A stretch of DNA of 64,000 bases from Candidatus Polarisedimenticolaceae bacterium (GCA_036275915.1 DASUCV010000015.1:12394-76393); one strand, 5' to 3'. Positions 1-64,000 are shown, numbered from the stretch's first letter. Notes: generated from the letters alone by a model not told the origin. A program made the numbers and translations.

Positions 1-741
1 GGCGGTGAAGAGCGGCGAGAGCCGCGCGGCGACGTGCGCGGCATCATCGAAGCGGTGCTCCGGCCGATCGCCCTGAGGCTGCGGCTCTCGCGGCGCGACC
101 AGGAGCACACGCGGCAGACCCTCATCATCCTTCAACGGATGGTCCCCTGGAAGCCGCTCCGCCGCGGGACGCGTCATACGCTCATGCGGCGGCCGGCGTT
201 CGCCGACGCGCTCGCCATGCTCGACGCCCTGGGCCCGGTCCTGGGAGGGATCTTCGCGGAGTCGGCGACGGCGTGGCGCGAGTCGCTCGACGAGCCCGGC
301 GCGCAGGCGGTGCCCGCGCACGAGGCCGCACACGAGGCCGCACACGAGAGGCCGGCCGAGGGAACGAACGGCGGCGAGCGCCGGCGACGCGGGCGGCGCG
401 GCGGGAGACGCCGGCATCGCGAGCGCGAGGAATCGCCGTCGGCGCCGGCATCGTCTCCCGCACCGGCGCCGGTGCGCGCCGCGACGATGCCGCCGGTGTG
501 GGACGACAACTATTTCTTCGCGGCGCTCCCGTCGGTCCCCAAGCGCCACACCGAATCGAGCGACGGCGACACCGATCGCTACGGCGCAGACGTCGTGGCG
601 GCGAGTCCGACGCCGGTGGAACCGCATACGAATCCGTCCCCACGCAAGGCGAGGCGGCGCCGCGGCGGGCGGGGCCGTCGCAAGCCGGGGCCTATACTCC
701 CTGATGGCGATTCTTCCTCGCCGGATGGAGGCGAATCATGA
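1..741 (+). CDS. Partial CDS (5' end outside window): C-terminal part of an Arg-rich, probably RNA-binding protein; weak resemblance to C-termini of poly(A) polymerase/tRNA nucleotidyltransferase family proteins
   Basis: Frame 1 is open from base 1 to TGA 739-741; track ORF 34..741 is only its GTG-started part. It carries the tracts ERRRRGRRGGRRRHRERE and RKARRRRGGRGRRKPG. Its stop overlaps the next start (ATGA at 738-741). Confidence 0.45.
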   Translation, partial: GGEERREPRGDVRGIIEAVLRPIALRLRLSRRDQEHTRQTLIILQRMVPWKPLRRGTRHTLMRRPAFADALAMLDALGPVLGGIFAESATAWRESLDEPGAQAVPAHEAAHEAAHERPAEGTNGGERRRRGRRGGRRRHREREESPSAPASSPAPAPVRAATMPPVWDDNYFFAALPSVPKRHTESSDGDTDRYGADVVAASPTPVEPHTNPSPRKARRRRGGRGRRKPGPILPDGDSSSPDGGES

Positions 742-1346
742 ACAGCGCGCGCGTGGCGTCTCGCGTCGCTCTCGCCGCTCTCATCACGGGATCCTTGTGG
801 GCCTTGGGGTGCGGCGGAAGCAGCGGCAGCTCCGGTATCGGCGGAGGCTTCACCGCCAGCTCGACCGCGACATCCCCCGGTCTCATCAAGCTCGTCAAGA
901 AGTCGTCGAGCGGCTCGCACGTCGTCGTCTCGGCCGTTCTCTACGGCCCGGTCTCGGCCGATCTCTACTCGTTCGCGTTCGACGTCGTCGTCGGCAACAC
1001 GACGACCGCAAAGTTCGTTCCGAGCTCCGCGTCGCCGGGCGACACGCTGATGGCATCGGGCGGGCAGACGATCCAGGCCGAGGCCGACGTGTCGGGTAGC
1101 GATGCGACGCACGTCGTCGTCGGCGTGTCGAAGCTCGGAGGCGGTACCGGGAACAGCACCACGGCCAACACGACGATCGTCAACCTGACGTTCGCCCTGC
1201 AGGCGGCGGGGACCACCTCGCTCGCGATCGCGACGAGCCCGGCGCCCCAGGCCCTGGACAGCACCGGCACGCCGATCGGCGGCGTCACGTTCGACTCGGC
1301 GGCGGGTTCCCTGAGCGGCACTTCGAGCGGCGGCGGGGGCTATTGA
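738..1346 (+). CDS. Secreted lipoprotein with cohesin-like beta-sandwich domain
   Basis: Signal peptide with lipobox (LWALGC) followed by a Gly/Ser linker. The body resembles bacterial cohesin-domain proteins (VVVSAVLYGPVSADLYSFAFDVVVGNTTTAKF). The start is translationally coupled to the upstream gene. Confidence 0.7.
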   Translation: MNSARVASRVALAALITGSLWALGCGGSSGSSGIGGGFTASSTATSPGLIKLVKKSSSGSHVVVSAVLYGPVSADLYSFAFDVVVGNTTTAKFVPSSASPGDTLMASGGQTIQAEADVSGSDATHVVVGVSKLGGGTGNSTTANTTIVNLTFALQAAGTTSLAIATSPAPQALDSTGTPIGGVTFDSAAGSLSGTSSGGGGY

Positions 1347-1386
1347 CGGTGCGATAAACTGCGGGCTCCTCTTTCGGGGGTCCCCG

Positions 1387-1938
1387 GTGAAAGCGCTCCT
1401 GCCCCTCGCCCTCAAGGTCAACGGAGAGGCGGTCGAGGCGGCCGTCGCTCCGTACAAGACGCTCCTCGAGGTCCTCCGCGAGGACCTCGGCCTGACCGGA
1501 ACGAAGCACGGCTGCGAGCTGGGCGAATGCGGCGCCTGCGCCGTGCTCCTCGACGGCACGCCGGTGCTCTCGTGCCTGGTGGTCGCGGCGGCGTGCGACG
1601 GCCGATCGGTCGAGACGGTCGAGGGGATGGCGGGCCGCGACGGCGCGCTCCACCCCCTGCAGGCGGCGTTCGCGGATCTCGGCGCCGCCCAGTGCGGCTA
1701 TTGCACGCCCGGCTTCCTGCTGACCGCGAAGCATCTCCTCGAGGCGAACCCGAGCCCGACCAGGGACGAGATCGCCGACGCGCTCTCGGGGAACCTCTGC
1801 CGCTGCACCGGCTACAACCAGATCTTCGAGGCGGTCGAGGAAGCGGCGGCGCGCTTGCGGGGCGAGCGCACCGAGGCCGGGTCCGAGCGCTGGGCGAAGA
1901 CCGGCGACCCGCTCGCGGCCGAAGTGCGCAAGCGATGA
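1387..1938 (+). CDS. hcrC: (2Fe-2S)-binding small subunit of a xanthine-dehydrogenase-family molybdoenzyme (HcrC-like)
   Basis: Plant-type and second [2Fe-2S] motifs are present: CELGECGACAVLLDG...SCLV, CGYCTPGF and NLCRCTGYNQI. GTG start. Confidence 0.9.
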   Translation: MKALLPLALKVNGEAVEAAVAPYKTLLEVLREDLGLTGTKHGCELGECGACAVLLDGTPVLSCLVVAAACDGRSVETVEGMAGRDGALHPLQAAFADLGAAQCGYCTPGFLLTAKHLLEANPSPTRDEIADALSGNLCRCTGYNQIFEAVEEAAARLRGERTEAGSERWAKTGDPLAAEVRKR

Positions 1939-4379
1939 GCAACACGATCGGGAAGCCCCGCCGCCGCGTCGATGGGCGCGCGAAGGTGATCGGTGCGACA
2001 CGCTTCGCCGACGACGTCGTGCTCCCTCGCACCGTCGTCTGCAAGCTGCTCCGGTCGAGCGTCCCCCACGCGGTCCTGCGATCGGTCGACGCGTCGCGCG
2101 CCGCGAAGCTGCCGGGCGTCCTGCTCACGCTGACCGGCCGGGACTTTCCGATCTCGTTCGGCATCCTGCCGGTCTCGCAGGACGAAGACCCGCTCTGCCG
2201 CGACCGCGCGCGCTTCGTCGGCGACCCGATCGCCGCCGTCGTCGCGAAGGACGAGGCGACCGCCGCCGAGGCGCTCGGCGCGATCGACATCGACTACGAG
2301 GTCCTCCCCGCGCGCGCGACGCCGGAGGAGGCGTACGCCCACCCGGCTCCGCGCATCCACGAGTACGGCGAGGAAGGCAACGTCCACAAGCGGGTCTCGT
2401 TCCGCTTCGGCGACACCGACGAGGCGTTCGCGTCGTCCGACCGCGTCTTCGAGGACGTCTTCTTCTTCCAGGGCAACACGCACCTGCCGATCGAGCAGCA
2501 CGCCGCGATCGCGGCGCCGGACGGCGACGGCAAGCTCACGATCTGGTCCTCGACGCAGGTGCCGCATTACCTGCACCGCGCGCTCGCGCGCGCGCTCGAC
2601 ATGCCCGCCGCGCACATCCGCGTCATCGCCTGCCCGAACGGCGGCGGGTTCGGCGGGAAGACCGATCCGTTTAGCCACGAGATCGTCGTCGCGAAGGCGG
2701 CGATGATCCTCGGCAGGCCGGTCAAGATCACGCTCACCCGTGAAGAGGTCTTCTACTGCCACCGCGGCCGCCACCCGGTGCTCATGCGATTCAAGACCGG
2801 TGTCAAGAACGACGGCACGATCACCGCGATGCACCTGAAGACGCTCATCGACGGCGGCGCCTACGGCTCGTACGGCGTCGCCTCGACCTTCTACACCGGG
2901 GCCTTGCAGACCGTGACCTACCGGATCCCGCGCTACCGCTTCGAGGCGTGCCGGATGTTCACGAACAAACCGCCGTGCGGGCCGAAGCGCGGCCACGGGA
3001 CGCCGCAGCCGCGGTTCGGACAGGAGGTCCAGCTCGACAAGATCGCGGAGGCGCTCGCGCTCGACCCGGCCGCGCTCCGCCTCAAGATCGTGGAGACCGA
3101 GAACACCGTCACCGCGAACTACATGCACGTCCAGACGATCGGCCTCGCCGATTGCATCAAGTCGGTCGTCAAGCGCTCGGACTGGGCGAACCGGTTCAAG
3201 AAGCTCCCGCACGGCAAGGGGCTGGGGCTCGCCTGCTCGTCCTACCTCTCGGGCGCGGGGCTGCCGATCTACTGGAACAAGCTCCCGCACTCGGGGGTCC
3301 AGCTCAAGCTCGACCGGAGCGGCGGCGTCACCGCCTTCTGCGGCGCGACGGAGGTCGGCCAGGGCTCGGACGACGTGCTCGTCAACATCGTCGCGGAGAT
3401 CCTCGGCATCCATCCGTTCGACGTCCGCTACGTGACCGGCGACACCGATCTCACGCCGGTCGATCTCGGGAGCTATTCGAGCCGCGTCACCTTGATGATG
3501 GGGAACGCGGCGATCCAGGCGGCCGAGCGCGCGCGCGATCTCCTCGCGCAGGCGGTCGCGAAGAAGCTCGAGGTCCCGAAGGAACGTCTCGTCTTCGCCG
3601 AGCGCCGCGTGTTCGACACCGAGAATCCGGACAAGGGAGTCACCTTCCAGGAAGCGGTGATCCTCGCCGAGGCGGAGTTCGGCACGCTCGGGACGACGGG
3701 GTCGTACACGCCGCCGCGGTCGCCGGCGCGCTACAAGGGGGGCGGCGTCGGTCCGTCGCCGACCTACTCGTACACCGCGTGCGTCGTCGAGGTCGACGTC
3801 GACCCGGTGACCGGCTGGATCCACGTCCCGAAGGTCTGGATCGCGCACGACATCGGCCGCGCGCTCAACCCGACGCTCGCGCGCGGCCAGGTCGAAGGAT
3901 CGGTCTACATGGGACTCGGCGAGGCGCTCATGGAGGAGCAGACGTTCCGACGCCTGCCGCCGCGGCTGTCGCACGCGCTCGTCCACAAGTTCCCGTCGAT
4001 CCTCGAGTACAAGTCGCCGACGACGCTCGACATGCCCGACGTCGATACCGAGCTCATCGAGCACCCCGACCCGCGCGGGCCGTTCGGCGCCAAGGAGGTC
4101 GGCCAGGGCCCGCTCCTCCCGATCATGCCGGCGGTCGCGAACGCCGTGTACGACGCGGTCGGCGTGCGGATCGACGAGACGCCGGTCACGCCGGAAAAGA
4201 TCCTGAAAGCGCTCGACGACAAGGCGAAGGGAAAGCCCGGCCGGTTCGGCCCCGACGCGTTCCCCGACATCGCCTACCCCGAGCCTATGATCGTGCCGAC
4301 GCCGTGGGAAGGCGGCGACGGCAACGCCGTCAACGATCCCGATCGCAAGCGCTCGGCCAAGCTCGCCGAGAAGGTCTGA
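1935..4379 (+). CDS. hcrA: Molybdopterin-binding large subunit of a xanthine-dehydrogenase-family enzyme (HcrA-like), 814 aa
   Basis: The in-frame ATG at 1935 overlaps the hcrC stop (ATGA). The product begins MSNTIGKPRRRVDGRAKVIGATRFADD, as XDH/aldehyde-oxidase large subunits do, and continues with GGGFGGKT and a GQGS-containing motif. The 5' part of track ORF 1527..4379 is a frame extension. Confidence 0.9.
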   Translation: MSNTIGKPRRRVDGRAKVIGATRFADDVVLPRTVVCKLLRSSVPHAVLRSVDASRAAKLPGVLLTLTGRDFPISFGILPVSQDEDPLCRDRARFVGDPIAAVVAKDEATAAEALGAIDIDYEVLPARATPEEAYAHPAPRIHEYGEEGNVHKRVSFRFGDTDEAFASSDRVFEDVFFFQGNTHLPIEQHAAIAAPDGDGKLTIWSSTQVPHYLHRALARALDMPAAHIRVIACPNGGGFGGKTDPFSHEIVVAKAAMILGRPVKITLTREEVFYCHRGRHPVLMRFKTGVKNDGTITAMHLKTLIDGGAYGSYGVASTFYTGALQTVTYRIPRYRFEACRMFTNKPPCGPKRGHGTPQPRFGQEVQLDKIAEALALDPAALRLKIVETENTVTANYMHVQTIGLADCIKSVVKRSDWANRFKKLPHGKGLGLACSSYLSGAGLPIYWNKLPHSGVQLKLDRSGGVTAFCGATEVGQGSDDVLVNIVAEILGIHPFDVRYVTGDTDLTPVDLGSYSSRVTLMMGNAAIQAAERARDLLAQAVAKKLEVPKERLVFAERRVFDTENPDKGVTFQEAVILAEAEFGTLGTTGSYTPPRSPARYKGGGVGPSPTYSYTACVVEVDVDPVTGWIHVPKVWIAHDIGRALNPTLARGQVEGSVYMGLGEALMEEQTFRRLPPRLSHALVHKFPSILEYKSPTTLDMPDVDTELIEHPDPRGPFGAKEVGQGPLLPIMPAVANAVYDAVGVRIDETPVTPEKILKALDDKAKGKPGRFGPDAFPDIAYPEPMIVPTPWEGGDGNAVNDPDRKRSAKLAEKV

Positions 4380-4381
4380 CC

Positions 4382-5422
4382 GTGCTGCGCCTCCCGCTCT
4401 TCACGTACATGGCTCCCAAGTCGGCCCACGAGGCCGCCGCGATCCTCGCCGATCACGCGCCCGGCGAGGCGATGCTCATGGCGGGCGGGACCGACCTCCT
4501 TCCCAACATGAAGCGCCGCCAGCAAACGCCGAAGGTCGTCGTCTCGCTCGCGCATGCGGCCGACCTCCGCCACTCCGGAAACGGAAACGGCATGGTCCTC
4601 GGCGCGGGCCTCACGCTCACCGAGATCGCGCACGACGCGCGCGTGAGGGCGCACTACGCCGGCCTCCACCAGGCGGCCGCGCAGATCGCGACGCCGCACC
4701 TCCGCAACATGGGCACGCTCGGCGGCAACCTCTGCCTCGACACACGCTGCAACTACTACGATCAGACGGAAGACTGGCGCCGCGCGATCGGCTTCTGCAT
4801 GAAGAAGGACGGCGATACCTGCTGGGTCGCGACCAGCTCCGACCGCTGCCTCGCCGTCTCCTCGACCGATACCGCCCCGATGCTCATCGCGCTCGGGGCT
4901 TCCGTCACTCTCGTCTCGAAGCAGGAGGGCCCGCGCGAGGTCGCGCTCGCCGACCTCTACGAGAACGACGGCATGCACTACCTCACGCGCCGCCTCGACG
5001 AAGTGCTCACGAACGTCGTCCTGCCGCCGGCCGCGGGATGGCGGAGCGTCTACTGGAAGCTCCGCCGCAGGGGCAGCTTCGACTTCCCGGTCCTCTCGGT
5101 CGCCGCGGCGGTGAAGACCAAGGGCGGCGTCGTCGAGGACGCACGCCTCGTCCTCGGCGCGGTCGCCTCGCGCCCGCTTCTCGCACCCGAAGCCGCGCAG
5201 GCGCTCGTCGGCAAGTCCCTGAAGGACGACGCCGTCATCGCCGCCGCCGCCGACGCCGCCTTCGCCCTCGCGAAGCCGATGGACAACACCGACTTTGTCC
5301 TCCACTGGCGCAAGCGCGTGACGCGCGAGTTCGTCACCTACGCTCTGCGCGAGCTGCGCGGCGACGACCTGCGCGAGACGCGCCGCAAGGTCGCGCGGCA
5401 GGATCTCGTCTGGATCGGCTGA
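4382..5422 (+). CDS. hcrB: FAD-binding medium subunit with extra Cys-rich [4Fe-4S]-type insertion (HcrB-like), 346 aa
   Basis: GTG at 4382, 2 nt after the hcrA stop. It has an FAD_binding_5-type N-terminus (AGGTDLLPNMK). The insertion CNYYDQTEDWRRAIGFCMKKDGDTCWVATSSDRC gives Cys spacings of 16, 8 and 9. Confidence 0.88.
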   Translation: MLRLPLFTYMAPKSAHEAAAILADHAPGEAMLMAGGTDLLPNMKRRQQTPKVVVSLAHAADLRHSGNGNGMVLGAGLTLTEIAHDARVRAHYAGLHQAAAQIATPHLRNMGTLGGNLCLDTRCNYYDQTEDWRRAIGFCMKKDGDTCWVATSSDRCLAVSSTDTAPMLIALGASVTLVSKQEGPREVALADLYENDGMHYLTRRLDEVLTNVVLPPAAGWRSVYWKLRRRGSFDFPVLSVAAAVKTKGGVVEDARLVLGAVASRPLLAPEAAQALVGKSLKDDAVIAAAADAAFALAKPMDNTDFVLHWRKRVTREFVTYALRELRGDDLRETRRKVARQDLVWIG

Positions 5423-5423
5423 C

Positions 5424-6089
5424 GTGAACGTCCTCCTCTTCGGCGCCACCGGCATGATCGGCCGTGCCGCGCTCCTCGAATCGCTCCGCGACGGCCGCGT
5501 ACGCTCGGTGCTCGCGGTCGGGCGCCGTCCCACGGGCGTCACGGACTCGAAGCTCCGCGACGTCGTGGTCGAGGATCTCTTCGACCTCTCCGCCGTGAAG
5601 GACGAGCTTCCGGCGTGCGACGCGTGCTTCTACTGCCTCGGCGCCGCGTCGTACGGCATGACCGAGGCCGAGTACAGCCGGCTGACGTACGACCTCACGC
5701 TCTCCGTCGCGTCGTCGATCGCCGCGGTCAACACGCGCATCGCCTTCTGCTTCATCTCGGGCGACGGCGCGGACCCGAGCGAGCGCGGCCGCACGATGTG
5801 GGCGCGCGTCAAGGGGAAGACCGAGAACGCCCTTCTGCGCATGCCGTTCCGTGCCTTCATCTTCCGGCCGGGCTACATCCAGCCGCTCGACGGGATCAGG
5901 ACGCGCGTGACGCATTACCGCATCCTCTACGCAGCCCTGCGCCCGTTCTACGGACTACTGCGCCGCCTCTCTCCCCGTCACGTCACCGACACGCGCCGCG
6001 TCGGCCGCGCGCTCGTCGCCGTCGGCCTCGCGGGCCACGAGAAGCGCATCCTCGGCTGCGAGGAGATCAACGCGCTGGGCGAGCGGTGA
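5424..6089 (+). CDS. NAD(P)H-binding atypical SDR/epimerase-family protein
   Basis: N-terminal Rossmann motif LLFGATGMIGRA. GTG start 1 nt after the hcrB stop. Confidence 0.8.
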   Translation: MNVLLFGATGMIGRAALLESLRDGRVRSVLAVGRRPTGVTDSKLRDVVVEDLFDLSAVKDELPACDACFYCLGAASYGMTEAEYSRLTYDLTLSVASSIAAVNTRIAFCFISGDGADPSERGRTMWARVKGKTENALLRMPFRAFIFRPGYIQPLDGIRTRVTHYRILYAALRPFYGLLRRLSPRHVTDTRRVGRALVAVGLAGHEKRILGCEEINALGER

Positions 6090-6715
6090 GGATCGTCTCG
6101 GTCAACCTCGGCCGCCCTCGTGAAGTCGAGTACGAGGGCGAGATCGTCCTCACATCGATCTTCAAGACGCCGGTCGAGGGACGTGTCCGCGTCGCCCACC
6201 TCAACATCGACGGCGACGAGCAATCGGACCTCACGGTCCACGGCGGCCGCGACAAGGCGGTCTACGCCTACCCCTCGGAGCACTATCCGTTCTGGCGGAA
6301 GGAACTGCCGAGCGCGGAGCTTCCCTGGGGCGTCTTCGGCGAGAACCTGACGACCGAAGGCTTGACGGAAGATCACGTCGCTCCCGGCGACCGCCTGCGG
6401 ATCGGCGACGTCGAGTTCGCGATCACGACGCCTCGCCTCCCGTGCTTCAAGCTTGGAATCCGATTCGGCCGCCCCGACATCATCAAGCGGTTCATGCGAT
6501 CGCTGAAAAGCGGCTTCTACCTCGCGGTCCTGCGGGAAGGCACGATCGGTGCGGGCGACCCCATCGAGCTCGTTCCCGCCGAAGGCGATCGCGTCACGAT
6601 CCGCGAGATCTTCAGCCTGTTCCTGCCGAATCCGGATCGGAGGATCGCGAAAAGAGCGAGCGTGCTCGCGGGGCTGCCGGAGAATTGGCGAGAGCGGATG
6701 CGGGAGAGTCTCTAG
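6086..6715 (+). CDS. MOSC domain protein (YiiM-like)
   Basis: GTG at 6086 overlaps the previous stop (GTGA). MOSC signatures are present: DGDEQSDLTVHGGRDKAVYAY, FGENLTTEGL and the conserved Cys in TTPRLPCFKLG. Confidence 0.85.
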   Translation: MRIVSVNLGRPREVEYEGEIVLTSIFKTPVEGRVRVAHLNIDGDEQSDLTVHGGRDKAVYAYPSEHYPFWRKELPSAELPWGVFGENLTTEGLTEDHVAPGDRLRIGDVEFAITTPRLPCFKLGIRFGRPDIIKRFMRSLKSGFYLAVLREGTIGAGDPIELVPAEGDRVTIREIFSLFLPNPDRRIAKRASVLAGLPENWRERMRESL

Positions 6716-6720
6716 AGCTA

Positions 6721-7026
6721 TCAGCGAGCCCAGCGGATCTTCTTTCCGGTTACGCGAGAGTGAAGCACGTCGGGATCGAGCTCGACCCCATTCGGCCACG
6801 CAATCGTGCGTGCGGCGCGGCTGACGCGGACTCTCGCGAAATAGTCTGGATCTTCCAGCGCGGCGAAGAGATTGGTGAATGGCTCGAGGAAGGGCTTCAT
6901 GTCGATCTCGCCTTCGTCCCCATTGTCGAAGCGGAGCCACAACCTGTGAGCACCGAGGGCCTTAACCGCCCGCACCGCACGCAACTCGGATTCAATCGAG
7001 CGGGGCAATTTTCTCGAGGCTTTCAT
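6721..7026 (-). CDS. DUF2442-family small protein
   Basis: The 101-aa product matches the DUF2442 pattern: V.AV.ALG.HRLWLRF.NG.EGEIDM.PFL, DP.YF..V.V and I.WPNG.ELDPD.L. Confidence 0.75.
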   Translation of the reverse strand: MKASRKLPRSIESELRAVRAVKALGAHRLWLRFDNGDEGEIDMKPFLEPFTNLFAALEDPDYFARVRVSRAARTIAWPNGVELDPDVLHSRVTGKKIRWAR

Positions 7027-7179
7027 GTCGACTCGCTCGCTCCCAGTTTCGACTGATCTCGGGCAAGGCCAATCCCGCCCGAGGAGGCACTGAGAGAGTC
7101 GCAGATCACTCGACTCCGTGGACCTCTCCCAGCCCCAAAGCCCGTTGCATCCCGTTAACGTTTGACCTTTACAATTTGT

Positions 7180-7446
7180 CCGTTCTGTCTGTGCACTTTA
7201 TGTCGCGCCCAAAACCACTCCGGTATGTAATCCATTCCTCGGTGGTTTAGGTAAACCGGCTATGCACGTGTCCGGAGTTGTTCGTAAGTGATCGCACCCC
7301 GATGGCACTCGGCTTGAAGGACCTCTGAGCGTTCGTCCGTGCTCCGTCACGCGTCTAGGAGTGAACGACTCGCGCCACCCCGATGAGTTGAACACTCCAA
7401 GCCCCGGGTCGCGTACCCCCACGCGCGACCCGGGGCTCATTTTTTA
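7180..7446 (+). ncRNA. Candidate structured 5' leader (riboswitch/attenuator) or small RNA, unclassified
   Basis: Non-coding stretch with clearly lower GC. It has nested helices (7217-7223 pairs with 7272-7278; hairpin 7244-7257) and a 10-nt direct repeat CACCCCGATG (7295-7304 and 7376-7385). It ends in a canonical terminator 24 nt before the SGNH gene start. A possible promoter is TTGCAT (7145-7150) / TACAAT (7170-7175). Confidence 0.35.
7401..7445 (+). terminator. Rho-independent terminator
   Basis: Perfect 13-bp GC-rich stem GCCCCGGGTCGCG (7401-7413) / CGCGACCCGGGGC (7424-7436), a 10-nt loop, then TCATTTTTT (T6 at 7440-7445). Confidence 0.8.
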
Positions 7447-7469
7447 TGTGGACGCGGTAGGGTTACCCC

Positions 7470-8384
7470 GTGGCAACCGATAGGCGCATCGCGAAGGCGC
7501 TCGCGACCGGCAAGACCCAGGCGCGCGAGGTCATGGCGCGGCGGGCCGACGCGTTGAAGCGGCGAGCGAAGGCGGTTCGGGCTCATCAACGACGGGCAGG
7601 TGCGCTGACGGCGCGCGACGCGGCCGGGCCCGGCGTGCTCGTCGCCGAAGGCGATTCGTGGTTCGACTATCCGCTCCTCGACATCCTGCGCGTGCTCGAC
7701 GACGACTACGGGTACGACGTCGAGTCGGTGGCGCACAAGGGAGACCCGATCGAGGCGATGGCGTACGGTGGGACGCAGCTCGACGATTTCGCGCGGCGCC
7801 TCGAAAAGGTGCACGCGCGCGGCGAGGTGCCGCGGGCGGTCCTCGTGTCGGGAGGCGGGAACGACGTCGCGGGGACGGAGTTCGCGATGCTCCTCGACCA
7901 CCAGGCGTCTCCGGTCCCCGGGCTGAACCAGCCGGTCCTCGACGGCGTCATCGATCAACGCATCCGCTTCGCGTACGTCACGATCCTGAGCCGGGTGACC
8001 GCGGTATGCCGCGCGCAGTTCGGCCGGCCGGTGCCGATCCTCGTGCACGGCTACGACTATCCGGTCCCCGATGGGCGCGGGTTCCTCGGCGGGTGGGCGT
8101 TCCTGCCTGGGCCGTGGCTGCAGCCGGGTTTTCGTCAAAAGGGGTTCGGCAACCTCGACACGACGAAGGCGATGACCAAGGCGCTCATCGAGCGGTTCGA
8201 CGCGATGATCGAGAAGATCGTCGCGTTGCCGGACTTCGCGCACGTGACGTTCGTCGATCTCCGCGGATCGCTCCCGACCGGGAGCGACTACAAGACGTGG
8301 TGGGCGAACGAGCTGCACCCCACGCACAAGGGGTTCCGGAAGATCGCGGCCAAGTTCGCGGCGACGCTCGAGGCGCTGCCCTAG
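7470..8384 (+). CDS. SGNH/GDSL-type hydrolase, apparently cytoplasmic, with a basic ~60-aa N-terminal extension
   Basis: SGNH blocks I (AEGDSWFDYP), III (SGGGNDV) and V (NELHPT) are present. No signal peptide is visible. The GTG start at 7470 is uncertain; an alternative ATG lies at 7534. Confidence 0.8.
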   Translation: MATDRRIAKALATGKTQAREVMARRADALKRRAKAVRAHQRRAGALTARDAAGPGVLVAEGDSWFDYPLLDILRVLDDDYGYDVESVAHKGDPIEAMAYGGTQLDDFARRLEKVHARGEVPRAVLVSGGGNDVAGTEFAMLLDHQASPVPGLNQPVLDGVIDQRIRFAYVTILSRVTAVCRAQFGRPVPILVHGYDYPVPDGRGFLGGWAFLPGPWLQPGFRQKGFGNLDTTKAMTKALIERFDAMIEKIVALPDFAHVTFVDLRGSLPTGSDYKTWWANELHPTHKGFRKIAAKFAATLEALP

Positions 8385-9100
8385 GCGCCGCGCCGCTCGG
8401 CGGCGGCGCCGGCGGCCGCGTCGTAGACGGCGATCACCCAGAGCACGAGCGGCGTCGCGAGGAGCGCGGCCGGTCCCCAGCCGTCCTTGATCGCGCCCGG
8501 AAGAGAGAGGCCGAGGCGTTCGAGGAGCTTGATCCCCGTGGGCGTGACGACGAGCCACGCGGTTCCGAGGAGCCAGACCCCGGTCAGGAAGAGCGCCGCG
8601 CGGCGACGGTGCCCGGCGAGGAGCTGGCCCCAGCCTGGAACGGCGATCGAGGCGATTGCCGCGACGATCGGATGAGGTGCGGTTCCGTCCTGATGCGCCG
8701 CGATCGCGTGGGCGTGAAGGACCGCGGCGACGTGCAAGAGCATCGTGAGCCCCGCGAGCGACATGAACGCGACGACGAGGATCGCCGAGGGCACGTCGAG
8801 GAGGCGCAGCGTCGGGACGATCCGCTCGAGCGTGTCGAGGAGCGCCCACAGAATCGCCGCGCAGAAGCCGACGGCGGTGAGATAGAAGAGACCCCACGCG
8901 ATCTCGCCCGCGAGCATATGGCCGAGGCCGGGGACCACCAGAGAGAGGCTGCCCGCGAGCGCGCCCCCGACTCCGGGCGGCGCGGAGCTTCGAAAGCTCG
9001 AGACCGGCGCGCGGTGGTGGCCGGTCGCCGCCGCGCCGAGGACCGGCCGGCGTGCCTTGGGATCGATGTCGCCCAGGTCGTAGATCTCTTCGTGCACCAT
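8381..9100 (-). CDS. Polytopic membrane protein of unknown function
   Basis: 239 aa with about 6 hydrophobic segments and repeated PGLGHMLAG / PGWGQLLAGHRRRA motifs. A GAGG-type RBS lies upstream of the ATG at 9100. Confidence 0.7.
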   Translation of the reverse strand: MVHEEIYDLGDIDPKARRPVLGAAATGHHRAPVSSFRSSAPPGVGGALAGSLSLVVPGLGHMLAGEIAWGLFYLTAVGFCAAILWALLDTLERIVPTLRLLDVPSAILVVAFMSLAGLTMLLHVAAVLHAHAIAAHQDGTAPHPIVAAIASIAVPGWGQLLAGHRRRAALFLTGVWLLGTAWLVVTPTGIKLLERLGLSLPGAIKDGWGPAALLATPLVLWVIAVYDAAAGAAAERRGA

Positions 9101-9247
9101 GCCCGCACCTCGCTCCTGAAGGAGCGCTCAAGCAACCGCGCGGCCATGTGAGATCGGGGCATGCGGGCGGGCTTTTCGAGCGCCGCTGACGACATCGTCA
9201 GGGCCGGATACGGATTTCGGCGGCGCCGGACGCTATGATCCTCCCTC

Positions 9248-10915
9248 ATGTGCGGCATCTTTTGCCTGCTGAACGTTCCCGAAGGGGCCGGCGCGGGCTC
9301 GCGTGACGTCGCCGTCCGGCAAGCACGTTTGCTCCGCCACCGCGGGCCCGACTGGAGCGGGGTCTGGGCCGGCCCGCGCGCCGTCCTCGCGCACGAGCGG
9401 CTCGCGATCGTCGATCTCCTCCACGGCGCGCAGCCGCTGCGCTCGCGCGACGGCGCGCTCGTCCTCGCGGTGAACGGCGAGATCTACAACCACCGGGAGC
9501 TGCGCTCGGAGATCGGGATCAGAGACGCCTTCGGCACAGATTCCGATTGCGAGGTGATCCTGCCGCTCTGGAGGAGCGACGGTCCGCGCCTCGTCGAGCG
9601 CCTGCGCGGGATGTTCGCGTTCGCCCTCTACGACTCCGCCACGAACGACTGGCTCATCGCGCGCGACCCGATCGGCATCGTCCCGCTCTACGTCGGGCGC
9701 CGCCCCGACGGCGCGCTCGCGGTCGCGTCCGAGATGAAGGCGCTCCTCGAGGTCTGCGACAACGTCGAGCCGTTCCCTCCCGGCCACTATCAGACGAGCC
9801 GCGACACCGCTCCGGTGCGCTACTGGAACCGCGATTGGTTCGACTTCGACGCCGTTGCCGACCGCGACGTCCATCCGAAGGAGATCCACGACGCGCTCGC
9901 CGATTCCGTCCACGCGCACCTCATGACCGACGTCCCGTACGGCGTGCTGCTCTCGGGAGGGCTCGACTCGTCGGTCATCGGCGCGCTCGCCGCCGGGTTC
10001 GCGGGGAAGCGCGTCGAGTCGGGCGATCGCGAAGGGGCGTGGTGGCCGCGCCTCCACTCGTTCGCGATCGGCCTCGCCGGCTCGCCCGACCTCGCCGCCG
10101 CCGCGCGCGCCGCCGAGGGAATCGGCACGGTGCACCACGGCTTCGAGTTCACGGTGCAAGAGGGTCTCGACGCCCTCCGCGACGTGATCTGGCACATCGA
10201 GTCGTTCGACACGACGACGGTCCGCGCCTCGACGCCGATGTACCTCATGGCGCGCCGCATCCGCGCGACCGGCGTCAAGATGGTCCTCTCCGGCGAAGGC
10301 TCCGACGAGATCTTCGGCGGCTACCTCTACTTCCACAAGGCGCCGAACCCGCGCGCGTTCCACGAGGAGCTGGTTCGCAAGCTGCAGCTCCTGCACCTCT
10401 ACGATTGCCTGCGCGCGAACAAGTCGATGGCCGCCTGGGGGATCGAAGCGCGCGTTCCGTTCCTCGACACGCGCTTTCTCGACGCCGCGATGCGCGTGCA
10501 CGCGCGTCACAAGATGGTCGAGGCCGGCGGCATCGAGAAGCGGATCGTCCGCGAGGCGTTCGCCGGCATGCTCCCCGAGCCGATCCTGTGGCGGCAGAAG
10601 GAGCAGTTCTCCGACGGCGTCGGCTACTCGTGGATCGACTCGCTCAAGGCCTATGCCGAAGCGCGCGTCTCCGACGCCGACTTCGCCGGCGCCGCCGAGC
10701 GCTTCCCGATCGGCACGCCGCAGACGAAGGAGAGCTTCCTCTACCGGGCGATCTTCGACGAGCTGTTCCCGGGTGAGTGGGCCGCACGCACGATTCCTTC
10801 GGGGCCGAGCGTGGCCTGCTCGTCACCCGCCGCCATCGCGTGGGACCCCAGCTTCGCCGCCAACGCCGACCCGAGCGGCCGCGCCGTGAAAGGTGTCCAC
10901 AAAGAAGCGGTGTAG
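9248..10915 (+). CDS. asnB: Asparagine synthase (glutamine-hydrolysing)
   Basis: MCGIF N-terminus with the Cys2 nucleophile of class-II glutamine amidotransferases. The SGGLDSS pyrophosphatase loop is present and the length (555 aa) is typical of AsnB. Confidence 0.93.
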   Translation: MCGIFCLLNVPEGAGAGSRDVAVRQARLLRHRGPDWSGVWAGPRAVLAHERLAIVDLLHGAQPLRSRDGALVLAVNGEIYNHRELRSEIGIRDAFGTDSDCEVILPLWRSDGPRLVERLRGMFAFALYDSATNDWLIARDPIGIVPLYVGRRPDGALAVASEMKALLEVCDNVEPFPPGHYQTSRDTAPVRYWNRDWFDFDAVADRDVHPKEIHDALADSVHAHLMTDVPYGVLLSGGLDSSVIGALAAGFAGKRVESGDREGAWWPRLHSFAIGLAGSPDLAAAARAAEGIGTVHHGFEFTVQEGLDALRDVIWHIESFDTTTVRASTPMYLMARRIRATGVKMVLSGEGSDEIFGGYLYFHKAPNPRAFHEELVRKLQLLHLYDCLRANKSMAAWGIEARVPFLDTRFLDAAMRVHARHKMVEAGGIEKRIVREAFAGMLPEPILWRQKEQFSDGVGYSWIDSLKAYAEARVSDADFAGAAERFPIGTPQTKESFLYRAIFDELFPGEWAARTIPSGPSVACSSPAAIAWDPSFAANADPSGRAVKGVHKEAV

Positions 10916-10919
10916 GCCT

Positions 10920-13900
10920 CTACGGCGCGCACGTCAGATTCGCCGCCGGCTGCGGCGCGCCTTGCGAGTTGTAGCCGCTCGCGCTTTCCTGGCAGAGATC
11001 GTAGCTCGTCACCAGGTAGTACGACGATCCGGCGGCGGGCGTGATCTGGACGGAGCGGCGGCCGGCCGAAGCGGGGGGCGTCTGCTGGCACGCCTTCGCG
11101 CCGTGCGAGTACCACGCGCCGAGCGACCCTTCGTAGACGTTGTAGCCGCCCACCTGGCCGCCGAGGTCCTGGAACGAGATCGAGAGATCGCTCCCCACCT
11201 TGTCGACGCTGAGCGGTGACGCCGAGGCGGACGACGAGACCTCGGGCGGCGCGGCGCTCGACGTGGGCGGGAGCGCATAGGTGATCGTGAGCACGGGGCC
11301 GAACTGCTTCAGCTCGTCCTCGCTCGCCCGGAACTTCGTCTCCTGCTGAGCACCGGCCGCGAGCTGGAGCGCGTAGCCGTAGTCGTTCGCGGGATGGGCG
11401 AGCCAGAAGCGGAACGCATCGAGGACACCGGCGCCGCCGAGGACCGCCGGACTCACGATCGAGCCCATCGTGACGACGGCGTCCGGATCGAACGCGGTGT
11501 CGCGCGCGCCGAAGTAGTCGGCCGTCGACGTTCCGTTGACGCCGGCGGCGCGCGCGGCGGCGTTCGGCTGGTTCCACGCCTTCACGTTGAACTCGCTGTC
11601 GCGGTACGTCGCGCCGCCGTGCCCGTTCGTCGGGTTCACCGGGTTCTGCGTTTGATCGGGGCCGCCGTAGTCCCACCAGCGCTGGAGCACGCGCCGCGCC
11701 TCGACCGTCTGCGCATCGCCCCAGAACGGCGCCAGCGCGACGCTCGCGGCGGTCAGGCTCGATGGATTCGAGACTCCGGTCGCAGCGAAGGCGTTCTCCC
11801 ATTCGAAGCGGACGAAGTCGGTGTTCCTCTGCGTGCCGCCGTTGTTCGAGCGGAGCCAGACGGAGCCGTTCGCGCCGGCGACGCTGCCGTACACCGTTCC
11901 GGAGTCGTGCACGGGGACGGTGAAGTTCTCGTACCCTGACGCGCCGAAGGTCACGGTGAGCGTGTCGCCGACGACGAATGTCTTCGCGTTCTGCGGATCG
12001 CTGACGTCGAGGAGGTTCGCGACCCCGCCGCTCGCGCGGTCGGCGACATCGGCGATCGGCCCCAGCGGAACGAGCTGATAGGTCGCGGGGCCGCAGTCGT
12101 GATGCAGGCCGGCGACGGTGAACGTGATGCGATCGCCGTTCTGCGGGTCGAGGACCGCGCCGGTGATCGCGACGTCGGCGCCGCCGACCGCGTGCAGGCG
12201 CCACGCGGCCGGGCTCGCGGCGGCGGCATTCACGCTCTCGCTGAGCCACGCGTCGACGCGTGTCAACGACGCCGGCTCGACTCGCACGACGCGCGGCGGC
12301 GCCGTGTCCAGGGCGGCTCTCGCCTCGGCGGCGGTCGTCGTCCCGTCGATCGAGGCGACGAACTCCGCGAGATCGACGAGCTGGCGGTTCGTGAGCCCGC
12401 CGGGCGTTCCATGAGGCTGCGTGCGCCCCGGCGTGCGGAAATCGATCATCGCCTCGAGGAGCGTCTCGGCGTCCTTGGGCTTCGCGACCCCGACGTACGG
12501 CGGCGAATCGAAGGCGCCGAGAAGCGACGGCGTGTTGACGCCCCACAGCGGCGCCCGCGTGTTCAGCTCCGCCTCTCCGGCGTCATGCCGCTGCCCGACG
12601 TCGTGGAACGTGAAGTCGGTCCATCCGGTCTCGGGGACGTGGCAGGTGGCGCACTTGCCGTCGGCCGGCTTCCCGCCATTCCCCATGAAGAAGGTCGCGC
12701 CGCGGATCGCCGCCTCGGAGAGCGTGCCGTCGGGGTTGCGGTGCGGGCTGTGCGCGAGCGCCGGGAGGTTCAGGCAATAGGTCGCGAGGTCGTCGAGGTC
12801 GGCGCTCCGCCCGGCGTTCGGCGGCCCGAGCGGCGGCTGGAGCTGGGCCGCGGGGATGTAGCCGGTTCCTCCCATCTGGATGCCGCGGAAGGTGTGGTCG
12901 AAGTCCTGGACCTCGTCGCGATCGCCCGAGCGGTGGAGCTGGCCGAGGCCGGTCGCCGGGTCGATCCCGCCGAACGACGCGCCGAGGCCGAGGATCGACT
13001 GCGTCTGCCGAGGCCCGTGCGCGCCCGGCAGGAACTGGAGATCCCACTGACGGCCATCCTCTTCTCCGTAGATGTGGCACGAGCCGCACGCCACCTTGCG
13101 ATTCGACGACGCGCGCGGATCGACGGCCCCGTGGAACACGCGCTCGCCGTTCAGGAACGATGCCGAGAGCGGCTCGGGGGTCCCCGGCGTCACCGCGATC
13201 CGCTTCAGCTCGACAGGCGACGACCAGGTCGTGACGTCGACCTTCGAGACGTCGCGCGAGAGGAGGTTCGCGACGTAGGCGATCTGCTTGCCGCCGATCG
13301 CGACCGGAGCCAGCGCAATGCCGGTCGGGCGGCGGCCGACGCCGACGGCGACCGGATGCGGTGCGACGCCGTCGTCGTACGCCGGCGTCGTCGCCGGCAT
13401 GACGAGGAGGTTCTCGCTCAGCTCGCCCACCATGAAGACGGTGGCACCGTCACCGGTGAACGCGAGATCGGCGGGGCCCGAGACCGGCATGTTCCAGCCG
13501 GGGCCGATCCACGCGGAGGTCGCCGGGTCGTGGACCTGCATCGCCGTCACGATGACCTTGTCGGTGATCGTGTTCGGGATGCGCCGCGTCGTGAGGTCGA
13601 TCTGCCGGAAGACCGCCTGGATGATCGAGTCGGGCGTGATCACGGTCTGGTTGCGGTTCGAGTACTGCGTCGCGACCCAGACCCTCGTCGTCCCCGGCCG
13701 CTGCGCCAACCCGCCGCGGAAGTTGAGGTAACCGCCCTCGGCGACGTTGTGCGCGGGGATGGGATCGTGGAGCGAGGCGTTGTCTTGCGGCCCCGCGCCG
13801 TCGGTGCGCTCCTCGGTCGTCACGCGCGGCGTGCCGCCCGAGACGTCGATCCGGCTCACGCGCGGAAGGCGATCCATGACGTGGAGGTGCGTCACCCACG

Positions 13901-14420
13901 CCGAGACGCCGTCCTCCAGCCATGCGATCCCGAGCGGCGTGCGGAAGGTGTCGAGCCGTGCCGTCACCGTGCGCGTCGCGCGGTCGATCACCGCCACCTG
14001 CGCGCCGCGGAGGAGCGTGACGAGCGCCTTCGACTGGTCGCGCGAGAGCGCGACACCGTACGGGCCGCTCCCCCACGGAAGATCGATGCGCGCGAGGACG
14101 GCGCCGGCGCCGCTCAGGACGTAGACGCGGTCCGAGTCGTGGCAGGCGACCCAGACCTCGCTGCCGTCCTCGGCGACCGAGAGGCCGTGCGGCGCGTGGC
14201 GCACCGGCGGACCGACGGGCGGCTGCGGCAACGGGAACTCGACGACCGCATCGGTCGCCGTGTCGATGCGCGAGATGGAATCGTGATCGGGGTTGACGAC
14301 CCAGACCTTCGAGCCGTCGGCGGTGATCTGGATCGGCCCGCTCTTGAACGAGCGCGCGCCCGCCGCCGAGGCGGTATCGAGTGCCAGGAGAAGGAGCGCC
14401 GCCGCGCACAACGGACGCAT
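10920..14420 (-). CDS. Secreted multidomain protein: beta-propeller repeats + di-haem cytochrome c peroxidase-like domain + Ig-like/DNRLRE-like region + C-terminal 'YYLV' module (1166 aa)
   Basis: Start chosen at ATG 14420 (MRPLCAAALLLLALDTASAAG signal peptide). YVTN-like propeller repeats are present, with two CxxCH haem motifs (CGSCH, CATCH). The upstream part of track ORF 10920..15266 is a frame extension overlapping the next gene. Confidence 0.85.
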   Translation of the reverse strand: MRPLCAAALLLLALDTASAAGARSFKSGPIQITADGSKVWVVNPDHDSISRIDTATDAVVEFPLPQPPVGPPVRHAPHGLSVAEDGSEVWVACHDSDRVYVLSGAGAVLARIDLPWGSGPYGVALSRDQSKALVTLLRGAQVAVIDRATRTVTARLDTFRTPLGIAWLEDGVSAWVTHLHVMDRLPRVSRIDVSGGTPRVTTEERTDGAGPQDNASLHDPIPAHNVAEGGYLNFRGGLAQRPGTTRVWVATQYSNRNQTVITPDSIIQAVFRQIDLTTRRIPNTITDKVIVTAMQVHDPATSAWIGPGWNMPVSGPADLAFTGDGATVFMVGELSENLLVMPATTPAYDDGVAPHPVAVGVGRRPTGIALAPVAIGGKQIAYVANLLSRDVSKVDVTTWSSPVELKRIAVTPGTPEPLSASFLNGERVFHGAVDPRASSNRKVACGSCHIYGEEDGRQWDLQFLPGAHGPRQTQSILGLGASFGGIDPATGLGQLHRSGDRDEVQDFDHTFRGIQMGGTGYIPAAQLQPPLGPPNAGRSADLDDLATYCLNLPALAHSPHRNPDGTLSEAAIRGATFFMGNGGKPADGKCATCHVPETGWTDFTFHDVGQRHDAGEAELNTRAPLWGVNTPSLLGAFDSPPYVGVAKPKDAETLLEAMIDFRTPGRTQPHGTPGGLTNRQLVDLAEFVASIDGTTTAAEARAALDTAPPRVVRVEPASLTRVDAWLSESVNAAAASPAAWRLHAVGGADVAITGAVLDPQNGDRITFTVAGLHHDCGPATYQLVPLGPIADVADRASGGVANLLDVSDPQNAKTFVVGDTLTVTFGASGYENFTVPVHDSGTVYGSVAGANGSVWLRSNNGGTQRNTDFVRFEWENAFAATGVSNPSSLTAASVALAPFWGDAQTVEARRVLQRWWDYGGPDQTQNPVNPTNGHGGATYRDSEFNVKAWNQPNAAARAAGVNGTSTADYFGARDTAFDPDAVVTMGSIVSPAVLGGAGVLDAFRFWLAHPANDYGYALQLAAGAQQETKFRASEDELKQFGPVLTITYALPPTSSAAPPEVSSSASASPLSVDKVGSDLSISFQDLGGQVGGYNVYEGSLGAWYSHGAKACQQTPPASAGRRSVQITPAAGSSYYLVTSYDLCQESASGYNSQGAPQPAANLTCAP

Positions 14421-14501
14421 GACGTCCGTGAAGCTACGGGGATCGGCCTGGTTTGTCGAGCGTGGGTGGATTACGCTTCGCGCCATCGCACGGAGGGAGC
14501 C

Positions 14502-16796
14502 GTGATCCGGTGCTTGGTCGGGGCCCTGGCGCTCGCGTCGTCGTGCGCCGCCTTGCAGTCGGCCCGAGCCGTCGAGCCGCCGGCGACGGTGGCGCCTTCG
14601 CTCACGTCGCTCTTGAACGAGTGCGCGGATCCGCAACTGGGCGCCGAGGCGATCCCGATTCGAGGGGCGACGATCGCCGTCGGCAATTTCGAGATGTCGT
14701 TGACCGATGGCTGGCTCGTCCCGGTGATGGGAGGGAGCCGCGTCTTGGGCGCGTACTTCGAAGGCCACGGGCGGTACCTCTACGACGTCCGAGAGCCCGC
14801 CGATCAAGAGGCGCTCGCGCTGAACCTCGCGCGGATGACGAACAGCCTCCGCGTCACGGCAAGCAAGGTCGGCGACGAGCTCACGAGGGCGCTCGTTCTC
14901 ACGAGCGATCCGAGCCTTCTCGGCCTCGACGCCGGACAGGGCGGCGATCATTCGTGGCCGCGATCGATGGACGACGGATTCCGGACCATGCTGACCCGGG
15001 CGCGCGCGACCGCGACGAGCTCCGGTGAGTTCGATTTCCGTCTCGCCTCGGCGCTCCTCAACGGCGGCCGCCGGTGGACGTACGTCGAGCTCTCCGGCGG
15101 CCGCCTCCCGGTGGGCTACGTCTACGACGACGCTCTCGAAGGGTTGGAGCGGCTCCTCGGTTTCCGCAAGCTCGTCCGCTACGACGTGCGCTTCGCTCAG
15201 ACGCTGAGCGAGCACGGACTGCCGGGCTGGGATGCGGGGCGCCGGCTGAACGTGGTGTTGCGCCACGCCGACATCTCCCTCGTCACGATCGACAACCGAT
15301 CGGCGACAATCGACAGCGACGTCACCCTGCGCATCCCCGAGGCGAGGACGCGCGTGATCGACATGATGCTCATGAACAACCGCGACCCGGACTCAGCGAA
15401 CTGGAGCTCGACGCGCCAGCAGCTCCGGGTGATGCACGTCCGCGACGCCGACGGCCGCGACCTCCCGTTCTCGCACAAGTATCACGAATTGATCGTCGAG
15501 ATTCCGACAACCTCCACAGCGGATTCCGAGCTGCACCTGCGGTTCGAGACCGAAGGCGAGATCCTGCTCGATGCCGCCGGACGGCACACCGACGACTACT
15601 TTTCCATCTTGAACTACCCCTGGTACCCGAGTCCCGGCAGCCCTGCGGGTCAGCAGTTCACGTACACGCTCAAGGTCAAGGTCAAGAAGCCGTGGGAGCC
15701 CGTGACCTCCGGACGGGAAGTCGCCCGCATGGACGACGGGACGTTCGTCACGGTGCAGTCGCGGTCCGATCAACCTTCGATGCTGGTCGGCGTGATGGCG
15801 GGAAAATTCTTCAGCAGCAGCGTCACGACCGGGCGCACCACGGTGCGCGTTCACTCGTACGCGTGGGACCGCAAGGACGTGCTCGAGAAGCTGCCGAAGC
15901 TGGCCGGCGCCATGCTGGACCTCTATACGAAGCTTCTTGGACCGTTGCAGTCGGACGAGATCGACATCGTCGAGTACCCGGGCCGGGTGCCACGGCCCGC
16001 GGCGGGGCTGGTCGTCATCGACCCGATGGCGTTCTCGAATGTCCATACCTCGGCCGCGAGCGGGGTGAACGCCCGCCTCGCCCGCGCGCTCGCGTTCCAG
16101 TGGTTCTCGCAGAAGGCGATGCCGATGAACCCCGAGGATCTCTGGCTCGCCAACTCCTTCGCCGATTACTACGCGGGCCTCGCGCTGAGCGCGCTCGACG
16201 TCCACCACGCCGGCACCGTCTACGGCTTCGACGACCTGCTGACCGCCTGGCGCGTCGAGGCGAAGACCTGCGCCGATAGCGGCACCATCGCGACTGCCTT
16301 TTACCTCGGCGGCGAGGACGGCGCGCGAGACCGGGCGTGCTTGCTCGACAGCCGTGGGCCGCTCGTCCTCCACATGCTGCGGACGATGATCGGGAACCAG
16401 AAGTTCTTCGACGCCACACGCAAGTACCTGGATGCGGCGAACTACGGGCCAGGGACGACGGATGGATTCACCGACGCTCTCTCGAGGGTCGCCGGCGAGG
16501 ACATGCGCTGGTACGTCGACCAGTGGGTCCGGCGCCGCGGCGACGCCCAGGTCACGTTCGAGCACCACGTCGACACCGGGCCGCACGGCTACCGCCTGTG
16601 GGGAACGATCCGGCAAGCGCCGGGCGCCGGCTTCAAGAAACTCCTCCTCCCCGTGGTCTGGAACGACGGCGGCAGCGAGGTCGGTAACGTCGTCCTCGTC
16701 GACGAGCCGGAGGAAAAGTTCGAGTTCACCCTAGGGGCGAAGCCGGCCTCGGTCCAGCCGGATCCCCACCATACGAACTTGGCGGTCTACAAGTGA
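14502..16796 (+). CDS. M1-aminopeptidase-like protein, predicted catalytically inactive paralog (764 aa)
   Basis: GTG at 14502 sits 5 nt after GGAGG. It has a signal peptide and is collinear with the downstream M1 peptidase. However, HEIAH is replaced by RALAF (16083-16097), and the distal Zn-ligand Glu is replaced by Asn (WLANSF). Confidence 0.85.
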   Translation: MIRCLVGALALASSCAALQSARAVEPPATVAPSLTSLLNECADPQLGAEAIPIRGATIAVGNFEMSLTDGWLVPVMGGSRVLGAYFEGHGRYLYDVREPADQEALALNLARMTNSLRVTASKVGDELTRALVLTSDPSLLGLDAGQGGDHSWPRSMDDGFRTMLTRARATATSSGEFDFRLASALLNGGRRWTYVELSGGRLPVGYVYDDALEGLERLLGFRKLVRYDVRFAQTLSEHGLPGWDAGRRLNVVLRHADISLVTIDNRSATIDSDVTLRIPEARTRVIDMMLMNNRDPDSANWSSTRQQLRVMHVRDADGRDLPFSHKYHELIVEIPTTSTADSELHLRFETEGEILLDAAGRHTDDYFSILNYPWYPSPGSPAGQQFTYTLKVKVKKPWEPVTSGREVARMDDGTFVTVQSRSDQPSMLVGVMAGKFFSSSVTTGRTTVRVHSYAWDRKDVLEKLPKLAGAMLDLYTKLLGPLQSDEIDIVEYPGRVPRPAAGLVVIDPMAFSNVHTSAASGVNARLARALAFQWFSQKAMPMNPEDLWLANSFADYYAGLALSALDVHHAGTVYGFDDLLTAWRVEAKTCADSGTIATAFYLGGEDGARDRACLLDSRGPLVLHMLRTMIGNQKFFDATRKYLDAANYGPGTTDGFTDALSRVAGEDMRWYVDQWVRRRGDAQVTFEHHVDTGPHGYRLWGTIRQAPGAGFKKLLLPVVWNDGGSEVGNVVLVDEPEEKFEFTLGAKPASVQPDPHHTNLAVYK

Positions 16797-16845
16797 TCGC
16801 GTCGCCCGGTTGCGCTACGCTTCCGGCCATCTTGGGGGGATCGTC

Positions 16846-19146
16846 ATGAGCCGTCGAGGCCGCCTCGCGCTCGTCGTGGGACTCATCGCTCTGGCCTCGG
16901 CCCCTTGCGCGGCCCTCGACGTCAAGCCCGCGCCGGACACCTCTCTGGCCGCCGCGCTCGAGGAGACGGGCACGATGGCCCTCGCGTCGGACGGGGTGAC
17001 GATCAAGAACGAGCGCGTCGATTTCGGGCACATGGAGATCTCGTTCGCCGAAGGGACGCTCGTGCCGGTGCTCGGAAAGTCGGGCGCCACGCTCGGCGTG
17101 TACTTCGAGGGGCGGGGTGGTTACCTCTACACGACGACCGACGTCGCCGATCGCGCCGCCCTCTCGGTCAACGCCGCGCGGGTTGCGAAGTCGATCCGCA
17201 CGATGCAGGGACGCGTCACCGACGACTTCAAGTCGGCGCTCATCCTGTTCAGCGAGCCCCAATTCACCGATCTCTATGCCGACGCGTCGCTGCCCCACGC
17301 GAGCGCATCGGCGATGTCCGGGAGCTTCCAGACGATGCTCGCCGGCGCTCTGAGCACCTACGGAGACTTCGGTTTCTTCACCGCGACCGCACGCCTGAAC
17401 GGCCACGGGCGCTTCGTCTATGCCGAGCTTTCGGGCGGGCTCGAGCGCGTCGGATACGCCTTCGACGACGTCCACAACGGGCGAGAGCGCTTCTTCAACT
17501 TCAGGAAGCTCGCCGATTACAACGTGCGCTTCTCCGAGACGCTGAGCTACCAGTCGATTCCCGGATGGACGGCGGAGCGCCGCAAGACGATCGCGATGAC
17601 GCGGGCGGAGGTCGCCGTCGACACGCCGGACAACCGGTCGGGGACGATCGACAGCGATCTCACCTTCCACGTGCACGACGCCGGCACGCGCGTCCTGCCG
17701 CTCTTGCTCCTCAACAATCGCGACCCCGACTCAGCGGACTGGAGCTCCCCCAAGAACAAGCTGACCGTGAAGCGCGTCGTCGACGCGAACGGTCGCGAGC
17801 TGCCGTTCTCGCACCGGTACGGGATACTCCTCGTCGAGATCCCGCCGACCGCCGCCGCAGATGCCGACGTCAAGATCCGAGTCGAGACCTCGGGCGAGGT
17901 CTTCGTCGACATGAAGGGACATCACGGCGACAACTACTTCAGCCTGAACTATGAGGACTGGTACCCGAGGCCGGTGTCCTGGTCGGCGCGGAGCTTCACC
18001 TTCGCCGTGAAGGTGCGCTGCAAGAAGCCGTGGAGCCCCGTGACTTCGGGGAAGCAGACGTCGAGCCGCGAGGATGGAGATTTCGTCACGGCGGAGGCGC
18101 GCTCGGACGTCAGGGTCGATACGATCGCGGTCTTCGGCGGTAAGTACGTCACGCGCGGCGAAACGGTCGACGGCGTCCTGATCAACATCCACGCGTACGC
18201 CATGGCCCGCAAGAACGTCCTCGACAACATGCCGAAGCTGGCCGGGAGTATCGCGAAGTTCTACGCGTCGCTCCTGGGGCCGATGCCGGTCGACGAGCTC
18301 GACATCGTCGAGGTCCCGGAGTACGGATTCGGGATCTCTCCCCCGGGACTGATCCTGATGACGACCGAGGCGTACAAGCCCCACGAGGAAGAGGCCAACT
18401 ACTTCGTCGAGGGCGTCAACGCGCGCCTGGCGCACGAGATCGCGCACCAGTGGTTCGCGCACAAGGCCGCTCTCGCCGGCCCCGACGACAACTGGCTCTC
18501 CGAGTCGTTCGCCGAGTATTTCGCGGGCCTCGCGATGGGGGCCATGAACGGCGACGACAAGAACGTGTTCGGATTCAACAAGATGATCGCGAACTGGAAG
18601 GGCCAAGACAAGTACTGCACCGACGGCGCCCCGATCGCCGCGGCCGACTACCTGGGCGGAGAGGACGGTGACAAGGATCGCACCTGCCTCCTCTACGCGC
18701 GCGGGCCGCTCGTCCTCCACATGCTCCGGACGTCGATCGGCAACGACCGCTTCGCGGCGGCGGCGAAGAAGTACCTCGACACCGCGAACAACGGCCCCGC
18801 GACGACCGACGACTACGCGAAGGCGCTCTCCGACATCATGCAGATGGACATGCGCTGGTACGTCGACCAGTGGGTGCGCCGCAGCGGCAACGCGCAGGTC
18901 GGCATCGAGCAGCATCTCGATGCCGACGGGCCGGGAGGCTACAAGCTGTGGGGCGTGATCCGGCAGGCGCCGGGCGACGGCTTCAAGAAGCTGCTCGTCC
19001 CCTTCGTCTGGGACAACGGCGGCAAGACCGAAGCGCGCGTCGTGTTCGCGGACGAGCCGGAGAAGAAGTTCGAGTTCAAGCTGGCGTCGAAACCCGGGAC
19101 CGTGAAACCGGATCCTTATCAGAACAACCTGGCGGTGTACAAGTGA
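16846..19146 (+). CDS. M1-family zinc metallopeptidase (766 aa), secreted
   Basis: The HEIAHQWF-X18-E gluzincin motif is intact (HEIAH at 18433-18447; WLSESFAEY). Signal peptide MSRRGRLALVVGLIALASAPCAA. The alternative upstream start at 16810 is less likely. Confidence 0.88.
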   Translation: MSRRGRLALVVGLIALASAPCAALDVKPAPDTSLAAALEETGTMALASDGVTIKNERVDFGHMEISFAEGTLVPVLGKSGATLGVYFEGRGGYLYTTTDVADRAALSVNAARVAKSIRTMQGRVTDDFKSALILFSEPQFTDLYADASLPHASASAMSGSFQTMLAGALSTYGDFGFFTATARLNGHGRFVYAELSGGLERVGYAFDDVHNGRERFFNFRKLADYNVRFSETLSYQSIPGWTAERRKTIAMTRAEVAVDTPDNRSGTIDSDLTFHVHDAGTRVLPLLLLNNRDPDSADWSSPKNKLTVKRVVDANGRELPFSHRYGILLVEIPPTAAADADVKIRVETSGEVFVDMKGHHGDNYFSLNYEDWYPRPVSWSARSFTFAVKVRCKKPWSPVTSGKQTSSREDGDFVTAEARSDVRVDTIAVFGGKYVTRGETVDGVLINIHAYAMARKNVLDNMPKLAGSIAKFYASLLGPMPVDELDIVEVPEYGFGISPPGLILMTTEAYKPHEEEANYFVEGVNARLAHEIAHQWFAHKAALAGPDDNWLSESFAEYFAGLAMGAMNGDDKNVFGFNKMIANWKGQDKYCTDGAPIAAADYLGGEDGDKDRTCLLYARGPLVLHMLRTSIGNDRFAAAAKKYLDTANNGPATTDDYAKALSDIMQMDMRWYVDQWVRRSGNAQVGIEQHLDADGPGGYKLWGVIRQAPGDGFKKLLVPFVWDNGGKTEARVVFADEPEKKFEFKLASKPGTVKPDPYQNNLAVYK

Positions 19147-19185
19147 TGGCGTGACACAAATGCGGTACGCTCTTCGGCAAACCGC

Positions 19186-20421
19186 ATGAGTCACGACACC
19201 GCACCTCGACGCGTCTTCGTCTCCGGGATCGGCGCGATCACGCCCTACGGGCTGGGTGTCGACGCGCTGAAGGACGGCCTCTACGCGGGGCGTTCGGCGA
19301 TCGGCCCCATCACCGCCTTCGACGCGTCGCGCTTCCAGACGCGGTTCGGCGGCGAGCTGCCGGCGACGCCGCTCGCCGAGCACTTCGACGCGCGCGACCT
19401 GCCGTGGCTCTCGTCGCTTACGGCGCACGGGGTCATCGCGGCGCGTCTCGCGCTCGCGGACGCCGGCATCACGAACGGCGCGATGGGCGGCGCGGGGGTG
19501 ATCTTCGGCTCGGGCTTCGGCACGATCGCGGAGGCGGGCCCACATTTCCTGAAGTGGGCGGAGGTCGGCGACACGGCATCGCGGCCGACGACGATTCCCT
19601 CCCTCATGCTGAACGCCCCCGCGGCGCAGATCGCGATCTACCTGGGGCTCACGGGGCCCTCCCTCATGGTGTCGACCGCATGCAGCTCCGGCAGCCACGC
19701 GATCGGCCAGGCGTACCGCGAGATCCGCGAGGGACGGCGCGAAGCGATGGTCGCCGGGGGCGGCGAACACGCGCTCACCGAGCTCATGCTCCTCTCATGG
19801 TCACGCCTGCGCGTGCTCTCTCGGCGGAACGACGAGCCGGCACGCGCGTGCCGTCCGTTCGATACGGACCGCGACGGCCTCGTGCTCGCCGACGCGGTCG
19901 TCCTCCTCGTGCTGGAATCCGAGGCCTCGCTGGCCGCACGCGGCGGGCGCGCGCTCGCCGAGATCGCGGGGTACGCGAGCAACTGCGACGCGTCGCACCT
20001 CACCGCCCCGAACCAGGCGACCGAGGTGCTCGCGATCCGTGAGGCGCTCGTCGACGCCGGGTCCGAGCCGGGCGACGTCGATCTCGTCGTCGCGCACGGC
20101 ACCGCGACGCGCCTCAACGACCGCACGGAAGGCCACGCGCTCCGCGAGGTGTTCGGCGACAACGGCGCTTTCCCGGTCGTCACCGCGCCGAAATCGATGC
20201 TCGGCCACGCCATGGGCGCGTCGGGCGCGCTCGGCGTCGCCGCCGGGGTCTTCGCGCTGCAATCGGGGAAGGTCACCCCGACGACCAATCTCGACCACCT
20301 GGACCCCGACTGCGGCATCCCCATGCCACCGGCGACCGCGGAAGCGATCGACCCCGAGGTCGCCATCGTCGACGCCTTCGCCTTCGGCGGCCACAACGCC
20401 GTCGTCGTGCTGAAGAAATAA
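19186..20421 (+). CDS. fabF: Beta-ketoacyl-ACP synthase II family enzyme
   Basis: Cys-His-His catalytic triad contexts are present: STACSSGSHAIG, VAHGTATRLND and KSMLGHAMGASG. 411 aa. No other fab genes are adjacent. Confidence 0.9.
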   Translation: MSHDTAPRRVFVSGIGAITPYGLGVDALKDGLYAGRSAIGPITAFDASRFQTRFGGELPATPLAEHFDARDLPWLSSLTAHGVIAARLALADAGITNGAMGGAGVIFGSGFGTIAEAGPHFLKWAEVGDTASRPTTIPSLMLNAPAAQIAIYLGLTGPSLMVSTACSSGSHAIGQAYREIREGRREAMVAGGGEHALTELMLLSWSRLRVLSRRNDEPARACRPFDTDRDGLVLADAVVLLVLESEASLAARGGRALAEIAGYASNCDASHLTAPNQATEVLAIREALVDAGSEPGDVDLVVAHGTATRLNDRTEGHALREVFGDNGAFPVVTAPKSMLGHAMGASGALGVAAGVFALQSGKVTPTTNLDHLDPDCGIPMPPATAEAIDPEVAIVDAFAFGGHNAVVVLKK

Positions 20422-20473
20422 GAGGGGACAGCTTCCGAAACTCGAACTGCAGAGTTTCGGAAGCTGTCCCCTC
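20422..20473. repeat. Perfect 22-bp-stem hairpin (GGGGACA-family palindromic element), probable bidirectional terminator
   Basis: GAGGGGACAGCTTCCGAAACTC (20422-20443), an 8-nt loop, then the exact reverse complement (20452-20473). It lies between convergent genes. Confidence 0.8.
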
Positions 20474-20483
20474 TGGTCTCTCC

Positions 20484-21713
20484 TCAGTAGTCGAGCTTGA
20501 GGAAGACGCGGAGGCGATCGTTCGAGCGCCAGACTCCCCAGAACGACGTCGGGCTGCCGCCGATGAGATCGATCTCGGCGCCGGCACGCGCGTGGCCGGC
20601 GAACGGGTACGAGCCGTCGATGCGGACGAACGAGTCCCAGTCGCGCGTCCCGACCGTGGCCGTCACGTCGACGCGCCATTCGGTCGCCTCGCCGTACGTT
20701 CCGCTGAGGAAGATCGCCGGCAGGTAGGCCGCGTCGAGAGAGGTCGCCGCGACCGCGAGGCTGCCGCCGCCCACGGTGTCGCCCCATCCGGCAATTGCGC
20801 GCCACGGACCCTGCGACCACTCCGCTTCGACTTGATAGAGCGCGTAGCCTTCCTGACCTCCCGGGTAGTGGAAGTAGCCCCCCTCGCCGCGCACGATCCA
20901 CGCGCCGAGCAGGACTTCGCCGTCGACGCCGGCGACGTCGAGGCGCGGAAACGTACGGTCGAGCGTCACCGGCACGAGGCCGGTCACGGGATCGGGAAGA
21001 CCGGGAATTGCGGTGATGCGCGGCGCGTCGTCGTACCCGCGGAAGTACGACACGGTGACCTCGCCCCGTGATCCGCGGTAGCCGCCACGCACCGCTCCTT
21101 GAAGCGTGTCCCACGTCACCGGCGGGAACGAGGCGCTGCCCCACTGAAGCTCCGTCCCCGGCGGTGCCGCGAACCATCGCTCGCCGATCTGCGGCAGGCG
21201 CGACGGCGCGTACTGCGGGACGAGCGCGCCCTCGACGTGCCAGCGCTCGTGCTCCCATACCGCGTCCGCCGACCACGGCGAGAGACGCACCTCCGCGAGC
21301 GGATCGGTCCAGTCGCGCGGCGTCAGATTGTCGGTCGCGTTGACGAACGTCGTGCGCCCCCACGTCAGCCGCTGCTTGCCGAGCACCACGGTGACCTCGC
21401 CGGCGCGGAACCCGACGGCGAGGTCGCGGAAACGCAGCGCCGCGCGGGTCAGATCGCGATCGTCGGCGTCGTAGAGGACGTCGCGCGACACGTCGCCGTG
21501 CGACTCGTGCTCGAGGATCGCCGCGACCTTGACAAACACGCTGCGGTTCAGGCGTGCGTCGAGCGCGTAGGTGAGCCGGAACCAACCTTGGACCGACGGC
21601 TCCCCGTCCCGGTACGCGTCGCCCCACGTCTCGACGGTCACGCCCTGATCGACCGCGTGCGCGGGGAGCACCGCCGCGAGCGAAAGCAAGGCGACGGCGA
21701 GACGGCGGCGCAT
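20484..21713 (-). CDS. Putative outer-membrane beta-barrel protein (409 aa)
   Basis: Start at ATG 21713 (MRRRLAVALLSLAAVLPAHA signal peptide). The sequence shows alternating amphipathic beta-strand character and a C-terminal LKLDY aromatic end typical of OMPs. Confidence 0.7.
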   Translation of the reverse strand: MRRRLAVALLSLAAVLPAHAVDQGVTVETWGDAYRDGEPSVQGWFRLTYALDARLNRSVFVKVAAILEHESHGDVSRDVLYDADDRDLTRAALRFRDLAVGFRAGEVTVVLGKQRLTWGRTTFVNATDNLTPRDWTDPLAEVRLSPWSADAVWEHERWHVEGALVPQYAPSRLPQIGERWFAAPPGTELQWGSASFPPVTWDTLQGAVRGGYRGSRGEVTVSYFRGYDDAPRITAIPGLPDPVTGLVPVTLDRTFPRLDVAGVDGEVLLGAWIVRGEGGYFHYPGGQEGYALYQVEAEWSQGPWRAIAGWGDTVGGGSLAVAATSLDAAYLPAIFLSGTYGEATEWRVDVTATVGTRDWDSFVRIDGSYPFAGHARAGAEIDLIGGSPTSFWGVWRSNDRLRVFLKLDY

Positions 21714-21759
21714 CGCGCGTGATAATCTCACAGCGATTCGTGAGGGAAGAGGGCCCACC

Positions 21760-22089
21760 ATGAAGCGATTGCTCACAGTCTCGCTCGTCTTGGCTGCCGT
21801 CCCGACGCTCGCCGCCGCCGGCGAGGTGTTCGGCAAGATCACACTTAACGGCGCCGCCGCCGAGGGCACGACCGTCGCGGCGAAGTGCGGCGACAAGAGC
21901 TACCCCGCCGTCACCGCCGACAAGACCGGGACGTACCACATCGTCATCGCCGGCGCCGGCAAGTGCACCTTCACCGTGACGAGCAAGGGACAGTCGGCCG
22001 ACGTCGCCATCGTCTCCTTCGACGACGCCGCACAGGCCGATCTCGTTCTCGAATCGAAGGACGGCAAGCTCACCGCCCGCCGCAAGTAG
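21760..22089 (+). CDS. Small secreted CarboxypepD_reg-like (transthyretin-like fold) protein
   Basis: Signal peptide followed by GEVFGKITLNG...GTYHIVIAGAGKCTFTV, a pattern typical of carboxypeptidase-regulatory-like domains. Confidence 0.7.
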   Translation: MKRLLTVSLVLAAVPTLAAAGEVFGKITLNGAAAEGTTVAAKCGDKSYPAVTADKTGTYHIVIAGAGKCTFTVTSKGQSADVAIVSFDDAAQADLVLESKDGKLTARRK

Positions 22090-22103
22090 GCCAACCGGTA
22101 CCG

Positions 22104-23036
22104 ATGGCCGACGGAGGGAAAGACCGCTGGGACAAGCTGGGGGTCTTCCTCCATCCGATGGGCGGACTCCTCACGGCGCTGGCCGTGGCCGTCGTCGGGA
22201 TGCGCGGCTCCCAGGTGCTCGACCGGCGGCAGTCGGTCGACACCAACGCGCGCCTCTACTCGGAGCTGATGAGCCGCCGCGAGGAAGCCGACTCGGGCCT
22301 CCGGAAGGACATGTTCGTCTCGATCATCTCGCAGTACCTGCGCCCCTCCGATAACGATCTCGACGCGAAGGTCCTGAACCTCGAGCTGCTCGCCTGCAAC
22401 TTCAACGACGCGCTCGACCTGCGGCCTCTCTTCTTCGACCTCCAGCGCCGCATCAACAAGATGAAGGACTGGAACGAGCGAAGGCAGCTGCTCAACCGCA
22501 TCGAGACCGTCGCCAAGGAGACCACCGCGAAGCAGCTCTTCTCGCTCGAAGGTCACGGCAGGAGCTTCCGCCGCACCGTCGACTTCGAAGAGCTCGCGAA
22601 AGCCGACGGCGGAATGCCGCTCGACGGCGAGGCGATCACCGTGGGCGGCGTGAAGTGCCAGGTCAACCTCCGCGCCCTGAGCATCGATAAGGATCAGGAG
22701 ACGGTCACGCTTCGCCTCGTGGTCAAAGCGCCGCCGGATCGCCCCGATCTCACCGACACGAACGCCAAGTTCGAAGCGAGCTACTTCGACTTCCCCATGA
22801 TCGACAACACGCGCCTCTCGAACGGCCTCCGCTGCGCCGTCACCCTCGCCAACTTCAACGACTTCGCCGCCGAGCTCGTCACCGTCTGCTTCCCCGGCGA
22901 GTACGGCAGCATGAAGGACCGCCCGTACTACGACGAGGTGATCCTGAAGCTGCACGAGACGACGGACAACGACGGCAGCGGCAGCGGGTCCACGGCTGCG
23001 CCTCCGCCGGATAACGCCCAGGGGAATCCCAAGTAG
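22104..23036 (+). CDS. Membrane-anchored protein of unknown function (310 aa)
   Basis: The ATG at 22104 is 14 nt after the previous stop. There is one N-terminal TM helix (GGLLTALAVAVVGM). I recognise no family for the remainder. Confidence 0.65.
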   Translation: MADGGKDRWDKLGVFLHPMGGLLTALAVAVVGMRGSQVLDRRQSVDTNARLYSELMSRREEADSGLRKDMFVSIISQYLRPSDNDLDAKVLNLELLACNFNDALDLRPLFFDLQRRINKMKDWNERRQLLNRIETVAKETTAKQLFSLEGHGRSFRRTVDFEELAKADGGMPLDGEAITVGGVKCQVNLRALSIDKDQETVTLRLVVKAPPDRPDLTDTNAKFEASYFDFPMIDNTRLSNGLRCAVTLANFNDFAAELVTVCFPGEYGSMKDRPYYDEVILKLHETTDNDGSGSGSTAAPPPDNAQGNPK

Positions 23037-23050
23037 GCGTCGAGTATTCC

Positions 23051-23515
23051 GTGGCCTCTCTCATTCAAGCCTCCACTCCGGAACACTGGAGCTCGGCCCG
23101 CCGCCTCATCGAGGCGTACGCCGCGTCGCTCGACGTCGATCTCTGCTTCCAGGGTTTCGACGAGGAGCTGCGTGAGCTGTCGACGCGATACGGCCCTCCG
23201 GAGGGCGCACTGCTCTTGGCACCCGGCGAATCCGCCTACGTCGGTTGCGTCGCCCTCCATCGCTGGTCGGCTGACTCCTGCGAGATGAAGCGCCTCTACG
23301 TCGCACCGGAGGGTCGCGGCCATGGCCTTGGCCGCACCCTCACGGAAGCGGTCATCGCGGAGGCACGGCGGATCGGGTACGCGCGTATGCTGCTCGACAC
23401 GCTGCCGTCGATGAGGGAGGCGCAGGGGTTGTATCGCTCGCTGGGATTCGTTCCCGTGACCGCCTACCGGCCCAATCCGGTGCCCGGGAGTCTCTTCCTG
23501 GAGCTGGCGCTGTGA
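23051..23515 (+). CDS. GNAT family N-acetyltransferase
   Basis: Acetyl-CoA-binding motif RLYVAPEGRGHGLGRTL. 154 aa. Confidence 0.85.
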   Translation: MASLIQASTPEHWSSARRLIEAYAASLDVDLCFQGFDEELRELSTRYGPPEGALLLAPGESAYVGCVALHRWSADSCEMKRLYVAPEGRGHGLGRTLTEAVIAEARRIGYARMLLDTLPSMREAQGLYRSLGFVPVTAYRPNPVPGSLFLELAL

Positions 23516-24156
23516 CCACCGCCCACTGCTGCGCCGCCGATCGCGAGTTCGATCCGAAGATCGCGCGGCGCGAGCTGAAGCGCTACCGGAAGCGCGGACC
23601 GGTCTCCCCGACGAAGGAGATGCTGGAGCTCGTCACGCCGCGCCTGCCGGCGGAGGCGACGCTCCTCGACATCGGCGGCGGCGTCGGGATGATCCATCAC
23701 GAGCTGCTCGACCGTGGAGCGCGATCGGCGGTCCAGGTCGATGCGTCGTCGGCGTATCTTGCGATGTCGGAGGAGGAGTCGAAACGCCGAGGCCACGAGG
23801 GGCGCGTCACGTTTCGCCATGCCGATTTCCGGTCGGTCGCTTCCGAGATCGCGCCCGCCGACGTCGTCACGCTCGATCGCGTCGTCTGCTGCGACCCGGA
23901 CTACGAGAGCCTGCTCGGCCTTGCCGCCGCGCATGCGAAGACGGCGCTGGCGTTCAGCTATCCGCGGGCGCGTTGGGCGGCGCGCATGTTCATCGGCGGG
24001 TTCAACGCGTGGCGCCGGCTCACCGGGCTCCCGTTTCGCGCGCATGTGCATCCGCCGGCAGCGATGGCGGCGGTCGTCGAGCGTGCGGGATTGAAGCGGC
24101 AAGGCTCGGCACAGGGATTCATCTGGGCGGTCGAGGTTTTCGTTCGGGCAAGCTGA
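23512..24156 (+). CDS. Class I SAM-dependent methyltransferase
   Basis: Motif I LLDIGGGVGM. The start overlaps the GNAT stop (GTGA). Confidence 0.8.
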   Translation: MTTAHCCAADREFDPKIARRELKRYRKRGPVSPTKEMLELVTPRLPAEATLLDIGGGVGMIHHELLDRGARSAVQVDASSAYLAMSEEESKRRGHEGRVTFRHADFRSVASEIAPADVVTLDRVVCCDPDYESLLGLAAAHAKTALAFSYPRARWAARMFIGGFNAWRRLTGLPFRAHVHPPAAMAAVVERAGLKRQGSAQGFIWAVEVFVRAS

Positions 24157-24159
24157 CGC

Positions 24160-24666
24160 ATGTTCCGACTCCGATTCGCTCCGTCCCAGTTGAAGGCGCT
24201 CGCCGCGCGATTTCCGGCGCTCGCGGACGATCCGGTGCTGGCAATTGCCGGCCGCGCGCGAGCGCGTGGCTATCTCACGAAGCGCGAGTTCATGGCGCTC
24301 GGCGACTGGAAGACGCCGCGGAGCCGCCCGCGCCGGGCGGGGAACACCGCGGCGGTCGTGCACGAGGCGACACGGCTGGCCCTCGGGGCGACGAGCGTCG
24401 AGCTGAAGATCGGCATCCTGCGGACGCTCGAGGGCGTCGAGTGGCCGACGGCTTCGGTCATCCTGCATCTCTGCGATCGAGCGCCGTTTCCGATCCTCGA
24501 CGTGCGCGCGCTCTGGTCCGCGGGACTACACGGCACGCCGCGGTATACGACGGCGCTGTGGGTCGAGTACGTCACGTTCACGCGCGGGTTGGCGCGCCGC
24601 GCCCGCGTGTCGATGCGCGATGTCGATCGCGCGCTCTGGCAATACTCCAAGGAGAATCAGCGTTGA
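24160..24666 (+). CDS. Hypothetical protein (168 aa)
   Basis: Coding-like codon usage, tightly packed within the operon. L.GVEWPTASVILHL...PILD is reminiscent of helix-hairpin-helix proteins, but I recognise no family with confidence. Confidence 0.65.
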   Translation: MFRLRFAPSQLKALAARFPALADDPVLAIAGRARARGYLTKREFMALGDWKTPRSRPRRAGNTAAVVHEATRLALGATSVELKIGILRTLEGVEWPTASVILHLCDRAPFPILDVRALWSAGLHGTPRYTTALWVEYVTFTRGLARRARVSMRDVDRALWQYSKENQR

Positions 24667-25133
24667 CGGACCTGCGCCCGGCACGACGCGACGACCTCGA
24701 GGCGATGATCGAGACCGCTCGAAGGTCGTGGCTGAGCGCGTTCGCGCAGACGGCGCCCTTCGAATTGATCGCATGGTGGACGGCGACCGATCGCGCGCGC
24801 GCGCTCTACGAGGCGAGCTGGAACGAGATGCACGTCCTCCGCGACGGTGGTCTCGTCGCCGGCATCCTTCACGTCAAGGACGCCGAGATCAACGGGCTGT
24901 GGGTGCATCCCCTACTGCAGGGGCGCGGCATCGGCGCGGCGCTCCTTTGCTCCGGCGAGGGGATGATCCGCGCGGCCGGTCACGATCGCGCGTGGCTCAC
25001 CTGCTCCGGCTTCAACGAGCGCGCGCTCGCTTTCTATCGCCGCCACGGCTACGGCGAGAAGCAACGCGAGCGCACCGTCCATGCGTCGGGCGTGTCGCTC
25101 GAGGACATTCGCATGGAACGCACGCTCGACTAG
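24663..25133 (+). CDS. GNAT family N-acetyltransferase
   Basis: TTG start overlaps the previous stop (TTGA). Motif LWVHPLLQGRGIGAALL. Confidence 0.78.
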   Translation: MTDLRPARRDDLEAMIETARRSWLSAFAQTAPFELIAWWTATDRARALYEASWNEMHVLRDGGLVAGILHVKDAEINGLWVHPLLQGRGIGAALLCSGEGMIRAAGHDRAWLTCSGFNERALAFYRRHGYGEKQRERTVHASGVSLEDIRMERTLD

Positions 25134-25157
25134 GATGATGCCCCGGAAGGAGCCTCC

Positions 25158-25520
25158 ATGAAGATGACGATCGCCGCTCTCTCGCTCGTGACGGCCTTCT
25201 CCGTGCTCGCCGCGACACCGGCCTCGGCGCCGGATCCCGTCCAGGTCAACGCGAAGTACATCCAGGTCAAGCTGGACAACCCGAAGGTGCGGGTCTTCGA
25301 GTCGGTTCTCAAACCCGGCGAGAAGGAGCAGCGCCACGGGCATCCGGCGACGGTCGTTTACGTCGTGTCGGGCGGCAAGGTAAGGAACCACATGGACGAC
25401 GGCACCGTGAAGGAGATCGAGTGGAAGACCGGCGACACGGTCTACCGTGAGCCGCTCGTCCACTGGGCCGAGAACATCGGCGACACGACGCTTCGCGTCC
25501 TCGTCGTGGAGCTGAAATGA
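25158..25520 (+). CDS. Secreted cupin-domain protein
   Basis: Signal peptide followed by a cupin beta-barrel pattern (GEKEQRHGHPATVVYVVSG ... W.ENIG). Confidence 0.8.
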   Translation: MKMTIAALSLVTAFSVLAATPASAPDPVQVNAKYIQVKLDNPKVRVFESVLKPGEKEQRHGHPATVVYVVSGGKVRNHMDDGTVKEIEWKTGDTVYREPLVHWAENIGDTTLRVLVVELK

Positions 25521-26161
25521 GCCGCGTCCGCGTCGCGGCCTTCGGCGTCTCGATCGACGGGTTCGGCGCCGGGCTGAGCCAGAGCCTCGAGAATCCGATG
25601 GGAGTTCACGGCCTCGAGATGTTCGAGTCGTTCTTCGCCACGCGCACGTGGCAGCGCATGCACGGCGGCGAAGGCGGCGAGGCCGGGATCGACGATGCCA
25701 TGGCCGCGAAGAGCTTCGAGGGGATCGGCGCGTGGATCCTCGGGCGGAACATGTTCGGCCCCGTGCGCGGCCCCTGGCTCGACGAGAGCTGGAAGGGCTG
25801 GTGGGGGGACGAGCCGCCCTATCACACGCCGGTCTTCGTGCTCACGCACCACGCGCGCGCGCCGCTGGCCATGCGGGGCGGGACGGAGTTTCGGTTCGTC
25901 ACCGACGGGATCGAGTCGGCGCTGACGCAGGCGAGAGCGGCGGCGAGGGCCCTGGACGTCCGCATCGGCGGGGGCGTCTCCACCGTGCGCCAGTACTTGC
26001 AGGCGCGGCTCATCGACGAGCTGCACCTCGTCCAGGCGCCGGTCGTCCTCGGCGGCGGCGAGCCGCTCTTCGCCGGGCTCGATCTGCGCGCGCTCGGCTA
26101 TCGCTGCACGGATCGCGCGACCGGAGAGCGAGCGACTCATTTCACGCTGACCCGATCATGA
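25517..26161 (+). CDS. Dihydrofolate-reductase-like (RibD C-terminal domain) family protein
   Basis: RibD_C pattern (VSIDGF...; GRNMF; IGGG ... LIDELHLV..PVVLG.GEPLF). ATGA overlap with the cupin gene. Confidence 0.85.
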   Translation: MSRVRVAAFGVSIDGFGAGLSQSLENPMGVHGLEMFESFFATRTWQRMHGGEGGEAGIDDAMAAKSFEGIGAWILGRNMFGPVRGPWLDESWKGWWGDEPPYHTPVFVLTHHARAPLAMRGGTEFRFVTDGIESALTQARAAARALDVRIGGGVSTVRQYLQARLIDELHLVQAPVVLGGGEPLFAGLDLRALGYRCTDRATGERATHFTLTRS

Positions 26162-26685
26162 GGACTTCGGTCTTCTGCGGCGTCAGCGTCGACGGCTATC
26201 TGGCGCGTCCCGACGGAGCGCTGGACTTTCTCGATGAAGGCGGCAACGAGCCCCACGGCTACGAGGAGTTCTTCGCGTCGGTCGACGTGCTCGTCATCGG
26301 CCGCAAGACGTACGAGACCGTGCTCGGATTCGGGACGTGGCCCTACGGCGAGAAGCCGGTCTTCGTCCTCTCCTCCCGGCCGCTCGTTCCACCACCCGCG
26401 GGATCGCTCGTCGAGCGGCTTTCCGGTACCCCTCGCGAAATCGTGGCGACGCTCGCGGCGCGCGGTTCTCGCCACGCGTACGTCGACGGCGGGATCACGA
26501 TCCAGCGGTTTCTCGCCGCGGGCCAGATCCAGCGTCTCACCGTCACACGCGTCCCGGTGTTGATCGGGAGCGGGATTCCCCTCTTCGGCACTCTTCCCGC
26601 AGACATCCGCTTGAAGCACGTGATGACACGCTCGTTCAGGAACGGACTCGTGCAGAGCGAGTACGAGGTCGTCCTCGTCGAATGA
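26158..26685 (+). CDS. Dihydrofolate-reductase-like (RibD C-terminal domain) family protein, second copy
   Basis: The ATG at 26158 overlaps the previous stop. Motifs: VSVDGYLARPDG, VLVIGRKTYE and YVDGG..IQ.FL..G.I..L.VT.VPVLIGSGIPLF. Confidence 0.85.
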   Translation: MRTSVFCGVSVDGYLARPDGALDFLDEGGNEPHGYEEFFASVDVLVIGRKTYETVLGFGTWPYGEKPVFVLSSRPLVPPPAGSLVERLSGTPREIVATLAARGSRHAYVDGGITIQRFLAAGQIQRLTVTRVPVLIGSGIPLFGTLPADIRLKHVMTRSFRNGLVQSEYEVVLVE

Positions 26686-29600
26686 TCAGTGGCAGCTCGA
26701 GGCGACGCGCGCCTTTTGCGCTGAAGGCTCGCCGTACGACGACTCTTTGACACCGTCGAAGTACTGGACGAGGTAGAAGAACACCTGGCCGGGAGCGGGA
26801 ATCGCCTGGTCGGCCTGTCCCGCTGCGCTCAGACCGGTCGCGCCGAGACAGACCGTCGTCCCCAGGTCGACGTTCGACCCTGCGACGCGAAGCTGGTCGA
26901 GGCTTCCGCGCACCACGTCGAAGTGCTGCGCTTGTTGGACCGGATTCCACGTCACCTGCGTCAACGATCGTCCGGAGACGTGCAAGGTGATCGGATCCAC
27001 GACCCCGTTCTGATCGTGCGGAACGTTGACGACATCTCCGGCGGTCGCGGAGTTGCCCGAGGCATCGGTCGCGCGGTACCGGATCGTGTAGTCCCGCCCA
27101 GGGCCGTCTCCGGCGCGCTCCGCGCGCAAGAGCACGTCGAGATCCGTCGTCCCGATCGCAGCGCCCTGGATGTCGTCGGTCGTCTGACCGTCGCCGTTGC
27201 CCGCCGCATCGTCGGGCTCGCTCGAGAGGACCGCATCGAGCGTCAGGCGTGGAGCGGGATCGCAGAGATCGTGAACGGTCACCGTGCTGTGGACCGCCTG
27301 CATGGCGTGATTCGGCGGCCACAATTGGCGCGGGCTCGTGTCGACCGTCAAGACGGGGGCGATCGTGTCCACGACGTCGACGAGGACGTCGTCGGTTCCC
27401 GTCTCGCCGGACCGGTCGGTCACGCGAAGCGTGATGCGGTGGACTCCGAGCGACATCGGAAGATCGAGCGTCACGCCGGTTCCGAGCACGCGTTCCGAGG
27501 GAGAGCCGAGGCCCTCGAGCCACTCGAACGAGACGATGTCGTCGTTCGTCCCGGGGGTCGAGTCGTCGTCGGTCGACGCCAGGCCGCTCAAGTGCACCAC
27601 GCTGCCTCCGGGTCCGGCACACTCCAGCGTCTGATCGGGCCCCGCCTGCGCGACCGGTGCGTGGCACGGGGACCGGCTCTCGATCACGAGGTGCACGTCG
27701 TCGAGGGCGGCCATGATGAAGTTGATCGAGCCCTCCTGTTCGAACACGATCGTGATCGCCTGTCCTTCGAGCGTCTGGAGGAGGCCGGTGACGTCGACCG
27801 AGCGTGCGTTCGGGCCCGGCTGCATCGGTGGATCGCCGGGCCTCGTGACGAAGACGTCCGTGGCAGTTCCTCCAGCAGTGATCTGCACGCGCCATTCCTG
27901 CGATGGGTGCGTGAAATTGGATGCGTAGTTGTACACCCGGTCCGACCAGACGAGCGTCGCACGATCGACCTGCGCCGGAACGGTCACGACCTGACTCAAG
28001 CGGACGGGCCCGAGCCGCAACTGGAAACCCAGAGCGTCGTGGGATCCGGAAATTGGTGGGATCGGGCCGGTCGGCACGGGCGGACGGATCGTCCCGTCGT
28101 TCAGCCGGAAGCTCCCAGCCGGCGAGCTCGGAACCGTCCACCCGGTGAACCCGTTCTCGAACCCGCCGTTCTGCACGAGATCGGTCCTGACCCGATTGGG
28201 GACGTGGGGACACGAATCGCAACGGTCGCCGTACCCGTCGCCATCGAGATCCGATTGGTCCGGGTTCGCCACGTCGGCGCAGTTGTCGCATGCGTCGCCG
28301 ACGCCGTCTCCGTCCCGGTCGGATTGATCTCCGGTCGCGAGCAACGGGCAGTTGTCTGCACCGTCGAGGACGCCGTCGTGGTCGGTGTCCGGATCCCGCG
28401 GATTCGTCCTCGTGACGGCGATCTCGACGCCGTCGCCGAGGCCGTCATCGTCGGTATCGGCGTTGAGCGGGTCGGTGTGCGCGGCCTGTTCGGCTAGGTT
28501 GTCGAGCCCATCGCCATCCGGGTCGGCGTGCTGCTCGCCGGGAACGAGGGGATTGAAGCCGTGAGCGACCTCGAACCCGTCCAGCAAGCCGTCGCCGTCG
28601 GTGTCGGGGTTGTCCGGATCCGTCCCGTGGATCGCTTCGTCGTCGTCGCTGAGTCCATCGCCGTCACGATCTCGCGGCGTGCGGAAACAGATGCCGGTCG
28701 GTTGGATGTCCCCCACGGTTAGCCCGCGAAGCTCGGCGCCGGTCATCGCATCGAAGACGCGGAGCTCGTGATACGACGGGACGTACAGCCGCCGTCCCTC
28801 GTAATCCAAGGCGATGAGATCGTAACCGTACCAGGTATCCACGGTCCGCGTGAACGCGGGCGCCGTCCGGAACTCAGCGGTGACAGGGTCATACACGAAC
28901 GCTTGGACCGAACCAGGGACCGGTGTCGTGGAGCCGCCATCGGACCGCACGTAGTACCGCGTGCCGTCGGTAGAGAAGACGCCCGAATTGCCTCCAGGAC
29001 TGGCGAGAGCCCGTTGGCTGACCGGCGTGATCCCGGGGATACGGAACGAGAGCGCTGCGGCGGAGGTGCTCCCGCTGACGGTCAGGATCGCTACTCCCGA
29101 TCGCGCATCCGGCGCGCAGTTCACGTTCACCGGATACGACGTCGTGCTGAGGACCTCGCCGGTATCGCTCACATGTCCTTGATCGTCGATCGTGAGCCGG
29201 CGGACCTGGTTCGGGGTGAACGTCGTGACCAGGATGGAGCCGTCGCGGCACACGTCCACCGCGTCGCATTGCGCCGTGCCGAGATCGAATGTGCCGATCT
29301 CCGCTCGGGCTGCCGTGTCGACGATCGAGAGCGTTCCCGACGGGTAGTAATAGCTGCAGGTCAAGAGGAAACGGCCATCGGCGGTGGCCGCGAGGTCGCC
29401 GCCCCGGCTCGTGATCGGGATCGGATTGGTTCCCGGGGCGAACGCCGGCGGGTTCGCTGCGGGATCGACGACCCAGATGTGATTCTGTGAGTCGGTCATG
29501 TAACCGAGATGGCCGTCGGGCGCCATGACGCAATCCGCGTTGCCCGAGTTGCCGGCGTAAACCCTTCCCGCGGTCGCGTACGCGTGAGAGTCGACGACCG

Positions 29601-32600
29601 TCGTGTAGAACGTCTCGGCCACCATTCCGTATTCAGGGCGATGGTCGTCGGCGGGATCGAGAGGGTTCGTCCCCTGATAGATCTCGTTTCCGTCGGTGGT
29701 CCCCCCGCCGTCGGTGTCCGGCTTCAACGGATCGGTTCCGTACTGGTGGACCTCGGCACCGTCGTCGATGTCGTCATGATCGGTATCGGGGTCGCGCGGG
29801 TTCGTACCACGCGCCACTTCGTCCGCGTTCGTGAGGCCGTCGCCGTCGATGTCGCCACCGGGGTCGCCGAGAAACTCGATCGTCTTCGCCGCGCCGCGGA
29901 TCGCGAAGTCGTCGAAATACCACCACGCATCGGAACGGAAGGTGTTGACGGTGAAATAGACTTCGATGACCGAGCCGGCGAACGCCGAAAGATCGAGCGA
30001 AACCGGCGTGTAGCCGCCCAAGAGGCCCCGGAACTCCGCGAGCGAAGCTCCCGTCGTCGCATTCGACACGACGATGCTCCCCGACGCGGAAGTCGGTGAG
30101 CCTGAGTACCAGTTATTGAGCTCGAGCCGAGGCGAACTGCCCGCAGCGAGGCCGAATCGCTCGGAGACGAGTGCCGAACTGAAGCCATAGAAGGAATACG
30201 GTGCGTAGATCCCCCAGGCGTTGACGCCGGAAGCCGCTTGGTACGGGCCGCTTGTCGGCGGGCCCCAGGTCCAACCGCTGCTGTCGTCCGCGAGATGAAA
30301 CGGCCCCGGGCTCGATTCGAAATCGTAGACGACGTCGCCGGGAACCCCGATCCCAATCTGCTCGGTGTCCTGGCCACCGCAATGCACGACTTCCGCGGAG
30401 GGGTCGACAACGCTCAACGTGACGAGCCCGTTCACGAACTCGACGAGCGCGCGGTTCGTACCGCCGCCTTGGACGAGAATGCCCTGGCCTGCCGAAGCAC
30501 CGAAAACCGCCGAGCCATCGACCGTCAACGTGACGCGCACTCCGGTCAGCTGATCCAGCAGCCGACCGTTGCGCTGATCCACGAGCCGATAGGTCACCTG
30601 CGACGGCTGTCCCGCGATCGAGAAATTCGACCCGCTCGGCATCGCTTCCAAGGGAAGGTGAGGCGTCGGGTCGCACGCGTCGCCGATCCCATCGCCTTCC
30701 GCGTCGGCCTGATCGGGGTTCGGCACGTCGGGGCAGTTGTCGGTCGCGTCGAACACGCCGTCGTGATCGGGATCATCGCAGGCGTCGCCGATTCCGTTCG
30801 GATGGACGACGTCGGCCTGGTCGGCGTTCACCGTCAACGGGCAGTTGTCGGAGCCGTCGGGGACGCCGTCGCCATCGGAGTCGGCGACGTAGGGATCGGT
30901 TCCTTGTGCGACCTCCTGGGCGTTCGTCGCGCCGTCTCCGTCGGGGTCGTCGCCGGGGACCAGGAACTCGATCGACTTCCCGTTGCCGCGGATCGCGAAG
31001 TCGTCGATGTACCAGCCGGGTGCGGTCTCGCCGTAGTAGCTCCGGAACGCGAATGCGATCTGGATCTCTTGGCCCGCGAAGCCGGCGAGGCTGAGAGACT
31101 TCCTCTGATACCCGCCTTCGGAACCCTGGAGGATGTCGAGATACGTCCAGCCGCTCGAGAAGTCCGCCGACGCCTCGATGTCCCCCTCGTCATTCCCCGC
31201 CGCGCTGAACCAGCTCCGCAACTCGACGCGTGGAGTTCCCAATTGATCGAGGCGGATCCGAGGCGAGGTGAGGCGGGCGTTCATCCCTTGCGGGTAGTCG
31301 CCGGCCAGGTTCGTCGCCCAGACGTTCGTTCCAGAGAAAGCTTGCCCCGGTCCGGACGTCGGCGCGCCGAGCTCCCACGCGTCGTTCGTCCCCGAGTGCG
31401 TAAACGAGCCACCGCCGCTCTCGAAGTCCTCGAAGATGTCGAGCGGAATCGCGATCCCGTTGTGCTCGGTATCTTGTCCGCCGACGACCACGACCTCCGC
31501 GGTGCCGTCGCTCACGGACAGAGTGACGAGCCCGTGGACGAACTCGACGAGCGCCCGGTTCGTGCCGCCTCCGCTCAACAGGATTCCTTGGCTTGCAGCG
31601 TTGCCGAAGGTCGCCGATCGGGCGAGGGTCAACGTGACCCGCACGCCTGCGAGCTGGTCGAGGAGATGACCGTCCGCCGGATCGACGAGCCGGTAGGTCA
31701 CCTGGACAGGCTGACTGGTGAGCGCGAAATCTGCGCCGGTCGGTTTGCATTCGAGCGCAATCGTCGGATAGGGATCGCACGCATCGCCGAGCGAGTCGCC
31801 GTCGGTGTTGACCTGGCTCGGATTCGCCAGGTCCGGGCAATTGTCGGTCGCATCGAAAACGCCGTCGCCGTCGGGGTCGTCGCAAGCATCGCCACGCCCG
31901 TTGGGGTGGACGAGGTCGGCCTGCGTCGGGTTCGCAATCGTCGGGCAGTTATCGCTCCCGTCGAGGACACCGTCGTCGTCGGTGTCGGGAAGCGTGGGAT
32001 CGCTGCCGGTGGTGTGGACCTCCGTCCCGTCGTCGAGGCCGTCGCCATCCGTGTCCGCGTTCGTCGGATCGGTGTGCGCCGCTTGCTCGGCAAGATTGTC
32101 GAGCCCGTCGCCGTCCGGGTCCTGCGCTTGCTCGCCGGGGACGAGGGGATTGAAGCCGTAGCGGATCTCGAACCCATCCAGCAGCCCGTCACCGTCGGTG
32201 TCCGGGTTCGTCGGGTCCGTCCCGTGGTCGAGCTCGTCGACGTCGTCGATGCCGTCGCGGTCCAGATCGGTGTAGGGCCGGAAGCAGATCCCGGTGGACG
32301 CCGAAAGTGGCGCGATGGCGATCGGCGCCTGAGCCTCGCCGGTTGCGGCGTCGAAGACGCTCACCTGCTGGAACTCCGGCACGTAGAGCCTGTTCCCGGT
32401 GTGATCGAGCGCGAGCTGCTGGATGCCGATGTACGAGTTCGTGGCGCCGACGAAGAGGGTGAACTGCGGCGTGTCACCGAGCCGACTGGTCCTTTGATCG
32501 TACGTGTACGCCTCGACGCTCCCGTAATACTCGCGGACATAAAACCTCCGACCGTCGCTCGACATGGCACCTGTTCCGGCGCCGTACTCGGTCAGGGATC

Positions 32601-33300
32601 GGCTTGTCACCTGGCTCAACCCAGGCACGCGGAAGGCCACAATGGAGTCCGCAGATATCGCCACCCCTGAATGCGCGTCCGGCGAGCACTTCACATCATA
32701 AGGAGCGAACAACGACAGGAAATCGGATGTGGGCTGGAGGTGGCCGGAAGCGTCGAGGACCAATCGTTTCACGCCGTAAACATCGGCCAGGAGCACCGTG
32801 CCGTCCGAGCAAACGTCAACCGAGAACGGGCTGCCGCCAGGTGAGTACGTACTGCGCTCGACCCGTGCGGCAGCGTCGACTACGGAGAGCGGTGACGTGC
32901 CGAAGGCGTTGTTGATCACCAAGAACCGCCCGTCCGCGGTCGCCGCGATATCGCCGCTCCTCATCGAGATCGGAATGGGATTCGTACCCGACGCGAGCCG
33001 CGGCGGCGTCGTCGAGAGATCGAGGACCCAAAGGTGAAAGTGACCATCGGTCACATAGCCCAGCCTGCCATCGGGCGAGACGACGCAAGCGCCGGAGGTG
33101 CCGGCATCGAGGATTACGCTTCCTCGCGCCGACGGGGGATTCGCCTCGAGGGCGAACGCCGTCGCCCCGGCGTTCAGAACGATCCCGGGATCGGGCTGCG
33201 AGCTGGGTGTGACCGGCAGCACCTTGCGTTGATTGAGGCCGGCCCGCGCGGCCGTCGCGCAGACGACGCCGGCGATGAGCATGGCGGTGCGACGGTTCAT
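26686..33300 (-). CDS. Giant secreted repeat protein (2204 aa): 2x beta-propeller, multiple thrombospondin type-3 (Ca-binding) repeat clusters, 2x MAM/'choice-of-anchor'-like beta-sandwich, PKD-like domain, C-terminal 'FYLV' module
   Basis: Start at ATG 33300 (MNRRTAMLIAGVVCATAARA signal peptide). DxDxDGxxDxxD repeats occur throughout. The internal duplication is visible at both DNA and protein level. The 316-aa N-terminal extension of track ORF 26686..34248 overlaps opposite-strand genes and was rejected. Confidence 0.9.
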   Translation of the reverse strand: MNRRTAMLIAGVVCATAARAGLNQRKVLPVTPSSQPDPGIVLNAGATAFALEANPPSARGSVILDAGTSGACVVSPDGRLGYVTDGHFHLWVLDLSTTPPRLASGTNPIPISMRSGDIAATADGRFLVINNAFGTSPLSVVDAAARVERSTYSPGGSPFSVDVCSDGTVLLADVYGVKRLVLDASGHLQPTSDFLSLFAPYDVKCSPDAHSGVAISADSIVAFRVPGLSQVTSRSLTEYGAGTGAMSSDGRRFYVREYYGSVEAYTYDQRTSRLGDTPQFTLFVGATNSYIGIQQLALDHTGNRLYVPEFQQVSVFDAATGEAQAPIAIAPLSASTGICFRPYTDLDRDGIDDVDELDHGTDPTNPDTDGDGLLDGFEIRYGFNPLVPGEQAQDPDGDGLDNLAEQAAHTDPTNADTDGDGLDDGTEVHTTGSDPTLPDTDDDGVLDGSDNCPTIANPTQADLVHPNGRGDACDDPDGDGVFDATDNCPDLANPSQVNTDGDSLGDACDPYPTIALECKPTGADFALTSQPVQVTYRLVDPADGHLLDQLAGVRVTLTLARSATFGNAASQGILLSGGGTNRALVEFVHGLVTLSVSDGTAEVVVVGGQDTEHNGIAIPLDIFEDFESGGGSFTHSGTNDAWELGAPTSGPGQAFSGTNVWATNLAGDYPQGMNARLTSPRIRLDQLGTPRVELRSWFSAAGNDEGDIEASADFSSGWTYLDILQGSEGGYQRKSLSLAGFAGQEIQIAFAFRSYYGETAPGWYIDDFAIRGNGKSIEFLVPGDDPDGDGATNAQEVAQGTDPYVADSDGDGVPDGSDNCPLTVNADQADVVHPNGIGDACDDPDHDGVFDATDNCPDVPNPDQADAEGDGIGDACDPTPHLPLEAMPSGSNFSIAGQPSQVTYRLVDQRNGRLLDQLTGVRVTLTVDGSAVFGASAGQGILVQGGGTNRALVEFVNGLVTLSVVDPSAEVVHCGGQDTEQIGIGVPGDVVYDFESSPGPFHLADDSSGWTWGPPTSGPYQAASGVNAWGIYAPYSFYGFSSALVSERFGLAAGSSPRLELNNWYSGSPTSASGSIVVSNATTGASLAEFRGLLGGYTPVSLDLSAFAGSVIEVYFTVNTFRSDAWWYFDDFAIRGAAKTIEFLGDPGGDIDGDGLTNADEVARGTNPRDPDTDHDDIDDGAEVHQYGTDPLKPDTDGGGTTDGNEIYQGTNPLDPADDHRPEYGMVAETFYTTVVDSHAYATAGRVYAGNSGNADCVMAPDGHLGYMTDSQNHIWVVDPAANPPAFAPGTNPIPITSRGGDLAATADGRFLLTCSYYYPSGTLSIVDTAARAEIGTFDLGTAQCDAVDVCRDGSILVTTFTPNQVRRLTIDDQGHVSDTGEVLSTTSYPVNVNCAPDARSGVAILTVSGSTSAAALSFRIPGITPVSQRALASPGGNSGVFSTDGTRYYVRSDGGSTTPVPGSVQAFVYDPVTAEFRTAPAFTRTVDTWYGYDLIALDYEGRRLYVPSYHELRVFDAMTGAELRGLTVGDIQPTGICFRTPRDRDGDGLSDDDEAIHGTDPDNPDTDGDGLLDGFEVAHGFNPLVPGEQHADPDGDGLDNLAEQAAHTDPLNADTDDDGLGDGVEIAVTRTNPRDPDTDHDGVLDGADNCPLLATGDQSDRDGDGVGDACDNCADVANPDQSDLDGDGYGDRCDSCPHVPNRVRTDLVQNGGFENGFTGWTVPSSPAGSFRLNDGTIRPPVPTGPIPPISGSHDALGFQLRLGPVRLSQVVTVPAQVDRATLVWSDRVYNYASNFTHPSQEWRVQITAGGTATDVFVTRPGDPPMQPGPNARSVDVTGLLQTLEGQAITIVFEQEGSINFIMAALDDVHLVIESRSPCHAPVAQAGPDQTLECAGPGGSVVHLSGLASTDDDSTPGTNDDIVSFEWLEGLGSPSERVLGTGVTLDLPMSLGVHRITLRVTDRSGETGTDDVLVDVVDTIAPVLTVDTSPRQLWPPNHAMQAVHSTVTVHDLCDPAPRLTLDAVLSSEPDDAAGNGDGQTTDDIQGAAIGTTDLDVLLRAERAGDGPGRDYTIRYRATDASGNSATAGDVVNVPHDQNGVVDPITLHVSGRSLTQVTWNPVQQAQHFDVVRGSLDQLRVAGSNVDLGTTVCLGATGLSAAGQADQAIPAPGQVFFYLVQYFDGVKESSYGEPSAQKARVASSCH

Positions 33301-33453
33301 CTGCAGTCCCCCCCCCAAGAATGCTGGCAGGAATATACGTTGAGCGGGCGGCGCCGTGGACCCGAATGGTCCTGATGAGGCCCCATCGATTACCCGTTGC
33401 CTTCCGCTCCTCGCCTTCTGCACAATGAACGCCCTCCCCACAGGAGATCGTCC

Positions 33454-33897
33454 ATGCGCCTCGCCCTCGTCCTCGCCGCGGCCTTGTTCCCGGCCGGTCC
33501 GTTCTTCGCCACCGATCAGGCCGACGTGATGGCCGTGGCCCAGAAGTTCGTCGACGGCTTCAACAGCGGCGACACGAAGTCGGCGCTGGCGACGTGCGCC
33601 GAGAACGCGATGATCATCGACGAGTTCCCGCCCCACGCGTGGACCGGGTGCGGCGCGTGGGCCGCCGCGTACGACGCCGATGCGAAGAAGAACGGGATCT
33701 CCGACGGCGTCGTCACGCTCGGAAAGCCGAAACATGTCGACGTCAGCGGCGACCGGGCATACGCCGTCTTTCAGGCCGACTACGCGTACAAGCAGAAGGG
33801 AAAGTCGATCATGGAGTCCGGGTCGATCTACACCTTTGCGTTCCAGAAGAGCCCCAGCGGCTGGCGGATCGTCGGCTGGACCTGGGCGAAGTACTGA
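33454..33897 (+). CDS. SnoaL-like/NTF2-fold (DUF4440-like) secreted protein
   Basis: The ATG at 33454 is preceded by AGGAG. A signal peptide is followed by VAQKFVDGFNSGD...A...F.F.K...GWRIVGW, typical of NTF2-like proteins. Confidence 0.75.
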   Translation: MRLALVLAAALFPAGPFFATDQADVMAVAQKFVDGFNSGDTKSALATCAENAMIIDEFPPHAWTGCGAWAAAYDADAKKNGISDGVVTLGKPKHVDVSGDRAYAVFQADYAYKQKGKSIMESGSIYTFAFQKSPSGWRIVGWTWAKY

Positions 33898-33907
33898 GCC
33901 GCATCTT

Positions 33908-34309
33908 TTGGGTACGCACGGCATCGGCCCGTTCGAAGGCGACGACGCGGCGGACTGGGCCGCCGGTCTCGTCGAATCCGACACCATCGACTCGGTGGCG
34001 GAGGCGCTCATGTCCCTTCTCTTGAAGAAGGATGAGCCGCCCGAGGCCCCCGCCTGCGCGCGGGCGATCGCGGCCGCCGAGATCGTCGCCGCCCTCTCGG
34101 GCCGCGGTGCCGACGATCTTCCGGAAGAGATCCGGCGCTGGGCGGCGTACCGCCTGGGGACCGCCGACCCCGAGCTGGTGTCGGCCGCTGCCCGCGCCAT
34201 CGACGCCGTCCTCATCGGCTCCGAGCTCGACGAGCTGTGGAAGGACACCGATCACTACGCCGCCTGGCGGGCGCGGCTCGCCGACCTGTCGCGGCGGCTC
34301 CAACCGTGA
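33908..34309 (+). CDS. DUF4259-family protein
   Basis: The N-terminus G.HGIGPFEGDDAADWA matches the DUF4259 consensus (GTWG.GPFDND.A.D). The TTG start is inferred. Confidence 0.62.
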   Translation: MGTHGIGPFEGDDAADWAAGLVESDTIDSVAEALMSLLLKKDEPPEAPACARAIAAAEIVAALSGRGADDLPEEIRRWAAYRLGTADPELVSAAARAIDAVLIGSELDELWKDTDHYAAWRARLADLSRRLQP

Positions 34310-35268
34310 TCCTCGCGGCCGTTCTCGCCACGGCCGCCCTCGCAAGGGAGCCGGTGGGCACGACGCCTCACTTCGCCTTCTACAGCGACTTCCAGACGAA
34401 TCTCAACGACGCCCTCGTGGCGGCAGGTCTCGCAAGGAAGCGGCACGAGCCCGAGGCGTTCCAGAAGGGCGACGAGGCGGCATGCTTCGCGAAGCTCTCG
34501 ACGCAGGAGCGCGCGGCGTGGGACGCGGCGGTCTCGTACTACGAGACGGCGGTGTCCTCGTCGTCGTGGGACGCGCGCGAGCAATACCTGATCCGGATGC
34601 AGCTCGCCGGCTACGACGGCGAGATCAAGACCGGCGACGACGCGCGCCTCGTCGGGCTCGCCCGCTCCATGCGCGAATCCGCAGCTCCCGCCTACGAGGC
34701 GTGCCGGTGGAAGGCGCAACAGGCGGCGAACCACGGGTGGATCGATGCGCTGCGAGCGCAGCTCACGAAGGACGAAGCGCGAATCGCGGCGCGGCTCGAG
34801 AAGCTCTACGGGAAGACGTGGCCGAAGCTGCCGATCCCGGTCGACGTCGTCCAGGTCGTCAACTTCGCGGGCGCGAACTCGATCATCGATCCGCCGCACC
34901 TCCTCGTCGCGGTCGAGAACGAGGGCCTATCGGGACTCGAGGTCGTCTTCCACGAGGCGTCGCACATCCTGATGGCGCGCGGCGATCCGGTGCAGAAGGC
35001 GCTCGCCGATGCCGCCGCGGCGTCGGGCAAGCGGCTCCCGCCGGACCTCTGGCACGCCGTCCTCTTCTTCACGACCGGCGAGGCGGTGCGCGCCGTTCTC
35101 GCGGAAGACGGCGTCGCATACACACCGATGGTCGAAGCGCTCTACAAGCGCGGCTCATGGGCCGAGGACAAGGACGCGATCGAGAAGGCGTGGCGCCCCT
35201 ACGTCGAGGGGAAGCGCGACCTGGCATCCGCCGCGTCGGCGCTCCTCGCGGAGATGCCGGCGAAATGA
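34306..35268 (+). CDS. Putative secreted HExxH-motif protein (possible zinc metalloprotease), unknown family
   Basis: The GTG at 34306 overlaps the previous stop (GTGA); an alternative ATG lies at 34237. Signal-like N-terminus VILAAVLATAALA. Motif VVFHEASHIL. Confidence 0.68.
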   Translation: MILAAVLATAALAREPVGTTPHFAFYSDFQTNLNDALVAAGLARKRHEPEAFQKGDEAACFAKLSTQERAAWDAAVSYYETAVSSSSWDAREQYLIRMQLAGYDGEIKTGDDARLVGLARSMRESAAPAYEACRWKAQQAANHGWIDALRAQLTKDEARIAARLEKLYGKTWPKLPIPVDVVQVVNFAGANSIIDPPHLLVAVENEGLSGLEVVFHEASHILMARGDPVQKALADAAAASGKRLPPDLWHAVLFFTTGEAVRAVLAEDGVAYTPMVEALYKRGSWAEDKDAIEKAWRPYVEGKRDLASAASALLAEMPAK

Positions 35269-35335
35269 AGTAGAAGCGTGTGGTCGCAACTCTCGACGCC
35301 GGAGCCCGTAAGAAGATAGTGACGGAGGCACACCG

Positions 35336-35677
35336 ATGCGTAGATCCTGGCAGGGGCTCGTTCCGGCGTTGGTGATCGGGTTCGGAATCGTCGCCGCGAC
35401 GTTCGTGGCGAAGCACGCCGCCGACTGGGGGATCACCGTTCTCGTGGCGCCGGCGGTCCTCGGTACCATCACCCTGATCGCGGACGCGCTCGCGGGGCGC
35501 CGCCGCCCATCGCTCGGCGCGTGGATTCTCGCCGCCACGTGCATCTTCGTGAGCTTGATCGTCGGGCCCGAGGCACCTCGTGTGGCGGAGTCGATGCCGC
35601 TCATCGGCACCGTCACCTGGCTCACCCTCCTCCTGCCGAACAGCCGCCCGCAGCCGTGCTCACCGCCGCGCTCCTGA
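35336..35677 (+). CDS. Small membrane protein (3-4 TM), hypothetical
   Basis: Hydrophobic segments throughout. There is no family recognition, and the C-terminus overlaps the next predicted gene. Confidence 0.5.
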   Translation: MRRSWQGLVPALVIGFGIVAATFVAKHAADWGITVLVAPAVLGTITLIADALAGRRRPSLGAWILAATCIFVSLIVGPEAPRVAESMPLIGTVTWLTLLLPNSRPQPCSPPRS

Positions 35678-36117
35678 TCGCGGCGGCCGCCCTTCCCGTC
35701 CAGACGCTCGACGGCGTTCTGCGCGCGTATCCCGCCGACGCGGCAGCGCCGAGGTCGATCTTCGTGGTCTCGTATTCGAAGGCCGGCTCGAAGCAGGCAT
35801 CGGCCTGGACGAAGCGCCTCATGGACGAGCGGGCGGGAATCGCGGCCTCGCTCTTCCAGGTCGCGGTGATGGACGACGTCCCGAAGCTCTTTCGCTCCAT
35901 GGCGATCTCCGGGATGTCTCACGACGTCCCGATAGCGATGCACGATCACTTCTGGATCGTCTCGACCGGTGGTGCCGATTGGCGGGCCCTGGCCGAGCCG
36001 CCCTCCACGAAGGAGGCCTCGGTCTTCGTCGTCGAAGGACGCGAGAAGGTCGTGTGGAAGGGTCACGGTGAGCCGAGCGAGGCGGCGGTTCGAGAGCTTC
36101 TCGGGCTCTTCCCTTAG
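35656..36117 (+). CDS. Hypothetical secreted protein (153 aa)
   Basis: GTG start with a signal-like N-terminus VLTAALLIAAAALPVQT. Coding-like composition. Confidence 0.55.
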   Translation: MLTAALLIAAAALPVQTLDGVLRAYPADAAAPRSIFVVSYSKAGSKQASAWTKRLMDERAGIAASLFQVAVMDDVPKLFRSMAISGMSHDVPIAMHDHFWIVSTGGADWRALAEPPSTKEASVFVVEGREKVVWKGHGEPSEAAVRELLGLFP

Positions 36118-36122
36118 GTCCG

Positions 36123-36650
36123 ATGCGCATCCGGCTCGCCGAGACCTCGGACATCCCCGCTCTCGCGTCGGTCATCGAGGCCTCGGCGCGCGGGCTCAGC
36201 GACGGCTTCTACACGCCGCGGCAGGTCGAGTCCGCGATCAGGTACGTCTTCGGCGTCGATTCGCAGCTCATCGCCGACGGGACCTACTTCGCCGCGATGA
36301 ACGGCGAAGAGATCGCCGGCTGCGGCGGGTGGAGCAAGAGGGCGACGCTCTACGGCGGCGACCAGGCGGGAACGCGGTCGGCACGGCTCCTCGATCCGTC
36401 CCACGAGGCCGCGAGGATCCGCGCCTTCTTCGTGGCCCCGTCGCATGCGCGCGCCGGTGTCGGCACCCTGCTCCTCGAGGCGTCCGAGGACGCGGCGCGC
36501 ACCGCCGGGTTCCGCCGCATGGAGTTGATGGCGACCCTTCCCGGCGTACCCTTCTACGCGGCGCGCGGGTACGCCGCCTCGCCGCCGACGCGCGACACAC
36601 TTCCCGACGGCACGACGATCGCGTTCGTGCGGATGGAGCGCCTCCTGTGA
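36123..36650 (+). CDS. GNAT family N-acetyltransferase
   Basis: MRIRLAETSDIPAL... followed by the FFVAPSHARAGVGTLLL acetyl-CoA-binding motif. Confidence 0.85.
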   Translation: MRIRLAETSDIPALASVIEASARGLSDGFYTPRQVESAIRYVFGVDSQLIADGTYFAAMNGEEIAGCGGWSKRATLYGGDQAGTRSARLLDPSHEAARIRAFFVAPSHARAGVGTLLLEASEDAARTAGFRRMELMATLPGVPFYAARGYAASPPTRDTLPDGTTIAFVRMERLL

Positions 36651-37702
36651 GCCGAGACCGGATCGACCAAGCCCGCACACGGATCGCCGAGATCGACCGC
36701 GAGCTGATCGCGCGCGCCGCCGAGCGCCTCCGCCTGGGACGGACGATCGGCGAGCTGAAGCGCGGCCTCGACCTTCCCACGGTCGACTACACGCAGGAGC
36801 GCGCCGTCCTCGATCGCGCGCGCGCCGTCGCGGCGGAGCACGGGGTCGATCCCGAGATCGCGGTCGACCTGTGCGCCGTCCTCATCCGCGCCGCCGTGTC
36901 GGCGCAGGACGAGGACCGCGTGCGCTCGTCCGCGACCGGCAAGGGGCAGCGCGCGGTCGTCCTCGGGGGCGCCGGACGGATGGGGCGCTGGTTCATGAGA
37001 TTCCTCTCGGCCGAGGGGTTCAGAACGGCGTCGATCGATCCCGCCGGTCCACCCGACGACGCCGATGCGGCCACCGCGGACCTCGTCCTCTGCGCCACAC
37101 CGCCGGCGGCGACCGCCGCGCTGTATCGCGAGTGGTCGAGCTCTCCGCCCTCCGGCGTGATCGTCGACATCGCGAGCATCAAGTCCCCTCTCCTCGAGCC
37201 GATCGCCGCGCTTCGGCGCGCGGGGGCGCGCGTCGCCTCGATGCATCCGATGTTCGGGCCGTCGGTCGTGCTCTTGCGCGACGCCGACGTCGTCGTGTGC
37301 GACACCGGCGACGCTGAGGCCGGTGCGGCCGTCGAGCGCCTGTTCGCGCCGACGACCGCGCGTCTCGTGCGGATGCCGCTGGCCGAGCACGACCGGATCA
37401 TGGCCGATCTCTTGAGCCTCGCCCACGCGACGGCGATCGCCTTCGCGTACGCGCTCCCCGGGGTCGATCCGCCGGTGCGCAGCACGACTTTCCAGGCGCT
37501 CGAGGCGCTCGCCGCGCGCGTCGTGCGCGAGAGTCCCGACGTCTACTTCGAGATCCAGGCCGACAACCCGCACTCGGAGCGTGCGCTGGCGCGCCTGCGC
37601 GATGCGCTGGATCGGCTCTCGAACGCGGTCGCATCGCGGAATGCGGAAGCGTTCAAGTCCGTGATGGCGCAGGGTCGGCGGCGCACGGAAGGCGGCTCAT
37701 GA
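36647..37702 (+). CDS. tyrA: Bifunctional chorismate mutase / prephenate dehydrogenase
   Basis: The GTG at 36647 overlaps the previous stop. An N-terminal AroQ-type CM helix region (IDQARTRIAEIDRELIARAAERLRLGRTIGELK) is followed by a Rossmann motif (VVLGGAGRMGRWF) and the PDH core (DIASIKSP...HPMFGP). Confidence 0.85.
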   Translation: MSRDRIDQARTRIAEIDRELIARAAERLRLGRTIGELKRGLDLPTVDYTQERAVLDRARAVAAEHGVDPEIAVDLCAVLIRAAVSAQDEDRVRSSATGKGQRAVVLGGAGRMGRWFMRFLSAEGFRTASIDPAGPPDDADAATADLVLCATPPAATAALYREWSSSPPSGVIVDIASIKSPLLEPIAALRRAGARVASMHPMFGPSVVLLRDADVVVCDTGDAEAGAAVERLFAPTTARLVRMPLAEHDRIMADLLSLAHATAIAFAYALPGVDPPVRSTTFQALEALAARVVRESPDVYFEIQADNPHSERALARLRDALDRLSNAVASRNAEAFKSVMAQGRRRTEGGS

Positions 37703-38052
37703 AGCCGGCACCGATCAAGCCTCTCGTTGGGATCGCCGACGTCGCGAATCTCGACGTCCGTGTGGGAACGATCGTGGCCGTCGAAGATGTGGCGAGCTCG
37801 TCGAAGCTCGTGCGCCTGCGCGTCGACTTCGGCGACCACACGCGGACGATCCTCGCCGGGATGAAACAGGAGCGTGCGAACCCGAAGGAGATCGAGGGCA
37901 AGCAGGCGCTCTTCGTCGTCAACCTCGAGCCGAAGAAGATGGCCGGCGAGATTTCGGAGGGGATGCTCTTCGACATCGGCTACGAGGACGGGATCACGCC
38001 GGTTCTAGGGGTCCCGGAGAAGCCGGTCCCGAACGGTTCGAGGGCCGGATAG
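37699..38052 (+). CDS. csaA: tRNA-binding domain protein (CsaA/EMAP-like)
   Basis: LDVRVGTIVAVEDV..SSKLVRLRVDFGD...ILAG ... FVVNLEPKKMAGEISEGML is the classical tRNA_bind OB-fold pattern. ATGA overlap with tyrA. Confidence 0.85.
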   Translation: MKPAPIKPLVGIADVANLDVRVGTIVAVEDVASSSKLVRLRVDFGDHTRTILAGMKQERANPKEIEGKQALFVVNLEPKKMAGEISEGMLFDIGYEDGITPVLGVPEKPVPNGSRAG

Positions 38053-38121
38053 AAGAGCTTTTGGCGCCCTTCTGGTCTCCCTTCGCCGCGGAACCTACGT
38101 TCTTGGGACGGAGGAACCGCC

Positions 38122-38577
38122 ATGAAGGGACACCGGATCGCCTGCGCCCTCGCCATCGTCGCCGTCACCGCCAGCACGCGCTCGTGGGCCGGGCCCTACG
38201 CCGACGATCTCGCGAAGTGCCTCGTCAAGTCGACGACCGCCGCGGACAAGAGCAAGCTCGTGCAGTGGATGTTCGCGATGTCGTCCTTGCATCCGGACGT
38301 CAAGCAGCTGAGCGCGGTCTCCCCCGAGAAGCGCACCGAGCTGAACAAGCAGTTCGCCGGCATGCTCACCACGCTGCTCACGCAGTCGTGCTTGAACGAG
38401 ACGCGCGACGCGCTGAACAACGAGGGGCCGCAGACGCTCGCCCAGGGGTTCACCGTCCTCGGACAGGTCGCCGGGCGCGAGCTGTTCTCGAACCCCGAGG
38501 TCGCCGCCGGGATGAACGATCTCGAGGGCATGTTCGACAACGACAAGCTCGAGGCTGCGCTCAAAACGAAGAAGTGA
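38122..38577 (+). CDS. Hypothetical secreted protein (151 aa)
   Basis: Signal peptide, GGAGGAA RBS and coding-like composition. No family recognised. Confidence 0.65.
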   Translation: MKGHRIACALAIVAVTASTRSWAGPYADDLAKCLVKSTTAADKSKLVQWMFAMSSLHPDVKQLSAVSPEKRTELNKQFAGMLTTLLTQSCLNETRDALNNEGPQTLAQGFTVLGQVAGRELFSNPEVAAGMNDLEGMFDNDKLEAALKTKK

Positions 38578-38591
38578 GCTAACCTGCCTGC

Positions 38592-38900
38592 ATGCCGGGC
38601 GAGTTACTGCCGATCGTTTGCAATCTTGACTCCCTCACCGATGCCGAGCGCGCGAGGCGCGCCGAGCTCGCGGCGCTCGTGCGCGCGGGCACCCTGCGCG
38701 TCGTCGAGAACGAGACGGGTTATTCGATCCACCTCCGGCCGGGGAACGACGTTCTCGAACGCGCCGAAGAGCTGATCGCGCTCGAGCGGCGGTGCTGCGG
38801 CTTCATGTCGTTGACGCTCAGGCGCGACGATGCCGTCCTCGAGCTCTCCGGCCGCGAGGGGACGAAGGCGTTCATCGCCGCGGAACTCGACCTCCTGTGA
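38592..38900 (+). CDS. Hypothetical small protein with ERRCCGF motif
   Basis: 102 aa with a conserved-looking vicinal Cys pair (LERRCCGFMSL). No family recognised with confidence. Confidence 0.6.
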   Translation: MPGELLPIVCNLDSLTDAERARRAELAALVRAGTLRVVENETGYSIHLRPGNDVLERAEELIALERRCCGFMSLTLRRDDAVLELSGREGTKAFIAAELDLL

Positions 38901-39280
38901 TCCGCGTCGTGCGCCTCGGCACGGCGCGCGGGACCGGCGAGGGGGTCCGCGTCGGCACCGTACGCCACCCGCCCCGCGGGGTCAGGAAAGAAGAGCTCGC
39001 GCTCAGGAACTTCTATGACGTCTGGTTTCCGAACCTCGCGCCGAGCGCGAAGCTCGTCTCGAAGGGACGCGGCGCCGCGACCGAGCGCGCGTGGAAGGCG
39101 TTCGCGCGCGCGTACCGTACGGAGATGAAGAGCCCGGAGGCGCGGCGCACTCTCGATCTCCTCGCCGCGCTCTCCCACGAGTCCGAGTTCTCGATCGGCT
39201 GCTACTGCGAGGACGAGAGCCGCTGCCACCGCTCGATCCTGCGGGAGCTGCTCGCGGAGCGAGGCGCCGAGATCCGTTGA
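38897..39280 (+). CDS. DUF488-family protein
   Basis: GTG overlaps the previous stop. W...LAPS..L and the CYCEDESRCHRSIL end are hallmark DUF488 features. Confidence 0.8.
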   Translation: MIRVVRLGTARGTGEGVRVGTVRHPPRGVRKEELALRNFYDVWFPNLAPSAKLVSKGRGAATERAWKAFARAYRTEMKSPEARRTLDLLAALSHESEFSIGCYCEDESRCHRSILRELLAERGAEIR

Positions 39281-39294
39281 TCGCGCGCCGCACG

Positions 39295-39894
39295 ATGACC
39301 GTGCTCGCGTGGATCGTCGTGATCTACGCGCTCGCCCTCATCGTCGTGCCGGGGGTGCGTCCGCCGTTCCTGCGCGACCGCATCGCGATCGTGCCGGTGG
39401 CGGTCATCGCGCATCTTGCTGGAGCCGCGATCGCGCTCGCGCTCGGTCCGTTTCAATTCGATCCCGACCGTAGGGCGCGCGCGATCGCCCGCCATCGCTG
39501 GACCGGCCGCGCGTACCTGATCGGCGTCGCCATCGGCGGCATCTCCGGCCTCGTCCTTGCGCGCATCTCACAGGGCGGCGTCGTCGCTCACCTCGGCTTC
39601 GGGGCGCTCGGAATCCTCTGGCTCACGACCGCCGGCATGGCGTACGTGCGGATCCGAGCCGGGGATCGTGCGGCGCATCGCCGGTGGATGATCCGCAACT
39701 ACGCGCTGACATTCGCCGCGGTGACGCTGCGGATCTACCTGCCGGCATCGCTCCTTGCGGGCATCCCGTTCGACGCGGGTTATCCGGCGATCTCATGGCT
39801 GTGCTGGGTCCCGAACCTCGTCTTCGCGGAGGCATGGATCGCAAGACGCCCCGAAGCGGAAGTAACCGTTGCATCGGAATCGTCTCCGGCGTAA
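39295..39894 (+). CDS. DUF2306-family membrane protein
   Basis: Multi-TM protein with HRWTGR.Y and HRRWMIRNYALTFAAVTLR motifs typical of DUF2306. An alternative TTG start lies at 39277. Confidence 0.75.
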   Translation: MTVLAWIVVIYALALIVVPGVRPPFLRDRIAIVPVAVIAHLAGAAIALALGPFQFDPDRRARAIARHRWTGRAYLIGVAIGGISGLVLARISQGGVVAHLGFGALGILWLTTAGMAYVRIRAGDRAAHRRWMIRNYALTFAAVTLRIYLPASLLAGIPFDAGYPAISWLCWVPNLVFAEAWIARRPEAEVTVASESSPA

Positions 39895-39931
39895 GAACAG
39901 GCCAACGTCCGATCAGGGGGAGGTCTCGCTC

Positions 39932-40639
39932 ATGCTCACCGCCATCCTTTTCGCCGCGATGTCCGCCACACTCTCGGTTCCCGCGGACTCGATCGCCCGT
40001 CCTGCGGATCCGGTGATCGCGGCCAGAAAGTTCAAACCGCAGATCTTCACCGAGGAGTTCACCGGCGGAAGCAACGAGGGCGGCTGGAGCTGGGACGGCG
40101 GCTTCCCATCGATTCCACAGAAGGGCGGGAACCCGAAGTGGTACCTGCGCACGCACAACGACGACACCTACGCACCGCAGGTCGCGACCGCGTTCGGAAT
40201 CGACTCGGAATTCACGGGGAACTACCGGGCCAAAGGTGTCTTCCGGATGGGAGCCGATTTCCTCACCGAGCGGGTCGACTTCAGCGCTGCCGATCGGCCG
40301 ATCTCGCTTCTCCTGACCTCCGATCCGGGCACGCCCGACGATCCTTCGGACGACTGCACGATCTACACCGTCGGCACGGCGTTCGCCCCCGTGCCTGGCG
40401 AGGGCTGGCGTCACTACGAGTTCACGCTCGATCGCCCGGATTCCCATGTGCTTCCGGGGAACTGGCAAGTGCTCGACTGCAACGAACCGACACCCGATGC
40501 GGCGTGGAACCGTGTCTTTGAGGACGTCGACCAGGCGAAATTCTTCTACGGCGACCCTACATACTTCTTCGAGTTCCAGAACTTCACGGTGGGCGTCGAC
40601 AACATCTTCTGGTTGAAGTTCAGCGAGGATCTTCCGTAG
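39932..40639 (+). CDS. Hypothetical secreted protein (235 aa)
   Basis: The ATG at 39932 follows GGGGGAGG. It has a signal peptide. No family recognised. Confidence 0.65.
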   Translation: MLTAILFAAMSATLSVPADSIARPADPVIAARKFKPQIFTEEFTGGSNEGGWSWDGGFPSIPQKGGNPKWYLRTHNDDTYAPQVATAFGIDSEFTGNYRAKGVFRMGADFLTERVDFSAADRPISLLLTSDPGTPDDPSDDCTIYTVGTAFAPVPGEGWRHYEFTLDRPDSHVLPGNWQVLDCNEPTPDAAWNRVFEDVDQAKFFYGDPTYFFEFQNFTVGVDNIFWLKFSEDLP

Positions 40640-40651
40640 CGATTTCGTCCC

Positions 40652-41407
40652 TCAGTGGATCACACGCATCCCCTGGACCGTGAAGATCGGAGGATCGACG
40701 GCGGGGTTGATCTTCACGTTCGCGAGCGTGAGCTTGGTCGTGCCCTCTCGCTTCGCGTCGGTGAGCGTCCACGAGTGGACGATCGGGATCCCCGAGACGT
40801 CGCGCACGTCGGCGCCGATGAACGTGCGGCGCTTCTCGCCGCCGACGTACGCCTCGATGCGGATCGTGACGTAGCGGTCCTCGAGGACCCAGAAGACGAG
40901 CTTCGAGTACTGAGATTCCTTGCCGGGTGCCGGCACCGCCGTGACCTTGAAGCACGACGCACCGTCCTGCGCCTCCTCGCCATCGAGCGTGTAGGTGTAG
41001 GCGTCGACGTCTCGCTCTTCCATGTCCTCGTAGGTGAAGTGCGTGCCGAGGAAGCGCGTCGTTTTTTCCTGCTTGGCGACGCGGCGGTCGCGATCGATCG
41101 CGGGCGCGTAGAACCACTGCTCGGCGGGAAGCCCGGTGTGGGAGACGGTCAGCAGGCCGACGCCCTTCACCTCCGCGGGCTCGAGGAACTGGATGAGGCC
41201 CTTTGCGTCCGCGCCCCAGCCGAGATGCCACGAGCGCCACGACTTCGACTTCGTCTTCCCTTTCTCCTCGACGACGATCAGCCCTTCCGAGTACTCGCTC
41301 TTCGTCTTGCGCCTCTTGTCGACTTCGTCCATGACGGCGCGGCCGTCGGCGGGCTTCGGCGCGGGCACCGCGAGAAGGAGGAGCGCGAGGAGGGGCGCGA
41401 GTTTCAT
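40652..41407 (-). CDS. Outer-membrane lipoprotein-sorting (LolA-like) protein
   Basis: Signal peptide MKLAPLLALLLLAVPA. The body matches LolA-like 'outer membrane lipoprotein-sorting protein' family members found next to MacB-type transporters. ATGA overlap with the permease gene. Confidence 0.8.
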   Translation of the reverse strand: MKLAPLLALLLLAVPAPKPADGRAVMDEVDKRRKTKSEYSEGLIVVEEKGKTKSKSWRSWHLGWGADAKGLIQFLEPAEVKGVGLLTVSHTGLPAEQWFYAPAIDRDRRVAKQEKTTRFLGTHFTYEDMEERDVDAYTYTLDGEEAQDGASCFKVTAVPAPGKESQYSKLVFWVLEDRYVTIRIEAYVGGEKRRTFIGADVRDVSGIPIVHSWTLTDAKREGTTKLTLANVKINPAVDPPIFTVQGMRVIH

Positions 41408-43962
41408 TCGAACTCCAGCGCCTCGGCCGGCGAGACCGAGAGCGCGAGCTTGGCGGGATAGAGCGCCGCGACGATCGTCACGACGACGAGGAGAGGCAGG
41501 AGCGCCGACGCGATCCCCCACGGAAAGGTGTACGGGAGCGTCCAGCCGGTGTTCGCGGCGCCGATCGACTCCGAGGCGTACTTGATGAGATACGTCCCGA
41601 GCGCGTAACCGATGAGGCTGCCCGTCACCGAGATCCCGAGCGCCTCGAGCACGATGAGGGCCGCGACCTGGCGCCGCTCCGTCCCGAGCGCTTTCAGGAT
41701 CCCCAGCTCGCGCCGGCGCTCGGCGACCGAGATGACGAGCGTGTTCGTGATCCCGAGCACCGCGACGAAGAGCGCGATCACGAGCTGGATGTACGAGAGC
41801 GCGAAGAACTGGTCGAGGAGGCGATGGATGTTCTCCTTCATCTCGGACGCGGTCATCACGAAGAGCCGGTCGGTCTTCCCGGCGAGACGGCTGCGGATCT
41901 CGCGCGCGACGGCGTCCCGTGAGGCGGCGGGCTCGAGGAGGATGTCGATCGTGTCGACGCCGGTGTCCTTCCAGTACTTCAGGTAGACGCTTCGGTCCAT
42001 CCAGACCGTTCCCTGGTCCGACGAGTAGTCCATGACGATCGCCGCGATCGGCAGGGTGAGAGGGCCGCTCGGCGTGTCGATCGTCACCGGATCGCCGAGC
42101 TTCTTCTTGAAGATCGCGGCGAAGTTGTCGGACACGGCGAGGCCGCGTCCCGCGGGAACCTCGGTCACGAGGCGGTCGCGCGTTCCCTGGACGAGCGGCA
42201 TCTGGAGGCGCTTGAACGTGCGCGCGAGTGGGAGCGTGGCGAGGAACGGTCGCTTCTCGCCGTACTTCAAGTGGATCCCGCGGAACTCCTCCACCCAGCG
42301 GACGCCGGGGATCTCCGCGATCGTCTCGGCGAACTCCGGCGGCAGGCGGTAGGCCTTCGCGAAGAAGCGCTGGGAGGCCGTCACGTAGAAGTCGGCGTTC
42401 AGGACGCCGTTCATCCAGGTCGTGTAGGACACGCGGAAGGCGTGCGTGAGACCGGCGAGCGTGAGCACGAACCCGAGCGAGATCATGAGCGCGAGCACCG
42501 TCGCCGACGTGCGCCGCGGAGCCTGGAGGAGCGTGTCGGTCGCGATGCGGCCTTCGGCACCGAACAGGCGCTCCATGATCGGGCGGCCGAGACGGACGAT
42601 CGGGCCGATGAGCGTCGGCGCCAGGAGCACCGCCGCGCCGTTGATGAGGAGGAGGCCGAAGACCGCCCACGCGAAGCTTCTGGTCGAGAGCAGAACGACG
42701 ACTGCCACCGCCGCCGCGGTCATTCCGATTCCGGCGAGAACGCGCAGCCGTTCGGAGATCGGATCGAACCGCTGGAAAGTCCCGCGGGCGAGCGCCTCGA
42801 CCGGCTGGAGCCTCGACGCGGCGAGCGCGGGAAAGAAGGCGGCGGCGATCGCACTCAGGAGGCCGAGCGCGCCGCCGATGACGAGGACGCGCGGATCGAC
42901 GACGACCGTCGAAGCCGAGTGCGTCAGTCCGTAGGCGACTTCGGTGAGCCCCGCGATGAACCGCGTCGTCCCGCGCGCGAGGATCATCCCCGCGCCGAGA
43001 CCGATCGCCGAGCCGACGAGGCCGATGATCGCGCCCTCGACGAGGAAAAGCGCGAGGATCGTCCCCCGCGCGACGCCGAGCGAGCGCAGGATCCCGATCT
43101 CGCGGCGCCGGCGCGCCGCCGCGACGGCGAAGACGTTGAAGATGAGAAAGACGGCGATGAACATCGCCTGCCACGACCCGAGCGTCAGCGTCCGCCCGAA
43201 GTTCTCGATCAAGACCTCCATCTCGGCGCCGCGGCGCGACGGCGGATCGATCGCATAGCCGGGGCCGAGCGCCTCGGCGAGCCGCTGGGTCCCTTCGGCG
43301 ACCGGGAGGCTCGCGTCGAGCATGACGTCGACGCGGTCGACGAGGCGCCCGCGCGCGAAGACGAACTGCGCGGCGTAGAGATCCATGAGCGCGATGTTCC
43401 CGCCGAACGCGGTCGCCGGCCCCTCGGGCTTGATCAGGCCGCGCACGGTGAACGTCTTGTAGCCGTGGCCGGTCTCGAGCCGGAGCGTGTCGTCGATCTT
43501 CAGGTGCTTGCGCGCCGCGAACTCTTGCGTCACGCAGATCGAGTCGGGCTGCGCCAGGAAGACGAGCGGATCGTCGAGGACGTCCTGGTCGCCGAAGTCC
43601 CAGTCGCGGATCGCGCGGTCGCCGAGGAAATCGACGCCGAGCACCATGAGCGACTGCTCGCCTTCGCCCTCCGGCTTGACGACCGCCTCGATGATCGGCT
43701 GCGCCGCCGCGACACCCGGCACGGCGCGCACCGCATCGACCGTGGTCTCGGGAACTCCGGCCTCGCTCGACGAGACCTCGAGCTGCGCCTTTCCCGCGAT
43801 CTTGTCGACCGTGCGCCTCAAGGACACGCGCAGGGACGCCGACGACAGCTCGATCGCGACGTAGACACCGACGCCGAGCGCGACGCCCGTGAGCGTGAGG
43901 AGCGTGATGACCCAGTGCTTTTTGAAGTACGGCCAGGTGACGCCGCGGAGAAGGAAGAGCAT
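41404..43962 (-). CDS. ABC transporter permease with two FtsX/MacB-type domains (852 aa)
   Basis: Start at ATG 43962 (MLFLLRGVTWPYFKKHW...). It contains duplicated TM1, periplasmic-domain and 3-TM FtsX modules. The 85-aa extension in the track ORF was rejected. Confidence 0.88.
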   Translation of the reverse strand: MLFLLRGVTWPYFKKHWVITLLTLTGVALGVGVYVAIELSSASLRVSLRRTVDKIAGKAQLEVSSSEAGVPETTVDAVRAVPGVAAAQPIIEAVVKPEGEGEQSLMVLGVDFLGDRAIRDWDFGDQDVLDDPLVFLAQPDSICVTQEFAARKHLKIDDTLRLETGHGYKTFTVRGLIKPEGPATAFGGNIALMDLYAAQFVFARGRLVDRVDVMLDASLPVAEGTQRLAEALGPGYAIDPPSRRGAEMEVLIENFGRTLTLGSWQAMFIAVFLIFNVFAVAAARRRREIGILRSLGVARGTILALFLVEGAIIGLVGSAIGLGAGMILARGTTRFIAGLTEVAYGLTHSASTVVVDPRVLVIGGALGLLSAIAAAFFPALAASRLQPVEALARGTFQRFDPISERLRVLAGIGMTAAAVAVVVLLSTRSFAWAVFGLLLINGAAVLLAPTLIGPIVRLGRPIMERLFGAEGRIATDTLLQAPRRTSATVLALMISLGFVLTLAGLTHAFRVSYTTWMNGVLNADFYVTASQRFFAKAYRLPPEFAETIAEIPGVRWVEEFRGIHLKYGEKRPFLATLPLARTFKRLQMPLVQGTRDRLVTEVPAGRGLAVSDNFAAIFKKKLGDPVTIDTPSGPLTLPIAAIVMDYSSDQGTVWMDRSVYLKYWKDTGVDTIDILLEPAASRDAVAREIRSRLAGKTDRLFVMTASEMKENIHRLLDQFFALSYIQLVIALFVAVLGITNTLVISVAERRRELGILKALGTERRQVAALIVLEALGISVTGSLIGYALGTYLIKYASESIGAANTGWTLPYTFPWGIASALLPLLVVVTIVAALYPAKLALSVSPAEALEFE

Positions 43963-43964
43963 CG

Positions 43965-44651
<687 letters not shown>

Positions 44652-44655
44652 GGGA

Positions 44656-44725
44656 AGTTCACAGTTTACAGTTCACGGTCGACAGTTTCAGAACTGTGAA
44701 CTGTTGACTGTCGACTGTGAACTCT
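44656..44725. repeat. Heptamer array: ~5 direct AGTTCAC-like units followed by ~5 inverted units (GAACTGT), forming a ~70-bp imperfect palindrome
   Basis: Read directly: AGTTCAC AGTTTAC AGTTCAC GGTCGAC AGTTTCA | GAACTGT GAACTGT TGACTGT CGACTGT GAACTCT. It lies in the divergent promoter region between the ABC operon and the VWA gene. Confidence 0.85.
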
Positions 44726-44784
44726 CCGCAAGAAGCGTCCCCTTCGGGGATGCGGAGCCCACACCCTCGCGGTAACTTCCCACA

Positions 44785-47022
44785 GTGAGCCGGATGCGGG
44801 CGCCTCGATGGGCCTTAGCGACCGCCCTCGTGATCGCGGCGTGCACGTGCGCCATCGCCGGGTCCGACGAGCCGCTCCGTCCGCTCAACGCGCCCGAGGA
44901 GCGAATCGAGGCCGAGCGCCAGATTGTGATTCTCCGCCTCGATCCGCGAGGGGGCGCAAAGCTCGGCGAATGCGATTCCCTGGAGGCCGCGGACCTCTCG
45001 ATCGCAATCGGCGCGGCGCGCGTGCCGGCGAAGGTCGTGGCGGTCGAGCGCGTTCCCCGCCCGGAGAAGCACTGGCTGCTCGTGGACAGCAGCGAAAGCG
45101 CGGAGGATCGGCGGCAAGCCGCGATGAACTCGGCTCTTCAGTATGTCCAGAGCGTCATGATCCCCGGCGAAGACACCGCAGCCCTCGTCACCGTGGACGA
45201 GGATCCGATCCTGATTGACGGGCCCACGACCGATACCAAGGAGCTCGTCTCGAAGCTCCACGACGTGGCCTCGGGAAGCTGGAGCGCCCTCCGCGACGGC
45301 CTCGATGCCGTTCTCCGGCAGATTCAAGGCGACAGGCACGAGCACGTCGTCCTCTTCTGGACCGACGGCGAGGACCAAACATCGTCGACTCGGGAGGCTG
45401 ATCTCCTCGCGACGCTCGCGCGCACGCCGAACGCGACCGTGTTTCCGATCTGCCTCCTGCCCAAGGGATCGAAGTACCCACCGCCGCCGATGGCCGGGGC
45501 GATTTTCACCGGGGTCGCCCGGCGTTCTGGGGGCGAGGTGTTCAGCGCCTCGGACCCACGATGGCTCGATCGTGTCCGCGGTTGGCTTGGACGTCGCTTC
45601 ACCGTGACCTATATGCCGCCGCCCGGAAATACCGGTCAGGAAGCGGTCATCACCGTGCCGTGGAAGCGCTGCGACGTCACCCAGCTCGCCGACCCGTTCG
45701 CGACGCCCGACCCGATCGCGGGCGAGGCGGCGCCGCCGCCCGAAACGTGGATGAAGCTGCATTCTCAAATGCGGAACGGGGACGACCGGAGTTGCGCGAC
45801 CCCGAAGGGGACGCTGGCATGGGCGTGGCCGCTCTCCGCCGACGCGGCCTTCCTTTCGGGGTGCATCCTCGACGTCGTACGTGCCACCGGTCCCGTGGTG
45901 CGCGACCACGACGGTGTTCCCGACTACCGGTTTCAGTCGCCTCGCTTCGCCGCGCGCACGATTCGGATCGAGCTGCCCGCGTTCGACGAGCTGCCGGCCG
46001 ATCTCGTCTCGGCGATCTTGCCGCTGCTCCAAGACGCTGATGCCGGCGGCGAGACTTCTGCGTCGTTCATCGATGGGAGCGCGTTTCTGGCGCAGCGCGC
46101 GCAGATCGCCGCGGCGCTCTTCGCCGGCCGCGCGGATTTTCACAAGTTTGCCCAGGCACGGCTCGCCCAGATTGCCGACGCGGAGCTGCAGGCGATCGGT
46201 CACAACTTCGCCCGCGATTTCCCCAAGCTCTCGGCGGAGGAGATCGCCCTCGTCGCGCGGTCGTCGCGTGCCGGCTCGCGCTCCCTCGCCTCGGCGACGC
46301 ACCCGACTGATGCCGATCTCGCCCGGGTGCTCTCGGCGTGGATCGATGACGTCTCCGCCGTCGAGCTGTTCCGAGCGATCGAGCGGCACTTCATCGATGC
46401 CTCGATCGTCCGCGGACCCGACGACGACCTGGACGCGCTCTGGAACGCCGCGCTCGCGCGGTTCGCGATGCCCTCGCGCGTGCGCATCGAAACCCCGCTC
46501 GCGCTGATCCACGACCCGGTGCAGGACGTGGTCGGCTTCGTGCGCATCGTGCTACCCCGCCCCGAAGGATTTCGCTCGCACGACCGCCGCCTGCCGAAAG
46601 CGGGCGATCCGCTGAGCGCGCGCCTCATGCGGCGTCCGCTCGCCGTGGGACTCTTCGAGAACGTCGCCGACGATGCGGCGGTACGGTCGGCCCTCCGGTC
46701 CGGCGGGTACCGCGCGACGTCGATCGATTACAAGGCGCTCGCGGTGCCGTTCCACCACGACCCGGGCAAGCCCTACGAGGAGGCGCGCGTCACCGTGACG
46801 CTCGAGGGCCACGACGGGGCTCGCGCCGTCTTGGAGGCGAACGTGAGGGGACAGAACGACGGGGTCTTCATTGTCGACCGCCTCGTGAAGCAGGTGACCG
46901 GGGACCCTTCGCTCGACGCGATCCTCAACGGGGTTCGGGCCACACTCCGACGGAGGAGCCGACCCAGTCGAGGCCCTTGTTGTGGTCGACGCCGTGGATC
47001 TTCCCGCGCGAGAGGCGTGTGA
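44785..47022 (+). CDS. VWA-domain lipoprotein with large uncharacterised C-terminal region (745 aa)
   Basis: Lipobox VIAAC. MIDAS-type DSSES (LLVDSSESAED) and downstream WTDGEDQ are present. The last ~98 nt overlap the convergent gene. Confidence 0.75.
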   Translation: MSRMRAPRWALATALVIAACTCAIAGSDEPLRPLNAPEERIEAERQIVILRLDPRGGAKLGECDSLEAADLSIAIGAARVPAKVVAVERVPRPEKHWLLVDSSESAEDRRQAAMNSALQYVQSVMIPGEDTAALVTVDEDPILIDGPTTDTKELVSKLHDVASGSWSALRDGLDAVLRQIQGDRHEHVVLFWTDGEDQTSSTREADLLATLARTPNATVFPICLLPKGSKYPPPPMAGAIFTGVARRSGGEVFSASDPRWLDRVRGWLGRRFTVTYMPPPGNTGQEAVITVPWKRCDVTQLADPFATPDPIAGEAAPPPETWMKLHSQMRNGDDRSCATPKGTLAWAWPLSADAAFLSGCILDVVRATGPVVRDHDGVPDYRFQSPRFAARTIRIELPAFDELPADLVSAILPLLQDADAGGETSASFIDGSAFLAQRAQIAAALFAGRADFHKFAQARLAQIADAELQAIGHNFARDFPKLSAEEIALVARSSRAGSRSLASATHPTDADLARVLSAWIDDVSAVELFRAIERHFIDASIVRGPDDDLDALWNAALARFAMPSRVRIETPLALIHDPVQDVVGFVRIVLPRPEGFRSHDRRLPKAGDPLSARLMRRPLAVGLFENVADDAAVRSALRSGGYRATSIDYKALAVPFHHDPGKPYEEARVTVTLEGHDGARAVLEANVRGQNDGVFIVDRLVKQVTGDPSLDAILNGVRATLRRRSRPSRGPCCGRRRGSSRARGV

Positions 47023-48145
47023 GGTTGATCGCGAGCGTGTAGTCGCCGCCCTGGGGCTTGAGGAACATCATCCGGATCTCCGCCTTGACGCCGGTGCCGT
47101 CCGGCGCCAGCAGGGCGGGCGCGTAATCGACCTTCTCCTGCAAGATCCACTGCGATCGCTCGGCGGCGGGGATCGCGGCGAGCGCGTCCTCGGTGAGATC
47201 CGGGTTGACGCCGGTCCCCGCAAACGAGAAGAGCGGCTTCAGGATGTAGTTCCCGCAGTCGCGCGGAAGCGTGTCGACCTCGGAGAGGATCCGCGTCCAG
47301 GGAGCGGCCGGATGCTCGATCCGCGGGAGCGTGTGCTTCGACCAGATCCAGTACCAGTCCGGGTGGCAGACCCAGCGAACGTCGAGATCGTCGCGCCAGT
47401 CGAACGGGAGATGGACCGCCTTGCGCTCGAGCTCGTCGAAGACGATCCGGTTGTAGATCCGCTGCACCGGCACGAGCTTGCCGTCCTTCGGCGCCAGGAG
47501 CGTGCGGCCGTCCTTGACGATCGTCGCCGCGTCGACGGTGCGCACGCCGAGCAGGCGCCGCGTCGCATGGAAATCGGGGCGCGTCTTCTGCTGCTCGGGG
47601 TGGAGATCGAGGAGAATCGTCCCGTCGAGATCGCCGTCGCCGACGATCGTGCGCTTCAGCAGGTCGAGGTAGCCGGCGCGGTCGAGGCCGGAGAAGAGCG
47701 GCGTGAAACGCTCCGGCATCCCGGGGAGGCCGGCGAGGACCTCGCCCCAGATCTCCCCCTGCACGAGCTGCATGGCGTAGAGCGAGGGAAACCCTTGGAG
47801 CTCGATCAGGCGCGGCACGAGCTCGCCGCCCTCGCCGCGCGCGACCGCGAAGTCGATCGCGACGAACTCGGGCTCGTCCTCGATCTTCAGGCCGCGCACG
47901 CGGTAACGCCCGGGCACGGCGAGGAGGCCGGCGGCCAGGTTCTCCGGCCGGCGGATGATCGCGAGGATCTCCTCCGCCGCGACGGCGAGCTTCTTCAGCA
48001 GGTCGCCGGGAACGATGAACGGCACCTCGGCGAGGCGGAAGCCGAAGTGCGGCTCGTCGAGGCGCTCCTCCATGAGGGAGCAGACGCGCCGGTAGAGCGT
48101 CTCCGAGTAGTGGGCCGTGAAGATGTCGCGGAGGGTCTTGTCCAA
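46925..48145 (-). CDS. Uncharacterised ATP-grasp-like amide ligase (circularly permuted ATP-grasp / glutathionylspermidine-synthase-like), 406 aa
   Basis: C-terminal ILKPLFSFAGTGV ... WILQEKVDY ... NLTRLSRGKIHGVDHNKG resembles ATP-grasp nucleotide-binding segments. N-terminal FVAIDFAV...PRLIELQGFPS resembles the pre-ATP-grasp part. The TTG start at 48145 is inferred, 2 nt after the upstream stop. Confidence 0.72.
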   Translation of the reverse strand: MDKTLRDIFTAHYSETLYRRVCSLMEERLDEPHFGFRLAEVPFIVPGDLLKKLAVAAEEILAIIRRPENLAAGLLAVPGRYRVRGLKIEDEPEFVAIDFAVARGEGGELVPRLIELQGFPSLYAMQLVQGEIWGEVLAGLPGMPERFTPLFSGLDRAGYLDLLKRTIVGDGDLDGTILLDLHPEQQKTRPDFHATRRLLGVRTVDAATIVKDGRTLLAPKDGKLVPVQRIYNRIVFDELERKAVHLPFDWRDDLDVRWVCHPDWYWIWSKHTLPRIEHPAAPWTRILSEVDTLPRDCGNYILKPLFSFAGTGVNPDLTEDALAAIPAAERSQWILQEKVDYAPALLAPDGTGVKAEIRMMFLKPQGGDYTLAINLTRLSRGKIHGVDHNKGLDWVGSSVGVWPEPR

Positions 48146-48147
48146 GG

Positions 48148-49260
48148 TCAGGCGAGTCCGCGCTCGGTCTCGTCGGCGACGTAGTCCATGACCGCGCGCA
48201 GGTCGTTCGTCGCCTTGTACACCTGGAGCTGCCTCTCGGCCCCGGTGCCCTCGGCGACCATCTGCCGGACGTGGCGCACCTGCTCGCGCGTCCCGAGCTC
48301 GTCCACGACGTCGTCGATGAACTCGAGCAGCTCCTCGAGCAGCGACACGAAGGGAACCTCCTCCTGCCGCCCGAAGTCGATGAGGAGCCCGCGGATTCCC
48401 CACCGTGCCGCGCGCCACTTGTTCTCCATGATCAGCGAGCGCCGGTACTGACGGAAGGTGAGGTTGCGCGAGCGCAGGAGCCACAGCTTCGCCGTGATCG
48501 CCTGGAAGAGCGCGGCGATCGTGATCGTCTCCTCCGCGCGGAGCGGGATGTCGCAGATCCGGTACTCGAGCGTCTCGTACTTGTGATGCGGCCTCACGTC
48601 CCACCAGATCTGGCCGCCGTCGATGACGCAGTTCGTCTTGACGAGGAGCGACACGAACTCCTGGAACTCGCCGTACGAGCCGAACACGTCGGGGATGTTC
48701 GTGCGCGGGAACTTGTCGAACACCTTGCACCGGTACGACATCCAGCCGGTCTCGCGCCCGAGCCAGAACGGCGAGTTCACGGAGAGCGCCAGGATGTGCG
48801 GCAGGAAGTACCGCGCCTGGTTCATGATCGTGATCTGATCTTCGCGGTCCTCGACGCCGATGTGGACGTGGAGGCCGAAGATCAGGTTGGCGCGCGCGAC
48901 CATCTGCAGGTCGGCGATGAGGCGCTCATAGCGCGTGTTGCCGCCGCTGATCGCGACGTTGCCCCAGTGCGTGAACGGGTGGGTGCCGGCGGCGGCGATC
49001 CGGAGGCCGCTCTCGCGGGCGAGCCCGGCGAGCGACGCGCGGAGTTGGATCACCTCGCGCTTGGCCGCCGCGATGTCCTTGCAGATCTCGGTCCCGACCT
49101 CGACGACCGGCTGGTGCAGCTCGGCCTTGAGCTTCCCGCCGAGGACGCCGTGCCCCTTCTCGAAGATCGGGGCGACGTGCGAGCGCAGCTCCCGCGACGC
49201 CGGGTCGATGACCTGGAACTCCTCCTCGATCCCGACCGTCAGGCTGGGACGCCGCGCCAA
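48148..49260 (-). CDS. ybdK: Carboxylate-amine ligase, YbdK / glutamate-cysteine ligase family 2 (GCS2)
   Basis: LTVGIEEEFQVID N-terminus, plus HVHIGV and WWDVRPH motifs typical of the GCS2 family. The TTG start at 49260 is inferred. Confidence 0.88.
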   Translation of the reverse strand: MARRPSLTVGIEEEFQVIDPASRELRSHVAPIFEKGHGVLGGKLKAELHQPVVEVGTEICKDIAAAKREVIQLRASLAGLARESGLRIAAAGTHPFTHWGNVAISGGNTRYERLIADLQMVARANLIFGLHVHIGVEDREDQITIMNQARYFLPHILALSVNSPFWLGRETGWMSYRCKVFDKFPRTNIPDVFGSYGEFQEFVSLLVKTNCVIDGGQIWWDVRPHHKYETLEYRICDIPLRAEETITIAALFQAITAKLWLLRSRNLTFRQYRRSLIMENKWRAARWGIRGLLIDFGRQEEVPFVSLLEELLEFIDDVVDELGTREQVRHVRQMVAEGTGAERQLQVYKATNDLRAVMDYVADETERGLA

Positions 49261-49262
49261 CG

Positions 49263-50213
49263 CTAGACCTTGAGCGCCGCGCCCTTGAGCTTCTCCGGCC
49301 AGTTGCCGGTCAGCTCGAGCGGCTTCGGATTCTCGGCGCGGTCGATGAGCATCTCGGCGACGGTCTTCAAGACCCAGTCGAAGTTCTCCCGGCCGACCGA
49401 GAACAGGTCGCAGTCCGGCGCCGGGTTCATGAAGTCGATCGCGATCGGGACCCCGTCGCGAACGGCGAATTCGATCGTGTTGAGGTCGTACCCGAGGGCG
49501 CGGCAGAGCGCGAGAGCGTCGGCCTCGATCCGCCGCAGGAGCTTCGGCTCGGTGGGCGGCGCGTCCTTGACGTACCGGTTCTCGAAGGGGGCCTTCGGGT
49601 CGTAGCGCATGACCCGCACGTGGCGCCGGCCCACGCCATAGCACCGGTAGTACTCGGCGAAGGCGATCGCCTCCTGGGCCATCATCGAGAGCGACCGCGT
49701 CTGGTCGTACGCCTCGAAGAACTCCTTGCGATCGTCGACCTTGTAGACGTCCCGCCAGCCGCCGCCGTCGGCCGGCTTCATGTAGATCGGAAAATCGAGA
49801 TAAGAGAAGACCGCCTCCCAATCGACCGGGAACGCCAGGTTGGAGAAGGACTCGGCCTTCGTGTTGGGCGGGTGCTGCTTGTGCGGCAGGAGCACCGTCC
49901 GGGGCACCGCGACGCCGCACGCCTGGGCGACGACGTTATTGAAGTACTTGTCGTCGCAGCTCCACCAGAACGGGTTGTTGACGACCTGGACGCCGCTCGC
50001 GGCGGCCTGCTTGAGATAGGTCCGGTAGAACGGGACCTCGTGGCTGATCCGGTCGAGGATGACGTCGTAGTCGGCGGGGATGTCCTGGACGAGCGGTCCG
50101 ACGCGGCAGGCCTCGGCGACGACCTTGCCGGCACCCCTCTTGTTGATCTCGTCGACGAGCGCGGGCGGGAACGAGCGTTCCTGACCGAAGAGCAGTCCGA
50201 TCTTCTTGGGCAA
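49263..50213 (-). CDS. ATP-grasp family ligase (RimK/glutathione-synthetase-like fold), 316 aa
   Basis: Features FPIYMKPADGGGWRDVYKV (Gly-rich loop region), EYYRCYGVG, and NTIEFAVRDGVPIAIDFMNPAPD (Mg/ATP-binding end of the ATP-grasp). Confidence 0.85.
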   Translation of the reverse strand: MPKKIGLLFGQERSFPPALVDEINKRGAGKVVAEACRVGPLVQDIPADYDVILDRISHEVPFYRTYLKQAAASGVQVVNNPFWWSCDDKYFNNVVAQACGVAVPRTVLLPHKQHPPNTKAESFSNLAFPVDWEAVFSYLDFPIYMKPADGGGWRDVYKVDDRKEFFEAYDQTRSLSMMAQEAIAFAEYYRCYGVGRRHVRVMRYDPKAPFENRYVKDAPPTEPKLLRRIEADALALCRALGYDLNTIEFAVRDGVPIAIDFMNPAPDCDLFSVGRENFDWVLKTVAEMLIDRAENPKPLELTGNWPEKLKGAALKV

Positions 50214-50308
50214 TGCGAAGGTCTCCCGTAGAATGGCCGATCACTGTAGCCGAACCTCCGTCCCGCCGTAAAGGCGGCGGGGGGACGAACCGGGGGACCT
50301 GAAGCACG

Positions 50309-51019
50309 ATGCATCGCGAATATCACCGCTGGCACTCGCCCTCGCTCGGGCGCGACATGGAGCTGCTCTGGTACGGAAACTGGGGGCGGCCCCTCCTCGC
50401 CTTCCCCACCTCGCTCGGGAGCTGCTCGCAGAATGAGGACAACGGCCTCATCGGCGCCCTGGCCGACAAGATCGAGGGCGGCGAGCTCCAGATCTGCTGC
50501 GTCGACGCGATCGACTCCGAGTGCTGGTACAACGACAACGCCCACCCGGGATGGAAGATCCACCGGTACATGCAATACGACCGGTATCTCACGACCGAGG
50601 TCGTCCCTCTCATCCACAAGAAGGCCGAGCGCGACGACCTCATGACCTTCGGCGCCTCCTTCGGCGGCTATCACGCCATGAACTTCGCAGGGCGCCATCC
50701 CGAGCTCGTCTCGCGCGTCATCTCGTTCTCGGGGATCTACGGCATTCACCGCTTCCTCCACGGCTTCTGGAACGACGACTGCTATTTCAACTGCCCCGAC
50801 GCCTACTACCCGAACCTGCCGCTCGACCAGGTCGACCGCATGCGCCACATCGGCTTCGTCGTCGCGACCGGCGAGCAGGACCATCTCGTCCAGGAGAACC
50901 GCTGGTTCTCCGAGATGCTGCGCGGGAAGGGATTGAACGTGTACGCCGAATTCTGGCCCGGCGTCTTCGGCCACGACTGGCCGTACTGGCGAGAGAACCT
51001 GAAGCGATTCGTGCCTTAG
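50309..51019 (+). CDS. Alpha/beta-hydrolase 'putative esterase' family protein (esterase D / enterochelin-esterase-type fold)
   Basis: Nucleophile elbow GASFGGYHA, with a downstream Asp/His context (GEQDH...; GHDW). 236 aa. Confidence 0.85.
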   Translation: MHREYHRWHSPSLGRDMELLWYGNWGRPLLAFPTSLGSCSQNEDNGLIGALADKIEGGELQICCVDAIDSECWYNDNAHPGWKIHRYMQYDRYLTTEVVPLIHKKAERDDLMTFGASFGGYHAMNFAGRHPELVSRVISFSGIYGIHRFLHGFWNDDCYFNCPDAYYPNLPLDQVDRMRHIGFVVATGEQDHLVQENRWFSEMLRGKGLNVYAEFWPGVFGHDWPYWRENLKRFVP

Positions 51020-51020
51020 A

Positions 51021-51055
51021 AGTTCACAGTTCACAGTTCACAGTTAACAGTTGGC
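51021..51055 (+). repeat. Tandem heptamer array (AGTTCAC)3-AGTTAAC-AGTTGGC immediately upstream of the ferritin RBS
   Basis: Read directly from the sequence, between the esterase stop (51017-51019) and GGAGG (51056-51060). The unit is the same as in the array at 44656-44725. Confidence 0.85.
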
Positions 51056-51067
51056 GGAGGCGAGGCG

Positions 51068-51580
51068 ATGACCGAGACGATGACCAAGGCGATCAACGAT
51101 CAGATCCACTCCGAGCTGTCGGCGTACTACAGCTATCTCGCGATGTCCGCGCACTGCGACCGTGCGGGCTTCCCCGGCGCCGCGAAGTGGCTCCGCCTCC
51201 AGAGCAGCGAGGAGCAGACGCACGCGATGAAGCTCCTCGACTTCCTCCTGGCGCGTCACGCGAAGGTCGGTCTCCGCGAGCTCGGCGCCCCGCGTATCGA
51301 GTACAAGTCGCTCCTCGACGTCTTCGAGACCGCCTTCAAGCAGGAGCAATCGGTCAGCGCCCAGATCGAGGCGCTCTACGAGCTCGCGTTCAAGGAGAAG
51401 GCGTACCCCGCCGTCGTCCAGCTCGAGTGGTTCCTCACCGAGCAGGTCGAGGAAGAGAAGACCTGCCGCGAGATCGTCGCCAAGCTCAAGATGGTCGGCG
51501 ACGACCCCGCGTCGCTCCTCGAGATCGACCGCGAGCTGGGCGCGCGGAGCATGGCGGGAGTCGGCAAGAACGCGGAATGA
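51068..51580 (+). CDS. ftn: Ferritin (non-haem, Ftn-type)
   Basis: The ferroxidase-centre ligand pattern of ferritin-like four-helix bundles is present: E..SAYYSYLAMS, SSEEQTHAMKL, QEQ, and EWFLTEQVEEE. Confidence 0.92.
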   Translation: MTETMTKAINDQIHSELSAYYSYLAMSAHCDRAGFPGAAKWLRLQSSEEQTHAMKLLDFLLARHAKVGLRELGAPRIEYKSLLDVFETAFKQEQSVSAQIEALYELAFKEKAYPAVVQLEWFLTEQVEEEKTCREIVAKLKMVGDDPASLLEIDRELGARSMAGVGKNAE

Positions 51581-51616
51581 TACGGGCGTAGAATCCGCGA
51601 ACGGAGGAGGAACGTC

Positions 51617-51823
51617 ATGAAGAAGCTCAAGCTCGTGGTCGGTGCCCTTGTGATCTTCGCCGCCGGCTGGGGCACGTGGTGTCTTGCCAAGCCGCCGGGC
51701 GGCGGTGGTGGCGGTGGCGGCACGCAGAACTGCAACCGCGTCGTCTGTGCCCAGTGCCCCGAAGGGTACGTGCTTCAGAAGGGTGCGTGGCCGGATTGCT
51801 GCGTCTGCGTTCCGGCCCCCTAG
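51617..51823 (+). CDS. Small exported Cys-rich peptide (68 aa precursor; Gly8 linker; 6 Cys in the last 29 residues)
   Basis: A strong RBS GGAGGAGG sits 6 nt before the ATG. Signal peptide MKKLKLVVGALVIFAAGWGTWCLA, then KPPGGGGGGGGTQNCNRVVCAQCPEGYVLQKGAWPDCCVCVPAP. A hairpin terminator follows directly. Confidence 0.7.
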   Translation: MKKLKLVVGALVIFAAGWGTWCLAKPPGGGGGGGGTQNCNRVVCAQCPEGYVLQKGAWPDCCVCVPAP

Positions 51824-51829
51824 ATTCAA

Positions 51830-51858
51830 GGAGAGGCACTCTCACGGAGTGCCTCTCC
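51830..51858. terminator. Hairpin terminator (12-bp stem), usable by both convergent transcripts
   Basis: GGAGAGGCACTC (51830-51841) / GAGTGCCTCTCC (51847-51858) with a 5-nt loop. There is no clear T-tract. Confidence 0.6.
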
Positions 51859-51935
51859 CCTTCCTCTCGCGTGGGAGCAGACCTCGGGGACGCGCGTGAC
51901 GCTGCGGTTCAGGCCGGAGGCGGAGTGACTCTCTT

Positions 51936-52841
51936 CTAGGATCCCGCCTTCTGCATCGCGGCGTGCATGACCGGCTCGGGGATCCCCGCCTTCTTCCACG
52001 CGACGAGATCGTCGGCCGAGAAGCCGGTCGCGATCGTCTGCTGCGACACATAGTCGACGAGGAGGTCGGTTCCCATCTGCTGCTTGCGCAGGCGCGTCAC
52101 GTCGGTGAGGAGCTGGGCCGGCGTCTTCGGAAGCGACGCCGGCGCGGTCTTGGAGTGGACGCGCGACGGCGGCACCGCCATCACCACCGGCTTGAGCGGC
52201 GCGGCAGACTTCGTCTCCGCGACGGCGCCGGCTTCCGGCTTCGAGGCGATCCAGGCTTCCTGAAGCTTGGAGTCGCTCATGAGAACCGCCCCGGCCTGCT
52301 GGAGCGCGTCCGAGAGGACCTCCTCGCAGTTCACCGGATTGCGCCAGCGGCCCTTCGTCTTGCCGTTCCCCATCGCGGTCCCTTCGGCGAAGACGTGCCC
52401 GGCGCGGTCGGCGAGCGTGTAGGGAAGCTGGACCTCGGCCGTGAAGGTCGAGTTCATGAACGAGTGCGTCTCCAAGACGTGGAACCGCGTCACGCGGATC
52501 GTGAGGACGAGGTTCGACTTGTCGTCGAAGAGGACGCCCCATGCGTTGAAGCGATCGGTGATCGTCGTCTTGAGGTAGCCGGGCAGATGGCCCGCGAAGC
52601 GGATGCGGAACGTGTCGTCGCCGCTGCCGGTGCCCTCGCCGATGATGTCGCGGCTGCCGACGGTCCGCGCGTCCTGCACGTCGAGCGCGATCGACTTGCC
52701 GGACACCCCTTCCTGGAGCGTCGCGTGCACGGCGCCGGGCTTCGTGGTCGGAATGAACTTGAGCGGGATGATGAGATCTTCACCGGCGAGAAGCGGGCTG
52801 ACCGCGACGACGGCGGCGATCGCGAAACGAATCGAGCGCAT
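51936..52841 (-). CDS. Hypothetical secreted protein (301 aa)
   Basis: The ATG at 52841 is preceded by GAAGGAGGGG. Signal peptide MRSIRFAIAAVVAVSPLLAG. No family recognised. Confidence 0.7.
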   Translation of the reverse strand: MRSIRFAIAAVVAVSPLLAGEDLIIPLKFIPTTKPGAVHATLQEGVSGKSIALDVQDARTVGSRDIIGEGTGSGDDTFRIRFAGHLPGYLKTTITDRFNAWGVLFDDKSNLVLTIRVTRFHVLETHSFMNSTFTAEVQLPYTLADRAGHVFAEGTAMGNGKTKGRWRNPVNCEEVLSDALQQAGAVLMSDSKLQEAWIASKPEAGAVAETKSAAPLKPVVMAVPPSRVHSKTAPASLPKTPAQLLTDVTRLRKQQMGTDLLVDYVSQQTIATGFSADDLVAWKKAGIPEPVMHAAMQKAGS

Positions 52842-52879
52842 GGGAACCCCTCCTTCTTCGAGGCCCCTGCGTTGCAAGA

Positions 52880-52953
52880 ATGGGGACATTCTGCTTTTTC
52901 CTTCAGAGCTTCTGCGGCGTGAAACTCCGAAGGAAAAAGCAGAATGTCCCCAT
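52880..52953. repeat. Perfect 25-bp-stem hairpin (GGGGACA-family palindromic element)
   Basis: ATGGGGACATTCTGCTTTTTCCTTC (52880-52904) and its exact reverse complement (52929-52953), with a 24-nt loop. It lies downstream of the debranching-enzyme gene. Confidence 0.8.
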
Positions 52954-52958
52954 CGTTT

Positions 52959-54992
52959 CTAGGCGTCGAGCGACTTGCTGCGCGTCTTGCGGCCCGACGA
53001 AACCGTGGTCGGGGTTACGACCTTGTAAGGCTTCTTCTTGGTGGTCGCGACCGCCGGGGCGCCGAGCCAGCGCCAGACCCGGAGAACTTCGCCGACGCTC
53101 CAGGCCTGCGCCGGGCAGCCTCGCGGCGCATGCGGCGCGTCGCCGTCGAAGATCTCCGAGATCGTTCCGAGGCCGGCCTCGTGCAGATGGGGCGCGATCC
53201 CTTCGAGCGCCTTGCGCGCCCTTGCCTTCCCCGTGACGCCGAGCGTGCGCACGAGCGCCTCGGCGTAGGGGCCGAGGAGCCACGACCACACCGTGCCCTG
53301 GTGATAGGCGGCGTCGCGCTCGCCGGGCCCGCCCAGATAGCGACCGCGGTACGAGGGATCGTCCGCGGCGAGGCTCCGGAGTCCGTACGGCGTGAGGAGC
53401 TTCTCCTCGACGACGGCGAGGACCGCCTTCGCCTTGTCCTTCGGAAGGAGCGGGTGCGGGAGCGCCAGCGCGAAGATCTGGTTCGGACGGATCGACGCAT
53501 CGCGCCGCTCGCCGTCGACGACGTCGAAGAGGCAGCCGGCCTCGTCGTTCCAGAACGTCGCGACGAAGCGATCCTTCACCGCTTTCGCACGCTGGGCGAG
53601 GCTCGCGTCCTTCTTGAGCTCGCCCAGGATCGTCAGCGCGTTGTACCAGAGCGCCTGGATCTCGACCGGCTTCCCCCAACGCGGCGTGACCACCCACTCG
53701 CCCACCTTCGCGTCCATCCAGGTGAGCTGGGTCCCGGGATCGCCCGCGCGGAGCAGGCCGTCGTCGTCGACGCGGATGCCGAACTTCGTTCCGGCTTCGT
53801 GGCGCGCGACGATCTCCTCGAGGACCGGCAACAGCTCGCCGGTGACGAAGGCGGCGTCGTTCGTCGCCTCGAGATAGCGGTGCGCGGCGACGAAGAACCA
53901 GAGGCTCGCATCGGCGGTGTTGTACTCGGCCGGCCCGCCCGCGTCGGGGAACCGGTTCGGGACGAGACCGTCTTCCACCCCTGCCGCGAACGCGCGGAGG
54001 ATCTTCCTCGCGTCGTCGTGGCGGCCGGTCGCGAGGCAGAGACCGGGGAGCGCGATCATCGTGTCGCGGCCCCAGTCGGTGAACCACGGGTAGCCGGCGA
54101 TGATCGTGCGCAGGTCCTCGCCGCGACGCACGACGAACGCGTCGGCGGCGAGGGCGAGCGCCCGCGCGAGCGGATCGTCCGGACCCGCGAGCTCCGCCGC
54201 GACCTTCCGGCGGGCGCGCTGGCGCTCGAGCAGATCGAAGGCGTCACGGCCTGCGACCGATGCGGTCGAGATGACGATGCCCAGCCGCTCGCCGGGCCTC
54301 AGGGTGCGGCGGAAGACGCCGTAGCAGAAGAGGTCTTCGTGGGAGTCGAGGCCGCGCTCGGCTTCGAGCGGGTACTCGAACCGGAAGTACCAGTCCGGGT
54401 GCGCTTCGAAGGTCGCGCCCGGCACCGCCACGTGCAGCTCGGGCGCCCCGTCGTAGGGGCGCGCCGTGAAGAGACCCTCGTCGAAGGTCGTGTTCGCGAA
54501 CGCGACGGCGTCGTTCGCGCGCTGGAGCGCGTGGTAATCGCGGTAGGCGATGAGCGGGCGCAGCTCGAGGGTGACCGGGCCCGGAGCCTCGGCCAGCTCG
54601 TACGTGACGAGCGTCGTGTTCTCGCCGTGAACGGCAGCGATCGTCTTCACGCACCGGATACCGCCGGCGGCGTAGGTGAACGTGGGGAACGGGTCGAGGC
54701 GGAACGATTCCAGCGTCTCGAATCCGCGTGGGTGCACGGCACCCGGATAGAAATTCGCGTCGAGCTCGTGACGCGTGCCGTCGACGACGAGCGTATCGGC
54801 GAGCTTGGAGAGGAGGACCATGCGGCCGACCGGCGGCTTCGTCGCCGCGACGAGCAGGCCGTGATAGCGGCGTGTGTGGCAGCCGGCGACTGTTCCCGAG
54901 GCCCAGCCTCCGAGGCCGTTGGCTTCGATCCATTCCCTGGACGACGCGGCGTCGAGATCGTGCGTGACCGTGGCGTCGAGCGAGAGCGACAT
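52959..54992 (-). CDS. Glycogen debranching enzyme (amylo-alpha-1,6-glucosidase, archaeal/bacterial GDE type), 677 aa
   Basis: GDE_N / GDE_C pattern: REWIEANGLGGWASGTV.G..TRRYHGLL, then AGYPWFTDWGRDTMIALPGL, and QAWSVGEVLR at the end. ATG 54992 overlaps the upstream stop. Confidence 0.9.
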   Translation of the reverse strand: MSLSLDATVTHDLDAASSREWIEANGLGGWASGTVAGCHTRRYHGLLVAATKPPVGRMVLLSKLADTLVVDGTRHELDANFYPGAVHPRGFETLESFRLDPFPTFTYAAGGIRCVKTIAAVHGENTTLVTYELAEAPGPVTLELRPLIAYRDYHALQRANDAVAFANTTFDEGLFTARPYDGAPELHVAVPGATFEAHPDWYFRFEYPLEAERGLDSHEDLFCYGVFRRTLRPGERLGIVISTASVAGRDAFDLLERQRARRKVAAELAGPDDPLARALALAADAFVVRRGEDLRTIIAGYPWFTDWGRDTMIALPGLCLATGRHDDARKILRAFAAGVEDGLVPNRFPDAGGPAEYNTADASLWFFVAAHRYLEATNDAAFVTGELLPVLEEIVARHEAGTKFGIRVDDDGLLRAGDPGTQLTWMDAKVGEWVVTPRWGKPVEIQALWYNALTILGELKKDASLAQRAKAVKDRFVATFWNDEAGCLFDVVDGERRDASIRPNQIFALALPHPLLPKDKAKAVLAVVEEKLLTPYGLRSLAADDPSYRGRYLGGPGERDAAYHQGTVWSWLLGPYAEALVRTLGVTGKARARKALEGIAPHLHEAGLGTISEIFDGDAPHAPRGCPAQAWSVGEVLRVWRWLGAPAVATTKKKPYKVVTPTTVSSGRKTRSKSLDA

Positions 54993-57712
54993 CAGCTTCC
55001 TTTCGCACCGCCCTTCTTGGCGGTCGCGAAGGAATAGCCGACTCCGCGCGACTTCGCCAGGTCCTCGATGAACTTCGTCACGGTGGCGGTCCATCCCGTC
55101 TGATGGGATGCGCCGACGCCGCGCCCGGTTTCGCCGTGGAAGTACTCGTAGAAGAGAACGAGGTCCTTCCAGTGAGGATCCGTGGCATAGCGGTGGTCGC
55201 CGTCGTGCACGGGGCGCGAGCCGTCCGGCGCGGCGAGGAAGATGCGCGCGAGACGCGCCGCGAGCTCGGCGGCGACTTCCTCGAGCGTTTTCGTCGTGCC
55301 GGAGCCGGTGGGGAACTCGACCTTGAGGCCGTCGCCGTAGAAGTGGTGGTAGCGCTCGAGCGCTTCGACGATGAGGAAGTTGATCGGGAACCAGATCGGC
55401 CCGCGCCAGTTCGAGTTGCCGCCGAAGAGGCCGGTCGTCGACTCCGCCGGGTCGTAATCGACGCGGAACTCCTGGCCTTGCACCTGGATGACGTAGGGGT
55501 GGTCCTTGTGGACCCGCGAGACCGAGCGCAGGCCGTACGGCGAGAGGAACTCGTTCTCGTCGAGCAGGTAGCGGAGGACGCGGACGAGCCGCTCCTTCGT
55601 CGGCAGGGCGAGGAGCATCTTCACGTCGTGCCCCTCGAGCATGAAGCTGCACTGCCTCGCGAGGTCGGGCCGGTTGTCGAGGAACCACTGGAGGCGCTTC
55701 TTGAAGCCGGGGAGCTTGTCGATCACTCCGGAGTCCAAGACCTCGGCGGCGAACAGGGGGATCGCGCCGACGAGCGAGCGCACGCGGAGGGGAACGGTCG
55801 CCCCGTCGACGTGGAGCTGGTCGTAGTAGAACCCGTCCTCCTCGTCCCAAAGGCCGGTCCCGCCGAGGCGGTTCATCGCGTCGCTGATTGCGATGAAGTG
55901 CTCGAAGAACTTCGAGGCGACGTCCTCGGTGGCCGGGTTCTCGTGCGCCAGCTCGAGCGCCATCGACATCATCGTCGAGGCGTAGAACGCCATCCACGCC
56001 GTTCCGTCGGCCTGCTCGAGCTTCCCGCCCGTGGGGAGCGGCTTGCTGCGGTCGAAGACGCCGATGTTGTCGAGCCCGAGGAAGCCGCCCGCGAAGATGT
56101 GGTTCCCCTCTTCGTCCTTCCGGTTGACCCACCACGTGAAATTGATGATGAGCTTCTGGAACACCCGCGAGAGGAAGACACGGTCGCGCAGGCCCCGCTC
56201 CCCGGTCATCTTGTAGATGCGCCACGCCGCCCATGCGTGCACCGGCGGGTTGACGTCGCCGAACGCGAACTCGTACGCGGGGATCTGGCCGTTCGGGTGC
56301 ATGTACCACTCGCGCAGCAGCAGGACGAGCTGCTCCTTCGCGAACTGCGGATCGATGCGCGCGAACGGGATCATGTGGAACGCGAGGTCCCACGCCGCGT
56401 ACCACGGGTACTCCCACGTGTCGGGCATGGAGATCACGTCGCGGTTGTAGAGGTGCCTCCAGTCGGCGTTCCTCCCGTGGAGACGCTCGGGCGGGGGCGG
56501 CGGCTGGCCGGGGTCGCCGTCGAGCCACGCGGCGACGACGTAGTGGTAGAACTGCTTCGACCAGAGCAGGCCGGCGTACGCCTGACGGAGCACGCGGCGC
56601 TCGTCGGGCGTCGCACCCTTCGGGAGGAGCCAGTCGTACGCCTCGTCGGCCTCGCGGATCCTCGTCGCGAACACGTCGTCGAAGCCGGAGCCGAGCGCGC
56701 CGTCCCGATGCTCGCCTTCCGCGGTGAGGCGGAGCTTCAGCACCGACGTGCCGCCCGCCGGCAGATCGAGCACGTAGACGGGCGCGGCCTTCGTTCCCGT
56801 GCGGGCCGGATTCACCGCGCCCTTCTTCCCTTCGACGACGTAGGCGTGGAAGGCGTCCTTCACCCACGGTGAGCGCGGCGGAACGCCGAAGAGGCGCTCC
56901 GTGTTCGTCTCGTTCTCGGTGAAGAGGACCTCGGGCGCGGCGTCGAACGCAAGCAGGAACTTGCCGAGGGACGGATGGCTCGCGCGGAGGAGCCCCGGCG
57001 ACGCGAGGTCGAGCGTGGGCTTCGCCTCGCCGTCCCAGCTCCACGTGTTCCGCGCCCACAGCGTCGGGAGGAGATGGAGCCGCGCCGCCTCGGGGCCGCG
57101 GTTCGCCACCGTGATCCGGATGAGCACGTCGTCGGGGCTCGCCTTCGCGTACTCGACGAAGACGTCGAAGTAGCGGCCATCGTCGAAGATCCCGGTATCG
57201 ATGAGCTCGTACTCGCGGTCGTGCCGGCTGCGCTCCCGGTTCGTCCTGACGAGATCGTCGTAGGGAAACGCGCGCTGCGGGTACTTGTAGAGCGCCTTCA
57301 TGTAGGCGTGCGTCGGCAGGCCCTCGAGGAAGAAATAGCACTCCTTCACGTCCTCGCCGTGGTTCCCTTCGGGCCCGGTGAGCCCGAACAGGCGCTCCTT
57401 GAGGATCGGGTCCCGGCCGTTCCAGAGCGCGATCGCGAACGAAAGGCGGCACTCGCGGTCGGTCAGGCCGAGGAGCCCGTCCTCGCCCCAGCGGTAGGCG
57501 CGCGAGCGGGCGTGATCGTGCGGGAAGTAGCTCCAGCACTCGCCGGTCGCGGAGTAGTCCTCGCGGACCGTGCCCCACTGGCGCGCGGAGAGGTAAGGGC
57601 CCCAGCGCTTCCAGTTCTTCTCGCGCTTGGCGTCCTCGAGGAGACGCGCGTGCTCGGCGATCGTGCTCTCGAGGACTTGGAGACGTGACGCGAGAGGGTC
57701 GAGATCGGCCAT
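54992..57712 (-). CDS. GH63-family glucosidase (MGH1/YgjK-like), 906 aa
   Basis: [22 protein letters not shown]-terminus and the (alpha/alpha)6 catalytic region with [11 protein letters not shown], typical of bacterial GH63 / mannosylglycerate-hydrolase-like enzymes. Confidence 0.88.
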
Positions 57713-57715
57713 CGT

Positions 57716-59230
57716 CTACGGGTTGCGCCACGCCCGGCGGTCGCGCTTCATCAGGTCGTCGGCGGTCGCCGGGCCCCATGAGCCCGCGGCGTAGTTCGGG
57801 AAGTCGCGCGGCGGGATCGATTTCCAGACGTCGAGGATCGGCGTCGCGATCCGCCACGCCGCCTCGACCATGTCGGCGCGGTGATAGAGCGTCGTGTCAC
57901 CGATCATCGCGTCGTAGAGGAGCCGCTCGTAACCGGTCGCCTTGTCCGACGGACCGAAATCGGAGTAACTGAAATCGAGGTTGACCCGAGTGAGGTTCAT
58001 CGCCGAGCCCGGCTTCTTCGCCTTGATCTCGATCTTGATCCCCTCTTCCGGCTGGATCTGCAGAATGAGGCGATTCGGCTCGAGGTCCTGGATCTGGATC
58101 TTCCCGAAGGCGAGGAGCGGCGGCCGCCGGAACTCGATGACGATCTCGGTCGACTGCTTCGCCAGGCGCTTCCCGGAGCGGAGGTAGAACGGCACACCGG
58201 CCCAGCGCCAGTTTTCAACGTCGAGCTTGATCGCACCGAACGTCTCGGTGGTCGATTTCGGATCGACCGACGGCTCCGCCCGGTAGGCCGGCAGCTTGTG
58301 GCCGTCGACGTAACCCTCGCCGTACTGGCCGCGCACCGTGCGCTGGAGGATATCCTCCGGCGTCATCGGCCGGATCGCGTTCAGGACCTTGACCTTCTCG
58401 TCGCGCACCGGCGTCCCGTCGAACGACCACGGCGGCTCCATCGCGACGAGTGCCAAGAGCTGGAACATGTGGTTCTGCATCATGTCGCGGAGGACGCCCG
58501 CGGTCTCGTAGTAGCCGCCGCGCCCTTCGACCCCGAGCGTCTCGGCCACCGTGATCTGGACGTGGTCGATGTAGCGCCGGTTCCACACCGGCTCGAAGAT
58601 CCCGTTCGCGAATCGGAACGCCAGGATGTTCTGGACCGTCTCCTTGCCGAGGTAGTGATCGATCCGGAAGATCTGGCTCTCGGAGAGAACGGCGCGGAGA
58701 TCCCGGTTGAGCTGCTGGGCGGACTCGAGATCGTGACCGAACGGCTTCTCGATGACGAAGCGTCGCCACCCGGCCTTGTCGTCGGCGAGCCCCGCTTCGG
58801 CACACTTGGTGACGATCGTCGAGAAGAACTGCGGCGGCGTCGCAAGATAGAAGAGGACGTTGCCGCCGGTGCGATGGCGTCCGTCGATCTCGGTGAGCGC
58901 GTCCTTGAGCCACTGATAGCCCTGCGCGTCGTTGAACTCGAAGCCGACGTAGTAGATGCGGTCTTCGAAGTCCTTCCAGACGGCCTGGTCGACGGCGGTC
59001 GTCGCGTACTCGGTGATGTCCTTCGTCATCTCCGCGACGAAGTCGCCGCGCTCGAGCTTCTTCCTGCCGACGCCGACGATCGCGAAATCGGAAGGCAGGA
59101 TGCCGTTGTGGCGGAGGTTGTACAGCGCCGGAAGGAGCTTGCGCCGCGTCAGATCGCCGCTCGATCCGAAGATGACGATGATGCAGGGGTCGCCGGGGCG
59201 CTCCCCGTTCTTCTGCTTCTCTTCGCTCAC
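57716..59230 (-). CDS. zwf: Glucose-6-phosphate 1-dehydrogenase
   Basis: NADP-binding motif FGSSGDLTRRKLLPALY and active-site motif RIDHYLGKE. 504 aa. Confidence 0.95.
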   Translation of the reverse strand: MSEEKQKNGERPGDPCIIVIFGSSGDLTRRKLLPALYNLRHNGILPSDFAIVGVGRKKLERGDFVAEMTKDITEYATTAVDQAVWKDFEDRIYYVGFEFNDAQGYQWLKDALTEIDGRHRTGGNVLFYLATPPQFFSTIVTKCAEAGLADDKAGWRRFVIEKPFGHDLESAQQLNRDLRAVLSESQIFRIDHYLGKETVQNILAFRFANGIFEPVWNRRYIDHVQITVAETLGVEGRGGYYETAGVLRDMMQNHMFQLLALVAMEPPWSFDGTPVRDEKVKVLNAIRPMTPEDILQRTVRGQYGEGYVDGHKLPAYRAEPSVDPKSTTETFGAIKLDVENWRWAGVPFYLRSGKRLAKQSTEIVIEFRRPPLLAFGKIQIQDLEPNRLILQIQPEEGIKIEIKAKKPGSAMNLTRVNLDFSYSDFGPSDKATGYERLLYDAMIGDTTLYHRADMVEAAWRIATPILDVWKSIPPRDFPNYAAGSWGPATADDLMKRDRRAWRNP

Positions 59231-59263
59231 AGGATCCTCGTGGTGGGGAGTCTACAAGAGCGG

Positions 59264-59343
59264 GAAACAATAAGGGGACAGCTACCGAATTCTCACCCAA
59301 AGTTGGAGGGGTGAGAATTCGGTAGCTGTCCCCTTATTGTTTC
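59264..59343. repeat. Perfect 35-bp-stem hairpin (GGGGACA-family palindromic element)
   Basis: GAAACAATAAGGGGACAGCTACCGAATTCTCACCC (59264-59298), a 10-nt loop, then the exact reverse complement (59309-59343). It abuts the stop of the TPR gene, upstream of zwf. Confidence 0.85.
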
Positions 59344-60399
59344 CTAGGAGCCGCTGCGCTCGCGCCCCTCGACCTCGGAATAGTGGACCGACCACCGCTC
59401 GGACCAGTTGCGGAACCGCTCGACCTTGTCGGTGTTCTGGTTGAGCCAGCGCGCGACGTCGGGGTCGCCGCTCGAGCGCCGTACCTCGTAGGCGAGGGTC
59501 TCCATGAGGCCCGCCGCGCGCACCTCGTCGAAGTAGTCGAGGATGAACGGTCCCCAGAACTCGCTCTGCGTCTTCTTGCCGTGGAGCGCCGACACGAGCT
59601 GGAGCGAGGTGTCGAGCGCGTAGGCGAAGAACCGCGCGTCGCTCTGCGCGGCCCACTTGTCGTCGCGCCTCAGCGCCGCGACGAGCGCCAAGCCCTTCGC
59701 CTCGGCCTTCTCGCCCGCGTCCCCTGTCTGGCCGGCCGCACCGCGGAAGAGAACCGACCAGAGGCTGGCCGCGATGTCCTTCGCGTGGGCGTCGTCGCTC
59801 CCGAGCGTCAGCGCGCGCACGTACGCCGCGAACGCACGCCCCGGAGCGCCGGTCACCGAGAGCGCGTCGCCGAGCGCGCGCCAGAGCGCGGGGTCGTAGG
59901 GCGAGTGCTGCAAGCACGCCTCGAGCTCGGCGACCGCCTCGTCCATCCGCCCCAGTCCTTCGAGGGTGATCGCGTGCTGCACCTTGAGCGCCTGATCGTC
60001 GGGCCATCGCGTCATTCCCTGGGAGAGCGTTTTCTCCGACTCCTCCCAGGCGTTGAGCCGTCCGTACGCGCTGCCGACGATGAGGTAGATCTGCGCCGAT
60101 CCCGATGCGGCGTCGTTCGCCTCCGCGAGGAGCGTGGCGCCGACGTGCGCGGCCTCGCGGTAATTGCCCACCGCGTAGAGCGAGATCGCGAGCCCGTAGA
60201 GCACCTGCTTGTTGTCGGGCTCGATCTCGCGGATCTGCTCCAGGAGCTCGATCGCCGCCTGGTGGTCCCCCGCCTCTTGAAGATGCGATGCGGCGAGGAG
60301 TCGTGCGGATGGGCCGTCATCCGCGAAGAGCGGCGAGCTCAGCAGCAGTGCCGCCAAGGCGATCGCAGGGCCGGGCCGCGTGAGTTTCATCATTGACAT
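59344..60399 (-). CDS. Secreted TPR-repeat protein
   Basis: Signal peptide followed by several TPR-like helical pairs (GDHQAAIELLEQIREIEPDN, GRMDEAVAELEACLQHSPYD). Confidence 0.8.
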   Translation of the reverse strand: MSMMKLTRPGPAIALAALLLSSPLFADDGPSARLLAASHLQEAGDHQAAIELLEQIREIEPDNKQVLYGLAISLYAVGNYREAAHVGATLLAEANDAASGSAQIYLIVGSAYGRLNAWEESEKTLSQGMTRWPDDQALKVQHAITLEGLGRMDEAVAELEACLQHSPYDPALWRALGDALSVTGAPGRAFAAYVRALTLGSDDAHAKDIAASLWSVLFRGAAGQTGDAGEKAEAKGLALVAALRRDDKWAAQSDARFFAYALDTSLQLVSALHGKKTQSEFWGPFILDYFDEVRAAGLMETLAYEVRRSSGDPDVARWLNQNTDKVERFRNWSERWSVHYSEVEGRERSGS

Positions 60400-60547
60400 C
60401 GACTACCTCCGTACACCCAAGAAATCTGGAGTGCAAACGGCCGAAATACCAGTCCACCTATAATTCGCCGAGAGGTGTCGACGATCCGATGAAACGGCGC
60501 GCTTTCTTACGTGCGGTGAATATGCCGTCGTCAATTCTCTCCGCCGG

Positions 60548-61882
60548 ATGGACCTCCGGGCGATGATCGGCGCCGCTCTCCTCCTTTTCGCTGCCGCGTC
60601 GTCCGCGGAGCAGATTCGCGGTCTCATCGACCAGGACCGGTGGAAGGAAGCGGTCGACGCGGCGACGACCCTCGCGCGGGAGGCGCCGGGGCCCGACGCC
60701 GCGGGCGTCCTCGGCGAGGCGCTCTATCGGGCCGGAAGGATCGACGAGGCGGGCGAAGCGCTCGCGCCGGTCGCGTCCGGCGAGAACGCGCCGGCCCGCG
60801 TTTTGGCACAGCTCGGTCTCATTCGCGCCGCTCAGGGGAAGGACGAGGAGGCGGCGGCCCTTCTCGGACGCGCGGCGGCGACTGCCCCCGACGACCCGTG
60901 GGTCCTCTGGCGAGCGGCCGGAGGCGCCGCGACGCGGGCGAAGGCGACCGAGCTCCTGAATGCCTACATCGCCCACGGCACTGCTGAGAATCCGGACCGC
61001 CTCGAGGGGGCGCGCGGCACCCTGCGTCTCTACGCCGCGCTCGGCGAGCGGAAGATCTGGGTCCCGGTGACGCGTCCCGAGCGCCTCGAGATCCCGCTCA
61101 AGCCGATCCCGGACGGCAGCGGCTACTTCATCGAGGCCAATGCCGGGGGTAAGAAGATCCGCCTCCTCCTCGACACCGGCAGCACCGGCCTCTTCGTCGT
61201 CGAGCGCGCCGTCAAGAAGGGCGGCCTCGTCCCGCTCTCCGAGGAGACGGTCTTCGCGGGCGGCGGCAGCGGGCGCGCCTCCTCCTCGCGAGGTCTTCTC
61301 GCCAAGCTCGACTTCGGCGGCCTCGTCTACGCCGACGCGCTCGTCACCACGACGAAGGACGAGTTCGACAAGACCGGCCGCGTGCACGGCGTCGTGGGCC
61401 TCTCCGCCTTCTCCGGCTACCGCGTGACGCTCGACCTCCCCAAGGGGCGCATGATCCTCGAGCCTTCGGGCGACCTCCCCCAGGGAACGCCGTACTGGAA
61501 CGTGGAAGGGCAGCTCCTCGTGCGCGCGCGGGGTGGCGAGAGCGCGGACGGGCTCTTCCTCTTCGACACGGGCGCCACGCAGTCGATGATCGACACCAAG
61601 CTCGCCGCGACGATCCCGGGGGCCGCCGTCGACAAGCCGGCGGAGATCCGCACGTACGGCGGTAACGTGCAGGGTGCCACGATGGTCCGGGGCGCGTCGC
61701 TCGCGTTCCAGACGCTCCACCGGTCGGGGGTGTTCAACGCCGCCGACCTCACGATGCGCAGCCGCCTCGGCGGCGTCGAGGTCTCGGGCTATCTCGGCCT
61801 GGACCTTCTGAGCGGGTGCACGATCGTGCTCGACACCGGGTCGCACCGGGTCGTCGTGACGCCGCCCCCGGGAAGGCGCTGA
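60548..61882 (+). CDS. Secreted TPR + retropepsin-like aspartic protease with two DTG motifs in one chain
   Basis: Signal peptide and an N-terminal TPR-like region. LLLDTGSTG (Asp codon 61172-61174) and FLFDTGATQ (Asp codon 61565-61567). Confidence 0.8.
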   Translation: MDLRAMIGAALLLFAAASSAEQIRGLIDQDRWKEAVDAATTLAREAPGPDAAGVLGEALYRAGRIDEAGEALAPVASGENAPARVLAQLGLIRAAQGKDEEAAALLGRAAATAPDDPWVLWRAAGGAATRAKATELLNAYIAHGTAENPDRLEGARGTLRLYAALGERKIWVPVTRPERLEIPLKPIPDGSGYFIEANAGGKKIRLLLDTGSTGLFVVERAVKKGGLVPLSEETVFAGGGSGRASSSRGLLAKLDFGGLVYADALVTTTKDEFDKTGRVHGVVGLSAFSGYRVTLDLPKGRMILEPSGDLPQGTPYWNVEGQLLVRARGGESADGLFLFDTGATQSMIDTKLAATIPGAAVDKPAEIRTYGGNVQGATMVRGASLAFQTLHRSGVFNAADLTMRSRLGGVEVSGYLGLDLLSGCTIVLDTGSHRVVVTPPPGRR

Positions 61883-61884
61883 CC

Positions 61885-63360
61885 GTGCACCTGCCGCTCG
61901 ACGACGACGTCCTCCGCGTCGTCCGGGCGATCCGCGCGACCGCGGCCGCGCGCGACGACGCTCCGCCGCGCGCGCTCCTCGTGGGGGGCGTCGTGCGCGA
62001 CGCGCTCCTCGGGCGGCCGGTCTTCGATGCGGACCTCGAGGTCTTCGGCGTTCCCGCGGCGGCGCTCGAGCGCTTGCTCGCCGCCGAGTTCCCCGGCCGC
62101 GTCAACACCGTCGGCCGCTCGTTCGGCATCTTCAAGGTGCACCGGCCGGGAGCGGCCGACATCGACGTCTCGCTGCCGCGCACGGAATCGAAGAGCGGGC
62201 CCGGCCACCGGGGGTTCGACGTGCGGGGGGATCCGTTCCTCCCGTTCGCGGAGGCGGCGCGCCGCCGTGACTTCACCGTCAACGCGCTCGCCTACGACCC
62301 GCTCACCGGCGAGCTGCTCGACGCGCACGGCGGCCGCGGCGACCTCGACGCCCGCATGCTCCGGGCGGTCGACGCGCGCACCTTCCCCGAAGATCCTTTG
62401 CGCGTCTGGCGCGCGTTCCAGCTCGCGGCACGGCTCGGCTTCACGGTCGAGGCCGGGACGTTCGCCCTGCTCGAGGACGTCGTCCGGAGCGGCGCGCTCG
62501 CCGAGCTGTCGCCGGAGCGCGTCACCGACGAGATCCGGAAGCTGCTCTTCGCCGAGCGGCCGTCGGCCGGCTGGGAGCCGGCCCGCGCGACCGGTGCGCT
62601 CGCCGCCACGTTCCCGGAGCTCGACCTCCTCGCCGCGACGCCGCAAGATCCCGAGTGGCATCCCGAAGGGAACGTCTGGACCCACACGCTCCTCGTCGTC
62701 GACGCGGCCGCGGCGATCGTGCGGCAGAACGCCTGGGAACTCGAGGCACCGGAGCCGCTCCACGTCCTCCTGGGCGCGCTCCTCCACGACGTCGGCAAGG
62801 CGACGACGACCGGCCGCGCGGAGAAGGACGGCCGCTGGCGCATCGTCTCGCCGCGCCACGAGGCGGAGGGCGAGGCCCCCGCGCGAGCGGTCCTCTCGAG
62901 GCTCGCGTTCGGCGAGGCGGCCGAGCGCGCGGTGGCCGCGATCGTCCGCTGGCACCTCTCGCCGGGCGCGCTCTACTACGGGCGGGAGCGCGGCGAGATG
63001 GACGAGCGCGCTTACACGAACGCCGTGCGGAAAGTGCTCAAGCGCATCCACCCGGTGCGGTGGCAGGTCCTGCTCGCCGCGTGCGAAGCCGACTGGCGGG
63101 GACGCGGCCTCCCGGGGATCGCCTCGCTCCCGTTCGACCCCGGGACGACGTTCGCGGACGCGGTCACGAGCGAGAATCTCGACGTCGAGCCGGCGAAGCC
63201 GCTCGTCCTGGGCCGGGACGTGCTGGCGCTCGGCGTCGCGCCGGGGCCGGAAGTCGGGCGCCTGATCGCGCTCGTCGAGGAGGCCAGGGACCGCGGGGAG
63301 ATCCGCGAGCGGGACGAGGCTCTCCGCCTGCTCGAACGGCTCGTTTCACCGGGAGAATGA
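61885..63360 (+). CDS. cca: CCA-adding tRNA nucleotidyltransferase with HD domain
   Basis: GTG at 61885. LVGGVVRDALLGRP..DADLEV, RRDFTVNALAY, and an HD-domain region LGALLHDVGK. Confidence 0.88.
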   Translation: MHLPLDDDVLRVVRAIRATAAARDDAPPRALLVGGVVRDALLGRPVFDADLEVFGVPAAALERLLAAEFPGRVNTVGRSFGIFKVHRPGAADIDVSLPRTESKSGPGHRGFDVRGDPFLPFAEAARRRDFTVNALAYDPLTGELLDAHGGRGDLDARMLRAVDARTFPEDPLRVWRAFQLAARLGFTVEAGTFALLEDVVRSGALAELSPERVTDEIRKLLFAERPSAGWEPARATGALAATFPELDLLAATPQDPEWHPEGNVWTHTLLVVDAAAAIVRQNAWELEAPEPLHVLLGALLHDVGKATTTGRAEKDGRWRIVSPRHEAEGEAPARAVLSRLAFGEAAERAVAAIVRWHLSPGALYYGRERGEMDERAYTNAVRKVLKRIHPVRWQVLLAACEADWRGRGLPGIASLPFDPGTTFADAVTSENLDVEPAKPLVLGRDVLALGVAPGPEVGRLIALVEEARDRGEIRERDEALRLLERLVSPGE

Positions 63361-63361
63361 T

Positions 63362-63393
63362 GGGCCGCCAACACCATGGTGAGTTGGCGGCCC
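63362..63393 (+). terminator. Hairpin downstream of cca (11-bp stem)
   Basis: GGGCCGCCAAC (63362-63372) / GTTGGCGGCCC (63383-63393). There is no T-tract. Confidence 0.5.
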
Positions 63394-63521
63394 GGGCGGG
63401 GAAAACTCCGTTCTCGACTCGATCCCAAACAGTTCCCGGCCGGCCGGGACTTCAGTACCAAGAGGAATACCGGCGGGGCCCCGATCGGTCCATACCCCAA
63501 ATGGGCTAAGAGTGATTTTAT

Positions 63522-64000
63522 TTAGTCGTGCTGCCCCGGCTCGTCGAACGTGAGCACACGTCGCACCAGGTCCGATTGCCGTTTAGCACCGGTTTTCACG
63601 AAGATCCGCTTGAGATGGCTCCGGGCGGTGCTCGGACGGATCCCGGCCGCCACGGCCGCCTGCTTCACCGTCATGCCTCCGACGAGGCGCGCCGTGAGCG
63701 AGGCTTCCGCCGGGCTGAGGCCGTAATTCACCGTGAACGCGTCGAATGGGACGACCTCGCGCCGCACCGGCTCCTCGACGAGGACGACGACCGACGCGAG
63801 GCGGGAGGCCGGGAAGAGCCCGGTCACACCGGTCGGCGCGACCATGACCGACAGCGGGCGCCGTCCGCCGTCGCGCGTGAGCGAGAAGGCGCCCCCGCGC
63901 GGAAGCAATCGGCCGGTCTCGGCGGTCGCCGCGCCGAACATCAGCCGCTGGAGCTGCACCTCGGCGTGCGGGTCGACCGCGATCAGGGCGCCGCGATCGA
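63522..64000 (-). CDS. LuxR/GerE-family transcriptional regulator, partial (N-terminus outside window)
   Basis: C-terminal HTH LSPAEASLTARLVGGMTVKQAAVAAGIRPSTARSHLKRIFVKTG. The reading frame stays open upstream of the GTG at 63959 to the window edge. Confidence 0.8.
   Translation of the reverse strand, partial: DRGALIAVDPHAEVQLQRLMFGAATAETGRLLPRGGAFSLTRDGGRRPLSVMVAPTGVTGLFPASRLASVVVLVEEPVRREVVPFDAFTVNYGLSPAEASLTARLVGGMTVKQAAVAAGIRPSTARSHLKRIFVKTGAKRQSDLVRRVLTFDEPGQHD

Follow-up and report, generated by a model that had tools for sequence, protein, structure and literature searches.

The open reading frame behind the ferritin gene in the window, that is, the whole 64,000-nucleotide stretch of DNA from Candidatus Polarisedimenticolaceae bacterium analysed here, is a genuine and strongly conserved gene (positions 51,617-51,823). 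Its product belongs to a new, unannotated family within a known general kind, the small exported cysteine-rich proteins. The explanation that we favour, with a probability of roughly 60%, is that of an autonomous gene for a mini-protein that is exported through the Sec pathway, released by signal peptidase and stabilized by three disulfides, and whose role would be that of a rigid binding module, either in the envelope or extracellularly. The position of this mini-gene behind ferritin is a matter of local synteny, an accident of gene order.

Table 1. Features of the ferritin and mini-gene locus; positions are counted from the first letter of the window.
Feature	Position	Strand	Basis or remark
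Non-heme ferritin CDS, 170 aa	51068..51580	+	Pfam PF00210, E 9e-36
-10-like box GGCGTAGAAT, hexamer TAGAAT at 51589-51594	51585..51594	+	Conservation
Shine-Dalgarno sequence GGAGGAGG	51603..51610	+	From sequence; 6 nt before the ATG at 51617
Mini-gene CDS, 68-aa pre-protein, stop included	51617..51823	+	ORF list, homologs, selection
Signal peptide, residues 1-24, MKKLKLVVGALVIFAAGWGTWCLA	51617..51688	+	Predicted SPase I cleavage after Ala24
Mature N-terminal tail, K25-P-P and Gly8, residues 25-35	51689..51721	+	Alignment, AF2
Six-Cys domain, residues 36-68	51722..51820	+	C39-x4-C44-x2-C47-x13-C61-C62-x-C64, ending VPAP
Terminator-like hairpin, 13-bp stem, 3-nt loop, then CCCUUCCUCUC	51830..51858	+	Folding; begins 6 nt past the stop

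The layout of the locus is given in Table 1. The upstream gene belongs to the Ferritin family of Pfam (123 bits against PF00210, threshold 24.5), and its score against the NCBIfam equivalog for non-heme ferritin is 97.7 bits, under the cutoff of 178. Its stop codon is separated from the ATG of the mini-gene by a spacer of 36 nt, which contains the near-perfect Shine-Dalgarno sequence GGAGGAGG. The start codons of nearly all homologous loci are likewise preceded by GGAGG-type sites. The hairpin past the mini-gene is built of 12 Watson-Crick pairs and one G-U pair. It folds at -26.4 kcal/mol (z = -3.65), and not one of 200 shuffled sequences folds as well. A simple terminator scan did not call this hairpin because a T-run is absent. 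GC-rich hairpins are also present 3' of the mini-gene at most homologous loci, with sequences that are unrelated to one another, and an Rfam scan of positions 50,900-52,000 returned nothing near any gathering score. The first-pass annotation had described an ORF 36 nt past the ferritin stop, a strong ribosome-binding site at 6-nt spacing and a hairpin right after the ORF, all of which are indeed seen in the sequence. A second copy of the mini-gene was looked for in the 64-kb window, and none was found.

The region has a GC content of 68%. Such DNA yields many long random ORFs, and several of these overlap the mini-gene in other frames and on the opposite strand, as a usual by-product of the composition. 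The mini-gene might itself be such a chance ORF, with the hairpin, as the terminator of ferritin, being the only functional element. The relatives of the product speak against it. A protein search with the 68-residue sequence returned 35 close homologs with 53-100% identity, all of them 65-69 aa long bar two, namely a 102-aa call extended at the N-terminus and a truncated one of 55 aa. An identical sequence is recorded as a hypothetical protein, HEX4825118.1, from a Candidatus Polarisedimenticolaceae MAG (Acidobacteriota). In the alignment of these homologs, the N-terminal third is freely variable, and the residues L-A-K-P-P together with the tail NCNRVVCAQCPEGYVLQKGxWPDCCVCVPAP are nearly fixed, the six tail cysteines being invariant. 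The cysteine-rich tail had been singled out at first sight, and it is this tail that forms the conserved part of the protein. Its six cysteines were counted correctly; its length is 33 residues (T36-P68) rather than 34.

Further, a codon-level comparison was made across eight loci. The synonymous sites are saturated (for most pairs, dS exceeds 1), and dN in the Cys domain ranges from 0.014 to 0.25. Between the window and its nearest relative, locus L015, the domain shows 14 synonymous differences and a single non-synonymous one. This is the pattern of a protein under purifying, not diversifying, selection. The chance-ORF reading is thus refuted on three counts: around 390 clusters of relatives keep the ORF with its cysteines invariant, dN lies far below dS, and the ORF is kept while the hairpin sequences vary and are not homologous. 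It had been proposed that the gene is genuine, and conservation of the hairpin without the ORF had been named as the outcome that would speak against it. The reverse is observed, since the ORF is kept and the hairpins elsewhere are unrelated. We, therefore, give a chance ORF practically no credence.

The family extends well beyond the close homologs. Successively wider profile searches enlarged the set from these 35 sequences to 319 and then to 387 clusters at 90% identity. The members of this family of about 390 clusters are all 57-108 aa long and without a Pfam domain, and all are annotated as hypothetical, one evident mis-annotation aside. The taxa named for them are Polarisedimenticolaceae, Thermoanaerobaculia and other Acidobacteriota MAGs only. 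The six-Cys domain defines an unannotated family that has so far been seen only in Acidobacteriota, namely in Polarisedimenticolia, Thermoanaerobaculia and other members of the phylum. A weak partial match, covering 15 residues, was also noticed in a MAG contig of the Deltaproteobacteria. When 1.8 billion representative proteins were scanned exhaustively with the HMM, only 20 matches were obtained at E <= 1e-3 and no match exceeded 134 aa, except for one cysteine-free false positive; the domain is, therefore, absent from large proteins. A literature search on the six-Cys mini-protein family found nothing.

The signature of the family is C-x2-V-x-C-x2-C-P-[ED]-G-x(8-10)-C-C-x-C-[VI]-P. In 97 aligned sequences, C39, C44, C47, G50, C61, C62 and C64 are invariant, and V42 and P48 are found in more than 90%. 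Family proteins carry one or two copies of the domain, in three architectures. In the commonest one, the signal peptide is followed directly by the six-Cys domain. The subfamily of the window has K-P-P and a run of Gly4-9 or Pro5-9 between the two. In the third, a signal of either the Sec or the lipoprotein type (…LALCAC…) and a low-complexity linker precede two tandem domains, and lipoboxes are present in the two-domain relatives P0057, P0066, P0090 and P0108.

An AF2 model was built from the 97-sequence alignment. Its overall confidence is moderate (mean pLDDT 71.6, pTM 0.34), and in the domain, where pLDDT is about 76-79, a beta-hairpin is predicted from residues 51-57 and 60-66. The six invariant cysteines most likely form three intradomain disulfides around this beta-hairpin. 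Such a pairing is suggested because six cysteines are invariant in an exported domain of about 30 residues, and in the tandem-domain relatives their number is doubled to twelve. Proteins that reach an oxidising compartment through Sec usually form disulfides.

The Sec signal peptide was scored by simple rules, namely a charged n-region, a hydrophobic h-region and small uncharged residues at positions -3 and -1. Residues 1-7 include three K/R, the signal peptide contains no acidic residue, and a hydrophobic core is present, of only about 13 residues ahead of the c-region. Position -1 is Ala in 35 of 35 relatives, and position -3 is S, T, A, C or V in every one of them; apart from this cleavage site, the sequence of the signal peptide is variable. 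By these rules, the mini-protein carries a Sec type I signal peptide, and the first-pass proposal of a Sec-type signal with cleavage after CLA agrees with an Ala-x-Ala-type site that is kept throughout. In members of the wider family, Ala-x-Ala sites occur 1-4 residues ahead of the first Cys. A seventh cysteine, C22, lies within the signal peptide (T-W-C). It is replaced by S, T, A or V in 33 of 35 relatives, and a lipoprotein (type II) signal was accordingly rejected for the window protein, the lipobox Cys not being conserved.

Beyond the predicted cleavage site, K25, at position +1, and P27 are invariant in close relatives. The eight glycines, residues 28-35, are encoded by mixed GGC and GGT codons, and Tandem Repeats Finder reports only an imperfect 6-9-nt repeat at 51,698-51,721, which bears out the earlier remark that this is no pure repeat. 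Relatives have Gly runs of 4-9 residues, and Pro5-9 stands in their place in P0030-P0035. The AF2 model is disordered at residues 28-34, with pLDDT values under 50 there. The predicted mature peptides have 40-45 residues, 44 in the case of the window, and a net charge of 0 to +2.

An N-terminal Gly/Pro spacer would serve no evident purpose on a freely released peptide and fits better with a tethered protein. The product could, thus, be a signal-anchored small membrane protein, in which an uncleaved helix and a Gly8 or Pro-run tether hold a periplasmic Cys head that modulates a membrane partner in an MgrB-like manner. The Gly run, being swappable with a Pro run, behaves as a spacer, and AF2 predicts a 22-residue helix (residues 2-23). 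The two-domain relatives, as lipoproteins with low-complexity linkers, show the same order of tether, linker and domain. Moreover, a histidine kinase is encoded just downstream of the mini-gene in L002 and L017, and also in L024 and L033 (same mini-proteins). It is followed by a response regulator in L002, and a response regulator is the convergent neighbour in L004. However, the Ala-x-Ala-type cleavage site is invariant, the hydrophobic core is short, the spacer-less single-domain relatives show clear cleavage sites right before the domain, and the kinases adjoin the gene in a minority of contexts. We, therefore, regard an anchored protein as unlikely and retain release by signal peptidase as the preferred reading.

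The mini-gene also appears to have transcription signals of its own. The -10-like box in the spacer is kept as GGCGTA[GC]AAT in the window and in the related loci L015 and L020; the rest of the spacer carries indels. Of 25 distinct loci, 10 have the motif TA[ACGT]AAT no more than 90 nt upstream of the start, as against 0.5% of control windows, and GATAAT- or TAATCT-like variants lie upstream at other mini-gene loci. In the 64-kb window, GTASAAT occurs only twice, both times upstream of plus-strand genes, and the second copy precedes the esterase gene. A -35 hexamer upstream of TAGAAT was sought by eye, and no convincing one was seen. From its recurrence, GGCGTAGAAT probably acts as the promoter of the mini-gene. 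As the box, the ribosome-binding site and the hairpin recur, the gene brings these three elements, promoter-like, ribosome-binding and terminator-like, with it into every context. Read-through from ferritin may occur, because the spacer has no terminator, but it is needless.

Outside the window, a ferritin gene precedes the mini-gene in just two of the 46 loci examined, L015 and L020; two additional loci were checked for an adjoining ferritin, and neither has one. The ferritins of L015 and L020 are 94% and 89% identical to that of the window, respectively, and the upstream esterase is also common to all three. These two loci are, therefore, close relatives with the same gene order. A heptad repeat array at 51,021-51,052, directly upstream of ferritin, is kept together with ferritin in both and is absent from every other mini-gene locus. 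Since only near relatives, which have the esterase in common as well, show the ferritin adjacency, it is simple synteny, and nothing, therefore, ties the mini-protein to iron. As an operon partner, ferritin is not conserved across the family. The first-pass annotation had seen co-transcription with ferritin and had raised a possible link to iron storage. Neither this link nor a co-transcribed or functional unit is supported: the adjacency is limited to three related loci, the mini-gene has its own -10-like box, and around 14 other neighbourhoods are unrelated.

The metal-binding idea nevertheless deserves separate consideration. The mini-protein might be an extracytoplasmic metal-binding peptide tied to iron storage, with a Cys4 site made of Cys44, Cys47, Cys61 (or Cys62) and Cys64 and resembling a zinc ribbon or a rubredoxin knuckle. 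The spacings C44-x2-C47 and C61-x2-C64 are both of the CxxC type, lie 13 residues apart on either side of the predicted hairpin and would suit such a site. Ferritin adjoins the gene in the three loci named above, and redox- or metal-related genes (MerR twice, a thioredoxin and a GST) are scattered among the neighbours elsewhere. Against this, the ferritin adjacency is synteny, the mini-gene has a promoter-like box of its own, and the heptad repeat upstream of ferritin is missing at all other mini-gene loci. Within the protein, conserved His or Met residues are absent, six cysteines are invariant rather than four, and export by Sec usually favours disulfides. Beyond the two CxxC-type spacings, no rubredoxin or zinc-ribbon family match was obtained in Pfam. 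Taken together, a metal-binding peptide of iron storage is very unlikely.

In the roughly 14 other neighbourhoods, a shared partner gene was sought, and none recurs. Genes immediately upstream include one with a DTW domain, one for a sigma-70-type factor, one for a HAD hydrolase, a tRNA-Gly gene, a divergently oriented LanB-like pair and other divergent genes of no assigned role, and a NUDIX gene lies upstream of the two-domain lipoprotein relatives. The gene downstream of the mini-gene is usually convergent. LanB-like genes are found near the mini-gene only in L002 and L017, where they are divergently oriented. In L039, another small ORF rich in Cys stands in tandem with the mini-gene, and their signal peptides are homologous; a Kazal-like neighbouring ORF in that locus has no Pfam support.

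The mini-protein may also be a secreted antimicrobial peptide, a toxin or a cell-to-cell signal, disulfide-rich and similar to a bacteriocin or a pheromone. In favour of such a role, it is small and Cys-rich, is predicted to be exported and has a strong ribosome-binding site. Foldseek weakly matches it to spider knottin toxins and defensins, among others, L039 has the tandem Cys-rich ORF, and a kinase/regulator pair or LanB-like genes adjoin some loci. However, no immunity, transporter or receptor gene recurs in the neighbourhoods examined, and the strongly purifying selection on the domain gives no sign of an arms race. The mature peptide, with its net charge of 0 to +2, is nearly neutral, and every Foldseek match has an E-value above 2. 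Thus, an antimicrobial or signalling role is decidedly unlikely, and a binding function is preferred.

In outline, the favoured mechanism would run as follows. The mini-gene would be expressed as a self-contained unit, with its own -10-like box, Shine-Dalgarno sequence, 68-codon CDS and strong hairpin. The pre-protein would be exported via Sec, and signal peptidase I would most likely cut after Ala24. This cleavage would release a peptide of 44 residues, in which a flexible Lys-Pro-Pro-Gly8 tail precedes a domain of about 30 residues, where the six cysteines most likely pair as three disulfides around the beta-hairpin. The mature peptide would then most likely act in the periplasm or extracellularly, as a rigid binder of a conserved partner. 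The strong purifying selection on the domain suggests that this partner is conserved and probably endogenous. We infer the binding role itself by analogy, from general knowledge of small exported Cys-rich domains.

The mini-protein represents a compact family of small proteins that is sharply conserved in an uncultured, little-studied branch of the Acidobacteriota and that gene callers and databases record only as 'hypothetical'. With about 44 mature residues, chemical synthesis and NMR are feasible, so that the fold and the binding of a metal or partner could be quickly settled. The locus also holds a caution of method. The 36-nt spacing behind a known gene hinted at an operon and a shared function, and the relatives show that the mini-gene has a promoter-like box of its own and no fixed neighbour.

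It had been remarked at the outset that the pattern was not known from any family, and the database comparisons concur. The window protein has no match in Pfam at E <= 1 or at E <= 10, and none in NCBIfam at E <= 1, with the SCIFF model included. When 97 and then 28 members were scanned against Pfam at E <= 10, only sporadic weak matches to eukaryotic Cys-rich modules appeared, such as cEGF, RANK_CRD_2 and Tsg_N. A sequence-profile search of the PDB gave one chance-level TNFR match (E 9.6) and nothing else, and Foldseek against the PDB gave nothing significant, the best E-value being 2.5. The non-significant matches that it returned (spider knottins, SIBD-1, netrin LE, TNFR and defensins) are all generic small disulfide-rich folds.

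Several known systems share general traits with the mini-protein. Inhibitor cystine knot toxins, SIBD-1, TNFR and laminin-EGF repeats are, like the mini-domain with its three expected disulfides, modules of about 30 residues that are secreted and have a beta-hairpin core. The knottin Cys framework is C-C-CC-C-C, whereas that of the mini-domain is C-C-C-CC-C; on this difference and the best Foldseek E-value of 2.5, membership of the inhibitor cystine knot class was rejected. The MgrB-type regulators resemble the mini-protein in having an N-terminal hydrophobic helix, a short periplasmic part and conserved cysteines. Unlike them, the mini-protein has a signal peptidase site that predicts release and no general kinase adjacency, and there is no sequence similarity between the two.

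Similarly, the SCIFF ranthipeptide precursors (TIGR03973) are short and have six cysteines in the C-terminal part. This likeness raises the reading of the mini-protein as a RiPP precursor, either a SCIFF-like six-Cys ranthipeptide or a lanthipeptide matured by LanB-like neighbours. The short C-terminal core with its six cysteines and the LanB-like dehydratase pair beside the gene in L002 and L017 agree with it. SCIFF peptides, however, have no Sec signal and are encoded beside a radical-SAM maturase. The mini-protein begins with a hydrophobic Sec signal and not a RiPP leader, it matches no NCBIfam model, TIGR03973 included, and no radical-SAM gene was found beside it in the window and related loci. 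Radical-SAM and LanB genes are absent near the gene in the window and most contexts. For a lanthipeptide, the core offers one Thr and no Ser, and the LanB-like genes are divergent and limited to the two loci. Both kinds of precursor were rejected on account of the hydrophobic signal peptide and the lack of a maturase close by, which makes a RiPP exceedingly improbable.

A further likeness is to a module of the extracellular proteins of animals. The Cys layout of the domain resembles that of the C-terminal subdomain of VWC or chordin-like repeats. In this subdomain (PF00093), as in the mini-domain, C-x2-[VI]-x-C is followed by a further C and by CC-x(1-2)-C, then Pro, and both are short, extracellular, disulfide-rich hairpin modules that may occur as tandem repeats, these features being predicted in the mini-domain. 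One divergent member, P0039 (CCPVC; …CCPVCVPN), aligns to positions 29-57 of the 57 in the VWC model with an E-value of 4.6e-4; its 20.9 bits are under the threshold of 27.6, and it is the sole such match among 125 members. Against five VWC domains confirmed as such by Pfam (E 1e-10 to 1e-16), hhalign of the family gave a probability of 2.4%. In addition, VWC has ten cysteines in two subdomains (CxxCxC ... CCxxC), whereas the mini-domain has six and no N-terminal subdomain, and the mini-proteins are bacterial, stand-alone proteins of 57-108 aa, unlike VWC domains. Membership was rejected on the sub-threshold score of P0039, the hhalign result and the missing ten-Cys framework; the likeness, therefore, stays a lead only, and it may be convergent. 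Tentatively, and with far more doubt than confidence, the mini-domain may be viewed as a true structural counterpart of the C-terminal half of VWC/chordin-like modules, or may even be distantly related to it; it would then be free-standing and autonomously promoted and would bind a conserved target in the envelope or outside the cell. If the likeness is real, the mini-protein would show that a module regarded as animal-specific exists in bacteria as well.

The interval between the esterase stop codon and the Shine-Dalgarno sequence of the ferritin gene is filled by a tandem array of the heptad AGTTCAC, and the same heptad builds an imperfect palindrome elsewhere in the window, where its two neighbours are the divergently oriented gene of an ABC-transporter ATPase (43965-44651, -) and a gene for a 745-aa protein (44785, +). 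With up to 2 mismatches allowed, CACAGTTCACAG was found 9 times against 1.45 expected (0/100 shuffles). The array is also kept in front of the ferritin gene in L015 and L020, the close relatives which likewise carry ferritin and esterase ahead of the gene for the exported six-cysteine mini-protein. It may serve as an array of operators or be a small repeat element; in appearance it does not resemble a classical Fur box.

Features in the window and in related loci carrying homologues of the mini-gene
Feature	Sequence	Coordinates	Strand	Remarks
Tandem array	window	51021-51052		7-nt unit AGTTCAC, x4.6
Imperfect palindrome	window	44655-44730		about 75 nt; intergenic
Sigma-70-like promoter match	window	50207-50234		TGGGCA-16-TAGAAT; 75 nt upstream of esterase gene (50309)
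Gene for 317-aa protein	window	51936-52889	-	convergent; downstream of mini-gene
Mini-gene neighbourhood with LanB-like pair	L002	1317-4777		
Mini-gene neighbourhood with LanB-like pair	L017	2074-5530		
tRNA-Gly	L035	1700-1775		anticodon CCC; about 20 nt from its end to mini-gene start
MerR-family regulator gene	L007	6232-6798		convergent; downstream of mini-gene
MerR-family regulator gene	L043	5186-6028		convergent; downstream of mini-gene
Second small ORF	L039	about 701-943	+	immediately 3' of mini-gene

The promoter match ahead of the esterase gene is the sole sigma-70-like one within 50000-53000, and it includes GTAGAAT, of which the only other copy in the window lies upstream of the mini-gene. 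At the other end, the convergent gene, whose product shows a weak Pfam match to Lipoprotein_16 (PF03923, E 5.7e-6; 26.6 bits, just above the threshold of 25), ends 78 nt from the terminator-like hairpin, which could be common to both genes.

Among the related loci, the mini-gene of L002 and L017 has on one side a divergently oriented pair of LanB-like lanthipeptide dehydratase genes (Lant_dehydr_N, Lant_dehydr_C) and on the other a gene for a histidine kinase, after which a response regulator comes next in L002. The mini-proteins of these two loci, for which the neighbouring genes were annotated, also occur in L024 and L033, and the arrangement is probably lineage synteny. The contexts of L007 and L043 are unrelated apart from the MerR-family neighbour, whose 3' end overlaps that of the mini-gene in L043; its presence in both may be due to chance.

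In one branch (homologues P0030-P0035), the alignment with close homologues places a Pro run of similar length after K-P-P instead of the Gly run (window residues 28-35), despite which the Cys domain remains 87-94% identical. Since a run of GGN is the reverse complement of a run of CCN, a small inversion could interconvert the two.

In L039, the second ORF encodes a signal peptide homologous to that of the mini-protein (…LGLVAIALGSTQLIAGKP…), followed by a distinct eight-cysteine domain (GGGCPTGRPGCVCPQYMDPVVCPDGCSYYNPCAASCAGQHNC), unlike the domain of the mini-protein. A Pfam scan of this ORF returned no match; by eye, its eight-cysteine domain has a Kazal-like appearance.
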